IMG/VR virus record: IMGVR_UViG_3300020220_000046
Location: 1 to 62,051 of that record
Direction: 5' to 3' (one strand)
Source of the DNA: a virus
Taxonomy: Duplodnaviria; Caudoviricetes
Length of the DNA: 62,051 nt
A program made the translations under genes and the position numbers. Each line of letters begins with the position of its first letter. Position 1 is the first letter of the stretch. The notes under the pieces are model-generated. The model did not search any database. It was not told the origin of the DNA and worked only from the letters and a program-made list of their open reading frames with translations. Positions 1 to 62,051 of the stretch are shown here, one piece after another.

Positions 1-1
1 T

Positions 2-1432
2 ACTCCACTTATGATATGTTGCGTTATTACTACTTTCATTTTCATCGGCAATTGTCCCAACATGAACCCATGGGTCTCCACCGTTTGAATCAAATTCAAC
101 ATAAGCTTGGAACGGGGTAGTTCCTGATGTTGGTTGTAACCAGTAATTGCCACTTGTTGTGTAACCCATTTCTTTAAGTAAACGAGCACTTGGTGCTGCT
201 GACGTTGATGAATTACCCAAAACATTACTACCGATAGATGGCGATACATTTGGCATTGAAAATCTTTCTTTGTAGTGTAGATAATTCTTGTGTATTTCTT
301 CAGCATCCAACACTCTATTATAAACTTTAACAACTACAATCTCACCATTATAATGGTATCCACCTGAATTATACGAACCAATAAATTGATTTCCGTTGCC
401 CGTATTCAGGGTATATGATAATCCATCATCAACTTTACATTGTCCATTAACGTAAGTTCTTCTTTGACCTGTTCTAAATGTTCCAACAACATGATTCCAT
501 TGGTTCACCGTCATGTGACTAGTACTACAATATTGACTATTTCCCGCTTGTCGCCAAACAATACTACTACCCTCCATAAACAAACTATATTGACTGTTTA
601 CGGAACCTTTTTCAAACCAAAAACCATTTTGACTAATTGCATACGGTTTAACAACAACTTCTACTGTAACTGTTTGTGTATCAAATAAATTTGATGATGC
701 AACATTTATAAAATCATTTGTTCCATCAAAATAAATTTTTGGTCTTATGTCTGTATTAAATGTAACATTACTTAAATCTAATGAATGAACACCTGTTAAA
801 TCTTTTAATCCTTGTGTTTGACTTCTTGATGAATAAACATATTGTGAAACAGTTGTTGAGTTTAAATCTTCTTTAAATGGTCCCGCCCAATAAATTGTAA
901 TCGGTACATTTAGTGATGCGGTTGCAGGATTAATTGCCCAATACTTTCCATCACTTCTTGTTACAGTATCATACCATAATACATATGCTCTGAACCAACC
1001 ATCCCCCATATCTTCAGGTTGTGTACAACAACTTTGCCATCCACCAATATTTGAATAATGTAAATAAATTGGTGTACTATGCATTGGGACGGTTGGTTTA
1101 AAAAATATCGAATGTCCAGTATATCTATTTGCGATACCTCCACCACCTCCCGTGACAACACCTAAACCTGGATTATTTGCCGCAGTTAACCACGATACAC
1201 CACTACCATCTAATGGGGTTAATACTTGTTTGTAAACGGGGGCACCTCTGTAGTAATCACCATTTAATGTTAAATTAGTAGTTACACTACCCCCAACATT
1301 ATTGTAATTAGACATACTATCACCAAGTAAATTGGTTGTGGGTCTTCCCAAATACGAATTGTATATGTCACCTGTGTCAAAGTGAAATATTAAATCATTT
1401 TTTAATGTTCTCCCATTTAATCTACTAGCCAT
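2..1432 (-). CDS. Partial virion/adhesin protein: LamG domain followed by the start of a fibrinogen-like domain (runs off the window)
   Basis: Not in the ORF track. ATG at 1432 overlaps the upstream stop (TAATG) and the frame is open to the window edge. Translation: MASRLNGRTLKNDLIFHFDTG...FDGTNDFI...NQWNHVVGT...YVNG...VKVYNRVLDAEEI (LamG), then GYTTSGNYWLQP...PFQAYVEFDSNGGDPW. Confidence 0.8.
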   Translation of the reverse strand, partial: MASRLNGRTLKNDLIFHFDTGDIYNSYLGRPTTNLLGDSMSNYNNVGGSVTTNLTLNGDYYRGAPVYKQVLTPLDGSGVSWLTAANNPGLGVVTGGGGGIANRYTGHSIFFKPTVPMHSTPIYLHYSNIGGWQSCCTQPEDMGDGWFRAYVLWYDTVTRSDGKYWAINPATASLNVPITIYWAGPFKEDLNSTTVSQYVYSSRSQTQGLKDLTGVHSLDLSNVTFNTDIRPKIYFDGTNDFINVASSNLFDTQTVTVEVVVKPYAISQNGFWFEKGSVNSQYSLFMEGSSIVWRQAGNSQYCSTSHMTVNQWNHVVGTFRTGQRRTYVNGQCKVDDGLSYTLNTGNGNQFIGSYNSGGYHYNGEIVVVKVYNRVLDAEEIHKNYLHYKERFSMPNVSPSIGSNVLGNSSTSAAPSARLLKEMGYTTSGNYWLQPTSGTTPFQAYVEFDSNGGDPWVHVGTIADENESSNNATYHKWS

Positions 1433-2694
1433 TATAATCCGTATTGTGATTTTGTTCTATTGTAATTATTTTGAATTTCAGTTGCCGTTAATCCTTTTGA
1501 GTATGCTTTAACGCTTCCGATTTTACCAGCAAATAAAGAACCACCCAAACTCCATGTTGCACATCCAATTGCCATGCGACCACCTTGTGGTGTAATTAAA
1601 CCACTTCTGGTTGTTGCATATTCTGTACCATTTAAATAAAATCTATTTGATGTTCCATACCATGTAAATGCAACGTGTGACCATTGATTAGTGGTTGCTG
1701 CAACAATACTATTATAATCTTCTGTACCACTACCGTATGTTACTGTTGACCAGGTCCCACTATTAATTCTAATTGCTCTTGATGCACCATAAACTTGATT
1801 TTCACCAATAGAAAAAACATATCTATCTCCACTTGTGGATGTGGGGTAACACCACGCTTCAATTGTTCCATAAGGTAATTGGTGACCTGTTAAACCGGTG
1901 AATGTCATAAAATCATCACTACCATCTAATTCAAGTTCACCTAAAGTATTAATTTCTAAACCGAAGTTTAAGTGAGCAACCGCAGATGGGTCGGTTGAAT
2001 AGTTTTCATATGCCCATCCGAATGCCTTTCCAACACCAAGTCCCGGTTTTCCAACCAATATCCATTCGGGACGACCCGGTGATGGATTCCATCCTGACAC
2101 ATATGATGGTGCACCTAAATCCATCATCGTATTGACGGTATTGGTATCATATTGGTCAGCAGCGTGTGAACCAATTAAAATAAAGGTACAATTTGGAAAT
2201 CTTCCTCGTATTCTATTATAATCTCTAACCAACCAAACTAAATTATTACCATATCCTGTTTCTGAACCACCATAATTGTCATAAGTATGATTACCATTTG
2301 AGTTTGCACCGTTAAAATATGAATCGGCAACCCATGAATTTGTATCATTGTTCCATACATACATTCCAATACCTCTACCAACACCATATAAGTTGTAATT
2401 ACCTCTTATGTTGTAACCTGTGTGAATACCTTGATACAAAAACCCTAAAGCGTCTGTTCCATAGTTTCCTTCAGGGTATGTTTTTGCACCTGCAGTATAG
2501 TATGTTTTATTTGATAATTTTAATCCGTTAATAAATAAACTTTTAACTTGTGAGATTTGATTTGTAACACCATCAGTACTACCATTATATCCACCACAAC
2601 CAATAGGACTTACACCCGTTGGTATATTGTGAGTATCGATGACAAAATACGCATCGTTTAATCCTGATAATATGGTTCCCGAACGTGATGCCAT
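1432..2694 (-). CDS. Putative virion lectin-like protein: ILEI/GG-type domain plus C-terminal LamG domain
   Basis: FILIGSHAAD...MMDLGA...RPEWILVGKPG resembles ILEI/GG. LDGSDDF...TIEAWC...NQWSHVAFT...YLNG...FAGKIGSVKAYSKGLTATEIQNNY is LamG-like. Confidence 0.7.
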   Translation of the reverse strand: MASRSGTILSGLNDAYFVIDTHNIPTGVSPIGCGGYNGSTDGVTNQISQVKSLFINGLKLSNKTYYTAGAKTYPEGNYGTDALGFLYQGIHTGYNIRGNYNLYGVGRGIGMYVWNNDTNSWVADSYFNGANSNGNHTYDNYGGSETGYGNNLVWLVRDYNRIRGRFPNCTFILIGSHAADQYDTNTVNTMMDLGAPSYVSGWNPSPGRPEWILVGKPGLGVGKAFGWAYENYSTDPSAVAHLNFGLEINTLGELELDGSDDFMTFTGLTGHQLPYGTIEAWCYPTSTSGDRYVFSIGENQVYGASRAIRINSGTWSTVTYGSGTEDYNSIVAATTNQWSHVAFTWYGTSNRFYLNGTEYATTRSGLITPQGGRMAIGCATWSLGGSLFAGKIGSVKAYSKGLTATEIQNNYNRTKSQYGL

Positions 2695-2695
2695 T

Positions 2696-2896
2696 TTATA
2701 TAAATCTTTCTACCTCGATTACATTATAATTTGGGAAATTTCTTATTTGATTTTCCCATCCATCAAAGTAATCTTTTGTGTTATTAAATTCTGTTAATTC
2801 CATTCCTAAATCTTGTTGGATGACGTTATCATTTTCGTCGGTGATAATCTTATCCCAAGTTGTTTCGTGACTTATAAATTTTATTTTTATATTCAT
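2696..2896 (-). CDS. Small hypothetical protein in the adhesin cluster
   Basis: 66-aa ORF tightly packed between co-oriented genes. Confidence 0.6.
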   Translation of the reverse strand: MNIKIKFISHETTWDKIITDENDNVIQQDLGMELTEFNNTKDYFDGWENQIRNFPNYNVIEVERFI

Positions 2897-2901
2897 ATTT
2901 T

Positions 2902-3615
2902 TTATTTTATATAAACTGCTCCATAATTATGGTAATCACTACCAGAACTATCCCAATAAGGTGCATCAGCGTATCCTCCTCCGCCAGCAAAATAGTTTCC
3001 TGACCAACAAGCACCATACCACCAAGGATTATTGTTATATAAATTAGAACAGTTGGCTGGATAAGCATCTTGGTCGTTATCGTATGTTGTTAAACTAAAT
3101 CCATTTGCAGCATGATAACCATAAAAACCTGACGAACCTGTACTTGTTTCATCACTTAACGTAGCAACACCAGTGAACGCAAACGTTGTTGTGAAATTTG
3201 AAAATCTCCATCTAAATCTTTTTGTGTGTGAACCGCTCAAAGGAATTCCAAATGTTGGTGCAACAAATTGAACAACAGTGACGTTGCTTGAATCATGACG
3301 TTTACCCAACGCTTCCCAATATTTTGTTCCAATCCATATGTTGTAATTGCTTAATCCTGAAAGATTATATAGCGGTGCCGGTGTTGTGGATGACGATGCT
3401 CGATAATTACATGTATTTATCGCATCATAATATGTTAGATTATTCATTCCACCATTACCTTGTCTATTAGCCAAAACACACACCCATCCACCACCATCAT
3501 ATTCTTGGTCAACATATACCACAACATTATCGTTTCCGAGTTTAATGTTGTAAAATCCACTAGGTCCTGTTATTTGAGATACACTTGTGTATCTTCCTCC
3601 GAAATGCATTGCCAT
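2902..3615 (-). CDS. Fibrinogen C-terminal-like (FReD) domain protein
   Basis: SGFYNI...VYVDQEYDGGGWVCV and NGFSLTTYDNDQDAYPANCS...PWWYGACWSGN match the fibrinogen-C pattern (GGGW; FST.D.D.D...NC...WWY..C). Confidence 0.8.
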   Translation of the reverse strand: MAMHFGGRYTSVSQITGPSGFYNIKLGNDNVVVYVDQEYDGGGWVCVLANRQGNGGMNNLTYYDAINTCNYRASSSTTPAPLYNLSGLSNYNIWIGTKYWEALGKRHDSSNVTVVQFVAPTFGIPLSGSHTKRFRWRFSNFTTTFAFTGVATLSDETSTGSSGFYGYHAANGFSLTTYDNDQDAYPANCSNLYNNNPWWYGACWSGNYFAGGGGYADAPYWDSSGSDYHNYGAVYIK

Positions 3616-3646
3616 AAACTAACTATTCTATGATAATAAATACTAT

Positions 3647-4345
3647 TTAGGGTTGTTTCAATGGATTGATTTTGTCTCTAATTAAATGAAATAACTCTTC
3701 GTCTTTTTGAATGTCGGTTTCTGATAGTTTGGATGATACCATAATACTGATACCCTCACCCGCACCACCGACGGTTTTCCCCAATTCGAGGTCAGAGAAA
3801 TCCTTACATAGTTGTAATTTCTCGTAGTGTTCAAAGAATCTATTATAATTGAACCCTATTTTATTAAAAATCAATAGGTGTTCCCATATTGTTTCGTGTT
3901 CGCCATATGATGGGTACATCTTCTCAACATATCTTTTATATGAGTTCCATTCCCCGTGGTCCAAAACCACGTTCTTTATCCATTCTTTTCCCCCGTATTG
4001 ACGTTTTAATGTCTCAAGGTATGTGATTCCATATTTGAACTGATATGTCCTTAAATCCCTTAAAAATGACCAATCATTAATTTCGATGTCAGCATCTAAT
4101 ATAATAGAAATATCGTGATATTTCATCATGTACTTCACCAAAATGAGTTTATCGTGATAGGATTTGAGTGACCTCAAATAAGGTATAATTTTTACAAAAT
4201 TGCTTGAGTAAATTTTTTCAAAATATTCGGTATTGTCGGTTAGAATATAGGGCGCAAAACCTTCATTGAGAATCCTGTTCACTTTCTGTGTTGTATTCTC
4301 AAAATATTCTTTATCTCCAAAACATAGTATTCCAATTCCAATCAT
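3647..4345 (-). CDS. Putative GT-A-fold glycosyltransferase
   Basis: N-terminal IGILCFG..Y, ILTD, YHDK and a DxD motif (ILDAD). Confidence 0.5.
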   Translation of the reverse strand: MIGIGILCFGDKEYFENTTQKVNRILNEGFAPYILTDNTEYFEKIYSSNFVKIIPYLRSLKSYHDKLILVKYMMKYHDISIILDADIEINDWSFLRDLRTYQFKYGITYLETLKRQYGGKEWIKNVVLDHGEWNSYKRYVEKMYPSYGEHETIWEHLLIFNKIGFNYNRFFEHYEKLQLCKDFSDLELGKTVGGAGEGISIMVSSKLSETDIQKDEELFHLIRDKINPLKQP

Positions 4346-4363
4346 TATAAAATAAATCTCGGT

Positions 4364-4519
4364 TTAAAAATCTTCCAGTATCCTTCCACTAGGGTCAGTA
4401 TCCGGTCCATTACTATCTGAATTACAGGGTCCCCTCCCACCACTAATACTTCTAATTGAAGGATTAATAGAACCAACTAAATCTTGTGTTATCGTTTTGG
4501 GTCCTCTGTGATGTCCCAT
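4364..4519 (-). CDS. Small hypothetical protein (51 aa), possibly a remnant of a LamG-protein N-terminus
   Basis: Hand-translated: MGHHRGPKTITQDLVGSINPSIRSISGGRGPCNSDSNGPDTDPSGRILEDF*. It fills the gap between two genes. Confidence 0.45.
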   Translation of the reverse strand: MGHHRGPKTITQDLVGSINPSIRSISGGRGPCNSDSNGPDTDPSGRILEDF

Positions 4520-4520
4520 A

Positions 4521-5318
4521 TTATACTACTTGTTGCCAACCTGTACCATCATGGAAATAAAGATGTGAACTTGAAACTGCAAGTGTTCCAACAGTTCCTG
4601 TGGGTAATGGATTTTGTTGTGTTAATTTTATTGTGGAACTTATATTTATTGAACCTGTTATAGTTTGATTACCATTGAATTGATTTGAACCAGTAGTTGC
4701 AATTCCCGCGGTTGCAAGTGTTGACCAAGACGCACCAATACCATCTGTTTTTAAAAGTCTATTGGTATATGAACTACTTATTGCTGGTAATCCACCACCA
4801 ACTGTTGCTGTTGCGTATCCCGATTGTGCAAGTGAAAATGTTATAACTGTTGTGTTAACACTAAACATCTCAATCGATGTGGGTATAACAACATATCCAT
4901 TACTATCGTACACCTGAATAACAGGATATTGTTCACCTAAGTTGTGGTTAAATACCCAACTTGTGGATGGGGTCGATACTGTTAAGAACTGAGTTGCGCC
5001 GGGTACGGATTGAATTGTGAATGCTAAATTCGCATAAGAAGATGATACGGCATAGGATGATGAAATTACATTGGTAACACCCGCGCCATTTCCAACAAAA
5101 TACGATGCGGTAATGGGTCCAATGATGTTTAACGAACCTGTGTTTACCGTATTTGTTGTAATTATTTCCTCAACGGATGCTCCCCCACCTGAACCAGACT
5201 TAGCAAGGAATACCTTACCGTCGGTGGTGTTAATTGCCAATTCACCTAATTGTAGACTGGCATTTGTTGGTTTTTGACCTGATACACTACTTCTACGTAG
5301 TTTTACTATTTGCGCCAT
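4521..5318 (-). CDS. Tail fibre-like protein
   Basis: N-terminus KLRRSSVSGQKP...LQLGELAINTTDGKVF is typical of phage fibres. It also has a WVFNHNLG.YP.IQVYD module and a C-terminal LYFHDGTGW. Confidence 0.7.
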   Translation of the reverse strand: MAQIVKLRRSSVSGQKPTNASLQLGELAINTTDGKVFLAKSGSGGGASVEEIITTNTVNTGSLNIIGPITASYFVGNGAGVTNVISSSYAVSSSYANLAFTIQSVPGATQFLTVSTPSTSWVFNHNLGEQYPVIQVYDSNGYVVIPTSIEMFSVNTTVITFSLAQSGYATATVGGGLPAISSSYTNRLLKTDGIGASWSTLATAGIATTGSNQFNGNQTITGSINISSTIKLTQQNPLPTGTVGTLAVSSSHLYFHDGTGWQQVV

Positions 5319-5402
5319 ATGTATGGTTCATTATTTTTTTCTTGGTATATACCAAATTATAACCTATTTAGGTCTATTAATAAATACTTGTTTGGGTGAA
5401 AT

Positions 5403-5427
5403 AAAAAACCCCGATTTCTCGGGGTTT
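5403..5427 (-). terminator. Rho-independent terminator
   Basis: 9-bp stem AAACCCCGA/TCGGGGTTT with a GAAA loop on the minus strand and a U-tract, just after the 5450 ORF stop. Confidence 0.85.
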
Positions 5428-5449
5428 AATATGTTTGTGTTTGGTTAAG

Positions 5450-7396
5450 TTAGTAAGTTCCTCCGTCAATAACCGTGGAGAACACTAATCCACCATTGGA
5501 ATTTTTATAACCTAAAATTCCATCAAGAACGTCTGTTGTCTCGGTTGTAGATACATAACCTAAAACATTAGAACTATTTTTAAATACTATTGCAGATGTC
5601 TTTGAGTTAGCGTCAGCTCCTCCAGCAGAACTTAATGTTACATTACCAGCAATTAAAGTTGCACCATTCGAAGATGCTACTGTAAATTTATTGGTATTGT
5701 ATGCTAAAGTTGTTGCATCATCGTACAATAAACTATCTCCGATGTTGTTTGCGCCTGTTGCTTTAGTTATTCTATTTAATATTAAACTAGCTTCAGAACC
5801 ATGAGTTCCCGCAGTTGTACCAACCAACTTACTTGATTGTAAACTTGATGAAACGAACATCCAGTAGTCGTTCTGAGAATCCCATACAAGTGACGCGGAT
5901 ATTCCTGATGAACCTGAATCGATTACCTCAAAACCGGCATATCTTTCAAATGGTGAATATGCGTTTAATCTTATAATATTATCATCCAATTCAATAACGG
6001 ATGAGGATATATGAACTTCAGTCGCACCTCCAAGTAAACTTAAATTACCCGTAACTGTTAAGTCACCACCAATCGATGTTCCACCTGTAATTGTTAAAGT
6101 ACCACCTGTAATATTCGTTGAAATTAAATTCGTTGTTGTTGCACTTGTTGAGGTGAATGATGAACCAGCGCCTAATGCTACGGTTGATGGTAAACTTACT
6201 GTCCAAGTTCTATCACCTGTCAAGTTTTGTGCTCCACCTGTAACTGTAACTTGGTTTGTAGTTCCTGTAACGGTTAAACTTCTGTCGGCTCTAACAGTTT
6301 GAGTGGTACCTGTTGCTTGTGTTCCTAATATAACTTGATTAAATGTGGTTGTTGCGCTTGTTCTAATATCTTGGGCTAAGTCATATTGTAAAGTATTGGT
6401 ATTATCATTAAATGTTGTGGTTAAACCTTTAGCAGCAACACCTGCGAACGTGATTGTTTCAGTTTTAAGCGCAACACTACCGAGATTGGTGGAAGAACCA
6501 TCGGAGGCGGTTACAAATAATGTAGATACGATACCTGTCAACTGAGAACCATCACCTATAAACGAACCTGTAAATGTTGATGCGGATACTGCACCTGTTA
6601 AATTAGCTGAACCCTGAACATTTAATGAACCGGTTATTGTTACAACATCACCACTATTATCACCGAGATTTGTGTTACCTGTTACAGTTAGATTGTTTGT
6701 TGTTATACCACTTGCAACATATAGATTTCTCCATTGTTTGGATGATGAACCAAGGTCGAATGCATTGTTTACGTCAGGAATGATAGAAGAAGAAACTTCG
6801 GCGCCAAAAGTAATATAGTCGGTATTTGCATCACCCACGGTGATGTTACCACCTAAAGTGATATTACCGTCGATTACCGCATTGCCTGTTAATTTTAAAT
6901 TTGAACCGGTAATATTTCCTGTAACTTGAGAATCACCACCCACGGTAAGATTATTGGTTACCCCTACAAAGGAACCAGTTAAAGACGTTGTAAAGTTACC
7001 GGTACCTCCCGTAATATTTGTTACGTTGGCATTTGTACCTGTTAAACTTGTAATTGTAACATTGGCAATGGTATTACCTTCAATGTTACCCGTTAAATCT
7101 ATTTTTCTATTACCTCCAGCCGCTAAAACATACAACGCTTCGTCTGTTGTTGAGTAGAATGGCGTACCATCAACTGTGGTTCCGAATGAACCAGCAGCAA
7201 TTGTTGGTACGGTTGAACCCTCATAAATTTTAGAAATGGGATTATATCCACCCGCAATTTCGTCCGCGCCAATGAATACCCACGGGCCGTTCATTGTACC
7301 GATTGAGCCGGTGGCGACCACCACTTCACCAGACCTAGCAGTTACGTTTTTGAGTTGTGTGATACTACCCCTTCTGTGCTTAATTATTTGTGCCAT
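5450..7396 (-). CDS. Tail fibre protein (Mtd N-terminal-like start)
   Basis: MAQIIKHRRGS...ARSGEVVV N-terminus, G/T/N-rich beta repeats, C-terminal IDGGTY. Confidence 0.75.
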   Translation of the reverse strand: MAQIIKHRRGSITQLKNVTARSGEVVVATGSIGTMNGPWVFIGADEIAGGYNPISKIYEGSTVPTIAAGSFGTTVDGTPFYSTTDEALYVLAAGGNRKIDLTGNIEGNTIANVTITSLTGTNANVTNITGGTGNFTTSLTGSFVGVTNNLTVGGDSQVTGNITGSNLKLTGNAVIDGNITLGGNITVGDANTDYITFGAEVSSSIIPDVNNAFDLGSSSKQWRNLYVASGITTNNLTVTGNTNLGDNSGDVVTITGSLNVQGSANLTGAVSASTFTGSFIGDGSQLTGIVSTLFVTASDGSSTNLGSVALKTETITFAGVAAKGLTTTFNDNTNTLQYDLAQDIRTSATTTFNQVILGTQATGTTQTVRADRSLTVTGTTNQVTVTGGAQNLTGDRTWTVSLPSTVALGAGSSFTSTSATTTNLISTNITGGTLTITGGTSIGGDLTVTGNLSLLGGATEVHISSSVIELDDNIIRLNAYSPFERYAGFEVIDSGSSGISASLVWDSQNDYWMFVSSSLQSSKLVGTTAGTHGSEASLILNRITKATGANNIGDSLLYDDATTLAYNTNKFTVASSNGATLIAGNVTLSSAGGADANSKTSAIVFKNSSNVLGYVSTTETTDVLDGILGYKNSNGGLVFSTVIDGGTY

Positions 7397-7443
7397 GTTT
7401 GTTTATAATTTTTCTTCTTTTATATAAATACTTAATTTTTCCT

Positions 7444-8130
7444 TTAAAAGAACCCTCCGAGGTCGATTTCTGTCATTGCAGTTGGGCTGGAAAAAGTACC
7501 CAATCCTTGAATATTTAAGGAGGCGGAAATAATTTGAGCTCCGATTAAGTTTTCAACTACTTTCATTGCTCCCGATACAATTAATGATTCTGATGCTGGG
7601 TTATTCTTTTGAACCAAGGTTGTTATTCCCTCAACAATAAGGTCACCTTTAATTGTTGTCGCACCACTCATGGTAATCATAGAACCATCGTCAATGATTC
7701 TTGAATCTTCTAATGTAGTACCATTACCATTTAATTTTTGAAGGTGGTTTGTGGTTCCGGACATACTAACTAAAGTAATGGTTTGCTCGGAACCTAAGGG
7801 ACCGGCAATCCATCTATCATTAATTGAATCCCATAAAAGACTACCTGACACAAGGGTCGGAGCTGTTGGGTCTTTCACCAATAAGCCACCGAAAGCATTT
7901 GCTGTCCCGTTTAATTCGATAATATTATCGCCAAGGCTAATTGTATTTGATTCAATTATGGTTGTTGTACCATGAACAGTAAGATTACCCCCGATGTCTA
8001 AAGAACCGGAAATATCCATATCCTTTACGTAAATTCCATCTAGGGGGAAAGGGTCACTACCCAAAACCACCGTTGTACCCGAAGGTGGTACGGTATTTAT
8101 TTGGGTCCAATTAATCTGCTGTAATGCCAT
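7444..8130 (-). CDS. Tail fibre-associated protein, partly paralogous to 5450..7396
   Basis: Shares DNII.LN...S.SL.WDS.ND.W with the neighbouring fibre. Ends IDLGGFF. Confidence 0.65.
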   Translation of the reverse strand: MALQQINWTQINTVPPSGTTVVLGSDPFPLDGIYVKDMDISGSLDIGGNLTVHGTTTIIESNTISLGDNIIELNGTANAFGGLLVKDPTAPTLVSGSLLWDSINDRWIAGPLGSEQTITLVSMSGTTNHLQKLNGNGTTLEDSRIIDDGSMITMSGATTIKGDLIVEGITTLVQKNNPASESLIVSGAMKVVENLIGAQIISASLNIQGLGTFSSPTAMTEIDLGGFF

Positions 8131-8150
8131 GTAAAAGTAAAGTCTTTTAC

Positions 8151-8157
8151 ATAAATA
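8151..8157 (-). promoter_or_regulatory. TATTTAT putative late-promoter motif (representative copy)
   Basis: The same heptamer lies a short distance upstream of ~16 mostly structural genes (see findings). Confidence 0.6.
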
Positions 8158-8193
8158 TTTTATAATCGTTTATGCGCATAAAAAAAGAAGATT

Positions 8194-8484
8194 TTACCCA
8201 TCTTTTTCTTCTGTAATGTATTTTCTTATTATTCCGACCGCCTCATCTTCACCTTTAAAATCCCTTGTGGGACAAAAAACTGGACCATTATTACTACCCT
8301 CCTGTCTAACAAAAAAAGTTGGTAAATAATCTAATTTAGTCTGATTTACCACTTGGTCCCACAATTTCTTGTTTGAATTTACCTCATATTCGGTAAATGG
8401 TAGTGATTCCTTTCGAAGTCTTTCTTTTAATGTTTTACAAGCACCACAACCATTTAATGTAAATAAGATTAATTTATTAGGCAT
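8194..8484 (-). CDS. Glutaredoxin/NrdH-like redoxin
   Basis: FTLNGCGAC (CxxC) and the cis-Pro motif LPTFF. Confidence 0.8.
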   Translation of the reverse strand: MPNKLILFTLNGCGACKTLKERLRKESLPFTEYEVNSNKKLWDQVVNQTKLDYLPTFFVRQEGSNNGPVFCPTRDFKGEDEAVGIIRKYITEEKDG

Positions 8485-8797
8485 TTTGTTCAGTCAATTG
8501 TGATAAATATTTTTTATAAATATCGTCTGGTAGGACCCCTGTCAACTGTCCTTTAAATGATGACCCATTGAAAAAAATAATTGTTGGTATTGAACGAATA
8601 CCCATATCCATAGTATAACTACCATTTTGGTCTACGTTTACCCTAACGAATTTAACATCGGGATACTCAGACTCAAGTCTTTCTAATCTTGGTATCAACA
8701 TCTTACAAGGTCCACACCATTCCGCATAAAAACCCACTAATAATTTTTCTCCATGGGATTTCAATCTTTCCAATTCTTCACTCGTTACGTTCTTCAT
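8477..8797 (-). CDS. trxA: Thioredoxin
   Basis: FYAEWCGPCK and IRSIPT. Confidence 0.93.
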   Translation of the reverse strand: MKNVTSEELERLKSHGEKLLVGFYAEWCGPCKMLIPRLERLESEYPDVKFVRVNVDQNGSYTMDMGIRSIPTIIFFNGSSFKGQLTGVLPDDIYKKYLSQLTEQNA

Positions 8798-8801
8798 TTT
8801 T

Positions 8802-9878
8802 TTATATATTAAAACCTATTTGACTTTTATTATCGCTTCTATATAACTCTTCGTCTATATTGTAAATATCCGCTAAACACATTCCTTTGTCAACATTATT
8901 ATATTTACCAATAGATTTTAATAATTTTTTGGTATCGTCAATTGACAGATTTTGGAATTTGTGTTCTACAATCAATCTTCCTTTTCTAAGAAGAGCACTA
9001 TCTATCTTTTCTCTCTTCATATTAAAGGTTGCAATAATTTGTATGTTTAGACAATCCCCAAGGATTCCGTCTGTTAAATTAAGTATATTAGATACTCCAG
9101 CGGATGAACCATTAGTTTCTCTATCTGCAATCACTCTCTCTGCATCTTCCACAATGAGGATTGAGTTTTTGTGTTCCATCAAAAACGGAATAATGGATGG
9201 TTCAGATAATGATTCCGCCATTGATGGTGGAATGAATAGAATTTCTTTATCGATGATTAATCGAGTAAGATATTTGATGTATGATGTTTTACCTGTGCCG
9301 GGGTCTCCATGAAAAAGAATTATTCCCTTATCATTTGGGGTATTTAATCTTTTTAAAATTACCTCGTGTATTTTTAAAAACTCTTTTCCGTAGTTTAGTT
9401 CTAAATTCATATCGGGAACATTTAAATCATATTCCTCAATATCCAAATGCCCCATATCGGACTTAACCAAATTAATTCCCGATTTTTTTAATTCAATTAC
9501 AAACTCATCGAGTTTAAACAAATCAATATAAAAAGACGAGTCTCCACACCGAGCATCATAATTCATAACAATCTCAAAGTACTTTCCTTGACTTTTGTCG
9601 TTTGTACTTCTAAGGGTTATAATGACATGTTCTTTATTATGAATTAAAACATATGTGTTTGATGGCTTATCGTATCTTTTTCCTGTGATTATGTGTTCAC
9701 ACACACTCTTGAACCCACTTAAAACTAAGTATGGAAAAATGTCTGGACCATATTTTTTTACTCCGCTACTCATTTTCGATGGTAGTGCATCGAACTTATG
9801 AACAAAGTATTGTTCAACAGGTAATTCGTTTCCATATCCTATTTCGTGTAACGGGTAGTTTGATGGTAATTTATTCAT
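8802..9878 (-). CDS. AAA+ ATPase (BCS1-like)
   Basis: Walker A GDPGTGKT, Walker B LIVEDAE, and LLN.TDG / IDSALLRKGR (second region of homology). Confidence 0.88.
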   Translation of the reverse strand: MNKLPSNYPLHEIGYGNELPVEQYFVHKFDALPSKMSSGVKKYGPDIFPYLVLSGFKSVCEHIITGKRYDKPSNTYVLIHNKEHVIITLRSTNDKSQGKYFEIVMNYDARCGDSSFYIDLFKLDEFVIELKKSGINLVKSDMGHLDIEEYDLNVPDMNLELNYGKEFLKIHEVILKRLNTPNDKGIILFHGDPGTGKTSYIKYLTRLIIDKEILFIPPSMAESLSEPSIIPFLMEHKNSILIVEDAERVIADRETNGSSAGVSNILNLTDGILGDCLNIQIIATFNMKREKIDSALLRKGRLIVEHKFQNLSIDDTKKLLKSIGKYNNVDKGMCLADIYNIDEELYRSDNKSQIGFNI

Positions 9879-9879
9879 C

Positions 9880-10167
9880 TTATTTTAAATAAAATTTTAT
9901 ATGATTCGGTATATATTCGTATATCGAATCGTCTTCTTTTTCCCCTTCTGTAAATTCCTGCAAAGTTATTCTAACTAATTCGAATTGTGCTCTTGTTAAT
10001 TGTGGTTCCCCACTCTTTTCATAATTAACATTTGCAATGTCTTTAATTAAATCATAAAACGAATCCTCATCATTACTCCCAATAAAATAGTTTTTTGCTT
10101 CGATATTGTTTTCAATATAATTTTTTACATTCTGTAAATAAACCAAAACATTAGTATGTAAATTCAT
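9880..10167 (-). CDS. Hypothetical protein
   Basis: 95-aa ORF abutting both neighbours. Confidence 0.7.
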   Translation of the reverse strand: MNLHTNVLVYLQNVKNYIENNIEAKNYFIGSNDEDSFYDLIKDIANVNYEKSGEPQLTRAQFELVRITLQEFTEGEKEDDSIYEYIPNHIKFYLK

Positions 10168-10168
10168 T

Positions 10169-11056
10169 TTAGTAATTCATAATTAATAACTCAATTCCGT
10201 CATTTTGTGTACCATCTTTTTTAGAACCAGCAGCCTTTTTAAAAATTTGTCTTCCCCAACGATAATTTTTTGTAAACATTGATAGTTGCCCATTCTTATC
10301 AACACTTGTGGTGTAGACAGGAAACCACTCATGTAGTTGAGAAAATTCATAGTATGATAAACTAAACTTACCTTGAATTTTTGTTAATGTTTCGGCAAGT
10401 CTTTTATGGTCTTTAGAATCAAAATCATGATTTGAGTAATAGTTTTCTGTTTTCCAATATGGTGGGTCCATATAAAAATAGGTCTTTTCTGAATCATATT
10501 TTTCAAGTACCTGTTGGAAATCTAAATTTTCAACAAATGTTATTTTGTCTATATGTTGTCTATATTTGGGATGTTTTAATTTATCCATTAATATTAAAAC
10601 TTTACATCTATATTTTCCCTTGTAATCTGTATAGTTTGATGTTTCGGGTTTTGAACCTGAGAATACTTGTGTCAATACATAAACATATTTTGCGGCGGCC
10701 TCAAAATTAGGTTCGTCTCCGATTACGTAATCATCGGCAAAGACTTCTCTCTGATATTGGCTAAACATTTGTTCATATTCTGGCGGTGTATTTGTTACAC
10801 CAAGTTGTTGACACGGATATTTTGCCAGTTCATCCCACAATCTATCATAGTGTTTTGCGCATCTGAATAGATTGGTATTCAGCTTATTAAAATCATTATA
10901 AACTACCGTCTTTAGATTGGGGTAATCTTTTAACTCCATATTGAAAAAAACCCAAAACATTCCTGAAAATCCTTCCACATACGTTTCAATGTCTTTGGGT
11001 ATGAATGGTACTATCCATTTGCCAATTCTGGCTTTGCCACCAATATAAGATATCAT
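10169..11056 (-). CDS. DNA adenine methyltransferase, Dam/D12 family
   Basis: YIGGK, YVEGFSG (variant motif I), VYND and catalytic YMDPPY. Confidence 0.88.
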   Translation of the reverse strand: MISYIGGKARIGKWIVPFIPKDIETYVEGFSGMFWVFFNMELKDYPNLKTVVYNDFNKLNTNLFRCAKHYDRLWDELAKYPCQQLGVTNTPPEYEQMFSQYQREVFADDYVIGDEPNFEAAAKYVYVLTQVFSGSKPETSNYTDYKGKYRCKVLILMDKLKHPKYRQHIDKITFVENLDFQQVLEKYDSEKTYFYMDPPYWKTENYYSNHDFDSKDHKRLAETLTKIQGKFSLSYYEFSQLHEWFPVYTTSVDKNGQLSMFTKNYRWGRQIFKKAAGSKKDGTQNDGIELLIMNY

Positions 11057-11154
11057 ATTTGATATTAGTATTAAGTATTTTATTGTTATTATAAATTATA
11101 ACCAAAAAAGTCGAAAAAAAGAAGGGGTCGCTTATGTTTTATTGGAAATAAATA

Positions 11155-11183
11155 TTGACTATACTCTTTAAATTTCGTAGATT
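11155..11183 (+). promoter_or_regulatory. Sigma70-like promoter for the plus-strand unit
   Basis: TTGACT (11155-11160), a 17-nt spacer, then TAGATT (11178-11183), just before the GTG at 11190. Confidence 0.5.
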
Positions 11184-11189
11184 TAATTT

Positions 11190-11342
11190 GTGTCATGCTC
11201 AGAATGTAAAAAGAAACAAACCATCAAAAAGGAAATGATAGAGAGTTCCAAATTTGTTAGTAATGGAGTAATATGGTTTGTTGTTATATGGAGTGGATTT
11301 GCCATATATGGAATCATAACCCTTATAAGTAAATTGTTATGA
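11190..11342 (+). CDS. Small membrane protein with N-terminal CxxC (50 aa)
   Basis: Hand-translated from GTG: MSCSECKKKQTIKKEMIESSKFVSNGVIWFVVIWSGFAIYGIITLISKLL*. ATGA overlap with the 11339 ORF. Confidence 0.65.
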   Translation: MSCSECKKKQTIKKEMIESSKFVSNGVIWFVVIWSGFAIYGIITLISKLL

Positions 11343-11977
11343 GGAGTGGTAAGTATTTTATAGTATTATTTTGTAATAATAAAAAGTTAAAGGTTTTATA
11401 TCGTTGTCAAACAATCAAAACACTATATGAACATTGGAGAGAATACAAAACACAAAGACAGCCGAGGTTTATGAAAATACAAGGGGGTAAAAGAAACAAA
11501 GAACTTGTGTTTGAATTAGCCCTTATTTTTCCAAATAATAGATGGTCGAAGAAAACCTTTGTAAAAGATGGTTTAGGTAGAAACATTGAAGCTCAAATGG
11601 AGGATGATAAGTTTCGTATAAAAGAACTCATCCCGTATTGGAAAGAAGAATACATATACAATTTTCAAATAAAGGACCGCGTCAGATATCACAATATGAT
11701 GGATGAGATTTTGAAAATAAGAGATGTGGCACAGGTTTTCACATTGAACAATAAACTATTTGTTCAAAATGAAAATGACATATGGTTGTATGGAAACAAA
11801 AACCTAAAAGACGCTGAAAGGTTGTTTAATTTAGTAAGAGAAGATTTACTAAACAAAAAGAAGAACAACTTTATTTTTGTTAGAGACGTAACAACCGCAC
11901 AAAGAAAATCACTATATACCCTGCTTGAATCTAAAGGGTTTAAGAGGTCTGAGCTTTTTCGGCATTACTCTTATTAA
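11339..11977 (+). CDS. Basic hypothetical protein
   Basis: 212-aa ORF with no competing long minus-strand ORF. Confidence 0.8.
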   Translation: MRSGKYFIVLFCNNKKLKVLYRCQTIKTLYEHWREYKTQRQPRFMKIQGGKRNKELVFELALIFPNNRWSKKTFVKDGLGRNIEAQMEDDKFRIKELIPYWKEEYIYNFQIKDRVRYHNMMDEILKIRDVAQVFTLNNKLFVQNENDIWLYGNKNLKDAERLFNLVREDLLNKKKNNFIFVRDVTTAQRKSLYTLLESKGFKRSELFRHYSY

Positions 11978-12197
11978 AAACAATATCAACAAATCCAATA
12001 CGAACGGTAAATGAATTACCGGGTTTTGTTGACCTCCTATTTTGTTTTTTATTAATGTAGTCGAATGTATTAAGAAATTCTTTTTCGGATAACTCAAGAA
12101 CAATGGCGGCGCTTTCAGATTCAATATTCATTTTTTCAACTAAGTCACTTATAATAGCCAACTGATTTAATAAATCACCCTTTTTTTCCATAACCAA
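11940..12197 (-). CDS. Hypothetical protein
   Basis: 85-aa ORF ending the minus-strand run. Confidence 0.7.
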   Translation of the reverse strand: MVMEKKGDLLNQLAIISDLVEKMNIESESAAIVLELSEKEFLNTFDYINKKQNRRSTKPGNSFTVRIGFVDIVFNKSNAEKAQTS

Positions 12198-12393
12198 ATA
12201 TTATTAGTATCCTATTAAATATACCTATCTTTTTCTTTTCAGGTGCTTTGAACATCTCATCTTTGTTCCAAGATTTGATTTCCTCAATCATCTTCCTCTT
12301 GTGATTCTGTATCTCCGATTGGTCCTTCTCCGTTTCCTTCTTCAACCAATTTAATTCCTTTTGTATCTTCTTGTTGTTCTTTGACATTTTCAA
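12175..12393 (-). CDS. Hypothetical basic coiled-coil protein
   Basis: 72-aa ORF overlapping both neighbours. Confidence 0.6.
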   Translation of the reverse strand: MKMSKNNKKIQKELNWLKKETEKDQSEIQNHKRKMIEEIKSWNKDEMFKAPEKKKIGIFNRILIIFGYGKKG

Positions 12394-12745
12394 TAAATGA
12401 TAAGTCTCTTAATTTATCCAAGGATTGATGTTGAAATAAAATATGAAGTTCTTTAATTTTTGCTTGTAATAATCTATCCTTTTCTTCCAATTCTTTATTT
12501 GTGTCAATTATTTCTTTTGCACATGCAAATGCGGTTTCATAACCATTCGATGTCGATTGAGTTATAATTGAAACCAATGTAAATTTTTCGTTCTTGTCCT
12601 GTACTTTATATTTGATTGACTTATATGGCGCCATGATATGTTCAAACTTCCATGTCATTGGTAGTTTGATGTCCAAACTAACATTGTTATCAATCTCTCT
12701 AAGAGAAAAAAAGTAAGGTCTAAGATATTTTACTAATTCAAACAC
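12284..12745 (-). CDS. Hypothetical protein
   Basis: 153-aa ORF with a GTG start and an acidic tail. Confidence 0.75.
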   Translation of the reverse strand: MFELVKYLRPYFFSLREIDNNVSLDIKLPMTWKFEHIMAPYKSIKYKVQDKNEKFTLVSIITQSTSNGYETAFACAKEIIDTNKELEEKDRLLQAKIKELHILFQHQSLDKLRDLSFIENVKEQQEDTKGIKLVEEGNGEGPIGDTESQEEDD

Positions 12746-12749
12746 GTTA

Positions 12750-12929
12750 TTATAGTATAATAAAGGTGATTATGTATGAAACGGCAAGGTATAGAAACAC
12801 TTCCTCGGTCTTTCCAGCTTTCATTGGTGCTGGTTCTTCCTGAAATAGTTTTAAAGAAAATTCAATTATGAACCTCAAACAAAAAACTATACTCAAGACA
12901 AAGAGTAAAAGTTTAATTTGTTCAATCAT
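12750..12929 (-). CDS. Small two-TM membrane protein (59 aa)
   Basis: Hand-translated: MIEQIKLLLFVLSIVFCLRFIIEFSLKLFQEEPAPMKAGKTEEVFLYLAVSYIITFIIL*. Confidence 0.65.
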   Translation of the reverse strand: MIEQIKLLLFVLSIVFCLRFIIEFSLKLFQEEPAPMKAGKTEEVFLYLAVSYIITFIIL

Positions 12930-13101
12930 AATGTTTAATTTCTTCTAAAATTTCTTTTCTATACTGAGCAATTAATATTTTTATTTCTTGAGCGTATTTT
13001 CGAGCACGAATCGATGCGCTTCGGTTTCCCTTTTCATATACTTTAGCGGTGTCGACAGACATTTTCTCCACTAACTCTTTTATTTTCTTTAGTGTTTCCA
13101 T
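12922..13101 (-). CDS. Histone H1-like (Hc1 family) nucleoid protein (59 aa)
   Basis: Hand-translated: METLKKIKELVEKMSVDTAKVYEKGNRSASIRARKYAQEIKILIAQYRKEILEEIKHYD*. EKGN.SA..RARK matches the Hc1/Bacteroidota 'histone H1' core (EKGNKAAGTRARK). Confidence 0.75.
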   Translation of the reverse strand: METLKKIKELVEKMSVDTAKVYEKGNRSASIRARKYAQEIKILIAQYRKEILEEIKHYD

Positions 13102-13139
13102 ATTTTTTCCGTTTTTATTACCAATATACGGAAAAAATT

Positions 13140-13598
13140 CTATTTTTTCAAGTTTTGTTCCAACAATTTGTAAACTTCCGTGAGCATATCAAGTTCAGAC
13201 CTTGATTTTCTGTGCCTAAAGTCGAATAACTTAAAGAAATATTCCCCTATCCTTGTGGTTTTTTTATCCATTTTTGTTTCATAATATGCCTCATAAAAGA
13301 AATTCCACATGTACTCATAGTGAGTACCCCTTTCTTTAAAGTGTATCTTTTCCTTTGTAAAATTATCGAGTAGTTTACTCCAACACCAATTGAAGTGGTT
13401 TCGTTGGTCCGATTCGTTATATAAAACGTCGATACCCAAAAACGTTGCGTCTACTAAATCATGTAATGAGCTTAAGAAATCGTAAAATAGTTCAATCTTT
13501 TCACGATGAATATTGTATGCTCTATACCAAACGTCGATTTGATGTCTGTACTTTTCGGTGGTTTCGTACTCAATATAATAATCCTCTCTCTTTTCCAT
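13140..13598 (-). CDS. Hypothetical protein
   Basis: 152-aa ORF, rich in aromatic residues. Confidence 0.8.
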   Translation of the reverse strand: MEKREDYYIEYETTEKYRHQIDVWYRAYNIHREKIELFYDFLSSLHDLVDATFLGIDVLYNESDQRNHFNWCWSKLLDNFTKEKIHFKERGTHYEYMWNFFYEAYYETKMDKKTTRIGEYFFKLFDFRHRKSRSELDMLTEVYKLLEQNLKK

Positions 13599-13647
13599 GG
13601 TTCCTTAATACATAATAATAAGGAAAGAAAAGAATAAAAATAAGAAT

Positions 13648-14841
13648 TTACTGAGTTCTTTCGTCGTATCCCAAAATATTCTTCATTCTTTTGATTTCTT
13701 CTTCAAAAATTGAAAACATTTTAGGTTTTTCAGATTCTTTAACCACACTAACCTTTGCTGGTACTTTCCAACGATGGCCCCAACTTACCTCAGGTTCTTT
13801 AGCTATTTTCTTAGCCTTTCTTTCTATCTTTTTACCTATTTTCTTTCCTAAATCACTTTTTATAACGTTTGCCGCGTCTTGTGAGTTACCCATTGTTGTG
13901 TCACCTTCTAATGCTTTCTTTAATCTTGCTTTAAATCTTTTAGATGGTTCATAACCATAATTGAGGTCTTCCAATCCTTCACCTCTAAAATCATCTATAG
14001 TTTCATTCTCATCTTCAGTTGTTCTATCAGCTACGGTATCACCCTTTACAATGGCTTTTGGAAATTTTGGATTGTCGTTACCATCAAAAGATGAGATACC
14101 CTTTAATTTTTTCTCAACATCTGCCATGTGAGATTTTGAATCACTACCTGAAATTTTTTGAGCTTTTTTAGTTACCACTAAACCCGGTACTGACTCATTT
14201 ACTATTTTAGAAATCAAAGAAACTAACTCACTTTCTGTAAGTCTTAAAGTTGTTTTTTTAGATTCTTCCATTTTACGCGCACCACATTCGTTACAATTAC
14301 CCTCTTCATTCATAATACCGCCACATTCATTACAAAAACCATGACCTTCTTTAACATCTTCTTTTTTAGTTTTATCTTTCTTTTCTGCCCCTCCACACTC
14401 TTCACATTGAGATTCCATTTCCTCAAGTTGCTTCCATGCTTCGTCAACATTAATGGTTTCGGTTCCAATTTTAAATTCTTTGAGACCTTTCTCTTTAGCA
14501 TCAAGAACTGCTTGAGCTACGTTTTTTACTTTTATTGATTTTTTTTCCATGGTTTTTGTTTCGTTTACTTCTAATTTTTCTCCTAATTCTTCCAATTTAT
14601 CTATCATTTCAGAATAGGAGTTATATGATGCTTTTTCAATTATAAATTCTTTTTCAGGATGCTCTTTCTTATAAATATCTAAATGTTTGTGTGCTTCATC
14701 TTCAGAATAACAAGTCTGAACAGGTTCACCTTCACAGGTTATATGAAATACCTTTTTACCATCCTCTTTTTCTTCAAGAATAGCTCTTCTAACCTCGTTT
14801 AATAACGACTCATTTATAATATTATTCAAATTATTTTCCAT
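13648..14841 (-). CDS. Glu/Lys-rich putative internal head or scaffold-like protein with CxxC repeats
   Basis: CEECG and CNECG x2; LRLTESELVSLISKIVNE; preceded by TATTTAT. Confidence 0.55.
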   Translation of the reverse strand: MENNLNNIINESLLNEVRRAILEEKEDGKKVFHITCEGEPVQTCYSEDEAHKHLDIYKKEHPEKEFIIEKASYNSYSEMIDKLEELGEKLEVNETKTMEKKSIKVKNVAQAVLDAKEKGLKEFKIGTETINVDEAWKQLEEMESQCEECGGAEKKDKTKKEDVKEGHGFCNECGGIMNEEGNCNECGARKMEESKKTTLRLTESELVSLISKIVNESVPGLVVTKKAQKISGSDSKSHMADVEKKLKGISSFDGNDNPKFPKAIVKGDTVADRTTEDENETIDDFRGEGLEDLNYGYEPSKRFKARLKKALEGDTTMGNSQDAANVIKSDLGKKIGKKIERKAKKIAKEPEVSWGHRWKVPAKVSVVKESEKPKMFSIFEEEIKRMKNILGYDERTQ

Positions 14842-14842
14842 C

Positions 14843-15763
14843 TTATTGTATAAATATCTTATTTATCTCATTTAATACAATTTTCTCTATTTCAGAATAT
14901 GGAATTCCGTATTTTTTAGATGCCAATCGTATTGATTCTTTTAGTCCATCTACCTCTAATAATTCAATGGCGTTTATGTCACCCTGATTACAATATGGAA
15001 ACCTCTTACACTTTTCTTTTATTTTGATAAACTTACCCTCAGGTCCACCCCACTTAGGGAACTTCTTATCCTTTACCGCCCTACTACTCTTTATACTTTC
15101 GGGACCCCCAATACTCAATGGGTTCTTGCGGTTTTTAGATGGGAATGGAACATCATAATAACCTGATGCATCTGCGGTTACCGCTTCCTCTATATCCTCT
15201 TCCTCTTTAAGATTATGAATCTTATTAATCTTTTTTTTAATGATTGGAGCTCCGAGTGCGGGTGCGAATGCACCGGCAGCGTCTGCTCCCGTAGCTTCTG
15301 TTGTATCTTTCTTTTTTCCTTGACAATGTGCCCTTTGGCTAAAACCTTTTGGATTTGAACAATCGATTGAATCTTTGTATTTTTCACTCCACTTTTCATT
15401 CATCTCAACTTTCTGTGTCATATCAACAACCCATAATTTTGGGTTAATTCCTTTATTTATCAATCCCGCCAATCTTGTATTCCCACCTAGTAAATTATAA
15501 TTATTTTCACTAAACTTGACCACTATTGGTATTTCAATTTCACCCTTCTCAAATGAATCTTCAAATCTCTTTTTCTTGTCATCCTCTAATGTATTGTAAT
15601 CTAAATCGACATTATATAATACATCTTCTATTTTTTCAAAATTCGTGATATCGTAATTTTTATTTGCAACATTTAACCACCCCTCTTTACCCATTTTTTC
15701 AAACACACGGTAACGTAGGGCTTCCATCCATTCATTATCAAAATTAGGTTTAACGTATTTCAT
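14843..15763 (-). CDS. Protein with an N-terminal ParB/Srx-like domain and Cys-containing modules
   Basis: IPIVVK...YNLLGGNTRL resembles the ParB G..R motif. Also IDCSNPKGFSQRAHC and CKRFPYC. Confidence 0.55.
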   Translation of the reverse strand: MKYVKPNFDNEWMEALRYRVFEKMGKEGWLNVANKNYDITNFEKIEDVLYNVDLDYNTLEDDKKKRFEDSFEKGEIEIPIVVKFSENNYNLLGGNTRLAGLINKGINPKLWVVDMTQKVEMNEKWSEKYKDSIDCSNPKGFSQRAHCQGKKKDTTEATGADAAGAFAPALGAPIIKKKINKIHNLKEEEDIEEAVTADASGYYDVPFPSKNRKNPLSIGGPESIKSSRAVKDKKFPKWGGPEGKFIKIKEKCKRFPYCNQGDINAIELLEVDGLKESIRLASKKYGIPYSEIEKIVLNEINKIFIQ

Positions 15764-16002
15764 TACTTAACTGTTTTCAACGCACCTTCCCAAAATGACT
15801 TTCTCTGCCACAGGGTTTTGAATAGTTCAACAACAACCTTTGTAGATAGGTCCACTATTTTATCATCTATATTTTTTGTACCTAACTCCTTTTGAATTAT
15901 CTTAACAACAATATTATGGGCTTGGGTCGTCTCAAGAAAGTCTTTCATCTCCTTCCTTGATATTTTTTCAATCTCTTTAATATCTGCGTTAGTCAAAGCC
16001 AT
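15763..16002 (-). CDS. Hypothetical protein
   Basis: 79 aa; its stop overlaps the next start (TAATG). Confidence 0.75.
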   Translation of the reverse strand: MALTNADIKEIEKISRKEMKDFLETTQAHNIVVKIIQKELGTKNIDDKIVDLSTKVVVELFKTLWQRKSFWEGALKTVK

Positions 16003-16003
16003 G

Positions 16004-16567
16004 TTATGATATTCTTCTATTTCTTAGAATTGGTTCCATTGCTGAAGCGAATGTTGGTTTAAATTTTAGTAACTTATCAAACATCAGCAACGTATCATCT
16101 TCGACTTTTAACATATCTGAATTAACGTACAAACCACTATCTTCGCCAGCAATAATGACAAAATTTATGTCTAAATCGGTAATAGAACCATCGAGTCTGA
16201 TTTCAGATTCGTCTATGGTGATACCGGGGTTTAAATCGGCTAATTGAGATACTTGTTGTCTAAAAGAATCGATGAGTTGGCTTATTGAACTCTTCTCATC
16301 ATCTTTTAATTTCACATCCTCTTGGTCAGTTGAAATTAATTTTATCTCAACGTCATTAACAACCTCAACATTATCAAATTTATCTTCTGAGGATTGTGGT
16401 GATGGTACGTCGTCACCGGGTTCAATAGGCTGTGGCCGCGGTTGTTGTGGTTCTGCTTCCTCTATTAAAAGAGAACTTAATTTTGTTATTTTAGACGCAT
16501 TTATGGTTCTCATTGTATTGAGCATCCCTTTTATCTGGTCATAAGCTGTTTGTTTCTTTGTATTCAT
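16004..16567 (-). CDS. Acidic hypothetical protein (putative virion)
   Basis: 187-aa ORF with TATTTAT at 16611-16617. Confidence 0.75.
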   Translation of the reverse strand: MNTKKQTAYDQIKGMLNTMRTINASKITKLSSLLIEEAEPQQPRPQPIEPGDDVPSPQSSEDKFDNVEVVNDVEIKLISTDQEDVKLKDDEKSSISQLIDSFRQQVSQLADLNPGITIDESEIRLDGSITDLDINFVIIAGEDSGLYVNSDMLKVEDDTLLMFDKLLKFKPTFASAMEPILRNRRIS

Positions 16568-17162
16568 CTTTAAAAAATATTCTAAAATTAAATGAAGGGT
16601 TTATATCTGTATAAATATTTGAAAAATTCGATTTACAGACTATTCCTTCGAATTTTAGAACATTTTCAAGATACCCCTGAGATGGTACAACTTGGAATGG
16701 AATATTACGAGTTTCGCAAAGGTGTTTACATAGGTTAACCACGGAGTCCATTTGACTCTCATTATACTTATCCCAAAAGCAATAGTTCCTCCAAGTTCTT
16801 GCAAATGGTTCAGACCTATGTGGGTCACCTATCCAATTATTCATGAACCCCGTAATCGTGTTCTTACTTAACCAACCAAGGTTCTCAATTGCTATCTTAA
16901 TAAATTGTTTATCGACCTTAGGTTCGTTAAAAGTATTGGAGTAATAATCTGTATCAAAAATCTGATAAATTGTGCCGAGTTTGGTTACAATAAAATGTGG
17001 GACCTCATCATAAGTCCCATTATTTCTGTATCTAATCTTATTCAAAAAATCCTCTGTTCTTCTCCCCGTATCGTATAAAAATATTTGTGTCTTCTTTGAT
17101 TTTCTTTTAGATATGTTTAGATTCTTATTATCTAAACCTTCTACGTTGTGTATTTCCAACAT
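16539..17162 (-). CDS. N-acetylmuramoyl-L-alanine amidase (Amidase_2/PGRP) fold, probably with a degenerate active site
   Basis: IFLYDTG, PHFIV..GTIYQ, IAIEN.G, Y.ESQMDSV..LC..L, TDINP.F. Confidence 0.7.
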   Translation of the reverse strand: MLEIHNVEGLDNKNLNISKRKSKKTQIFLYDTGRRTEDFLNKIRYRNNGTYDEVPHFIVTKLGTIYQIFDTDYYSNTFNEPKVDKQFIKIAIENLGWLSKNTITGFMNNWIGDPHRSEPFARTWRNYCFWDKYNESQMDSVVNLCKHLCETRNIPFQVVPSQGYLENVLKFEGIVCKSNFSNIYTDINPSFNFRIFFKDEYKETNSL

Positions 17163-17321
17163 TTCTTACTATAATTTTCCTCATCGGAGCAACCCTCGGT
17201 GTAGATGTACCTTCGGGTACTTCGTTATTGTCGGATTCCCAATAGATTGGGTCAGACTCAATAGAATCCTCGTTTTCCAAACCATAGTTTTGAGTACTTT
17301 GATTGGGTTGGGACTCTATTT

Positions 17322-18602
17322 CTAATACTTTTTTTTTTCTTCCTCTGGAGTCTCCGTTGGAAGTTGTGTTTCTTCTATTTCAGGTGTATCTATTGGGGAA
17401 ATCTCAACTGTTAATGGTTCGGATATTGGGGTTGGTTCCCCAATTATTTCCGGTTGGGGTTCTTCAATAATTGGCGTTGGGGTTAGTTCAGGAATAATAC
17501 CTTTTAATGCCCTATCTAACTCTTCGGTGTAATCAAAACCATATGGTTTTTCTTCATCAACTTCTTCGGTTTGGATTACCTCGGGTTCTACCATTGGAAG
17601 TGGTTCGTCTTGTGTGATTGGTGTTACTTCTTGAATTGTACTTTCAGGTTCCTCAATTACTTCAGGATTTACCCTATCTGTCTCTATAACTTGTATCACC
17701 TCAATTTGGGATGTTGGTGTGTTTTCAGGTATTGATATCTCTGTTGGTGTTTCAATAGTTGGTTCGGGTGATTTAATTTCTATTATTGGTAAACCATCTT
17801 CCTCTTCTTCTACCAAATCAAATTTTCTTTCCCATTCATCCATAAACATTAGTCTGATTTCTTCGTCAGAAAGAGCTGGCGTTATCGGTTCTTGTTTTAA
17901 TTTGTCAAGAATCTCCTTAGATAGTTCTGTCTTTTCTTCAATTTTTTCTTTATGTTGTTCTGCCGCCCTTACAAGATTATCGTTTGGCGTTGGTCTATTA
18001 TTTAAAATTTTTTCAAGAGTTTCTAGGTCCCTATCACTTAATCTAATTCTTGAAACTTCACCAACAATATCTTTTGCTTCGACTACAGGAGTTTCTTCCT
18101 TCTTCTCTTCTTCAATTACGTCATTTATTTTCAACCTATCTTCTTCTGTGAATTTAACTAACAAATGAAGAAACGACAGGGAAATGATTGGTAACATACC
18201 TCCAGCAAAAAAGGCAAGGAAACGTTTGTGTCCGACTAAGTCAGTTGGTTCCACCCCTAAAATTTCAAGAAGTGGAGAAACCAATTCGACCCACGACATA
18301 AATAATGGAGTTGTTATGTCAATATAAGAATAGGAAAAGTATATATTACCAATAAATTGGACCAAAGTAACAATCCCAAATGGAAAGTAAATTTTTCTTC
18401 CCATGTTTGCCGAGATTGCCGCAAGTGCAGATAATGCCGCAATTTCCACACCAATAGAAAGATACACCGCCCATGTTATAGGGTTAGATATACCATACCA
18501 TTTTGTTACGTGGGAAATAGAAACAACCGCAACCGTTATAATCGGAACAACAAACGCCGATATGATAATGGTTTTATAATTCCTATTAATCCAATTCTTC
18601 AT
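17322..18602 (-). CDS. Multi-TM membrane protein with a long Glu/Pro/Thr-rich C-terminal tail; possible -1 frameshift extension to 17128
   Basis: About four N-terminal hydrophobic segments, then a low-complexity acidic tail ending on an A10G run. Confidence 0.8.
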   Translation of the reverse strand: MKNWINRNYKTIIISAFVVPIITVAVVSISHVTKWYGISNPITWAVYLSIGVEIAALSALAAISANMGRKIYFPFGIVTLVQFIGNIYFSYSYIDITTPLFMSWVELVSPLLEILGVEPTDLVGHKRFLAFFAGGMLPIISLSFLHLLVKFTEEDRLKINDVIEEEKKEETPVVEAKDIVGEVSRIRLSDRDLETLEKILNNRPTPNDNLVRAAEQHKEKIEEKTELSKEILDKLKQEPITPALSDEEIRLMFMDEWERKFDLVEEEEDGLPIIEIKSPEPTIETPTEISIPENTPTSQIEVIQVIETDRVNPEVIEEPESTIQEVTPITQDEPLPMVEPEVIQTEEVDEEKPYGFDYTEELDRALKGIIPELTPTPIIEEPQPEIIGEPTPISEPLTVEISPIDTPEIEETQLPTETPEEEKKKY

Positions 18603-18886
18603 TAAAACTTAGATTCCAATAAATTTATCTGTTCGTCTATCTCAGTTTGTCTTTGTACATCGAGCATTTTTCTATCAGTTGCCTGAATCATTCTCTTCTC
18701 CGACTTTAACCCTTCAACTTGTAAACGAATATCTAATTGTGTCTTATTATATGTTGACTCCCTAATTGTCTGGACTTCTTTTCTCAATTTGGTAAGTTCT
18801 CTTGAGTCACCGCAACTCTTGAATAGAGTCAATACTGCAATGACAAAGACTATTACAACGAAATTATTTTCAACAAACTTTTTCAT
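18602..18886 (-). CDS. Small secreted/lipoprotein-like coiled-coil protein
   Basis: MKK, a hydrophobic stretch, then LFKSC. TAATG-coupled to the membrane protein gene. Confidence 0.6.
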   Translation of the reverse strand: MKKFVENNFVVIVFVIAVLTLFKSCGDSRELTKLRKEVQTIRESTYNKTQLDIRLQVEGLKSEKRMIQATDRKMLDVQRQTEIDEQINLLESKF

Positions 18887-18897
18887 ATTTTTTTAAT

Positions 18898-19707
18898 TTA
18901 TAAATAGTTTAATAATCCATAACTATCGTTTCTTAGTTTTTTCAGGGCCTTGTCACGTAGTTGTCGGATTCGTTCTTTGGTGCACCCAAACTCCTCGCCT
19001 AAGTCCTCTAAATTCATTTCTACACCACTTAATCCATAAGACCTATCGATGATTACCTTTTCCCTATCGTCAAGTATGGACAACATTATGTCCACTCTTT
19101 TTTTGACTTCATCGGGATTGTTAAGAAACGATTCGGGGTCGTCAGCGTCTTTATTAATGATAATATCAATTAACGTATCACCCTCTTCATTTATCTCATC
19201 ACTTAGATTTACGCAATGTGGTAAAATGATTTCAGAACCTTTATCTTCATAGTTGATGAAGAATTGGTCATCGGGTTTTGGTTCGTTCTTTATTTTCTTC
19301 TGATTCTCTTGAATGATGTTTGATGGGAGTCGAATCATTCGGGCATTATCATTTAATGATGACATGATTGACTGCTTCACCCACCATACGGCATACGAAA
19401 TAAATTTATACCCACTTTTAGGGTCAAATCTTTCAGCCGCTTTTATCAGACCAATGTTACCTTCAGAAATCAAATCAAGTATATCCATACCCTGATTTTG
19501 ATATAATTTGGCGACGGAGATTACGAATCGTAAGTTTCCTACCACCAATTCGTCTAATAATTTTTGTTTCTCAAACTTAGACAGGACAACACTTTTAAGT
19601 GATGTGAAGATTTCTTCTTGTCTTTCGTGAGTGATTACTTTGATTTTGCGGATATCCTTAATGTACTTTTGGATTTCCTCTGTGTTGATTAAACTAAATT
19701 TGCTCAT
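18898..19707 (-). CDS. RNA polymerase sigma70-family factor (RpoD/RpoS-like, no region 1.1)
   Basis: NLRFVISVAK.YQNQG..DLISEGNIGLIKAAERFD...KFISYAVWW and region 4 TKERIRQLRDKALKKLR. Confidence 0.95.
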   Translation of the reverse strand: MSKFSLINTEEIQKYIKDIRKIKVITHERQEEIFTSLKSVVLSKFEKQKLLDELVVGNLRFVISVAKLYQNQGMDILDLISEGNIGLIKAAERFDPKSGYKFISYAVWWVKQSIMSSLNDNARMIRLPSNIIQENQKKIKNEPKPDDQFFINYEDKGSEIILPHCVNLSDEINEEGDTLIDIIINKDADDPESFLNNPDEVKKRVDIMLSILDDREKVIIDRSYGLSGVEMNLEDLGEEFGCTKERIRQLRDKALKKLRNDSYGLLNYL

Positions 19708-19750
19708 GTAAATAGTTGTTCGCTTGACCTTTTAAGGTAACGAAAGTATT

Positions 19751-20215
19751 TTAATTTTCAAAATTATCCAAGAACTTTTTTTCGTCTTCTGTGAGACTTT
19801 CTATGCCACTTTGTTCGATTTTTTCCAATATGACATCCAAATCTAAGCCACTTGTGGTAACTCTGTTTTCTGAAGTAGTTGTTTTTTCATACTCCACACG
19901 TAATGATGTGTGCTCATCAAATGGTTTAAATATGAAATCCTTCATTTGTACAGGTAGGTTAGCACTATAAATGGAGTCCCTTTCAAATAGGAAGTAAAAC
20001 TTCACAACGTCATTTGTCATAACGCTGTGAAGGTTTTCCGATAACTCTTTTCTTTGTAAATCAGATTCAAATATAATAATGATATTTTTATCGTTTTCAA
20101 CGACGTATCTAACCGCCTTGACCGCTCTACAACCACCTATGACCTCCAAACAGAAGTATTCAATGTCTTCGTGGTCTTCAAATGTCCCATAAAGAAACAA
20201 TAAAAATGTCTTCAT
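19751..20215 (-). CDS. Hypothetical protein with a DUF6576-like C-terminus
   Basis: LDVILEKIEQSGIESLTEDEKKFL. Confidence 0.6.
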   Translation of the reverse strand: MKTFLLFLYGTFEDHEDIEYFCLEVIGGCRAVKAVRYVVENDKNIIIIFESDLQRKELSENLHSVMTNDVVKFYFLFERDSIYSANLPVQMKDFIFKPFDEHTSLRVEYEKTTTSENRVTTSGLDLDVILEKIEQSGIESLTEDEKKFLDNFEN

Positions 20216-20216
20216 A

Positions 20217-20633
20217 TTATCTAATTAGGGTTAGTACACCTAATCCTAAAATTAATGCGCCGCCAACAAAACTTTTGAACTTACTTTTTACCTTTTCTTT
20301 CTTTAGTTTTAGTTCAACTGACTTTGTATATTTATCAAGTGTACTAAACTTCTCTTCGTGTGCAACGATAATGGTTTTGTAGATTTCTTCCTTCTTTTGC
20401 ATCGTAACAATTACACTATCCTTCAATGAAACTTTTTGTTCCAATTTACCAACCTGTTCATTAACGAGTTTTAATTCTGCTTTCGCGGAGTCTCCTTTAA
20501 TCAAATCCTGTGCAATCTGTCTAAATGTTGAAACCGGTAAACACTTTACAGGTGTTTTATTACTTGTATCTGTTTGCGAAAAAGCTGTCAAGCTCAGGTT
20601 CAGTAAAATTGCTAGCGCGAATAATCTTTTCAT
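20217..20633 (-). CDS. Secreted coiled-coil protein with C-terminal TM segment (spanin-like candidate)
   Basis: Signal peptide MKRLFALAILLNLSLTAFS|Q, coiled coil, C-terminal FVGGALILGLGVLTL. Confidence 0.55.
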   Translation of the reverse strand: MKRLFALAILLNLSLTAFSQTDTSNKTPVKCLPVSTFRQIAQDLIKGDSAKAELKLVNEQVGKLEQKVSLKDSVIVTMQKKEEIYKTIIVAHEEKFSTLDKYTKSVELKLKKEKVKSKFKSFVGGALILGLGVLTLIR

Positions 20634-20964
20634 GGTAAATTTCTTTTACTATTGTTTTTTTTGCGTTTATCTTATCAATGTCTTTATCAACTTCATTGAT
20701 TTCTTCGTTTATTTTGTCAATCTTGTCATCTAAGATTTGTTGAGATTTGTGCACCTCAATAATCAAATTGTTAAGTGAGTCGATATCGGCTTTCGCTTGA
20801 GCCGACATGTTCATTTTTGGAGTAAGTACAAACATAATCCAGTATAAAATGAACAACCCAAATAACCCCATGAGTATGGTTTTATAATGTTGACCAATAA
20901 ACAACACAGAAGTTTCAAGGTTCTTTTTTGCGTTTTTGGACGCGGTTTTTACCTTTTGATTCAT
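20560..20964 (-). CDS. Single-TM coiled-coil protein (inner-membrane spanin-like candidate)
   Basis: TM segment ILMGLFGLFILYWIMFVL followed by a heptad region; overlaps the next gene by 74 nt. Confidence 0.55.
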   Translation of the reverse strand: MNQKVKTASKNAKKNLETSVLFIGQHYKTILMGLFGLFILYWIMFVLTPKMNMSAQAKADIDSLNNLIIEVHKSQQILDDKIDKINEEINEVDKDIDKINAKKTIVKEIYHEKIIRASNFTEPELDSFFANRYK

Positions 20965-21016
20965 ATAGTTATTTTACTATAAATATGATAAACATGGTTT
21001 ATTTTACCTCATAACC

Positions 21017-21691
21017 CTATTTCTTCTTCTTGATAATTTCATCAATGATACCGTAGGACAGTGCGTCCTCCGAGGATAACCAAAGGTCTCTGGAAGCATC
21101 ACTTTTAACTTGTTCAGAGGACTTATTACAATATGAACCGAGTAATTCGAATAGTGTTTCGTTTAACTTTTTCCATTCTACCATATCAATCTCCGCATCT
21201 TGAATGTTGCCTCTGAATCCACCAGAAGATTGGTGTAACATTGTTCGAGAAAATCTAAGAGAACATCTTTTCCCCTTAGTTCCCGCACCCAATAGGATTG
21301 AACCCATAGATGCTGCAATTCCTGTGTTAATAGTACGGATGTCTGAAATAACATATTCCATTACGTCCACCATTGAAAGTCCGGATTTTACGGAACCACC
21401 GAGAGAATCGATGTGCATTGTGATATCATTACCATCCAAGCTATCCAAAAACATAAGTTGAGCTTGAACCACTGTTGACATTGAGTCGTTAATCTCTCCT
21501 GCCACCCAAATAATTCTTTCCATCATCAAACGTGAGAATACATCCATCACAGTAACATTCATACTTCTTTCTTCAAGAATGTATGGGGTCATACTACTCT
21601 CTATTCGTTGATTATGGTAGTGTAGGTTGAGTCCACTAATCCCTTTATCCTTTGCGTACAATTTGAAATCTTGATAATCTTTTGATGTCAT
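21017..21691 (-). CDS. clpP: ATP-dependent Clp protease proteolytic subunit
   Basis: DVFSRLMMERII, AQLMFL, AASMGS (catalytic Ser), MLHQ (His), RDLWLS (Asp), YGIID. Start placed at MTSKD (21691; 21709 is possible) because the track start overlaps the promoter motif. Confidence 0.93.
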   Translation of the reverse strand: MTSKDYQDFKLYAKDKGISGLNLHYHNQRIESSMTPYILEERSMNVTVMDVFSRLMMERIIWVAGEINDSMSTVVQAQLMFLDSLDGNDITMHIDSLGGSVKSGLSMVDVMEYVISDIRTINTGIAASMGSILLGAGTKGKRCSLRFSRTMLHQSSGGFRGNIQDAEIDMVEWKKLNETLFELLGSYCNKSSEQVKSDASRDLWLSSEDALSYGIIDEIIKKKK

Positions 21692-21714
21692 ATCTTTTAT
21701 GTTTATCATATTAA

Positions 21715-21722
21715 CAAATATA
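21715..21722 (-). promoter_or_regulatory. Bacteroidota-type -7 promoter element TATATTTG
   Basis: Exact match to TAnnTTTG upstream of clpP. Confidence 0.5.
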
Positions 21723-21749
21723 ACCAAATTGTTCCAAAAAACAAAATGG

Positions 21750-24092
21750 TTAGGAAATTCCCTTGGTTATAAAGTCGACAGATGAAACGTTGTCTTCTTT
21801 CTTAACCATAATAATGTTATCTGACCAGTTACGGATTAAAGAATTGTGTGAGATTACAAAAATATGGTCGAAATAAATTTTTATTTTCTTAAAGAGTTCC
21901 CCAACCATTTCTAAGTTCTCGTCGGCAATCTTACCAAATACTTCGTCCATAACCACTATATTTGGTTTAGGCAATGAAGAGATTTTGGTTAACACACTTC
22001 TAAGTGCTAGTGACGATATTGTTCTTTCATACCCCGAACCCGAAGCAAGTGGTTTTACTACTCTTGTTCCCGAATCAATCATAATAAACTCAACCTCATT
22101 CTTATCGTTCACATTTAATTCTAAAATGAAATGACAACTATCAACTAATAATCTGTATAACTCTTGATTTATAAGTGGTACCATGTTTTTCAAAATAACT
22201 TTAGAGATACCGTTCTTTCCAAAGATGGTCAAGTATATTTTGAAAATGGATTGGGTTTCGTTCTCTACTTTAATTTTCTTTATTAAGTCCTGATTTATTT
22301 TTATTTTTTCGTTCAGGAGATTAATATTATTTCGTAACCTTTCTATTGTACTATTATTAACTCTGATGTTTGCATTAGCAGTTTCGATTTGAGTTCTCAA
22401 CGCAATAAGTTCAGCATCGATTTTTATATTTTCATCTAATTTCTGCTTATTGCGGTCATAGTTACTGAGTTTGACTTGTAGTTTATCAATTTCATTTTGT
22501 TTCTGTTCCGACTCCAATTCATATTTTGCTTTTCTTAACTTGTTCTTTTCGTAATCGTCGTATTCTTTTTTAAGAATTGAAAATTGTCTTTCTTTTTCTG
22601 TAACCTCTGCTAACTTTTTTTCATTCTCTATCTTAATTTTTTTAAGTTTCTCAATCCCTTCCTTAATCTTATTGATTTCCTCTGTATGGTCAACTTGGTC
22701 TAATGCTCTGTTACATGTTGGACAAATGGAACCCTTTTCTAATTGTTCAACTAAGTTTTCCTGTCTCTTTATTGTATCATTATTAACCCTAACCTCAACA
22801 ATTACTCCGTTAACTTCGGAGTTTATTTTGTCATGTTCGTCTTCAAGATAATATTGTGATGGTTCTTTAACCTCTACCAATTTAGCATTATCTAAAGAAA
22901 GGTTCTTAGATTTAGTTAAATCATTAATATCCCTATTTATTTGGTCGGGATTTGTTTTAATCAGTTCTTGGTCAATGTCGTTGTTTCTTCTTCTTAATGC
23001 GTCTTCCTTTTTTAATTCAAGCGTACCAAGTGTTTTCTCATTCTCCCACAATTCATTCTGTTGTTTCTTTATTTCATCATCAGATGTTACAATTTGTTGG
23101 TGGAAATCTTCAATGTCAGACTCAAGCTGAATTATATTGTGTTGATTAGATATTAATTTCTTACTCCACTCGGATTGAATATTTTTACAAATTTCTTCCT
23201 TTTCTTTTAGGTTTTCCAACCCTAAGAACTTTGTTAGAATCTGACCTCTCTCTGTTGGTTTTGATTCAATTAGTTGTTCTAAATTATAACTAGTGGTAAG
23301 AATAGTAGATAAAAAATCTTCTTCAGTTCCAATTGCAGATTTAATAAAAGCTTCGGTTTCTTTTCTTTGTTCACCATTTAAGTTATGTGAATTACCATCC
23401 GAATCTATCTTATAAAACTCTAATGGATTTGTATATGTGTATTCACCACTTCTTCCCTTTTTTCTCTCCGCGTTTCTTTCAATAATATACTCTTCGTTAT
23501 CTATGGTCATATAACCTTTAACAAAGACATTATCAATATTGGTGAATCTATTAAAAACTTCAGAAATGGTTTTTGTTTTAGTTGTCTTATTAAAAAATAA
23601 GAACATCAATAGGTCAACGGTTGCGGTAGATTTACCACCAAAGTTTTTAGGTGTTGATTCAACTACAGTGATACCGGGTAAATCGGTAAAATCAATTGAA
23701 TTGTCTTGAGCATATGAAAGAAAGTTTGAGAATTCTACTTTTTTTATATACCACTTGTTATACTTTACCTTGGTTCCTGACCTTTGAACTAAAATTTCAT
23801 TTACTTTATTATCCAATCTATCAATAGACCCCCATTTGGTATCAATCTGATTTTCCTTAATAAAATCTTTTATCAAACTTTTCTGATATTCCAAATCGGA
23901 TATGTTATCAGAAATGTCCAATGACTTCAACCTAGTTTGTTCCGTATTGGATACAACTTTTGTTACTATTTGAACATACTTTGTGTTAAATTTCTTTTGG
24001 AAATATGTTTTTACACGACTTATTTTTTCAGCGGTGAAATTCTCTGGGGTGTCCTGCCAAGTCACCTTTATGTAAGGATTAATATAAGACAT
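21750..24092 (-). CDS. sbcC: SbcC/Rad50/gp46-like SMC ATPase with an N-terminal extension
   Basis: IKKVEFSNFLSY, Walker A NFGGKST, coiled coil with Zn-hook CPTC, signature variant SGSGYE, Walker B VMDEVFG, VISH. Confidence 0.9.
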   Translation of the reverse strand: MSYINPYIKVTWQDTPENFTAEKISRVKTYFQKKFNTKYVQIVTKVVSNTEQTRLKSLDISDNISDLEYQKSLIKDFIKENQIDTKWGSIDRLDNKVNEILVQRSGTKVKYNKWYIKKVEFSNFLSYAQDNSIDFTDLPGITVVESTPKNFGGKSTATVDLLMFLFFNKTTKTKTISEVFNRFTNIDNVFVKGYMTIDNEEYIIERNAERKKGRSGEYTYTNPLEFYKIDSDGNSHNLNGEQRKETEAFIKSAIGTEEDFLSTILTTSYNLEQLIESKPTERGQILTKFLGLENLKEKEEICKNIQSEWSKKLISNQHNIIQLESDIEDFHQQIVTSDDEIKKQQNELWENEKTLGTLELKKEDALRRRNNDIDQELIKTNPDQINRDINDLTKSKNLSLDNAKLVEVKEPSQYYLEDEHDKINSEVNGVIVEVRVNNDTIKRQENLVEQLEKGSICPTCNRALDQVDHTEEINKIKEGIEKLKKIKIENEKKLAEVTEKERQFSILKKEYDDYEKNKLRKAKYELESEQKQNEIDKLQVKLSNYDRNKQKLDENIKIDAELIALRTQIETANANIRVNNSTIERLRNNINLLNEKIKINQDLIKKIKVENETQSIFKIYLTIFGKNGISKVILKNMVPLINQELYRLLVDSCHFILELNVNDKNEVEFIMIDSGTRVVKPLASGSGYERTISSLALRSVLTKISSLPKPNIVVMDEVFGKIADENLEMVGELFKKIKIYFDHIFVISHNSLIRNWSDNIIMVKKEDNVSSVDFITKGIS

Positions 24093-24100
24093 CTACTTTT

Positions 24101-24604
24101 TTACTTTTGTAACACCCATTTTCCATTTTCAAAATCATAGGTATCAACATCGGTTTTTTTGAAGGACATCCAATTCTCAACTTCATCATTGTTGTTTGCC
24201 TTAAACGTTGACCAAATGATTTTACTCTTGTTCTTGATTGTTGTTGGTTTGATTACTATTGCTTGCGTAAAATCTTTGTTTGTTCTAATGAATATATGTT
24301 TCTTTTTGTTTGGTACATACGATTCGTTTACATTATCATACCAATACTTTGTTTTTCTAATAGGAATATTAATAGTTTCAAATCCAAGATTACTGATTAA
24401 AGAATATTTTTTATTTGTCCAAAAATCTCCCTCCCATCCACCGGCTTCCATTTCAGCTCCAAAGTCCGAATTATCACAACTAATTAAATCGATTGCAAAC
24501 TTGTTTGGATGTGAGATGAAAGCATATCCCATGTTTTCTTTTATAAATTTAATTCCAAATTCTCTAACAGGTGTGTCATCATAATTTCTTTTAATAAATG
24601 CCAT
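24101..24604 (-). CDS. Hypothetical protein, possible PD-(D/E)xK nuclease fold
   Basis: AIDLI...GAEME spacing resembles a D...ExE catalytic motif. Confidence 0.4.
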   Translation of the reverse strand: MAFIKRNYDDTPVREFGIKFIKENMGYAFISHPNKFAIDLISCDNSDFGAEMEAGGWEGDFWTNKKYSLISNLGFETINIPIRKTKYWYDNVNESYVPNKKKHIFIRTNKDFTQAIVIKPTTIKNKSKIIWSTFKANNNDEVENWMSFKKTDVDTYDFENGKWVLQK

Positions 24605-24638
24605 TAATAATTAATTGAAAAAATCCACCATAGGTGGT

Positions 24639-24950
24639 TTATTTGAGTCTGCCTTCCTCGAAGAACTCAATTATGGAGTTAATTGCCCAAACTATACCGG
24701 CAGTAAACATACCATCAAAGAATATAGAGAAAATCCAGTGAATGTCAAGTATTGCAGTTGCTAAACCTCCAAACATAATTGACATAAAAAATCCAACCCA
24801 TGTGGATGTGCAAAGCGTACAACTAACTAAGTCTCCCAAAAATTTTGATTTTGACTTAATCCATACTCTTTGCTTTTCAAAAATAGTGCCCCATACAATA
24901 ATTGAGGACATTCCATATGCAATGAACGCCCATAACATTAGTTTTTCCAT
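24639..24950 (-). CDS. DUF1360-like membrane protein
   Basis: IFEKQR...LGDLVSCTLCTSTWVG (CxxCxSxW). Start moved to MEKLM, downstream of TATTTAT at 24971-24977. Confidence 0.65.
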   Translation of the reverse strand: MEKLMLWAFIAYGMSSIIVWGTIFEKQRVWIKSKSKFLGDLVSCTLCTSTWVGFFMSIMFGGLATAILDIHWIFSIFFDGMFTAGIVWAINSIIEFFEEGRLK

Positions 24951-24997
24951 AGAAATATATTTTATAAAATATAAATAAACTAAATGAAAAAAACAAA

Positions 24998-25603
24998 TCA
25001 ATCGTCATATAATGATGACATGTTACTATTTTTCATCATCTTTCCTTTTCGACCAACCCCACCAATTGACTTTGTAATTGTGTCAATTTTTTCTTTTAGT
25101 TTTATGTTTTCTTCTCTAAGTGAGTTAATCTCATCTGTGTTGATAACCTCTTTAATTACCTCTACAGGAACTTGTACTTCTTTGATTATTTCTATCGGCA
25201 CTTCGACCTTAACTTCTTTTATAACCTCTTTGGTTATAATTTGAGTTTTGCCTTTAATTTCAATAGGAACCTCTTTAATCACTTCTACCGGTACCTCTAT
25301 TCTAATTTCTTTAATGGTCTCAACCGGAACTTCTTTTATAACTTCTTTAATAACTTCAACAGGTACTTCTACTTTTTTTTCTATAATCTTTTCAACTTCT
25401 TTTATTATTTCCTTCTCAACAATGATTTCCTTTTCAATTATTTTAGTATCGGATTTTAATCCGCTTGGCGTTTCACCATACTTTAATAACGAAAACCCCC
25501 TTTCAAATAGTTGTTTGGCTAATTTATCTGGGTCGGAAATATTATTTAACTCACAGTACTGGGTGAATTCTTTATCTAATGTTAAGGAGGTTTTCTTCTT
25601 CAT
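24998..25603 (-). CDS. Protein with VEVPVEVIKE repeats and a coiled coil
   Basis: Repeated (K/E)VPVE(V/I)IKE units. Confidence 0.75.
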   Translation of the reverse strand: MKKKTSLTLDKEFTQYCELNNISDPDKLAKQLFERGFSLLKYGETPSGLKSDTKIIEKEIIVEKEIIKEVEKIIEKKVEVPVEVIKEVIKEVPVETIKEIRIEVPVEVIKEVPIEIKGKTQIITKEVIKEVKVEVPIEIIKEVQVPVEVIKEVINTDEINSLREENIKLKEKIDTITKSIGGVGRKGKMMKNSNMSSLYDD

Positions 25604-26387
25604 TTTCTATGTCTGCGATATCAGATATCGAGAAGTGTAAGAATGGTTGTTGGTTCTTTATGTCATATGTGGAATAATCACCACTACTAACATCATAAAT
25701 ACCATACCCATGATAGTTTACCGTTTCTCCAAAGTTTTGTTGTATAAAAGAACCAATCATAATTGCCTTTCCACCACCGGGTAAATCAAACATTTGTCGT
25801 TTGTGAATATCACCACATAGTAATAAATCTAAATCGACAAAATTTAATGGTGAAAACGCTGAATCAAATTCAAAACCTAAGTCGGTTGATAAACCTTGTA
25901 TAGGTCCGTGAAATAAACCTACATAGAACCCACCTTCTTTTGTGTATTCTGGTTTTTGATTGTGCTGATAGAGTGAGTAAACAACCCATTTAATATTATC
26001 ATCCTCATACACCCCACTATCCTTATAGTATTTTATTTCATCATGACTTAACAATTCTACAATTGGTGTTATACTATCTAATCGTTGTACGTTATTCTCT
26101 AAGAAGTCATGATTGCCGGGTATTATTATAACCCTACCAACATTATCTGCAAGTTCCTTAATGAACCAAGAGGTTAACACCATTTGTTCATTAGAAATAT
26201 TAATCTTTTGGTGTGCAATATCTCCAGCAATTACAACTCTAACTTCTTTATAATCATAATCAGATAATTTCTTTCTAACATCTTCTAAAAATAATTCAAA
26301 TTGTTTTTTGTACATCTCATGATACTGATATGTACGAATATGTAAATCGGCAATATGTATAATTTTCTTTATCATTTTTTCATACAT
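25572..26387 (-). CDS. sbcD: SbcD/Mre11/gp47-like metallophosphoesterase nuclease
   Basis: HIADLH, AGDIAH, PGNHD, LFHG, CGDIHK, GS..QQNFGE. Confidence 0.9.
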   Translation of the reverse strand: MYEKMIKKIIHIADLHIRTYQYHEMYKKQFELFLEDVRKKLSDYDYKEVRVVIAGDIAHQKINISNEQMVLTSWFIKELADNVGRVIIIPGNHDFLENNVQRLDSITPIVELLSHDEIKYYKDSGVYEDDNIKWVVYSLYQHNQKPEYTKEGGFYVGLFHGPIQGLSTDLGFEFDSAFSPLNFVDLDLLLCGDIHKRQMFDLPGGGKAIMIGSFIQQNFGETVNYHGYGIYDVSSGDYSTYDIKNQQPFLHFSISDIADIENEEENLLNIR

Positions 26388-27229
26388 TTTTTTACATCCA
26401 TTTTAAGGATTGTTTGTATGATTTCATATGGTACTTTGTATTCTTCAAACATACCATCTTCTTTCAATAAAACGACAACACATCCTAATAACTTCAAATC
26501 TGAAAATTTAGTCTCATCTAACATTTTTAATAGTAACTTTCCGTACAATGGCAATTGAATGTGGTAATGATTTAGTGATGTGTTATGATAGTTGTTGAAC
26601 GGTGATAACATCATATCTGTATATGGTTGTACTTTGAAATTTTTTGGTTGGTTTGTTTTCCAGTCTGTAATTACAATACCAAAACCATCTTGCTTTTTGT
26701 TTTCCATCAACCACATTTTATCGGGTTGACCTGTGTATCCTAACTCAGGGTCACCTATCACCATTTCGGTGTCTAATAATACTGCATTTCTCTCCGCCAT
26801 TAAATCAAGAAACTTACTTCCCGCTTCAACCATCTTATCACTCTTAACAATCTGACTGTGGTCGCATTGAAATGCTGGTTTCCTCACATTTTTATACGAA
26901 CCATAACGACTAATGGCCTCACATTCCAATAGATAGTGAACACGACTACCCATATTTGTTGAGTGTTTGCCCGATTGTTTCCATTGTTCAAGTAACGCTT
27001 GTTGTTTTTTTACGTCACCACCTGAAAGTTGTAATGATTTACCTTCAGCATCAAATGGGATATAAAAATTCTTTACGACTTTAGACACCGAAGGGAAGTT
27101 TTTCTTCAGTTTCCCATTAGTATCTCTCATGAAGTAAACGTGGTCTTCTTCAATGAATGTTAATTCTAATTGTTCTCTTCTTTTATCGAGAGCATCTCTT
27201 ATTTCTTGTGTTATTCCTACTAAATCCAT
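26372..27229 (-). CDS. PD-(D/E)xK exonuclease (Cas4/RecB-like)
   Basis: PSVSKV, GSRVH, GQPD, ITDWKT, Y.IQL.LY. Confidence 0.8.
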   Translation of the reverse strand: MDLVGITQEIRDALDKRREQLELTFIEEDHVYFMRDTNGKLKKNFPSVSKVVKNFYIPFDAEGKSLQLSGGDVKKQQALLEQWKQSGKHSTNMGSRVHYLLECEAISRYGSYKNVRKPAFQCDHSQIVKSDKMVEAGSKFLDLMAERNAVLLDTEMVIGDPELGYTGQPDKMWLMENKKQDGFGIVITDWKTNQPKNFKVQPYTDMMLSPFNNYHNTSLNHYHIQLPLYGKLLLKMLDETKFSDLKLLGCVVVLLKEDGMFEEYKVPYEIIQTILKMDVKKCMKK

Positions 27230-27233
27230 TATA

Positions 27234-28172
27234 CTAATCTAATTTAAATTCAGGATACTCTATAAGGTTACCCTGAAGGTCGGCGATATCTTTATCTTTT
27301 GGTAATTTAACAATATAAACCTTACCCATTAGGTTTCCACAATTGATTTTGTGATATAATCTCTCCGCATCGCCCCAAGCGTCTCCATCCAAAATAATTG
27401 TTAAACTATCTGCGTTTTCATAAACTTTTTTGAATAGTAAATCACCAATATACTTACCCAACATTGGTATAGAATTGGGTAAAAATATGGAATCAAATAC
27501 ACCCTCAACCAAGCATACTCTTTTTTTCCAATCAATCAAGTGTTCATTCCATATAATATTCTCTTTTTGTACGTCAGGGTTTTTATATTTCATCTTAGTT
27601 CTCGACAAATATGAACGTGCAATGAAATAATTGACATACTTGCTCTCATCATATGAAGGTATAATTATTCTATTTGCGTATGGACCATCATAACAGAATC
27701 CGATATTATATTTTTGAATCATCTCTTCATTGATGTTTCTACTTTTAAGATACCCAAACGCTTGTTTGTGGTGATGAGTAAGTTTTAGACCGGGTGACAC
27801 ATCTAATATTGGTATAAACTCTTTTGGTAATCGTATAATTTTCTTTACATTTTGTGCATATTCAATATCTTCCGGCTTTAAAAGTTCATATCTTTTAATG
27901 TGTTTTTGTGTCCCATATTTTTTTATTAGTTTGTGTAAGGACCCGTGTGTTTCGTGTGTTTCCGCACATGACCAACATTTAAAAACACCTCTTTTATAGT
28001 TTATTTCAAGGTTACCTTTACCATCACCACGCTCAAGTCCTTTAATGTCATATGAACATACAGGACAATCAAAAGATATCTGACCTTTGTAATCATTGTG
28101 CATACGATAATCACCAAGGATATCCTCGATGATTTCAATTATTGGTTTGTATTCCGCAGACACAGATGACAT
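27234..28172 (-). CDS. dnaG: DNA primase (Zn finger plus TOPRIM)
   Basis: CPVC...CWSC, YLKSR.I, RIIIP, KYKNP, LVEGVFD, LDGDA, KDIAD. Confidence 0.88.
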   Translation of the reverse strand: MSSVSAEYKPIIEIIEDILGDYRMHNDYKGQISFDCPVCSYDIKGLERGDGKGNLEINYKRGVFKCWSCAETHETHGSLHKLIKKYGTQKHIKRYELLKPEDIEYAQNVKKIIRLPKEFIPILDVSPGLKLTHHHKQAFGYLKSRNINEEMIQKYNIGFCYDGPYANRIIIPSYDESKYVNYFIARSYLSRTKMKYKNPDVQKENIIWNEHLIDWKKRVCLVEGVFDSIFLPNSIPMLGKYIGDLLFKKVYENADSLTIILDGDAWGDAERLYHKINCGNLMGKVYIVKLPKDKDIADLQGNLIEYPEFKLD

Positions 28173-28213
28173 ATGGAATAATATAAGAAAAAAAAGTGAA
28201 AAAACAAACGAGC

Positions 28214-28247
28214 AAAAAAAGGACGGGGGTTACACCGTGCCCCCGCC
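28214..28247 (-). terminator. Rho-independent terminator
   Basis: GGCGGGGG, 10-nt loop, CCCCCGUCC, then U7. Confidence 0.8.
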
Positions 28248-28346
28248 TATACGGCTCCACCATTGTTACCAGTATATCCTGGCAACAAATATTTCAGGTT
28301 TTTGGGTTGGTTGACCAACCACGTATATTTCTATACGTCCCGTACT
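28214..28346 (-). ncRNA. Candidate structured non-coding RNA or attenuator
   Basis: No credible ORF. Three hairpins are enclosed by a closing helix and followed by a GC terminator hairpin and U7; TATTTAT lies immediately upstream (28350-28356). Confidence 0.6.
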
Positions 28347-28376
28347 TAAATAAATATAATTAAAATTTTTTTAAAA

Positions 28377-28985
28377 TCAATAATGTTTTGTGGTTTTTTG
28401 CATATTAACATATCCTATGACCGCGGTTGCTGCGTCACTCATATCATAATTTTCTTTTTTTAAGTTACCTGTTTTACCATATAACCATTTTATTTCAGGA
28501 CAAACTTCGTTTACGTGTTCCCATATGATATGTTTTTTGTCTATATCTTTTGGTAGTCCACCAAATAGTACATTTTTTCCTTTATCGTTTTGTCCAACTA
28601 AACTTGGAAACGCAAATTTTCTTGCATTGTATGTGGAAATAAATATTGGTATAACACCCAATACATCATAACACGCCCTTAATATCAAAGTGTTGTATCT
28701 TAAAAGTGTACCAATCGTATAGATATTGTTTGATTGTAATAATGGTTCCTCAATTACCACTTCAGTAATTCCAACATCTTTATAATTTTCTATATGCTTT
28801 TTAAACGCATCTGATTTTTTTACCAACTCTTCAATCTTCTCTTCGGGTTGTGGTTTTATTTTGGGTGAAAAGTGGGTCAATTCCAATAGTTTAGAAGAAT
28901 TGATATCAAACAAAGCCCATCCTATTGTTTTTGTAGAAATATCTAACCCCAAAATTTTTGGGGCATTTTTTAATTTTAAACTCAT
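28377..28985 (-). CDS. RuvC-like Holliday junction resolvase
   Basis: ILGLDIST..IGWA, VVIEEP and YDMSDA acidic motifs. Confidence 0.8.
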   Translation of the reverse strand: MSLKLKNAPKILGLDISTKTIGWALFDINSSKLLELTHFSPKIKPQPEEKIEELVKKSDAFKKHIENYKDVGITEVVIEEPLLQSNNIYTIGTLLRYNTLILRACYDVLGVIPIFISTYNARKFAFPSLVGQNDKGKNVLFGGLPKDIDKKHIIWEHVNEVCPEIKWLYGKTGNLKKENYDMSDAATAVIGYVNMQKTTKHY

Positions 28986-29024
28986 ATAAAAATATATAGA
29001 GAATATTTTGGAAATAGTAAAGTA

Positions 29025-31172
29025 TTAGAAGTCTAGATTTACAGAAAATACTTGAGTACCAACTCTTTTAACGGGATTAACTGCTTTTGCAACCACTAAT
29101 GGTTCTTTATTACTATTGAGTAAAACAATTTCAGTTATTCTTTTATCCATACCCGTCACATAGGTTGGATTTTGTGTAACATTAAATTGTGATGTTGGTA
29201 AATTAACTAAGAAACTCATTCTTTCCACATCGATTGCTCTTACTACTCTTACACTACCAGGGAATGGTTGTTCATCTCCAAATTGTGGAAGTGTCGATGG
29301 TTGGTCGGGTACATTATCCAAAAATGTCTCAATATCATATGGGGTTGCGCCTGTGTACATTGGGTTAGTAATGATAATTGAGTTACTTGTTAATCCTGTT
29401 TGGTTAATTAATTGACCAACAGTATGTCCTGTAATAAAAGATGTATAATTGATTCTTTTCCAAGCATCGTGTGTTGGTAAGTCATTTAATGATGTTATTT
29501 GAACAAGAACTTGGAATTCATTTGCAATGTGACCAGTTGTTGCACCATTACATAAAGTTGTTGACTTTAAGAATGGAAAACTTCCATTATCAAAATTGAT
29601 GTACAATTGTGATGGTCTAACCAAACATGGGTCATCGGATTGAACATCTACTCTTGAAAAATAATTACATGGTAGACCATTTAGCGCGGTGTCTCCCGTG
29701 TAGTTAAACATATATGTTACCCAAACGGTTTGACCCGATGTTGAACCCGTGAAGAACGATTGAGTGGCACTTGCATCACTTGGTACCAATGCAACTTTTG
29801 GTGCCGGTAATGTATATTTTCTATTCGATTTATAATCAAGTACCGCAACCAATTCTTGGTCATCAAATACAATAGTTTTGTTATTTACAAATACTTTACC
29901 AACTCCATAACCTTGTTCGTCTAAAAGATATCTGAACTTCAATAATTGATTTGAATTTTTTAAAGACTTCATAAAATAATCGGTAGTATCCATTGAGAAC
30001 ATTGCTCCGATTGTGGTTCCTGTGTTTCTGTGATATTGAATAAATGGTATGTAAACTTGGAAATATTCTAAATCAGTAATTTCATTGCCTAAGTCGTCTT
30101 CCAATAATGCATCCGCGGGAACGTTATTTGTACTGCTGTAATCGTCATATTTGAAAAATCTCTCTGTGTCATTTTTTAAATCACCCAACTCAGAATAATG
30201 AATAATTGCCACACATCTTTGTTCTTCAGGTTTTACAATTATCTTTTCATCATAAGCATTATAGAAAGATGTTACACCAGTGATTGTTCCACCCGTTGCA
30301 TTCACCCAAGTTTGCCCACTTGAAGTTGTGTATCCTAAAAATTGTTTTGTTGAAACGTATTTGTTTGATGTGAATCCGGTTAAACTTTCATCCGTTGTTG
30401 GGACATCAAATCCAATTGGTTTTTTACCCCAAACAACGTTTAATGTCCATGAATTAAGTTGTTGGGATGGGTCAATCTCTTGTGGTCTACAATTAGAGTT
30501 AATTGGTTCTACTGGATATTCGTTTTCACAAGAATTACAAATTACTTGTGCGTTACCACTACAAGATGAAAGATTAGGTAAATTTCTGTCAAGTGTAATT
30601 GTGTTTCCACTTACACTCATTACCTGATATATCAAACTATTTGATTGTCCTGAAATAACAGGATGAAGTGGGTCTGTTCCTGTAAACGTTGTAAATGCAA
30701 TTGTAATAAAATCACAATCATTAAAACTTGAACCCGTAGGTACAACAATTGTGTTTGTTCCTGTAATTGCTGAGAGTGGAACTAATTGTGTTGTACATTC
30801 TATTGTTGTTCCTGTACATCCTACAGCATCATAATCTTTATATTCCGTAACAAATCCTGCAGGACCCATTACATTTCTTATTGTCTCTGTTGTAGAAAAT
30901 TCAATCGGTACACCATATGTTGTTGTACCTGTGGCAGAATCTAACTTATACGGGTATTTTACCCCCCCTTCTTTATCAAAAGGTGAGAATACCGATTGAT
31001 GGGGTACACCCGCCAATCCAGTAAGTCCTGTAAATGGGTTTGTGTAATCAAACTCGGAATCTCCGATTTGGAAATAAGATATGACAAAATTACCCTTAGC
31101 AATAGAATTTCTTCCCTTTTGGGTTATTCTTGCTGATAAAAATTCCGAATTATTATTACTTAAAAAACTCAT
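29025..31172 (-). CDS. Virion structural protein (tail/baseplate)
   Basis: N-terminal ARITQKGR...ISYFQIGDSE.DY and C-terminal ITEIVLLN...LVVAK...PV, which resemble tail/baseplate proteins; TATTTAT upstream. Confidence 0.65.
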   Translation of the reverse strand: MSFLSNNNSEFLSARITQKGRNSIAKGNFVISYFQIGDSEFDYTNPFTGLTGLAGVPHQSVFSPFDKEGGVKYPYKLDSATGTTTYGVPIEFSTTETIRNVMGPAGFVTEYKDYDAVGCTGTTIECTTQLVPLSAITGTNTIVVPTGSSFNDCDFITIAFTTFTGTDPLHPVISGQSNSLIYQVMSVSGNTITLDRNLPNLSSCSGNAQVICNSCENEYPVEPINSNCRPQEIDPSQQLNSWTLNVVWGKKPIGFDVPTTDESLTGFTSNKYVSTKQFLGYTTSSGQTWVNATGGTITGVTSFYNAYDEKIIVKPEEQRCVAIIHYSELGDLKNDTERFFKYDDYSSTNNVPADALLEDDLGNEITDLEYFQVYIPFIQYHRNTGTTIGAMFSMDTTDYFMKSLKNSNQLLKFRYLLDEQGYGVGKVFVNNKTIVFDDQELVAVLDYKSNRKYTLPAPKVALVPSDASATQSFFTGSTSGQTVWVTYMFNYTGDTALNGLPCNYFSRVDVQSDDPCLVRPSQLYINFDNGSFPFLKSTTLCNGATTGHIANEFQVLVQITSLNDLPTHDAWKRINYTSFITGHTVGQLINQTGLTSNSIIITNPMYTGATPYDIETFLDNVPDQPSTLPQFGDEQPFPGSVRVVRAIDVERMSFLVNLPTSQFNVTQNPTYVTGMDKRITEIVLLNSNKEPLVVAKAVNPVKRVGTQVFSVNLDF

Positions 31173-31201
31173 ACTTTATTATAAATATTTTATTCCACAT
31201 T

Positions 31202-31984
31202 TTATAGAGATAGGCAATCTCCGTCAATTGTACAATTTGTAAGCTCATTTGTCCAACTAAGTGGTGATGGGCAATCAATTAAAATATTATTTTGTACACA
31301 TACAGGTGCTGGGTACAAACCTCCTGGATTTACACAAATAAATGCAGTAAATGTCCCGTTACCATTATCATAAGTAAAAAGATTACTTATCAAATTGGTG
31401 ATTGTTCCTCCAGAACATGGTGAATATCTAACATATAGGTCAAAAGGTAATTGAGCTGTAGTATATGTCATGCTAAAACAAATGCATGGTGTTGTTGGTG
31501 TATTAGTTAAGGTTATTGTAGGTGTATTTGTGGCTGTTAATGTTGGACTATTTGTTGGTGTTAAAGTTTGTGTATTTGTGGCTGTTAATGTTGGGGTATT
31601 TGTTGAGGTGGCGGTTGGTGTTTGAGTATTTGTTGCAGTGACAGTTGGGGTTGGAGTATTTGTTGCACCAACACCATAATCACAACATTCATCAAGGTTT
31701 ACTTTAAATACCTGTTCACAACAACCAATACAAATCATTTTAACATATACTTCAAGTAATGTTGGAGTCAATCCTGATAGGTTTATGCTACCTCCTGTTA
31801 TCGATGTAAATGGTGTTGCACCTGTTATTGTATTTTCTGTTAAACCCGTATATACCGCACAATCGGTATAATCTGAACCCGAATTTAAATGTATCAGTAC
31901 CCCTTTTGGTGTTGCGGTATCAGGTACACAAGGTCCGGGTGTATTTGTTGGTGTACTTGTTAAAGTAGGCGTACTAGTGGGCAT
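31202..31984 (-). CDS. Cys-rich virion protein with Thr-Pro linkers
   Basis: Short PT tract, domain, PT tract, Cys-rich domain. Confidence 0.75.
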   Translation of the reverse strand: MPTSTPTLTSTPTNTPGPCVPDTATPKGVLIHLNSGSDYTDCAVYTGLTENTITGATPFTSITGGSINLSGLTPTLLEVYVKMICIGCCEQVFKVNLDECCDYGVGATNTPTPTVTATNTQTPTATSTNTPTLTATNTQTLTPTNSPTLTATNTPTITLTNTPTTPCICFSMTYTTAQLPFDLYVRYSPCSGGTITNLISNLFTYDNGNGTFTAFICVNPGGLYPAPVCVQNNILIDCPSPLSWTNELTNCTIDGDCLSL

Positions 31985-32071
31985 TTGCTATTAATATATT
32001 AGATAAATAGTTATTTGTAAATTTTATTAAAAAATTAATAATATCAAGGTCCAGATGTGGCTTACTAGAAA

Positions 32072-32869
32072 CTAACAACTTCCTAAAACTATAATATTTC
32101 CTGAACCGCCCGTTTGTACAACGGTTCCTGTTTCAGCACATATTGTAATGCCACCTGCACCAACGGTCTGCGTGAAGAATGAACCACCGCAATCAAACCA
32201 TTCAATACTTATAGATGGAGTTCCTACCACATAATAGTAATTACAAGCAATAGACGTAGTTGGTGTTGGTGTATTTGTAGGTGTTTGTGTTGGCGTCTCA
32301 ATTTGGGTTGGATTTTCAGTATTTGTAGGTGTTAGTGTTGGAGTACTTGTTAGTGTTGGTTCTTCAGATGTTAGTGTTGGAGTACTTGTTAGTGTTGGTG
32401 TATTTGTAGCTGTAAGTGTTGGCGTCTCAGTTTGGGTTGGAGTCGGAGTTTCAGTATTTGTTGGTGTCGGTGTATTTGTTGTCGTAGTCGTTGGAGTTTC
32501 GGATGGTGTACCTGTAGGTGTATTACTTGGTGTTTGCGTTGATGTAGGTGTTGGTGTAGTGGAAACAGATATACAATCATCACATCTTAAATCAACCAAG
32601 ACAACTTGGTATCCTCCCTGTAATTTTGGTGTACTTGTTGGTACAGAATTAATATGATTATCACAATGTTCGATAAACAGATAAACGTGTGTATATGTAC
32701 TATCAACACTTAAACTAACTGTATATCCAGAAATATAGGATGCCGATACTGTACTAACAAATGTTGCAGTATTAATATCATGTGTTGTTCCCGAAAAAAC
32801 ATCAAAGTTTGTACAAGGTGTTTTACTTGTAAATTTTGATATTTGAACTTGATATTGTAAGTTTGGCAT
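32072..32869 (-). CDS. Cys-rich virion protein with a Thr-Pro linker
   Basis: Domain, ~105-aa PT tract, short Cys-rich domain ending GSC. Confidence 0.75.
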
Positions 32870-32890
32870 ACGTTTTTTTATTTTTATTTA

Positions 32891-33643
32891 TTAACATCCA
32901 CTTCCTAAAAGACATTCAATTTCTACGCTTAACCCTGTTGAATGATATATGTACGTATTAACAAGTGGTTGATATGTGAAAAAGCCAAGAAATGATGTAT
33001 TCAAAGACGATGTGGTATAAATCGCAGTGGTACTATCTAATAAGTTAGTTACATTACAATCTGTATAAACAGTTGTTGGTGTGGTATCTATACATTGACA
33101 AACCCCTCCACTACATGTTGACGAACAAACACCAATTGTCCATGCTTTGTACGCACAAGTTTCAGTGGGTGTACTAGTTAGGGTTATTGTGGGTGTACTT
33201 GTTAAAGTAGGCGCACTAGTTTGAGTTGGGGTTTGTGTTGTACCCAATGTTGGGGTATTTGTTAATGTAATAGTTGGGGTATTTGTTAATGTAATAGTTG
33301 GGGTATTTGTTAATGTAATAGTTGGTGTTGGAGTTGGTGTAGTGCCTGTTAAACATATAACATCAATATTAAAACATATTGTGTCATAACACGAAAATGC
33401 TTTACTATCATTTGTATAAATGTTTTTTATAATGTATCGACCTGTTGTTTGGTCAATCATTTTTATCCAATATTGAGTATCAAACGTTAATCCTGAAATT
33501 TCAACAGTGGATGAGGTTAAACCACTCGCATGTAATGTGAATGTTGTATTATCATATTCAGGCCAAGGATTTACACCACTTTTGTACCTTATGGTGTAGG
33601 GTCCATCTGAAACTATATTATATAATCGAACATTTAATCCCAT
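32891..33643 (-). CDS. Fn3-like domain, Thr-Pro linker and Cys-rich domain protein
   Basis: YTIRYK...ISGLTFDTQYWI resembles Fn3; PT tract; ends GSGC. Confidence 0.7.
   Translation of the reverse strand: MGLNVRLYNIVSDGPYTIRYKSGVNPWPEYDNTTFTLHASGLTSSTVEISGLTFDTQYWIKMIDQTTGRYIIKNIYTNDSKAFSCYDTICFNIDVICLTGTTPTPTPTITLTNTPTITLTNTPTITLTNTPTLGTTQTPTQTSAPTLTSTPTITLTSTPTETCAYKAWTIGVCSSTCSGGVCQCIDTTPTTVYTDCNVTNLLDSTTAIYTTSSLNTSFLGFFTYQPLVNTYIYHSTGLSVEIECLLGSGC
33249..33325. repeat. Perfect 24-bp tandem repeat x3 (encodes ITLTNTPT)
   Basis: GTTGGGGTATTTGTTAATGTAATA repeated three times. Confidence 0.9.
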
Positions 33644-33670
33644 ATTATATCATAAATACTTTTATTTATT

Positions 33671-36600
33671 TTATATACAATGTCCAACAGCGGCGGTTAT
33701 GTACACAGTTGAATTGCAAGGTATATCCACATCATAAAACACAACTGTACTTCCACCAGTATTCAACGGATAAAAACATTGTATTCCATAATTAATGGCA
33801 ATATTTTGTCCAGCTAAACACGGACCATAGTCAATTTCAACCGTTACATTTGAACCATTAACATTGGATGTGAAGAACCCAACCCCATCACCTTGCCCAA
33901 TCGGGAAATTAGCACCACTTGAGTAAGTTATATTATTGGAATTGAATCTAACTCCGAGTATAGTAACATTATTACTATTTTGTGTAGTTACCTCAACAAA
34001 TGCAAATGGACAAGAAAATGTACTAGGTGTACTAGTTAATGTTGGTGTTAGTGTTGGTGTATTTGTTAGTGTTGGTGTGTTTGTAGCAGTTAAAGTTGGT
34101 GTATTTGTAGCAGTTAATGTTGGTGTATTTGTTGCAGTTAATGTTGGTTCTTCAGATGTTAGTGTTTGAGTACTTGTTAGTGTTGGTGTATTTGTAGCAG
34201 TTAATGTTGGTGTAGCAGTTAATGTTGGAGTACTTGTTAGTGTTGGTGTATTTGTAGCAGTTAATGTTTGAGTACTTGTTAAAGTAGGTGTATTAGTAGC
34301 CGTTAACGTTGGCGTATTTGTTGCAGTACTTGTACTTGTTAAAGTAGGCGTATTTGTCAATGTAGGTGTATTTGTAGCTGTAAGTGTTGGAGTATTTGTT
34401 GCAGTACTTGTACTAGTTAGTGTTGGTGTATTTGTGGCTGTAAGTGTTGGAGTATTTGTTGCAGTACTTGTACTAGTTAGTGTTGGTGTATTTGTAGCCG
34501 TTAACGTTGGCGTATTTGTTGCGGTACTTGTGCTGGTTAATGTTGGGGTTTGAGTTGCTGTAAGTGTCGGAGTCTCAGTTAATGTTGGCGTATTTGTTGC
34601 AGTAAGAGTGGGTGTATTGGTTGCAGTACTTGTACTAGTTAATGTTGGCGTATTTGTTGCAGTTAGAGTAGGTGTATTGGTTGCAGTACTTGTACTAGTT
34701 AATGTTGGGGTTTGAGTTGCAGTTAGAGTAGGTGTATTGGTTGCAGTACTTGTACTAGTTAATGTTGGAGTATTGGTTGCGGTAAGTGTCGGAGTCTCAG
34801 TTAGTGTTGGAGTATTGGTTGCGGTAAGTGTCGGAGTCTCAGTTAGTGTTGGTGTATTTGTGGCAGTTAATGTTGGAGTATTTGTTGCAGTACTTGTGCT
34901 AGTTAAAGTAGGTGAATTTGTTGCAGTAAGAGTGGGTGTATTTGTGGCAGTACTTGTACTTGTTAAAGTAGGCGTATTTGTTGCAGTTAATGTTGGAGAG
35001 TTGGTTGGTGTTAATGTTGGTGTTTCAGTTAGTGTTTGAGTATTAGTCGGCGTTAATGTTGGCGTTTCAGTTAACGTAGGTGTACTAGTTGCTGTAAGGG
35101 TCGGTGTTTTAGTTAATGTTGGAGTATTAGTTGAACTTAATGTAGGGGTATTGGTTGCGGTTAATGTTGGTGTATTTGTTGCAGTAAGAGTGGGTGTTTG
35201 AGTACTTGTTGATGTAACAGTAGCGGTTGGTGTGGGCGTTGGACAATCTGTTGAACTATTTGCAATTGCCAAACCACTTCCGTTATCTTCAACAACAAAT
35301 AGTATTGAAGTGCTTGGTGGGTTTACATAAAAGATGGTTGATGACGAATTTGTGATAAGTTGTAAATCTGCAATTGTGTATGGATTTGTTGCTGTGTTAT
35401 CTTCGTATAATATTTCACCAACAGATAAATCGTCTTGTGCATAAATTGTTATAGAATTTTGACAAGAACATGCACTACTAATTGTAATATCAATACAATA
35501 GATTGCTCCATCTAATAAATTAGTAAGAGTTGGAGTATTGGTTGCGGTAAGGGTTGGTGTCTCCGTTAATGTAGGTGTATTCGTAGGTGTTTGAGTTTGA
35601 GTCTCTGTAGGGGTATTAGTTGCCGTTAATGTAGGTGTACTTGTTGCAGTTAACGTCGGAGTATTGGTTGGTGTTTCGGTTGGTGTACTTGTTGCAGTTA
35701 ACGTCGGAGTATTTGTTGATGTACTTGTTGCAGTTAACGTCGGAGTATTTGTTGATGTACTTGTTGCAGTTAACGTCGGAGTGCTTGTACTAGTTAAAGT
35801 AGGTGTATTGGTTGCAGTAAGAGTGGGTGTAGCGGTAAGGGTTGGAGTTTCAGTTGAAGTTAATGTTGGTGTATTTGTTGCTGTAAGGGTTGGAGTTTCA
35901 GTTGAAGTTAACGTAGGTGTTTCTGTTAACGTTAGTGTATTTGTGGCTGTTAATGTAGGTGTTTCAGTATTTGTAGGTGTAAGTGTTGGTGTATTTGTTG
36001 CAGTGCTTGTACTAGTTAAAGTAGGTGTATTGGTTGCAGTAAGAGTGGGTGTATTTGTTGCAGTGCTTGTACTAGTTAGTGTTGGGGTTTGAGTTGCAGT
36101 AAGAGTGGGTGTATTTGTTGCGGTACTTGTGCTGGTTAAAGTAGGTGTATTAGTAGATGTAAGTGTTGGCGTATTTGTTGCGGTACTTGTGCTGGTTAAA
36201 GTAGGTGTATTTGTTGCAGTGCTTGTACTAGTTAAAGTAGGTGTATTAGTAGCTGTAAGTGTTGGTGTATTTGTTGCAGTGCTTGTACTAGTTAAAGTAG
36301 GTGTATTGGTTGCAGTAAGAGTAGGTGTATTTGTTGCGGTACTTGTACTAGTTAAAGTAGGTGTACTTGTGGCTGTTAGTGTATTAGTTGATGTTGGCGT
36401 ACTTGTGGATGTAAGAGTTATTGTTGGAGTACTAGTATAGGTTGATGTATTCGTGTTTGTTAATGTTGGAGTACTTGTTGATGTGATAGTAGGAGTTGGT
36501 GTTAGTGTTTGTGTGCTAGTTGGTGTGGGTGTGTTTGTGGGAGATTGGTCGCAATCAAATGGTGATTCAGATAAATCATTATTGGTTGGTGGTGTTGCAC

Positions 36601-39600
36601 AATGTACGGGGTCACTATAATATTGACCTAAATCAAAATCAATATTTGGATGTTTATTGTATAGATGTTTCATCAAAATTTGTTCATTTGAATTACCATC
36701 AAATACAACAATAAATGTATCAGTCAATGGTGAACCATTTTTTTGAACATTTAAGTTAAAATATAAACCAGTGTCACAATAATTTAGGTCAACCGCTAAA
36801 ACTTCTATTGGATAACCATATTGGTTAATTAGAAAATCTCCTTTATCATATAATTCTTTGGAGTGGTCGCAGCAAGGTTCGATGAAATCAATCGGTCTTA
36901 TTTGTAATTCTTCAGGGAATCTATCATCAAAGTGATATGTTCCATTCGTTACAGAACCGAAATTCTCAATAAATTTATTTGTATAAACCCTTAATTGAGT
37001 TGTAGGTAAAACTTCAAATATTTCAATACTATTTGTTGTTGTTTCACCTGTAATTCTATTTTTCTTAACAGAACCAAGACATTCTTTATCAGTAACTAAA
37101 AGTTTTTCATACGAATACGTAAATGAATATCCACTTTGAGATGCATTTTGGAATTGTTGATTCGTAAATCCTGAACAAGGAAGATAATTTGCACTTAAAA
37201 TGTATTCACCTACTTGTAAACCATATACAGATTTTTCTACAATCGTACCACCTGTTAAATATGAATTAATTTGTGAACTTGTTGTTGAACTATTAATTGT
37301 TAAACCTGAAGGAACCACTAAAACTATTGAACTATCTTTTAAACCATAATTAAAGTTTGATTTATACTCAACTTTTGGTTGGATGGTATATCCAGTATAA
37401 TTGTCACAAAACGTTGCTCCTGATATTTCAGATATAGTATTTGAACCTTGATATCCTTGAAGTACAAATAGTTCTGTGTGACTCTTTCCGCTTGGCATTG
37501 GACATGGGTCGTGTTCTATTTTAGCTTGTAATCCTTCTATCTTGAATTTAACTTCGTTGTTTGCGGCATCAATAATATTAAAATCTATTACATCAAATTC
37601 AGTAACTCCAGTTAGTTTAAATTTACAATCATACCCCGCAACTTTTTCAATGTAAACGTCAGCATTTTGACTATGACCACTTGTACAATTTGCATAAATG
37701 TAAAACGGCCATGTGTGATTTTTTTGAACCCCGAATTGAGCACCAATAACATCAATATAGATGTCACTAACCATAATACACGATGCTGGCTCTTCACAAT
37801 AAAATTCACCATTACCACTAACTTGTACACTTAATCTATCATTTGATTTTATTGTCTGATAATCCGCCTCAAATCTATAATCAAAATAATCTTTTACCGA
37901 ACAATTCCCAATACCATATTTTATGGATGAAAACTTAATCATTTCTTCACCATTTTCATCTGTAAAGATTTCATAACTTACCATTGGTAAAGTTTCGGTT
38001 ACATATGTTTGTCCGGTTGTTCCTGTGAATGGTGCGTAAGCATAGTAACCTGAACCATATCTTGATATTGTTATTGAACCAATAAGATTAGTCAACGCTT
38101 CAACCCATAGTTGTTTAATTTTAACAATATCAGGTTCTAAATAATCTTTATAATCACAAATAAGTGCAAGATTTACAGGGTCATTACTCACTAAGTCGGT
38201 ACATCCCGTCATTGGGAATGGGTCATATAACTTAGCACTATTTGTTGTATTTGATGTACCGCTAACCACAACAGTCATTCCTGTTGTTAAACCTGTATAT
38301 GATGGACCACCATAAATAACCCCATCAATTTCGATTATTGGATAGTATGTTACACCAGTCAAGTTTATTAATCCTCTAAAATTATTTTCTTCACCGAGTA
38401 AAGTTTCAACGTCTTCTTCAATTGCGGTTTCAAAATCGGGATATAAGTCCTCGATAAATTCCATTGGTTGGCAATCAAATATGTATGGATATTTCGGTCT
38501 ACCAAATAAATTGTTTTCTATTAGATTACCTCCTGTCCACAGTGTAGTTGCGGGAACCAATTGTTCTACTAATTGAACCCAATAAGGGCTGATTTTATTT
38601 ACAAATTCAGCAGCATCAATAAACGTATATGGTTTGAATGAAGTTTGAGAAAAATAATCTCTATAGATATCTTCAAGAACAATATAATTCTTTTTATATC
38701 TAATTGTATGAGAGTTCTTTATTACTTTGTGAATAAAATTGTTTGTAAATTGTGCAAACGTTACCCCTGTTTGTGGTGATAATAAATTTGTTGAACCGAA
38801 TGAAATTTCTAAATCTCTACTTTTTCTAAATAAATCAAAATTAATCGCGTTAGACGCTGAAATATGAATATTAATATTTTTTCTATTCAAAATTAAAGAC
38901 GAACCATCCAATACATCGTGAGCTTTTGTATTGTCAATATCTGTTTGTAAACCATAACCCGTATCTAATCCGGGTAGTTTTCTGAACACGTTAAAATAAT
39001 CCTCACCATAAGTAAAAGGTTTATTTTTTGTTTTAATTGTTTTTGTTCTACCAGTGAGAATTGAGTTTTCGGTATCTATAATCGTTGGTGAGCGGTGGTC
39101 TAATGTAATATCATACCATCCCGCACCTTTTTGGAAGAAAATGTCTTCAGTAAGACTAAACGCTTTTCTTGGTAACCCTGTGTCAGGGTCAACAGGATAA
39201 CCTTCTCTATCAAATCCTGTTGAGCCAGTGGTGGTAATCTTAGTATATGTGTACCCTGTTGTATTAAATTGACCCGTTATAAAAGTTTTTTCTCCAACAA
39301 TAACATTGTATATGTCTTGTTCTAAATCAAAACTCACGGGCATTGATGTTACTTGATAGACATACTCATTAATTTTTATTAATGGTTCGGGAGCTCCTAA
39401 GAATTTTAAGAAGAACTCAATAGATGCTCTTGTTCCTTTTGATTTAAAGATATATGCAAGATTGACTAATAATCTTCTGTAGAATTCATGTTCGGCATCA
39501 ACTAAATTAAAACCAGTGGATACTCCACCATAAGACGAATCTAAACGAGTATATAATACATCGTCTAATGATTTTTCATCAAATAGATTTGTAGTTGATA

Positions 39601-40798
39601 ACCCGAGATTCTCAGATAAATTCTTTAATAAAATATCGGGTAAGTTATTAATACCATCATAACTCACATTTCTCATGTAAGCAATGTTGTCTATGTATTT
39701 TTTTACTTGGTCAAAACTTTGTCCGTAAAGTTGAAATACACTTTGAGCTCTTTGGTCTGCGGTGTCAAATTCTAATAATTGTGGTGATGTTAAAAATCTA
39801 ACAATTGTGTTTGATTTAAATGTATCAATCTCATCACAAACATCTTTTAAACTTTGTACATATAATTCATAGTCAAGACCATAAATTTGTATGTTCCATC
39901 CATCCCCTAATGTTGGCCAGCTAAACTCAACGTTTTGAATTGTAACCTTTGAACCATCGGGACTATCTCTCGGAATTCTAAAATTTGATGTGTATGTTGG
40001 GCTTGTATCTCTATTGAGTAATGAAGATTCAACATCATCTAATCCATTGTAAAATTCTTCAACAATACCATCATTTGGTCTGATTATAAAGTTTGTTGTA
40101 CTTGTAGAACCTGTAAATGGTTGACCAATTACAACAAAAACTATTTCATTTGAAGAATTTGGCTCTGTATATTGAAATACAGGGTACGATTCGCCATTTA
40201 TATATAAAACATACTTATTGTTTGATGAATATAGATTTCTTAATTCATTTTCACTTGTAGGTTTAATCGCACTATTTGGTTCAGATAAAATAATTCCAAA
40301 TGGATTTGAAACTTTACTTAACTGAATTGTGAATGTTGTTCTGTCTAAACTATTACTATATGAAATATTAAACGCTGAGAATAAGTTCACACCTATAGGA
40401 CTATCGGCAATTACTTGTAATGCTGCGGGGAATTTTTTTATAATTTTGGTAATCGATACCAAAATTCTTTCTCTTAAAGAACCATATAAAGACTTATCTG
40501 CATTTTGTTTATCGTTACGAAATCTTATCGATTTACTTCTTTTGGCCGCAGAACTTGTAGGTTGCTGAGTTGTTACGTCTGTTTTAGTGTCTTCTTTTTT
40601 TATATTATCTAAAGTAAGAAACTCAGAAAATGGATTTTTTCTAAAACTTTTAGAATCTTTATCAGGTATAGTTTTATCAATGTCAAATGAGGTATTAACA
40701 AGCGCCGAACTTCCGTTGGTAATTTGTCTACCAACAAGATTATCATTAAATGTTGCCGCGCCACTTGGCGCTTGGCTTGGTACCTTTCTTTTCGCCAT
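33671..40798 (-). CDS. Large baseplate wedge-like protein (2375 aa) with two mucin-like Thr-Pro tracts
   Basis: [18 protein letters not shown] resembles the gp7/P2-gpI wedge motif. It lies downstream of gp25- and gp6-like genes and carries ~750 aa of TPTLT repeats. Confidence 0.75.
34020..36543. repeat. Degenerate coding tandem repeats (TATNTPTL / [12 protein letters not shown]), interrupted by a ~95-aa domain at ~35240-35520
   Basis: Visible in both DNA and protein; 24- and 36-bp units. Confidence 0.92.
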
Positions 40799-41715
40799 TA
40801 TTCGGTAATCGTATCAAAGTTTAGTGTCTCATCTATGTCAGTCCTTTCTTCACGAACTTCATATAATGTCTCATTAAATTCGTCTTTGACTTCGTAAAGA
40901 TTGTACTGTTTGTATATGTTATTATTATTGTCATAAATGGTGTAGATACCTTGTGAAACAGCTTTAGTTTGATTACCATACAATGCGTTAGCCAATGTAC
41001 CTGCATCGTGTTCAACCATTTCAACCTCAATTGTTGTTGGGTTAAAAAATGTATTTGTTAAAATAATTTTTTGTGATGGTGTACCAATAAAGGGAACCGT
41101 ATTTGGTTTATTTGATGGTGCTGAGGATGGTGTAACAGTCAAAAACATCAAATTTGTTGCTTGTTCACTATATTGATATCTGATGGCTTTTTGTGAAGTG
41201 CTTGTTAAGTTAGACACAATTGGAGTACAATAAAATGAAGATGTTACAACTCTGTAGAAGTTGGTGATTTTCTTATTATCCGACGTGTTAATATATTCTA
41301 TTCTATAACCAACCAAACCTTGTGGAGTAAACTTATTCCTGTCTGCGGCTGGTACATTACTTAAATCAATAACCAAACCTCTAACAGAAGGTAATGATGC
41401 CAAAATACCACAATCCGTGATTGTTGTACGTATCTGTTTAGGTCTAATATGTAGGGTATATATTCCCAATTCAGAGAAATCTGAAGAAGCTAACTTTAAG
41501 TTATACATACCACCCAAAATCTCAACGTTTGGTGCCGCGGCATCATCAGTTGTATTTGAATTGTGAAAAACGGGGGTTAAAACATCGGCTGAACTTAACC
41601 TTTTAAGGGTTGCAGTTGCACTATTTGTTCTACCTGAAACGTAGTGATAATATATTTCTACGTCCTCGGGTGATACATCTGCCGGTCTAATTATTCCATA
41701 ACTACCTACTGCCAT
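40798..41715 (-). CDS. Putative baseplate/virion protein
   Basis: 305 aa; TAATG-coupled to the wedge gene; TATTTAT upstream. Confidence 0.65.
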
Positions 41716-41740
41716 GATTTTTTATTAATAAATATAATTT

Positions 41741-42844
41741 TTATTGTTTTCTTATGTTAAAATACCCATTTCCATAGATATCTAATTCCCCCGTATTGTC
41801 TATTTCGGTCAACCTAAGTATTTTTTCCATTACACCCTGTTTACCCCTTTCAACAAATAAATCAGAAAATATGGTTGGTTCGTCTATAAAACCTAAAAAG
41901 TGTTCGTTCCTTGTTAACACATAATTTATAACCTCTTCCTTTGTAAAACCAGTTGTTGTACCCGTAATCGTTGTTACCCCATCCGAGAAATCCATATAAT
42001 GTAGATTGTCTATAGTATATGCACTGAAAGTTACACCGGATAGGGTTCCGGTAGTTACTCCACTATATGTGTTTGAGCCATATAATTTTTTTTCGTCAAT
42101 TCTACTATTTCCGATTGCTGCGTATGTGAAAGTAGTATTTCCCGTTGTGGTTGTATAGTCAAGATTATTAAGATAATTCAACGTTTGACCTGTTATGTTT
42201 GTATACGGAATGGTAAACCCGGTCAATGAACCTAGTGGGTTAGGAACACTTACGTTTGCGGGTACGGTTACCTTTTTCTGCAATTTAAAGTTTAACCAAG
42301 GCGTGTTTAATGAAATTGATATGTTTTTTACACCCGCAGTTCCATACGTCTTGGTTGTGGAGTTAAGGGTAGTTCCGGTGTGAGTTGTTAACGTTGATGT
42401 TGTGGCATCCCCCCAATCAACTGTGAAGTTAACTGTAAGTATTTCAGATACTTTAGTTGAATCCACCGTATTGTAAACCTGAACGGTGTTTCCTGTCTGA
42501 GTGTATGAAAAATTACATATTTGTTCAACTTGTTCCATATATCCATCAAACCCAACCATTACCCCCATTTCATCAACTGACGATTCTAAAAATAGTGGGA
42601 CATCGTGACTACCGACAGCAGTTGCTTCGGTTATCGAAGACCACGCACTACCTGTCCACTTATAGTATCCTGTTGCAAGACTACCTGTGACATTATAGAC
42701 AACATCTCCTGTGACGGGTGGTAATGTTGTAGAACCTGACCATGGGACCCAATTACCAAAATAGTCATACCAAAATTGACCACTTAGAGAATGTAGTCTA
42801 ACATTTGGAATGTTCTTCCTTAATATTTTATAAGAATTTTTCAT
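41741..42844 (-). CDS. Putative virion protein with a PKD-like domain
   Basis: FTVDWGDA...KTY.TAG...ISISL. Confidence 0.6.
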   Translation of the reverse strand: MKNSYKILRKNIPNVRLHSLSGQFWYDYFGNWVPWSGSTTLPPVTGDVVYNVTGSLATGYYKWTGSAWSSITEATAVGSHDVPLFLESSVDEMGVMVGFDGYMEQVEQICNFSYTQTGNTVQVYNTVDSTKVSEILTVNFTVDWGDATTSTLTTHTGTTLNSTTKTYGTAGVKNISISLNTPWLNFKLQKKVTVPANVSVPNPLGSLTGFTIPYTNITGQTLNYLNNLDYTTTTGNTTFTYAAIGNSRIDEKKLYGSNTYSGVTTGTLSGVTFSAYTIDNLHYMDFSDGVTTITGTTTGFTKEEVINYVLTRNEHFLGFIDEPTIFSDLFVERGKQGVMEKILRLTEIDNTGELDIYGNGYFNIRKQ

Positions 42845-43679
42845 AAAAAACTATTGGGTCATTTGTTTCACCTATTCTTGAACCAACAGAACCATTAAAT
42901 TGAAATATTTGATATGAGAAATCACTCCTATCAATTACAACTTTATAGTATAAGTCATTTTCTTCGACAATTGTATCGTTAGGTGTCTTTGTTTTATTTG
43001 TAAAATCAAAAATTTCACTTGTCTTTGCATTATAAAATTTGGCGGTCATGTAAAATGTATTTCCAGTCAAATTTGTTTCATCAAATGGCGTATCGTCCGT
43101 AAACCAAAAGAAATACATATTCTCTTTATTTCTATAATTTGAACCCATAAAGACAGGGAAATATATGTAATCATTCATCGGTATTGTTGAACCGGATGTT
43201 GTTCCTGTATAAAATATTTTTTCACCCAATGGAAGTGCTATGTTTTTAGCAAAAACCATTCTTTTATTTGTATTGTTAGGAGCAACATCATTTGGTGTTT
43301 TATAAAATTCTAATCTAAAAAAACTTTCAGTTGATTGTTTTAACATTAAAGCGTTTTCTTGTAATGTTATATCCATTAACTGATAATCTTGTTTAAACGT
43401 CACACCCGTAATAATTGGATTTGCGGGGTTTGAAGTATTATACTGATAATCACCAAAGTAAAAGTAGAACCAAATGTCTGTTTGACTAAATCCACTAACA
43501 TTTGTATATGGTTTATGTATGTATCTCACCGTCTCATAATTCTCTATTGGGTTTATAATCTGATAAAGAATTTCTTTTTCCATGATTTCGGCGGACTCGG
43601 TCCACCCCAAATCAGTTTTAAAATTTTGAATTGGGTCTACAATTAAATTTTGGTCAATATTTCTTCTAACTAATTCCAC
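42828..43679 (-). CDS. Putative virion/baseplate protein
   Basis: 283-aa ORF inside the structural operon. Confidence 0.6.
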   Translation of the reverse strand: MELVRRNIDQNLIVDPIQNFKTDLGWTESAEIMEKEILYQIINPIENYETVRYIHKPYTNVSGFSQTDIWFYFYFGDYQYNTSNPANPIITGVTFKQDYQLMDITLQENALMLKQSTESFFRLEFYKTPNDVAPNNTNKRMVFAKNIALPLGEKIFYTGTTSGSTIPMNDYIYFPVFMGSNYRNKENMYFFWFTDDTPFDETNLTGNTFYMTAKFYNAKTSEIFDFTNKTKTPNDTIVEENDLYYKVVIDRSDFSYQIFQFNGSVGSRIGETNDPIVFYEKFL

Positions 43680-43680
43680 T

Positions 43681-45423
43681 TTAACACTTAAATCTTTTTA
43701 TTTTATACTTTCCATCTTTTTTATTGGTATATTGTTGTTCATTACGTAAATAGAAATTAATATCATTTTTTACATAATGAATATTATTAATGTAAGGATG
43801 GTTTGTGCCAAATCCATCTGGGTCTATGAACCCATGGTCATAAACATCTCTCCATTTCCATAACAACTCCTCGGAAAAATACTTAGCGTTTTGAGGTAAC
43901 CCATATATTTGATTTGTTGTAGATGTCTCAACATAAGGAGATAACTCTCTAAGTTTCACTCTATGATGTGGTTGATAGTAGATACCAAATTTATTATTTA
44001 CCGACGCTCCCGAATATGATGTTGGGTCATCTTGGTTATGGTCGAATATTGTTGTTGGTGATGTAATCTTATGATACGCCTCACTAACAACTCTTTCTTT
44101 TAATTCTGACCTATTATATTCTATAAATGCGCCAGTTAATGTTGTGCCTGTCGTAATCGTACCACCAGAAATAAAAGTATTTCCTGATTTTGTAAACGTA
44201 CCATAAGGTACTGACGTTTCTAACGATGTTGTTCCACTAAAATGTTGGTCAATCCACGTATCATGGAAATTAAACTTATAACCAACCTTATAGGGGTAAT
44301 CAAAATATCCGTTTTTGTTTTTAAAAACAATAGACACATACACATCAGTTGGTAGGTATCCGAGATTATTTGTTAGACCTGTTAATGTAAATGGTTGTTT
44401 AAAATCATAAACTAATGATTCCATTCTGTTTCTTACAACTAATACGTCGTTATCACCAACACTATTTTCAAAAACTAATTTCTTTTCATTTTCCCAAACT
44501 GAAGATTCAAAACCAATCTTATCTAAAATAAATGCGTCTCCCATGGTCAACACTTTATGTTTATGGACATAATATGTTGAAATTGTTTCGGTTAATCTGT
44601 TTCTGTTAATGCATCTCTTACCAAGGACAACTGTGGATAACGTAGTACCAGATGGAACTTCTGATTTGCTTATTTCTAAAACATAATTTTCAGAATTAAA
44701 CTTTTCATTACCAACCGAAGTAACCGAAAATGTTCTACCTGATTGTGGTACTGTGTTATTTAATGTGCCTCCCGATATCACAATATATTCTCCCTTACTA
44801 ATACCATGTTCAACTGGACTTGTTAGATAATATGATGACCTGTCTTCTGTAACTCTAAATGGTATTCCATCTTGAGCAGTAAAACTATAGACGGTATTAC
44901 CACTCAATGTATATTTCATTTGGTGAGATGGGTCACCAGAATAGATATATGATAAACAAATATTCCAATTGTGAAATGGTGCTGTGATTGGTGTGACTTC
45001 AACATGGTCTGTTTGTCCGGTCACTATTATATTTTGAGTAAACGCAGAAAGTACACTTGTGGAAATAGGGTCGTTGGTTTCTCTTTTAACATCATCTCTT
45101 AAAAATGCAAATTCATTGTATGGTAAAAAACCATCAAATTGATTACCATCATCAAAAACTAAATATAAATTCTTCTTTAATGGTTGATATCCTGTAGTTC
45201 CACTATACAGATTTCTGAAAACCATTTTAAGTTTTCCATGTATTTTATAATGTGGACTTTCGTTTCTCTCTTTTGCAAAAAGTATTGATGTGTCAAGAAT
45301 GATTGTTCTATCACCTTCTCTAAGCAAATTTTTACTTTCATCTAAATTTATTTTTAGACTCAAATCTTCATTAATCGCTCCAAAGAATTTTTTAGTTGGT
45401 AATATGACTTTTTTCTTTTCCAT
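43681..45423 (-). CDS. Putative virion/baseplate protein
   Basis: 580-aa ORF inside the structural operon. Confidence 0.6.
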   Translation of the reverse strand: MEKKKVILPTKKFFGAINEDLSLKINLDESKNLLREGDRTIILDTSILFAKERNESPHYKIHGKLKMVFRNLYSGTTGYQPLKKNLYLVFDDGNQFDGFLPYNEFAFLRDDVKRETNDPISTSVLSAFTQNIIVTGQTDHVEVTPITAPFHNWNICLSYIYSGDPSHQMKYTLSGNTVYSFTAQDGIPFRVTEDRSSYYLTSPVEHGISKGEYIVISGGTLNNTVPQSGRTFSVTSVGNEKFNSENYVLEISKSEVPSGTTLSTVVLGKRCINRNRLTETISTYYVHKHKVLTMGDAFILDKIGFESSVWENEKKLVFENSVGDNDVLVVRNRMESLVYDFKQPFTLTGLTNNLGYLPTDVYVSIVFKNKNGYFDYPYKVGYKFNFHDTWIDQHFSGTTSLETSVPYGTFTKSGNTFISGGTITTGTTLTGAFIEYNRSELKERVVSEAYHKITSPTTIFDHNQDDPTSYSGASVNNKFGIYYQPHHRVKLRELSPYVETSTTNQIYGLPQNAKYFSEELLWKWRDVYDHGFIDPDGFGTNHPYINNIHYVKNDINFYLRNEQQYTNKKDGKYKIKRFKC

Positions 45424-48400
45424 TATTCAGATGCGGGAAACGCCCCTAAAGGACCAAATCTTTTTATAAATTTATCAACACCAGTATTGCCGGGTCTTAA
45501 TCCAAAATAAAATTGGAATGGTGTGGATAAAATTTGTTTATATTCCGAATAATAATCTTGTGTTTTTCTAATGATAAAATCCATACCACTATTCCAACTT
45601 AACGTGTGCCAAGTACCCGCAGTACCATACCTCGTATATAATATACCCGCGGTTGGCGTTGTGATGGTACCACCTGTAACAAATAAATAAGTAAATCCGG
45701 GATATTGTGTATCATATGATGTGTGGTTATCTGTTACTGACGCTTCAACAACATCAAATTCAACACTATTTGTCACGTTCAAACCTGTTATTGATAATCC
45801 GCTATATGTATAAGTCATTGGTAATAACAAGTATTTATCTGATGGGTCATTAGTTCCACCAGTCAATGTATATCCATATGTCATACCCTGTAATGGTTGT
45901 GACTGAATATTTTTATAATCCCACGATTGGTCATCTTTAGTGTCGTCGTCATATGGTCCGAAACCTGTTCCTTGTTTATCCCATAAAAAGAATGGGACGT
46001 TTTGAGATGATTCTGTTAATCTGCCTGGTTCATTTAAACAAGCTCGAACTCTTTGACCATCCGCATCAAAATCAAATGTTATCGGTGTTGGTCCCCACAC
46101 ATCGGTTCCATTTTTAAAAACCGCAGGATATGTTTCAGGGTCAAGAATTTGATACGAATAACCTAAATATTTTGGACTTTGTAGGTTGAATTCTTCAATA
46201 CCCGCTTCATTATTAATTGAAATTAATTGTAGAATATCTCCGTCCAATACTTTTTTTCCATAACCACATTCTTCAAATCCTCCATTATCAAAAAAATCAT
46301 CAAGACTAAATCCGTCATTTGCTTCGGTATCCATTCTATAGTTTATAATTAAACCTAGTAGTTCGCCAAAACTTTGAAATGACGATGGTCCAATAGACCT
46401 TACAACAGAGCAATTTGGGTCAAGTGTTGGGTCAGTACATATTTCTCTAATAAATTCATCTCTTGGTCCTAAATCAACTAATGTAGTCGGATGACCAATT
46501 CTTTTAAATGTATCAGGGTTTCCATTAATATTAACATATGTATATGTTTTACCAATGAATGTTCCTGATGAGTTTGATAACGTAGAACGATAATAAAATC
46601 TTTTTACAGGAAAACCAGTAGTCTCTTCTTTTGCTTTATATATAACTAAATCTTTGCAGTAATTTGTACGACCAACATTTAAATCTAATGTTTTTTCATC
46701 ATTCCATCTAACTCTAGCTTTAAATTGAAAGAAATATAATGAACCGCTTAGCCAGTTATCTAAGAATCCATAATTAACAATTCCTCCACAGAACATTGTA
46801 CCAACTCTTTTTCTTCTTCTGTATTCTTTAAGAATTGCAAATATTCTAGTGGCACTTTGTGTTCCGGGTATAAAATAAAACACTCCATTACTAAATTCTG
46901 AAAACGCGTAGGACCCACCAGAGTTAGGACCATCTGCCGGTGTATTTGGTGAGAACGACGCTCCTAGATATGAAATTGGTAATCCGAACTCATTTCTATC
47001 TGATATTCTTGTTGCGGTTATATCTGCACCTGCCGGTAAAGAACCTGGATTGTATTGTGTTCTACCTGTACCAACAAAGTATTTAGAAACTATGTTTTCA
47101 TTATATGGAACATCATATAACTCACATTCAGATTCAAGTTGTGCCGTTATTACTGACGCAGGATTTACAGGTGAATTTTTATCTCTAATTTCACAATTAT
47201 ACTGAATTGTTTCGATAAAGAATCCATCTGGGTCATCAAATGTTAAAACATAACTCAGACAATCTTCCGGTGGGTCAGGGTTTATAGTAACACTAATATT
47301 AAATGTACCACCCGTACCTCCCAATGGAATTATTGTTGTTGTACCATTAGATGTATATGTTAAAACATAATTTGATTGATTATTAACAAAATCCTCTGCT
47401 CTTTCACATAGGGTAGGACCTACTATTAACATGGCCCCCGTACATGGTTGGGATGACCCCGTATACCCCGTATATGGATTGGTTTGGAAAAAATCATCAT
47501 TTGATACAGTAAAGCCTGTTCTCGGTGTTTCAACACTTGAGCCGTGTACTGTTATTGAACCAACTTCGCAATATTCAATTTCAGCTAACCCACCTTGAGC
47601 TGTACCAAATTCGTTTTCACCATTACATTCTTCACATTCAGGATAGTTTATTAAATATAATTTTCTTTGTGTGGCGTCCTGAATTATATATGCCGCTTTT
47701 TTGACTCTACTTGATAATCTTGTAGTCGGCCAGCCATTAAACGCATTAGCTAAATCATGTAAAAAGTTTGCAAGTGCATTTGTTAAAAGAAATGTAAATA
47801 AATTTATTAAATGTTCAAATAAAAGTAAAACATCCGCAATTAGTAATTGAAATGTATAATTTTTAAATCCATAGTTTACCGGTGGGGTTACTGCACTTGA
47901 AGCACAATCTTCCTCCTCTGAAGGTACCAACTCTTTTAAACCGAGATATCTATCTTTTGTAAATGTATTTCCTACGAAGTATGAACCTTGAAATGATGAT
48001 ACGGTATAAACCTTGTTATATGTTACTCGATAAAAATAATCTCTCGGATAATAAAAACCATCGGTAGAATTAAGTATAAAATTTTCTACCGCGTGTTGTG
48101 GGTAGTCATCAAAATTAATAGAAAAGGCGTACGATTTTTCTTTATCATTTGGACTTCCTATTCCTAATTCATTTTGATATTCTCTAATGTTTGGTACTAA
48201 GTAGTCTGCGTTAGTTCTAATTCTTTCCATTCCATCATCCGATAAACTTATTCTAAATCTATAACATGATGATGTTGGAATTCCTTTATTTGGGTCATTT
48301 GTGTATTCATTTTCACCGAATTCATTTGTGTACAAATAATCCATGTTCATTGGGAGTGCAACAATGAATGAACCATCTTCGTCTATATCCTCATTAATTG

Positions 48401-49334
48401 GTAATTCCTCTAATATTGGTCTTAACTTAACATCCTTTTGACTTGTAAATCTTATCGCCTCTATCCTACCTGTCTTTGTTGTAAGGTCACATTTACGCCC
48501 CATTTTTCTTCTTGGAGCACAATTTTTATTTAATGCAGATTTTCCTGTATCGGTATATGTACCTCCGATTAGATACGCTTTAGGTTCAATCTTTACACCC
48601 TTGTTCGATAAATCAAAATCGGTTCTTGTTATTCCAATTTCACATATATCTTCATTTCCCCAAAACGGGAAAACGTCTATCGTTTGATTAAAAGAAACAA
48701 TGTGAGGTAATGAATCAATATCTTCTGAAGCTTTAAATGTGTATTCATTTTTAAATTGGTCAACACCCATACCTTGACGAATAAAATCATCGGGTCTAAG
48801 TGAGAAACAACCTATGTCGGATAAATCAACATCAACGTGAATGGTTTGATTACCTGTAGGTATTCCCCAAATCATGAAATCGCCCGCATCGTTAGTCTTT
48901 GCTGTGTATTTGTAATATTTCTCGTAAACTTCGAGAACCTCTTCTCTTGTTAAGATATCTTTTTGGTCAGGGAGTGTTCCTGTTGGTTCGTGTCCTCCGT
49001 GTTGTTTCCTTGATGGTAAAAGGTTGTATCTATAACCCTTTTCATCTTTATCGTTTACTGAAGTAAATGGATATAATGCGGATATTACGGGGTCTTCACT
49101 ATCCTCATCCGTTATGGGAATAAAAATAGACACTCTAGCATTAGGAACACCAAATCCGTTATTAACTGATATCCTACCAACAACAACCCCATAATCTGAG
49201 CACATCGAAGCATAGACATCACTTTGGGTGAATTTTAGAGACAAAATCTCCAAGAGGTCATAGTCTTGTTTTAAGTCGACTGTGACTCTTTGGTCTCTAC
49301 CAATATTTGTGGAAATTCTATGCTTCTGAATCAC
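45423..49334 (-). CDS. Large putative baseplate/tail protein (1303 aa)
   Basis: GTG start right after TATTTAT; N-terminal VVGRI...VPNARVSIF...TNDAGDF beta-sandwich-like segment; adjacent to the gp6-like gene. Confidence 0.65.
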   Translation of the reverse strand: MIQKHRISTNIGRDQRVTVDLKQDYDLLEILSLKFTQSDVYASMCSDYGVVVGRISVNNGFGVPNARVSIFIPITDEDSEDPVISALYPFTSVNDKDEKGYRYNLLPSRKQHGGHEPTGTLPDQKDILTREEVLEVYEKYYKYTAKTNDAGDFMIWGIPTGNQTIHVDVDLSDIGCFSLRPDDFIRQGMGVDQFKNEYTFKASEDIDSLPHIVSFNQTIDVFPFWGNEDICEIGITRTDFDLSNKGVKIEPKAYLIGGTYTDTGKSALNKNCAPRRKMGRKCDLTTKTGRIEAIRFTSQKDVKLRPILEELPINEDIDEDGSFIVALPMNMDYLYTNEFGENEYTNDPNKGIPTSSCYRFRISLSDDGMERIRTNADYLVPNIREYQNELGIGSPNDKEKSYAFSINFDDYPQHAVENFILNSTDGFYYPRDYFYRVTYNKVYTVSSFQGSYFVGNTFTKDRYLGLKELVPSEEEDCASSAVTPPVNYGFKNYTFQLLIADVLLLFEHLINLFTFLLTNALANFLHDLANAFNGWPTTRLSSRVKKAAYIIQDATQRKLYLINYPECEECNGENEFGTAQGGLAEIEYCEVGSITVHGSSVETPRTGFTVSNDDFFQTNPYTGYTGSSQPCTGAMLIVGPTLCERAEDFVNNQSNYVLTYTSNGTTTIIPLGGTGGTFNISVTINPDPPEDCLSYVLTFDDPDGFFIETIQYNCEIRDKNSPVNPASVITAQLESECELYDVPYNENIVSKYFVGTGRTQYNPGSLPAGADITATRISDRNEFGLPISYLGASFSPNTPADGPNSGGSYAFSEFSNGVFYFIPGTQSATRIFAILKEYRRRKRVGTMFCGGIVNYGFLDNWLSGSLYFFQFKARVRWNDEKTLDLNVGRTNYCKDLVIYKAKEETTGFPVKRFYYRSTLSNSSGTFIGKTYTYVNINGNPDTFKRIGHPTTLVDLGPRDEFIREICTDPTLDPNCSVVRSIGPSSFQSFGELLGLIINYRMDTEANDGFSLDDFFDNGGFEECGYGKKVLDGDILQLISINNEAGIEEFNLQSPKYLGYSYQILDPETYPAVFKNGTDVWGPTPITFDFDADGQRVRACLNEPGRLTESSQNVPFFLWDKQGTGFGPYDDDTKDDQSWDYKNIQSQPLQGMTYGYTLTGGTNDPSDKYLLLPMTYTYSGLSITGLNVTNSVEFDVVEASVTDNHTSYDTQYPGFTYLFVTGGTITTPTAGILYTRYGTAGTWHTLSWNSGMDFIIRKTQDYYSEYKQILSTPFQFYFGLRPGNTGVDKFIKRFGPLGAFPASE

Positions 49335-49388
49335 TTTTACTATAAATAGAAATTTATAGATTTTCCAAAAAAATACGGAAAATAAAAA

Positions 49389-51221
49389 TTAAAATGTAGT
49401 CGAACCGAGAGTTCTTACTCTTATTTTGACATCTTTATTTGGAAATCTAATCTGAAATATCTGATTGGATTTCATATAGATTGTCATATCGGATTGTAAG
49501 ATTTGTTTGGTGGTTGTATCTGAATAATCTTGTGCAACTTCTGCGCTTGAATATTCACCACCTGTTAGGTTAAATACTCTAACGTCAACCACATTTACCA
49601 CGCCAGTAACTTGACCTATTAATCTATTTAAATCACCCACAAGTAATGGGTCTCCCATTTTTCTTTTTTCAATGGCGAAATAGTCAATAATGTCTTCAAT
49701 ACTATTTCTTATAATCTCAGTTTGATTTCCGTTTTTATCAATAACCAAATCTATCTCTAATCCTAAATCAATTACCTGACCGCTTTCAATGTCAACGTAG
49801 TCATTAATCATTCTATATTCGGACAAATAATTTAAAATATTACTCTTTAGTGTTGTAGATACTGTATCTGAAAGATTACCATTTTCATCATAAGATAACA
49901 ACTTGATTTTCACTTTGTTATCTTCTTCAATCACATTTACTTTTGCTGGTGCACCATAAGTAGATGGCATTGTCTCAATCAATGATTTATAATCGTTTAA
50001 GGTTACAGCTCGATTTTGTGCCGCAAAATTGTAAGCAATCATGTTTCTGATTTCTTCAATTGTTGGTTGGTCTGCTCCTCCAATTGCCGGTGTAACGTTT
50101 GTTACAATTAGTGATTGAGTTACCTGAGTATTAATAGACGAATTTGGTCCATTAATTACGAAATCAATATCATCAACACTTGTAATAACATCTACACCGA
50201 TGTTTGTGTCTTTACCACCACCTATTCTATATTTTATGAATAATGTTGTACCAACTTTTGGTAAAGCACCTAAAGACATATTATTTAGATATGTTCCAAG
50301 ATTAACTTTTAATGACCCGTTCATGTAGTCATCTAAGTTATCCATTGGGTCAACATTACCACTTCCAAATGTTACAGAAAAATAACCCTCTGGTGTATAT
50401 TCTGTAATAAATTTATTAGCAACACTTACGTATTTTCCTGCGGTAAAATTGTCTCTGTCAGATGCATTTGTCGAATCGGGTACGAATACTTTATCTTGCA
50501 TTAAAGATTTAACTTCATACCACTTATTTGTTCGGTCTAAAAATTCTGAGTTTGATGGGTTACCAGCAAAAGAAGTACCATCCTTGTGTATAATTGATGT
50601 TACACCCAAAACATTTTGTTCGGGTAGATAAAGTTTTAAGAATGGTTTTTGGTCTAATTCGGTAATTACTTTTCTGAAAATTCTTGATGCACCACTAACA
50701 ACGGCTTCTCTTTTTACAATAGTATAAGATAATAAACGATTGTTACCATCAAAATTAGGAATCTTCAATCTATTCGGTTCTCCCTTACTATTAAAAGGAT
50801 TTGAAAAATCGATGTTCTCGATTGCTTCAAATGCTTGTCCTCCACCGCTAATTTGTGCACCCGCCTTAATCGTACCTAAATAACGTTCATCTTCCTTATC
50901 GCCTCTAACAGGTACATTTACACTAAAATCACATAACGCAACTGATGGTCTTGTACCTGGTAGTCTAATACCATATGTTTTTGCGATATGAAATAGAGAT
51001 TGTCTTTGTTGGGCAAAATCCAACATAGTCTCTTGCCACACTCTATCAATATGATAATGTAGATTATCGGTAACTGCGGCATTTAAATCTAATAGTACAG
51101 AATAAATTGATGCGTCATTAGTATTCTTAACTAAGTCAGGATAGTATTCCTTTGTTAGGTTTACTAATTCTTGTCTCAAACCTGCAAAGTCTCTTGTTGC
51201 GTATGAAATCTTTTTTCCCAT
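49389..51221 (-). CDS. Baseplate wedge subunit (T4 gp6 / baseplate J-like)
   Basis: YATRDF..LR..L, GGAD.PTIEEIR...AQNRAVT.NDY, V.GV..V. Confidence 0.88.
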   Translation of the reverse strand: MGKKISYATRDFAGLRQELVNLTKEYYPDLVKNTNDASIYSVLLDLNAAVTDNLHYHIDRVWQETMLDFAQQRQSLFHIAKTYGIRLPGTRPSVALCDFSVNVPVRGDKEDERYLGTIKAGAQISGGGQAFEAIENIDFSNPFNSKGEPNRLKIPNFDGNNRLLSYTIVKREAVVSGASRIFRKVITELDQKPFLKLYLPEQNVLGVTSIIHKDGTSFAGNPSNSEFLDRTNKWYEVKSLMQDKVFVPDSTNASDRDNFTAGKYVSVANKFITEYTPEGYFSVTFGSGNVDPMDNLDDYMNGSLKVNLGTYLNNMSLGALPKVGTTLFIKYRIGGGKDTNIGVDVITSVDDIDFVINGPNSSINTQVTQSLIVTNVTPAIGGADQPTIEEIRNMIAYNFAAQNRAVTLNDYKSLIETMPSTYGAPAKVNVIEEDNKVKIKLLSYDENGNLSDTVSTTLKSNILNYLSEYRMINDYVDIESGQVIDLGLEIDLVIDKNGNQTEIIRNSIEDIIDYFAIEKRKMGDPLLVGDLNRLIGQVTGVVNVVDVRVFNLTGGEYSSAEVAQDYSDTTTKQILQSDMTIYMKSNQIFQIRFPNKDVKIRVRTLGSTTF

Positions 51222-51222
51222 G

Positions 51223-51675
51223 TTATATATTAATAATTATAAAGTCAGAAGAACTAAATGGTTCATTATTAATCTCGTAATCAATTCTAACTTTTGCGGT
51301 ATATGGTTTTGTGGCATTATTTGATACCCTGAACAATCTTGAATCTGAATCCTCACTTACACTTGATGGTTCTTCGGTGTCTTGGTCTGCGGGAGTTATT
51401 CTTATTGAATTTATATCGAGATTTGGAATAAACTTTTTAACTGTTGTTCTTATTTCATCCTCAATCGTTTGGAATGTCACCGCGTCATTTGGTTCAAATA
51501 TGAACTCGTATAGTCTTGTTCCAAAGTCAGGTAAATAATATCGAGTACCTCTTCTTGTTAAAATAAGATGTAACAAATTTGCTCTGATTTCTCTATCAGG
51601 AGCTTCTGTCATATTAAGAAACAATCCTTTCCTACTCTCTCTAAATGGAAAATCTATACCATACGTTGCTGCCAT
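51223..51675 (-). CDS. Baseplate protein gp25 (GPW/gp25 family)
   Basis: YGIDFPF, IRANL..LILT.RGTRY.LPDFGT.LYEFIFEP. Start moved to MAATYG, after TATTTAT at 51680-51686. Confidence 0.9.
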   Translation of the reverse strand: MAATYGIDFPFRESRKGLFLNMTEAPDREIRANLLHLILTRRGTRYYLPDFGTRLYEFIFEPNDAVTFQTIEDEIRTTVKKFIPNLDINSIRITPADQDTEEPSSVSEDSDSRLFRVSNNATKPYTAKVRIDYEINNEPFSSSDFIIINI

Positions 51676-51713
51676 ACAAATAAATATAAACAAAGATGAA
51701 ATACTAATAAATG

Positions 51714-51737
51714 AAAATCCCGACTTCGGTCGGGATT
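51714..51737 (-). terminator. Rho-independent terminator after nrdA
   Basis: 9-bp stem AATCCCGAC/GTCGGGATT with a 4-nt loop and a short U-tract. Confidence 0.8.
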
Positions 51738-51761
51738 AACACCATATTTCGGTAATATATT

Positions 51762-54197
51762 TTAGGAACCACAACCTTCACATTCAAATGGTGAGTCTGT
51801 TGGTTTTGGTGTGTTTAGCATTTCAGTCATCTTAACCTCTTCAGATGTATCCTGAATAAAATTATTAGTAGTTGGTACTTCGACAGACTCAACCACCGGT
51901 TTTACTGTTGATGTATCGATTCCAAGTCCTTTTAGTGGGTCAACAGCCGCTCTTGTTCTTAGGTAGTACATACCAGTTTTTAAACCAAGTTTCCAACCAT
52001 AAAGGTGTGCGGCTAATACTTTTTGTTTACTAGCATTATCGATAAATAAATTTAATGATTGTGATTGGTCAATATAGATTGAACGATTGGCAGCCATAGA
52101 TAAAATCTTCTTCTGAGACATTTCCCAAACAGTCTTAAATACCTCTTTGATATCCGTTGGGATTTCAGGGATATTTTGAACTGAACCATTTTCCATGATT
52201 AGTTTATTTTTAATGTCGTCCGACCATATGTTTCTTTCAAGTAATGCTTTAACCAAGTGCTTGTTGACCACGATAAACTCACCACCAAGTGTTCTTCTTG
52301 AGAATATGTTTGAAGTAAATGGTTCAAACGATTCGTTATTACCTAAGATTTGTGCGGTAGACGCTGTTGGCATCGGTGCAACCAATAAGGAATTTCTAAC
52401 ACCGAATTTAACAACCTCTTTTCTCAGAGATTTCCAATCCCAACGACCACTTGTGTCTTTATCGGTTTTACACCACAATTGATATTGAAAAATACCTTCA
52501 GATAATGGTGAGCCCAGAAAACTTTCATATGCCCCATTTTCTTTTGCAATGTCTTTTGATGAAACAAGTGCTGCGAAGTAGATAGTTTCAAAAATTTCAG
52601 TTTGTAGTTTGTCGGCGCCCTCACTTTCAAATGGAATTGATAACATACAAAATACATCTGCTAATCCCTGTACACCTAAACCAACGGGTCGGTGTCTCAT
52701 ATTTGAAAGTTTTGTTTCTTCAGTTGGGTAGAAGTTTAAATCAATTACATTGTTTAAATTCTTTACCAATTGGTACACGTATCCATATAAAAGTTGATGA
52801 CTGAATTCGCCATCAACAATATATTTTGGTAATGCAATTGACGCTAAATTACAAACAGCCTGTTCTGTTGGACTTGAGTACTCAATAATCTCAGTACATA
52901 AATTTGAAGATTTGATTGTGCCTAAATTCTTTTGATTTGATTTGTAATTTGCGTGGTCCTTATATAACATATAAGGTGTTCCTGTTTCAATTTGTGCAGT
53001 CAAGATTGCATCTATTAGTTTTCTTGCTTTTACAACCTTTCTCGCTCTTCCTTCTTTCTCATATCTTTCATACAATTCGGTAAATTCTTGAGTGAATGAA
53101 AATGGGTCATCGTATTTGTCAGATAAACCCGGTGCTTCATCAGGTGAGAATAACGACCAATCACCATCTTCTTCGACTCTTTTCATTAACAAACTTGGGG
53201 TCCACATTGCTAAGAATAAATCTCTTGCACGTAGTTCTTCTTTACCATGGTTTTTTCTTAAATCGATAAATTCAAAAACATCTGAGTGCCATGGTTCAAG
53301 ATAAATCGCGAAAGAACCTTTTCTTTTACCACCTTGATTAATCCAACGAGCAACTTCATTGTACGTTTTCATCATTGGAAGTAGTCCGTCTGATTCACCA
53401 CCTGTTCCTTTAATATATGAACCCTTAGCTCTAACGTCATGAACATGTAGTCCGATACCGCCAGCCCACTTTGAAATTTTAGCAACGTCTTTAATTGTGT
53501 CAAACAAACCATCAATGTCATCGCCTTTATTACCAATTAAGAAACAAGAAGACATTTGTGGTCTACAAGTACCGGCATTAAACAATGTCGGAGTTGCGTG
53601 AGTGTAGAAATGTTGTGATAAATCATCATAAACTCTCAAAGCCATTTCTAAATCTCCATTACAAATACCAACGGCAACCCTCATATACATATATTGAGGT
53701 CTTTCAACAATTCTTTTACCAATCTTCAAAAGATATGAATGTTCCAAAGTTTTAAATCCAAAATAATCAAAATCCAAATCACGTTCTTGTCTAATTGCTC
53801 CGTCTAATGCTTCTCTATTTTGAATTACAAATTGATATACCTCGTCAGAAATCAATGAGGACTCTTTACCTGTTTTAGATTCAATGAATGAGTGTAACTC
53901 TTTTATACATTGTGAAAACTTCTTAGGGGTTGTCTTGTGTAGATTAGATACCGCAAGTCTACCAGATAATTTAGCATAATCGGGATGTGTGGTAACAAGA
54001 GACGCTGCGGTCTCGGCAGCAAGAATATCTAATTCTACTGTCGATATACCGTCGTAAATTCCTTGAGTTACTTTTAATGTAACAAGTGTTGGGTCAACAT
54101 ATTCTATATTCAAATCATCACAGAAATATTGCATTCTTTTTGTGATTTTATCATATCTCATCTCCTCAAAGGAGCCGTCTCTTTTTTTAACTTTCAT
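51762..54197 (-). CDS. nrdA: Ribonucleotide reductase class Ia, alpha subunit
   Basis: ATP-cone VKKRDG, TPTLFNAG, SSCF, SNLCTEI, VCNLAS, PMPTAST, LKTGMYYLR, C-terminal CEGC. Confidence 0.97.
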   Translation of the reverse strand: MKVKKRDGSFEEMRYDKITKRMQYFCDDLNIEYVDPTLVTLKVTQGIYDGISTVELDILAAETAASLVTTHPDYAKLSGRLAVSNLHKTTPKKFSQCIKELHSFIESKTGKESSLISDEVYQFVIQNREALDGAIRQERDLDFDYFGFKTLEHSYLLKIGKRIVERPQYMYMRVAVGICNGDLEMALRVYDDLSQHFYTHATPTLFNAGTCRPQMSSCFLIGNKGDDIDGLFDTIKDVAKISKWAGGIGLHVHDVRAKGSYIKGTGGESDGLLPMMKTYNEVARWINQGGKRKGSFAIYLEPWHSDVFEFIDLRKNHGKEELRARDLFLAMWTPSLLMKRVEEDGDWSLFSPDEAPGLSDKYDDPFSFTQEFTELYERYEKEGRARKVVKARKLIDAILTAQIETGTPYMLYKDHANYKSNQKNLGTIKSSNLCTEIIEYSSPTEQAVCNLASIALPKYIVDGEFSHQLLYGYVYQLVKNLNNVIDLNFYPTEETKLSNMRHRPVGLGVQGLADVFCMLSIPFESEGADKLQTEIFETIYFAALVSSKDIAKENGAYESFLGSPLSEGIFQYQLWCKTDKDTSGRWDWKSLRKEVVKFGVRNSLLVAPMPTASTAQILGNNESFEPFTSNIFSRRTLGGEFIVVNKHLVKALLERNIWSDDIKNKLIMENGSVQNIPEIPTDIKEVFKTVWEMSQKKILSMAANRSIYIDQSQSLNLFIDNASKQKVLAAHLYGWKLGLKTGMYYLRTRAAVDPLKGLGIDTSTVKPVVESVEVPTTNNFIQDTSEEVKMTEMLNTPKPTDSPFECEGCGS

Positions 54198-54209
54198 TTT
54201 TAAAAATAA

Positions 54210-55184
54210 TTAAAAATAAATGTCATCAATGTTTGTTATGTCTTCAATAGACGATGTTGTTGCCACACCCGCTTTTTGATATTCGGCAACTCTTTTTTCA
54301 AAGAAATTTGTTTTACCTTGAATTGCAATATTCTCCATAAAATCAAATGGGTTATTTGAATTACATACTTTAGGTACACCCAAAGACATTAACAATCTGT
54401 CGGTAACGAACTCCAAATACTGAGACATCAAATCTGAATTCATACCAATTAAACGAACCGGTAGTGCCTCAAGAATAAACTCTTTTTCAATCTCTAATGC
54501 GCTACAAATGATTTCTTTTATTTTAGTCTGTGTAAGTTTCTTTTGAATATGATTGTTATACAAATGACAAGCAAAGTCACAATGCATTCCCTCGTCACGA
54601 GAAATCAGCTCATTTGAGAACGTTAATCCTGGCATTAAACCACGTTTTTTGAGCCAAAAAATAGAACAAAATGAGCCAGAAAAGAAAATACCCTCAACTG
54701 CAGCAAACGCGACAAGTCGTTCAACGAATGAGTCAGCGTTAATCCACTTGATTGCCCATTCTGCTTTTTTCTTGATAGCGGGTACAGTTTCAATCGCATT
54801 AAATAAACGATTCTGTTCTTCTTTATCTTTAATATATGTATCAATCAAAAGTGAATAGGTTTCACTATGAATGTTTTCCATCATGATTTGGAAACCATAA
54901 AACATTTTAGCTTCTGTGAATTGAACTTCGTTAATAAAATTCATCGCCAGGTTTTCATTTACGATACCATCCGATGCCGCAAAAAACGCCAAAACGTGTT
55001 TAATGAAATGATGTTCATCATCATTTAATTTGTTTCCCCAGTCATTGATGTCTTGTGCTAAATCAATTTCCTCGGCCGTCCAAAAACACGCTTCTTGTTG
55101 TTTATAAAGCTTCCATATATCGTGGTGTTCGATTGGAAAGAGGACAAAACGGCCAGGATTTTCTTGTAAAATCTTTTCTTTCAT
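54210..55184 (-). CDS. nrdB: Ribonucleotide reductase class Ia, beta subunit
   Basis: [54 protein letters not shown]. Confidence 0.97.
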
Positions 55185-55201
55185 TTATTAAATTTATAGG
55201 A

Positions 55202-56575
55202 CTACCGATTAAGTAACTCTTGTCGTCTCTTAAATGCGTCAGCCGCCCTTTTGGTATTTGTTTTTACTTTTTCTTCTTGGTGACCGAGAAGTGTTGTTTG
55301 ACTTTCAGTATCAATTTTTAGATATTTGTTATCAAACTTGCAGTTGTTCCAAATAATACCATCTTGACCAATACGTGATTTAAGAAGTGTCATTGTTGCC
55401 AGGTTGTGTTCTTTTTGTTCAAGTGTTTTACCAACGGATAATACAACGTGACCAATCTGTGCCTTTTTGATTGACCCACCCATTTGGTCGGCAGTAACTA
55501 CTTCAGATGAGATTGATTCTCTATTTCCTTGAGTTGCTGTCCATATTGCAATATCAAATTCATGGGTCATAGCCTCAATACTTCTCATAACAGAACCCTC
55601 ACTTTTCCATTCTTCACCGAAAATACATCTTTCAGGTGAAATACAATCCACGTAATCGATTACCAAAAGGTCTAACTTTTTACCATCAGACAAGTGTTTT
55701 CTTATTCTTGATTTAATTTCAGAAATGGTGACAGAGTCACTTGGTAACTTCATTGTACTAAGTGAACCCGTATTTACTTCTTTAATTTCCTCAATAATTT
55801 TCTTAACCTCATCTTTTCTTTCGGATTGTGCATCTGACTCAATTCCTGTCCAAATGGTAAAGTGTTTTCTTTTGATATTTGATGGATTGTCCTCGAAGAA
55901 TATTTGAAGTACGTTAAAATTATGATTGTATGCTGTGTTTGAGAATAATGTTAATAATGTTGTCTTACCTGTTCCGGTAGGTGCTAATACAACCCCAAGT
56001 TCACCTCTACCTAAACCACCTTTAAGAACATTATCAACTCCTGTAATTCCTGTTGGAATTGCTTGTCTATTATCTTTTTCTAAAGTGGCATCAATATCAT
56101 GAAATACGTCCATTGATTCTTCAGGAGGAAGTCCTACCTGCATCGCCTTCTGAATAATAGTTTCAATCTTTGGGTAGTCTTGGAATGCTCCGTTTTCGAT
56201 GATGGTATTGATTTTCTTTAATTCCTTCTTTAGGTTCTGTTGTTTACAGAAATTCAACGCTTCGTCCTTAACAATAGAATTATCTTGTGTATTTGTTTTG
56301 ATGGATTCAAGTGTATCTAAGTGAATTTTTGCATTCTCTCGAGACCCCATCTCTGCAATAATTTTAATTGCCAAACTCTGATAGTCTGGTAATTTGCTGT
56401 GCGTCTTATAATATTCTTTAATGCACTCTGAAATGAATTTGAACGATACGTTGTCGAAATATTTACTTTCGATTACATCGATAATTTGTTCTCCATATTT
56501 TTTATCCTCTATAATTGACCTTAATAATGCTTGTTGAAATGACGTTCCTAACGTACCAAAATTCTTTTCATTCAT
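55202..56575 (-). CDS. dnaB: Replicative DnaB/gp41-like helicase
   Basis: IPTG, LAPTGTGKT, VIDYVD, WTATQGNR, LKSR.G. Confidence 0.92.
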   Translation of the reverse strand: MNEKNFGTLGTSFQQALLRSIIEDKKYGEQIIDVIESKYFDNVSFKFISECIKEYYKTHSKLPDYQSLAIKIIAEMGSRENAKIHLDTLESIKTNTQDNSIVKDEALNFCKQQNLKKELKKINTIIENGAFQDYPKIETIIQKAMQVGLPPEESMDVFHDIDATLEKDNRQAIPTGITGVDNVLKGGLGRGELGVVLAPTGTGKTTLLTLFSNTAYNHNFNVLQIFFEDNPSNIKRKHFTIWTGIESDAQSERKDEVKKIIEEIKEVNTGSLSTMKLPSDSVTISEIKSRIRKHLSDGKKLDLLVIDYVDCISPERCIFGEEWKSEGSVMRSIEAMTHEFDIAIWTATQGNRESISSEVVTADQMGGSIKKAQIGHVVLSVGKTLEQKEHNLATMTLLKSRIGQDGIIWNNCKFDNKYLKIDTESQTTLLGHQEEKVKTNTKRAADAFKRRQELLNR

Positions 56576-56595
56576 TGTATATATATATTATTTTT

Positions 56596-57039
56596 TTATA
56601 ATTTATGGTTCAAGTATCTTGTTTCCAGTTCTTCAGATGATAAAATAGCGGTTAACTCCGCCAAATATCTCTTCAGGTGGGGACGAATGTCCACCGTATA
56701 TCTCGTTTTTGGATGAAAGAAATACGCGGGGAACACCCTTTGAATAAATACTTCGTCACCCATCTTAATTTCCAACAAAAAAGTTTCTTTCGAGGTATCT
56801 TCCGTGGCTTCTGCAGACCCCAAACCATAAAAATATTCACGATTTTCGTAGAGATAATCCGAAGTTTTTATTTTTAAATCTTCAAAAATTTCGTCACAAA
56901 TATTTTTCACATAATAATGCATGTTGAGTGAACGACGAGATTTTGGGTTATGACCCCTGACATTAAAATAACGTTGGCAAATAATGTTTCCTTCAAGAGT
57001 TAAAAGAAATTCGAATTTAGTTACATCTTGATTAGTCAT
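56596..57039 (-). CDS. Hypothetical protein in the replication operon
   Basis: 147-aa ORF between the helicase and exonuclease genes. Confidence 0.8.
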   Translation of the reverse strand: MTNQDVTKFEFLLTLEGNIICQRYFNVRGHNPKSRRSLNMHYYVKNICDEIFEDLKIKTSDYLYENREYFYGLGSAEATEDTSKETFLLEIKMGDEVFIQRVFPAYFFHPKTRYTVDIRPHLKRYLAELTAILSSEELETRYLNHKL

Positions 57040-58051
57040 TGGTTTTTATTTTAATTATTTTTTTATTTTTTTCTTTTCTTGTTAATCTTAAAAAGGGGTT
57101 TAAGAAGTTTATCCATGCATCATCTAACTTGGGAAGGAGAAGGAAGATTCCGTCTTCTGTCATCATTTTCATCATATTCTTATATGAACGTCCTTCGGGG
57201 TCTAATCGGTCGTTTATTAAGGAAATAATCGACTCCTTTGCTTCATCCGTTAGGAATGGTTCGTCAAGACTCACAATTCTATTATTGACATCAAAAAATT
57301 CCTCTCCAAATACTCCGTATTTGGTCACTCCAGTTAGAAGATTAGTGATAAGACGATTATCCTTGTCTTCCTCAAATAAGATGTTAAATCGGTCTCTAAT
57401 GAAGTCTAATGTAATTCCCTCGGTCTTTAGTTCGGGAACCATGGTGAGAAGTCTTCTGACACCAAGATTCTTTATACCTGCAATATTATCAGATGGGTCA
57501 CCACATAACATCTTTACAATTTTGATGTTCTCTATTCGAATCTCCTCGTGGTCATAGACAAACATATCGTTAGGTTGATACATTCGACTATGTGTGGGAT
57601 TGAATAGTCTTGTGTTCTCCGATACAAGTTGGGTAAGGTCTCCGTCAGATGAGAATATAATTATACCTTCATTTGAGTGTTGGACATAATATGCTATGGA
57701 ATCATCTGTTTCACAATAGTCGTATTCTCCTTGTCTCACAAACAACTCTTCGAGGTATTGTTTTACTCTATTTCGTTGTTGTCCGTAAGAGTGGACTTGT
57801 TCCTCACTTCTAATTCGTTCCCTTCTGTTTTCTTTATAGTGGTGGTAGTATCTTCTGCGAGATGATGAACCTTCTTTACCATCCCAAAATACCACTACCT
57901 TATCTAATCTATGTGTCTCAATAGCTCTTCTAAGAGTATTGATGAAGTGGTATAATCCACCAATATGATTACCCTTGTAAAAGTGATTCTTTAATCCAAA
58001 AAAACCAATGGTTAATAAATTATCTCCATCAACCAATAAAATATTAGACAT
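57032..58051 (-). CDS. 5'-3' exonuclease / T4 RNase H-like flap nuclease
   Basis: LLVDGDNL, VFWDG, YKENR, ETDD, SSDGDL.QL, GDPSDNIAGI. Confidence 0.92.
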   Translation of the reverse strand: MSNILLVDGDNLLTIGFFGLKNHFYKGNHIGGLYHFINTLRRAIETHRLDKVVVFWDGKEGSSSRRRYYHHYKENRRERIRSEEQVHSYGQQRNRVKQYLEELFVRQGEYDYCETDDSIAYYVQHSNEGIIIFSSDGDLTQLVSENTRLFNPTHSRMYQPNDMFVYDHEEIRIENIKIVKMLCGDPSDNIAGIKNLGVRRLLTMVPELKTEGITLDFIRDRFNILFEEDKDNRLITNLLTGVTKYGVFGEEFFDVNNRIVSLDEPFLTDEAKESIISLINDRLDPEGRSYKNMMKMMTEDGIFLLLPKLDDAWINFLNPFLRLTRKEKNKKIIKIKTND

Positions 58052-58082
58052 TTCGTCTTATGTAATTTTCCGTTAAACAATA

Positions 58083-59114
58083 TCAATCTTCAGTATCTTC
58101 GTCAGCTATAGGTTCAAACTTAATATCTGTAACATTTGTAACTGATTCTCCGAATAGTTTACTTATGTAATCAAGATGTTCCTTAATATAATTTTCCCTT
58201 GAAATCTTTTCTTCTGCTGTTTCTTTTGCTCTCATGAATCCGTGTGGCGTTACCATAATTTTTCCATCTGCGAACGCAATACCATTAACATGATTCTTCA
58301 TTACTGAAATTTTACTTCTGGTTGCGATAGTAATGGTTCTCTTATTTTTTGTGATAGAGATTTTGGTAATACCAGCATTTTTCTCATTTCCAAAACGGAA
58401 AACCAGTGTTGAGTTTAACCAAATTGATTCGCCCCCTTTAGCTTTGATTTTTGGTTGTTCCCATGGGTTACTTGGAAGTTCTACCCAAGGTTGATTTACA
58501 ATCACAAGAGTATTCGTGTTTGTCTTATCCGCTCTTCTTGAACCTGAAATACGTTGGTTAATACCCATACCAATTTTATCAGAAAGAACTGATGCGTTGT
58601 GTTGTTTACCACCTTTACCTTCCCAGGTCATCTTACATGGTACAGAACCAACAGAATCCCAAAGGAACAATAGGTCATATGGTATTTCACCATTTTCTTG
58701 TGCATCAATCATTTCATTAATAAAGTCAGTAATTTGTTCAATATACTCGAAATCATTTCTAAAAATGAAATCACCTGTGAAAGTAATTTCACCTGTATCG
58801 GTATTAACATCTTCTTTAACCGGAACGCCCATAATCTCTGCGTGTTCAAAGTTGAACTTTTGTTCTGTAATAATGAAGATGGGTAATATACCCTTTTTAA
58901 TTGCGTCCGCAGCTGCCGCCAATAATGCGGTTGTTTTACCTGTATCCGTGTGACCAAGGAACATGTTAATGTGTCCAAGAGCAGGACCAGGTAAACCCGT
59001 TGCGTCCAAAAATGCGTTACCCAAATCTAAAAACCTATCAGGTTTGTAGGTCATTTTACTTGAGTATTTGGATGTTATACTAGAAATTGAAAAATCTTTT
59101 TTCTTAATAACCAT
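58083..59114 (-). CDS. recA: RecA/UvsX recombinase
   Basis: GHTDTGKTT, FLWDSVG, IVNQ, KGGE. Confidence 0.88.
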   Translation of the reverse strand: MVIKKKDFSISSITSKYSSKMTYKPDRFLDLGNAFLDATGLPGPALGHINMFLGHTDTGKTTALLAAAADAIKKGILPIFIITEQKFNFEHAEIMGVPVKEDVNTDTGEITFTGDFIFRNDFEYIEQITDFINEMIDAQENGEIPYDLLFLWDSVGSVPCKMTWEGKGGKQHNASVLSDKIGMGINQRISGSRRADKTNTNTLVIVNQPWVELPSNPWEQPKIKAKGGESIWLNSTLVFRFGNEKNAGITKISITKNKRTITIATRSKISVMKNHVNGIAFADGKIMVTPHGFMRAKETAEEKISRENYIKEHLDYISKLFGESVTNVTDIKFEPIADEDTED

Positions 59115-59127
59115 ATTAATATTTTTT

Positions 59128-59171
59128 AAAAAGGACTACTCTCAAGGACAAGATGTCCAAGAGAGAGTCCT
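59128..59171 (-). terminator. Long interrupted hairpin with U-tract between the SSB gene and recA
   Basis: AGGACU-CUCUC-UU-GGACA-UCU-UGUCC-UU-GAGAG-U-AGUCCU, then a U run. Confidence 0.7.
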
Positions 59172-59182
59172 GTATATTGTTC

Positions 59183-60031
59183 TTAGAATGGGAGGTCATC
59201 ATCCGCGCCATCACTTTCTTGTGGGTCTACTGGTTTTGTAGTTGTAGGCGAAGAGGGGGGCATGATTGTTCCACTTTCTTCTAAATTAGAAACCCATTTT
59301 TTGGTTTCACTATCCCACTTTGGAACTTCACCTTTGGCAACCATTTCTAAATATTCTTCGGGTTTTTTAGAATATACATCCGCCCATGTCAAATCATCGT
59401 TTACCCATGAGTCAGAAGTCCCCTTATCTGTGTGTAGTGGATTTTGGTCTTCGGGGATGATAGATGTGATTGTAGTATACTCTCGACCATTACCGGCTTT
59501 GGTTAATCCCAAAGTAATGATAAGGTCACGACCAATGTTTACATCGGTGATATCGCCTTTGTTTTTAAATAAAGGAAAGATTTTATCTAATACACCATCA
59601 CCTCTACTATTGTGTTTGAAACGCCAGAACTTAACACCATCCGGTTCGTTCTCTCTATCGATAACTTTTACAATATAGAACTTACGAGCTCTGTATTGAC
59701 GAGCAAGAACCTTGTCGGATTCAAGTCCTGTCATATTGAGTGCATCGTACACCTCGTTTAGGGGTGAACGTTTACCATCCTGTTTTGGGTCATATAGTTT
59801 AACCCAATTACCGTCCACCTGAACCTCATGGAAATACACCTCTTTAAATGGTGAACCACCATCTGTGGTAGGTAGGATTCTAATACGTTTTTCACCACTA
59901 CGGGCACCTTTTGGTAACAGGGTAGTAAAATACTTCTTTAATCGTTCTTCTTGTGAAACTTTGTTTGAACTGCCGCCAGCGGCTTGTTTGTTTTTCTCAT
60001 ACTGAGCTAAAACTGCATCAAATGTAGACAT
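59183..60031 (-). CDS. Single-stranded DNA-binding protein (T4 gp32-like)
   Basis: IRILP, PF..VYFH, DITD...GRD, acidic C-terminus DDDLPF. Confidence 0.85.
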   Translation of the reverse strand: MSTFDAVLAQYEKNKQAAGGSSNKVSQEERLKKYFTTLLPKGARSGEKRIRILPTTDGGSPFKEVYFHEVQVDGNWVKLYDPKQDGKRSPLNEVYDALNMTGLESDKVLARQYRARKFYIVKVIDRENEPDGVKFWRFKHNSRGDGVLDKIFPLFKNKGDITDVNIGRDLIITLGLTKAGNGREYTTITSIIPEDQNPLHTDKGTSDSWVNDDLTWADVYSKKPEEYLEMVAKGEVPKWDSETKKWVSNLEESGTIMPPSSPTTTKPVDPQESDGADDDLPF

Positions 60032-60068
60032 AAAATAAAATTTAAATTGGTTATATGTAAAATATAGT

Positions 60069-60098
60069 AAAAAAAAACCGGATTACAAAATCCGGTTT
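60069..60098 (-). terminator. Rho-independent terminator
   Basis: AAACCGGATT/AATCCGGTTT stem followed by a long U-tract on the minus strand. Confidence 0.85.
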
Positions 60099-60119
60099 GA
60101 AAAAAGTTTGAAAAATATT

Positions 60120-60494
60120 TTACTCTAAAGTTAAAAGATACAAAAGTTTGTTTAACAAACCAAGCATCTCATCCCTTAGGTTTAAAAGGTCTGTGTCTTT
60201 GGATGGGTCTAAGTCTTCTGTAAATTGGATGATACCTTCGACACATACTGTAATCATGTCTTTTGGATTCATCTCCGACAGGTTTATAAGTTTTATATTA
60301 TTAGTCTCATCATCTAAAACAAATCTACCATACTTACCCATAGCAATCTCAACGAATTCATCAATTAATTCTGTGAAATCATTATAAGTATTACCAAACG
60401 CTTCGTGTCTTGCGATACCCTTTGTTTGCCAGTGGTTAATTTTTAATTGTAGATGTAGTCCTAATAAAAAATTTACTTTAGAACCTAAATTCAT
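60120..60494 (-). CDS. Ferritin/Dps-like four-helix protein (DUF5856-like)
   Basis: HWQT...HEAFG..Y......DEFVE...G, DLLNLRDEM....NKLLYLLTL. Confidence 0.8.
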   Translation of the reverse strand: MNLGSKVNFLLGLHLQLKINHWQTKGIARHEAFGNTYNDFTELIDEFVEIAMGKYGRFVLDDETNNIKLINLSEMNPKDMITVCVEGIIQFTEDLDPSKDTDLLNLRDEMLGLLNKLLYLLTLE

Positions 60495-61155
60495 CTTGGT
60501 CGTCTTGTTTATTAAACGTATCTCTTATTGTTTCTTGTGAATAATTCTGAATATCGTCTTTGGTTAAGACATACTCATTTTTACCACTTGCCCTCATTTC
60601 ACCTTGTTTTTGTGAAAAGAACTCTTGTGGGTTTTGATTAAAGGGATATGAATCTAATGAACGCATCTCAAGTCTTTCTTGAGGGGTTGGTTCTTTTACT
60701 TGTTCAATCTTAGAGCCCAATTCGTCAATCTTAGCCATAACAGCATCCATATCTGCCAATTTTTGTTCTAAGTCGTTCAATTTAGTGAACACATCGTCCA
60801 TCTTAGAAACAACTCCTTGGTTCTCACCCCTGCTATTGTCCAAATCCTTTTTAATTGATTTGGTCATATTAACTAAATCGGTGATATCGATTTCTTCGGT
60901 TGTATCTTCTCCTCCCCCAACTGGTGGCGGTGCTCCAGCACCGGCATCCATAGGTGGAGGGGTGGGTGCTCCAGCACCGGCATCCATAGGTGGAGGGGTG
61001 GGTGCTCCAGCACCGGCATCCATAGGTGGAGCCACTGCCGCAGGGTCCGCTGGAGGGGGTGGAATTTCCTGTTCGTTCATTAATTTAGTTGCGTATTTGT
61101 TGATTTCTTTAAATCTAGCAACTTCTTCTAATAGTTTTTTTTCTAATTTACTCAT
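60478..61155 (-). CDS. Acidic Pro-rich coiled-coil protein (putative head/scaffold-associated)
   Basis: LLEEVARFKEINKY N-terminus, PPPMDAGAGA repeats, coiled coil. Confidence 0.7.
   Translation of the reverse strand: MSKLEKKLLEEVARFKEINKYATKLMNEQEIPPPPADPAAVAPPMDAGAGAPTPPPMDAGAGAPTPPPMDAGAGAPPPVGGGEDTTEEIDITDLVNMTKSIKKDLDNSRGENQGVVSKMDDVFTKLNDLEQKLADMDAVMAKIDELGSKIEQVKEPTPQERLEMRSLDSYPFNQNPQEFFSQKQGEMRASGKNEYVLTKDDIQNYSQETIRDTFNKQDDQDEFRF
60929..61031. repeat. Perfect 36-bp tandem repeat, ~2.9 copies (PTPPPMDAGAGA)
   Basis: Identical copies of GGTGCTCCAGCACCGGCATCCATAGGTGGAGGGGTG. Confidence 0.92.
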
Positions 61156-61159
61156 GGCT

Positions 61160-61363
61160 TTAATCTTGTAATAGTTGTCTACCGTCTTCGGTAATAAATT
61201 TTTTATTGATTCTTTCTACGATTCCATCTTTAATCCTGATGACATAACATTCGCCTGTCTGTAAATCACACTCTTCTCTTTCCATACCATCCTGAGAAAC
61301 ACTTTTGGTTTTGGTTGGGGAAATAAAATTGTCGAGTGCGTTATTTAATTTTTCGTTACTCAT
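61160..61363 (-). CDS. Hypothetical protein (CDL.TGEC motif)
   Basis: Start moved to MSNEK, downstream of TATTTAT at 61377-61383. Confidence 0.7.
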   Translation of the reverse strand: MSNEKLNNALDNFISPTKTKSVSQDGMEREECDLQTGECYVIRIKDGIVERINKKFITEDGRQLLQD

Positions 61364-61411
61364 AGTATTTTCTTTTATAAATATCAAAGAAATGATAAAA
61401 TATACCGATTG

Positions 61412-62050
61412 TTAAGACATTTTGAAGTATATTACTTCACCTGTATCTATTTTAAGTTCATCCATTAGTTTTGGCGACATACCCATACCATATCCCTCTA
61501 CTTTTGGACCTACCGATATTGGCCCTTGTACTGATAAGGGTCCTGAACCCGGTACTAATTGATAACTTGGTTGTAATGTATATGTTTTACCATTCTGAGG
61601 GTTTTTGAATTCTGTTTTTGCGGTTCTTATTTTTTGAGCATTCGCAGTACCGAGTTGGAACTTGGTATTGTAAAACTTCATATCTGAACCACTAACATCA
61701 GACCATTTGATTCCTTCCGCAACGTTCATGGTTGTTCCTGATTCAATAGGATATTTTTCCCCTCCCATTTTAATTACAATAGCCCTAAGCCAAGTTTCTG
61801 TTCCACTACCTGATGTGTAATCAACCTTTTGAATATCGGGTTCGTTATCATATCCGTTATATGGTACACCAAACTCTGTTATACCCACTTTTGGTGTTGA
61901 TTTTGTAAAGTCTTCTCCTTCTATTGATTTTGTCCCCATATTTGTAAAATATGTGACACCGTCAAATACAACTGTCTTGGTTGTACCCTCGATTGCCTTT
62001 TTTTGTTTTAATACCGATTTAGCCTTACTTGTCATTTTATCAAATAACAC
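61412..62050 (-). CDS. C-terminal part of a larger, probably virion protein (start outside the window)
   Basis: The frame is open to the window end, so the track start is probably not the real one. Confidence 0.7.
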   Translation of the reverse strand: MLFDKMTSKAKSVLKQKKAIEGTTKTVVFDGVTYFTNMGTKSIEGEDFTKSTPKVGITEFGVPYNGYDNEPDIQKVDYTSGSGTETWLRAIVIKMGGEKYPIESGTTMNVAEGIKWSDVSGSDMKFYNTKFQLGTANAQKIRTAKTEFKNPQNGKTYTLQPSYQLVPGSGPLSVQGPISVGPKVEGYGMGMSPKLMDELKIDTGEVIYFKMS

Positions 62051-62051
62051 T

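Follow-up and report, generated by a model that had tools for sequence, protein, structure and literature searches.

Related phages share a conserved, covarying structured RNA that is encoded between a resolvase gene and a primase gene. As an RNA family it is undescribed, its general kind being known; the copy analysed here is an insertion variant of that family, and its fold is lineage-specific. We lean towards reading the locus as a stand-alone small non-coding RNA gene, the product of which would be a trans-acting riboregulator or a protein-binding RNA.

Genomic context of the element

The window, that is, the whole stretch of DNA that was analysed, is a 62-kb fragment (62,051 nt) from the record of an uncultured virus, a lake phage. 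The RNA element is housed on the minus strand, in a 204-nt gap between the ORFs 28985..28377 and 28172..27234, which encode a Holliday-junction resolvase and a primase, respectively. The primase gene is followed by an exonuclease gene and an SbcD-like gene (PHROG families phrog_298 and phrog_100), and the genes downstream of the element form a tight block on one strand. On the other side, a neighbouring ORF of 715 aa (29025-31172) is without a family match. The G+C content of the element is 47% versus 34% for the window, in agreement with its earlier description as a GC-rich element in an AT-rich genome. No tRNA was detected by ARAGORN, no Shine-Dalgarno sequences precede the genes of the window, and no DNA match to the 401-nt locus was found among deposited phages. 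The features of the locus are listed below, by position in the window and strand.

28377..28985, minus: upstream gene, RuvC-like Holliday-junction resolvase, 202 aa (PHROG phrog_159, E 8e-8)
28378..28380, minus: TTG, a -33-like element, overlapping the resolvase stop codon
28351..28358, minus: -7 box TATATTTA, TAnnTTTG-like, of the Bacteroidota sigma-A type (50 of 63 relatives)
28339..28346, minus: conserved 5' segment GUACGGG, including the predicted 5' end A28346 (start of the covariance-model match)
28345-28340 with 28254-28249, minus: helix P1, GUACGG with CCGUAU (from the sequence)
28321..28338, minus: hairpin H1 (P2 of the first-pass annotation), ACGUAUA-GAAA-UAUACGU, with a GAAA loop (helix 1 of alignment A2)
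28315..28320, minus: conserved linker GGUUGG (near-invariant column block in A2)
28305-28320, minus: helix P3, GGUUGG-UCAA-CCAACC (pairing probability at least 0.98)
28252..28314, minus: lineage-specific insertion, 63 nt (missing in L067, L124 and all other loci)
28263-28288, minus: hairpin P4, 10 bp (predicted fold)
28221..28247, minus: terminator hairpin H2, the loop of which bears the family GGUGU motif (helix 2 of A2)
28214..28220, minus: U7 tract completing the intrinsic terminator (from the sequence)
28178..28208, minus: second promoter-like unit, for the primase, with TTTG at 28208-28205, a spacing of 19 nt and TATATTAT at 28185-28178 (from the sequence)
27234..28172, minus: downstream gene, DnaG-type DNA primase, 312 aa (PHROG phrog_47, E 1e-36)

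Predicted fold of the window's copy

On the minus strand, helices P1 to P4 and the terminator are all present where the first-pass annotation had placed them, and the minimum-energy structure calculated by RNAfold is exactly a four-way junction plus the terminator, with a free energy of -51.4 kcal/mol. The corresponding value for 200 dinucleotide shuffles is -36.4 ± 4.0 kcal/mol (z -3.78), and one shuffle was as good. Base-pair probabilities reach at least 0.88 in P1, 0.93 in P2 and 0.98 in P3; those of P4 are at least 0.90 except for its outermost pair (0.67). The terminator hairpin pairs GGCGGGGG (28247-28240) with CCCCCGUCC (28229-28221) around the loop CACGGUGUAA (28239-28230). As read from the window sequence, GCCGU would be able to pair with ACGGU in that loop. 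The plus strand folds almost equally well (-45.6 kcal/mol, z -3.5), so that a single sequence cannot fix the strand of the element and comparative data are needed.

Relatives, forms and distribution of the RNA

A search based on the primase yielded 145 loci, 65 from viral contigs and 80 from metagenomes, with primase identities of 30-95%. Several of them are located on contigs of 200-310 kb, which identifies jumbo phages. A hairpin with a GGTG loop, followed by a T-run, was found upstream of the primase gene in 108 of the 145 loci, all of them with a primase at least 61% identical to that of the window. The 37 loci without the element include all 33 loci with a primase at most 56% identical; the others are L066, which matches in part, L125, for which there is no DNA upstream of the primase gene, and L078 and L132, in which another gene lies upstream.

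The shared element is about 70 nt long and comprises, in this order, the promoter box, a G-rich 5' segment, hairpin H1, the GGUUGG linker and hairpin H2. Three forms were distinguished. Class A reads G(A/G)CGGGA, H1, UUUGGUUGG, H2 with the loop GUGGUG, and U9. Class W, to which the window belongs, reads GUACGGG, H1, GGUUGG, and H2 with the loop U(A/G/U)UGGUGU(A/G)A. Class B has a different H1 with the loop GCAYWWG, then AUAAGG, and H2 with the loop UUUUGGUGUAA. The loop core GGUG of H2 is present in every family member, and H2 is followed by a T-run of 5-10 in all members listed. The 5' segment G(A/G/U)CGGG is near-invariant in the alignment; its window form GUACGGG becomes the 5' arm of P1 in the window's copy only. 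The linker GGUUGG is single-stranded in the relatives whereas, in the window, it is paired with the insertion to form P3.

The window carries all the family features, namely H1, GGUUGG, the terminator with its GGUG(U) loop and U7, and its element is placed as in the rest of the family, between resolvase and primase and on the primase strand. Over the promoter, the 5' segment, H1 and the linker, its sequence is identical to those of L067 and L124. L067, L068, L072 and L073 match the covariance model R1 with 41-44 bits (E 4e-7 to 2e-6). The window's copy is aligned over 28346-28214 with 21.8 bits (E 0.011-0.04), a weak score that is due to the 63-nt insertion, which the model treats as a long gap.

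Five records of 199-311 kb hold a single copy per genome; in one of the five, two weak additional matches were observed (E 0.036 and 0.73). A motif scan of viral contigs that ignored genomic context retrieved at least 119 loci. Among the matches listed, 81 have a well-formed hairpin; a primase gene lies directly downstream, on the same strand, in 74 of these 81, and a resolvase gene upstream in 67. The same motif occurs at no fewer than 120 loci in bacterial and archaeal genomes, where the matches listed include none in which GTGGTG is enclosed by a hairpin with 5 or more pairs, and no cellular homologue. Within the window, the GGTGT-loop terminator is the sole instance, and is thus not the phage's general type of terminator. 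In another type of phage, three viral loci with two distinct sequences between them contain an H1-like hairpin, GUGGUUGG and a terminator with a GUGGUG loop, and match R1 at E ~1e-3. Their neighbours are small ORFs and, in convergent orientation, a homing endonuclease gene of the GIY-YIG type; no primase gene is nearby.

The nearest cultured primase, 34% identical, is that of Flavobacterium phage immuto, in which the element is absent and a plain terminator lies upstream of the primase gene. This kinship and the lack of Shine-Dalgarno sequences point to a Bacteroidota host. The phages with the element belong to a clade of jumbo phages (200-310 kb), uncultured and from fresh water, the hosts of which are probably Bacteroidota.

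Covariation of the two hairpins

RNAalifold predicted H1 and H2 from an alignment of 16 sequences, with 17 pairs, 12 of which display compensatory changes. The covariance model R1 was built from this alignment and recovered 63 distinct sequences, which constitute alignment A2. In A2, 97.3% of the cells are paired, compared with 64.8 ± 1.0% when partners were shuffled (none of 500 shuffles reached the observed value), and 336 cells are changed on both sides versus 100 in the shuffles. When partners were slid by 1-3 columns as a control, only 38-56% of the cells were paired. Compensatory double changes affect 14 of the 17 pairs. They are distributed over both hairpins: five of the seven pairs of H1, in which 98.8% of the cells are paired, and nine of the ten pairs of H2. 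Both helices thus covary strongly in the related resolvase-primase loci, where the first-pass annotation had proposed to look for covariation. The G-rich and C-rich arms of H2 exchange sides between members while its loop and the GGUUGG linker stay constant.

Three positions are kept as G-U in 52, 43 and 45 sequences of A2, respectively, which fixes the strand as primase-sense; the minus-strand reading, earlier argued from the G-U pairs of one sequence, holds across the family. Beyond H1 itself, an extended helix between the 5' segment and the linker (GAC with GUU) can be drawn, of which the model keeps only two G-U pairs adjoining H1.

A 63-nt insertion specific to the window's lineage

The four-way junction had been presented as the architecture of the element. 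As a feature of the family it does not hold, the junction being built by the 63-nt insertion, which is missing from all other loci. The insertion contains the P3 loop and its 3' arm (CCAACC, 28310-28305), the A-rich linker, P4, the CCG of the 3' arm of P1, and UGGUGGAG, which is single-stranded (28262-28255). L067 and L124, with a primase 95% identical to the window's, lack 28314-28252 and have a near-identical terminator in which a few positions differ.

Contigs from two other sequencing runs cover the insertion with 0 differences (X13, 27900-28389; X14, 28171-28321), from which we conclude that it is real DNA. There is no other copy of it in the window and none in the 145 loci; pattern scans of viral contigs returned no match, and deposited phage records gave short, chance-level matches only. 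A 418-nt contig from run X15, another lake metagenome, matches 28253-28313 only, with 4 differences (93% identical), and has unrelated flanks, which places the module in a second context.

Replacing the insertion by shuffled versions raised the folding energy to -41.0 ± 3.1 kcal/mol, as compared with -51.4 kcal/mol, and none of 1000 shuffles was as low. Most of this gain is contributed by P4. Pairing of the P3 type is unremarkable since the linker pairs with inserted bases in 477 of the 1000 shuffled insertions. As no homologue carries the insertion, P1, P3, P4 and the alternative pairings are without comparative evidence; the same holds for the switch-like behaviour proposed earlier.

The window's lineage acquired the 63-nt segment between the linker and H2. 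In the predicted pairing, the insertion forms P3 with the linker and P1 with the 5' end; it also adds P4 and brings its own single-stranded UGGUGG, and with these pairings the window's copy is predicted to fold as a four-way junction. In the predicted fold, the insertion buries UGGUUGG and leaves its own UGGUGGAG unpaired. If the linker motif is the working part of the RNA, the window's copy, with its linker buried, may be altered or impaired.

Predicted transcription signals on both sides of the terminator

A promoter-like box is present upstream of the element, as previously noted, although in another register: instead of TATTTAT at 28356-28350, the better candidate is TATATTTA at 28358-28351, accompanied by the TTG. 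The two are separated by 19 nt in the window, and a TTG is also found 19 nt from the box in L068, L072 and L073. A scan for sigma-70-type promoters returned TTGATT-16-TATATT at 28380..28353. The exact TATATTTA precedes 50 of the 63 aligned family members, and in these 50 the box ends 4-7 nt before model position 1, where the conserved 5' segment begins. The -33 element is ill-defined in most members of class A, TTTG being found in only 11 of the 63 sequences.

According to the available text of PMC9723704, the sigma-A box of Flavobacterium psychrophilum is TAnnTTTG, located at -12 to -5. With the box placed in the same way, transcription would start at about A28346, the fifth nucleotide after the box, which is where the model match begins. 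The box thus resembles the type used by host Bacteroidota sigma-A rather than a special late signal, and the earlier label of a "late" RNA is unsupported. Terminators in the family are strong, with 8-10 G+C-rich pairs followed by U7-9. The transcription of a small RNA, and its 5' and 3' ends, are predicted from these signals.

The second promoter-like unit lies between the terminator and the primase gene. Its box TATATTAT ends 5 nt before the primase ATG, so that the primase mRNA is predicted to be leaderless or to have a 1-nt leader. With a permissive regular expression, a TA..TT box ending 1-7 nt before the primase ATG was found in 63 of 63 members.

Comparison with known RNAs

None of the 4227 models of Rfam 15 matched at its gathering score in the whole window or in 20 related loci (132.7 kb), and with E up to 10 both sets gave chance-level matches only, far below gathering scores. 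The element is thus, as had been supposed, of no known Rfam family. A word search in the main texts of published papers found no description of it.

Among known systems, the element resembles the trans-acting GibS and FopS sRNAs of Bacteroides thetaiotaomicron, which are likewise short and have a sigma-A type promoter. The available text of PMC11697453 describes the Bacteroidota as a phylum without Hfq and CsrA and the sRNAs of Bacteroides as consisting of a single-stranded seed plus a terminator, and states that FopS was deposited in Rfam. Judged by its sequence, the window combines a sigma-A box with a Rho-independent terminator as these sRNAs do. Neither name appears even in the low-threshold Rfam listings for the window and the related loci. 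Unlike GibS and FopS, the element is encoded by a phage, and its conserved segments are G/U-rich (UGGUUGG, GUGGUG), one of them being located in the terminator loop. The RbpB motif 5'-GUAGGAUA-3', as given in the accessible part of bioRxiv 10.1101/2021.04.27.441718, has no match in the element.

Among phage RNAs, the VIPR vrRNAs are, according to the accessible part of bioRxiv 10.64898/2026.04.26.720920, phage-encoded, about 100 nt long, GGY-rich and intergenic, with 9-16 tandem YNNGG repeats and a conserved tail. As far as that description goes, they do not correspond to the present family: alignment A2 has no tract of 5-nt periodic repeats. A G-quadruplex was also rejected, because the loops of classes W and B have one GG only and four G-tracts are thus not conserved.

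The element also recalls DicF, which we take to be a small two-hairpin RNA of a phage element, with an intrinsic terminator, that acts in trans by short pairing. In prophages of enterobacteria, DicF reportedly arises by processing of a longer transcript. The present element has no homology to it, has its own promoter and belongs to a lytic-type jumbo phage. A further parallel is the short "6S" RNA of lambda PR'-tR', the Q-antitermination cassette, in which the promoter has a strong terminator within ~70-200 nt, just ahead of a gene block; another is provided by the put RNAs of phage HK022, which are two promoter-proximal hairpins. In contrast to both, the family has a second promoter-like box after the terminator and a conserved sequence in the terminator loop, and related elements also exist away from primase genes.

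The invariant motifs contain UGGU, complementary to ACCA, and in this respect resemble the T-box; GGUGGU, we presume, is similar to the T-box sequence core. Unlike a T-box, the element is not the leader of a gene related to aminoacyl-tRNA. A T-box was rejected: there is no match to RF00230 at E up to 10, no specifier stem and no conserved alternative pairing.

Proposed function and alternative explanations

The promoter, the covarying hairpins, the exposed motifs, the terminator and the second promoter are, taken together, best accounted for if a small RNA is made from its own gene and makes contact, through those motifs, with an RNA or a protein as its target. In such a scheme, a host-type promoter with the TATATTTA box would drive the small RNA, the RNA's own intrinsic terminator would end the transcript, and the primase would then start from the second box, probably as a leaderless mRNA. 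The ancestral RNA would be about 70 nt long and consist of G(A/G/U)CGGG, H1, a single-stranded (U)UGGUUGG, H2 with a (G/U)UGGUG(U) loop, and the U-run. The two covarying hairpins would serve as scaffold and terminator, and RNA or protein would be contacted at the two invariant, G/U-rich UGGUKG motifs, one exposed in the linker and the other in the loop of the terminator.

We infer that the RNA acts in trans. No conserved complement was found in the 5' region of the primase gene, and ACCAACCAA is not enriched in the genomes (four or more) relative to a reversed control. When the translation starts of 65 ortholog groups were scanned, the best energies were -7.8 and -8.0 kcal/mol, versus -7.3 and -6.6 kcal/mol with reversed seeds. 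One candidate target, UUAACCAAA, which is conserved in 4 genomes within the 5' UTR of a gene of 945 aa, was discarded, being at about chance level with 65 groups and nearly equalled by the reversed control.

A cis-acting role is the main competing explanation, although we regard it as doubtful. The locus would then be a promoter-proximal terminator cassette like lambda PR'-tR', with the short RNA as a by-product, and a phage factor would read the loop and the linker to permit a timed read-through into primase, exonuclease and SbcD, much as in the attenuator suggested by the first-pass annotation. The usual position of the primase gene directly downstream on the same strand would suit such a cassette, as would the tight same-strand block that follows and the location of the conserved sequences in or just before the terminator hairpin, where a modulator of termination would act. 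However, the terminator of a lambda-type cassette stands between a sole promoter and its operon, and here a second promoter-like unit is predicted. This second box, with TTTG at 19 nt, precedes the primase ATG in the window and in relatives, which would make the primase independent of read-through and weakens the gating of its expression by an attenuator. There is also no conserved antiterminator pairing, because the G-rich and C-rich arms of H2 swap sides among members. The strength of the terminators and the related elements without a primase further argue against a cis cassette.

Improbable, too, is a replication-origin or priming signal, acting either through an R-loop primer formed by the G-rich transcript or through sense-strand DNA hairpins (GTGGTG / GGTTGG) that the phage primase would recognise in the way of single-strand initiation signals. 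The element does lie beside the primase gene, among replication and recombination genes, with G-rich non-template motifs right after the promoter and a T-rich stretch behind them; these motifs contain GTT, presumably the start trinucleotide of T4-type primases. The cumulative GC skew of a 311-kb relative, however, does not turn where the element lies (~185.6 kb); its extremes are at 60 and 251 kb. Conserved G-U pairs and the geometry of a hairpin plus a U-run are typical of RNA terminators, and no repeats or iterons surround the element in the window.

We give slightly less credence to the small RNA being a decoy or sponge, the two or three invariant UGGU motifs of which would catch the ...CACCA-3' ends of tRNAs or a host G/U-binding protein. 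The motifs UGGUUGGU in the linker and GUGGUG in the terminator loop would pair as in the UGGN:NCCA interaction of the T-box, and the tRNA or translation apparatus would thereby be reprogrammed or protected in tRNA-rich jumbo phages. The insertion would then represent a small RNA module that is mobile and has its own UGGUGGAGCC, antisense to a GGCUCCACCA-3' acceptor end. The clue to mobility is the 93%-identical copy of the insertion observed in an unrelated context in another lake metagenome.

It is about equally unlikely that the locus has no RNA function of its own, with H2 simply terminating the upstream operon, H1 as an accessory hairpin, and the G/U motifs as DNA sites for a regulator of the flanking promoters. 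Such an arrangement would fit a terminator that also closes the resolvase-side operon and conserved motifs that lie between two promoter-like boxes, but it leaves out of account that the loop of a covarying hairpin is exactly where one motif lies, that H1 covaries without a role in termination, that the promoter box keeps a fixed distance of 4-7 nt to the conserved 5' segment, and that pairing is strand-specific through the G-U pairs. Finally, a function of the four-way junction itself, as a riboswitch-like sensor or a ribozyme with switch-like pairing, is very improbable and, as a feature of the family, largely refuted: the pairing probabilities predicted for the window, the structure of the insertion relative to its shuffles and the possible GCCGU-ACGGU pairing would all suit it, but P1, P3 and P4 occur in none of the 144 other loci, nearest relatives included, no Rfam riboswitch or ribozyme matches, and nearly half of the shuffled insertions pair with the linker as well.

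Significance

Phages of Bacteroidota have, to our knowledge, yielded very few small RNAs, and uncultured jumbo phages from fresh water none. The stand-alone small RNA proposed here has unusually clean comparative support, with 63 distinct sequences, covariation in both helices and invariant single-stranded motifs, and its gene has a fixed position beside replication genes. This makes it a ready candidate for entry into Rfam as a new family and, once a pair of host and phage can be had, for experimental work. The locus also illustrates that an attractive fold seen in a single sequence, such as the four-way junction with its switch, can be what one lineage has added to a conserved core of simpler design. 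The copy in the window amounts to a natural "insertion mutant" in which one conserved motif is buried and a similar one added, and it thereby provides a built-in test of which parts of the RNA matter.

The inserted segment and its sequence matches

The 63-nt insertion of the window's small RNA (28314-28252), situated between the linker and the terminator hairpin H2, contains a 61-nt core (28253-28313) for which a 93% identical copy was observed in a 418-nt contig of run X15, from another lake metagenome. Both flanks of the core in that contig differ from those of the window, and the sequence context is unrelated, a hint that the insertion represents a small RNA module that can move or be reused. 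The conserved motif ATCCGGCAACTAATATTTC has an antisense counterpart in the stretch GAAAUAUUUGUUGCCAGGAUA of the insertion, with agreement at 19 of 21 positions. In phages of class A, the form with loop GUGGUG, this motif is located at the resolvase stop codon and the -33 region, approximately 45 nt upstream of the promoter box of the RNA. As the BLAST E-value is about 0.5, the match may be due to chance.

Matches of ATCCGGCAACTAATATTTC to window 28296-28276 by BLAST
L026, L027 and L057, approximately 2850-2869
L013, 2852-2868

The 8-mer ACCAACCA, complementary to UGGUUGGU of the RNA, is present in 13 copies in the whole window (6 on one strand and 7 on the other) versus 3.5 ± 2.0 expected, and at least 13 copies were reached in none of 100 shuffles. 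This excess may reflect codon usage. The longer ACCAACCAA displays no enrichment in four larger relatives.

Variants and look-alikes of the RNA family

Some family members harbor an extended first hairpin (H1), with about 12 pairs and a larger loop. The RNA family thus tolerates insertions at the tip of H1 as well as in the linker, as in the window.

Members with an extended H1
L276, 12109-12187
L351, 5039-5117
L293, 1919-1997

Three distant look-alikes each comprise an H1-like hairpin, GUGGUUGG and a terminator with a GUGGUG loop. They belong to a different phage type and have no primase nearby, their neighbors being a convergent homing endonuclease of the GIY-YIG type and small unknown ORFs.

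Distant look-alikes
L337, 5041-5131, minus strand
L304, 894-982
L296, 306-357

A second, weak match to R1, the covariance model of the family, lies on the minus strand of the window at 57998-58059 (16.4 bits, E 0.2-0.75), and is probably just another terminator made of a hairpin and a T-run.

Genome features

Incidental BLAST matches revealed one 10-mer repeated about 20 times across 34126-36337, within a repeat-rich ORF.

33671-40798, minus strand, 2375-residue ORF with a long run of periodic repeats of about 60 nt

The 311-kb relative G003 carries 25 tRNA genes clustered at both contig ends (149-605 and 303528-310632), an arrangement that would fit a jumbo phage genome, either circularly permuted or near-complete, with a large tRNA set.

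In several genes of the window, TATATTT-type boxes end just 1-5 nt upstream of the ATG, which points to frequent use of leaderless mRNAs by this phage.

Gene starts preceded by such a box, minus strand
28172, primase
28985, resolvase
21709, 24950 and 51675
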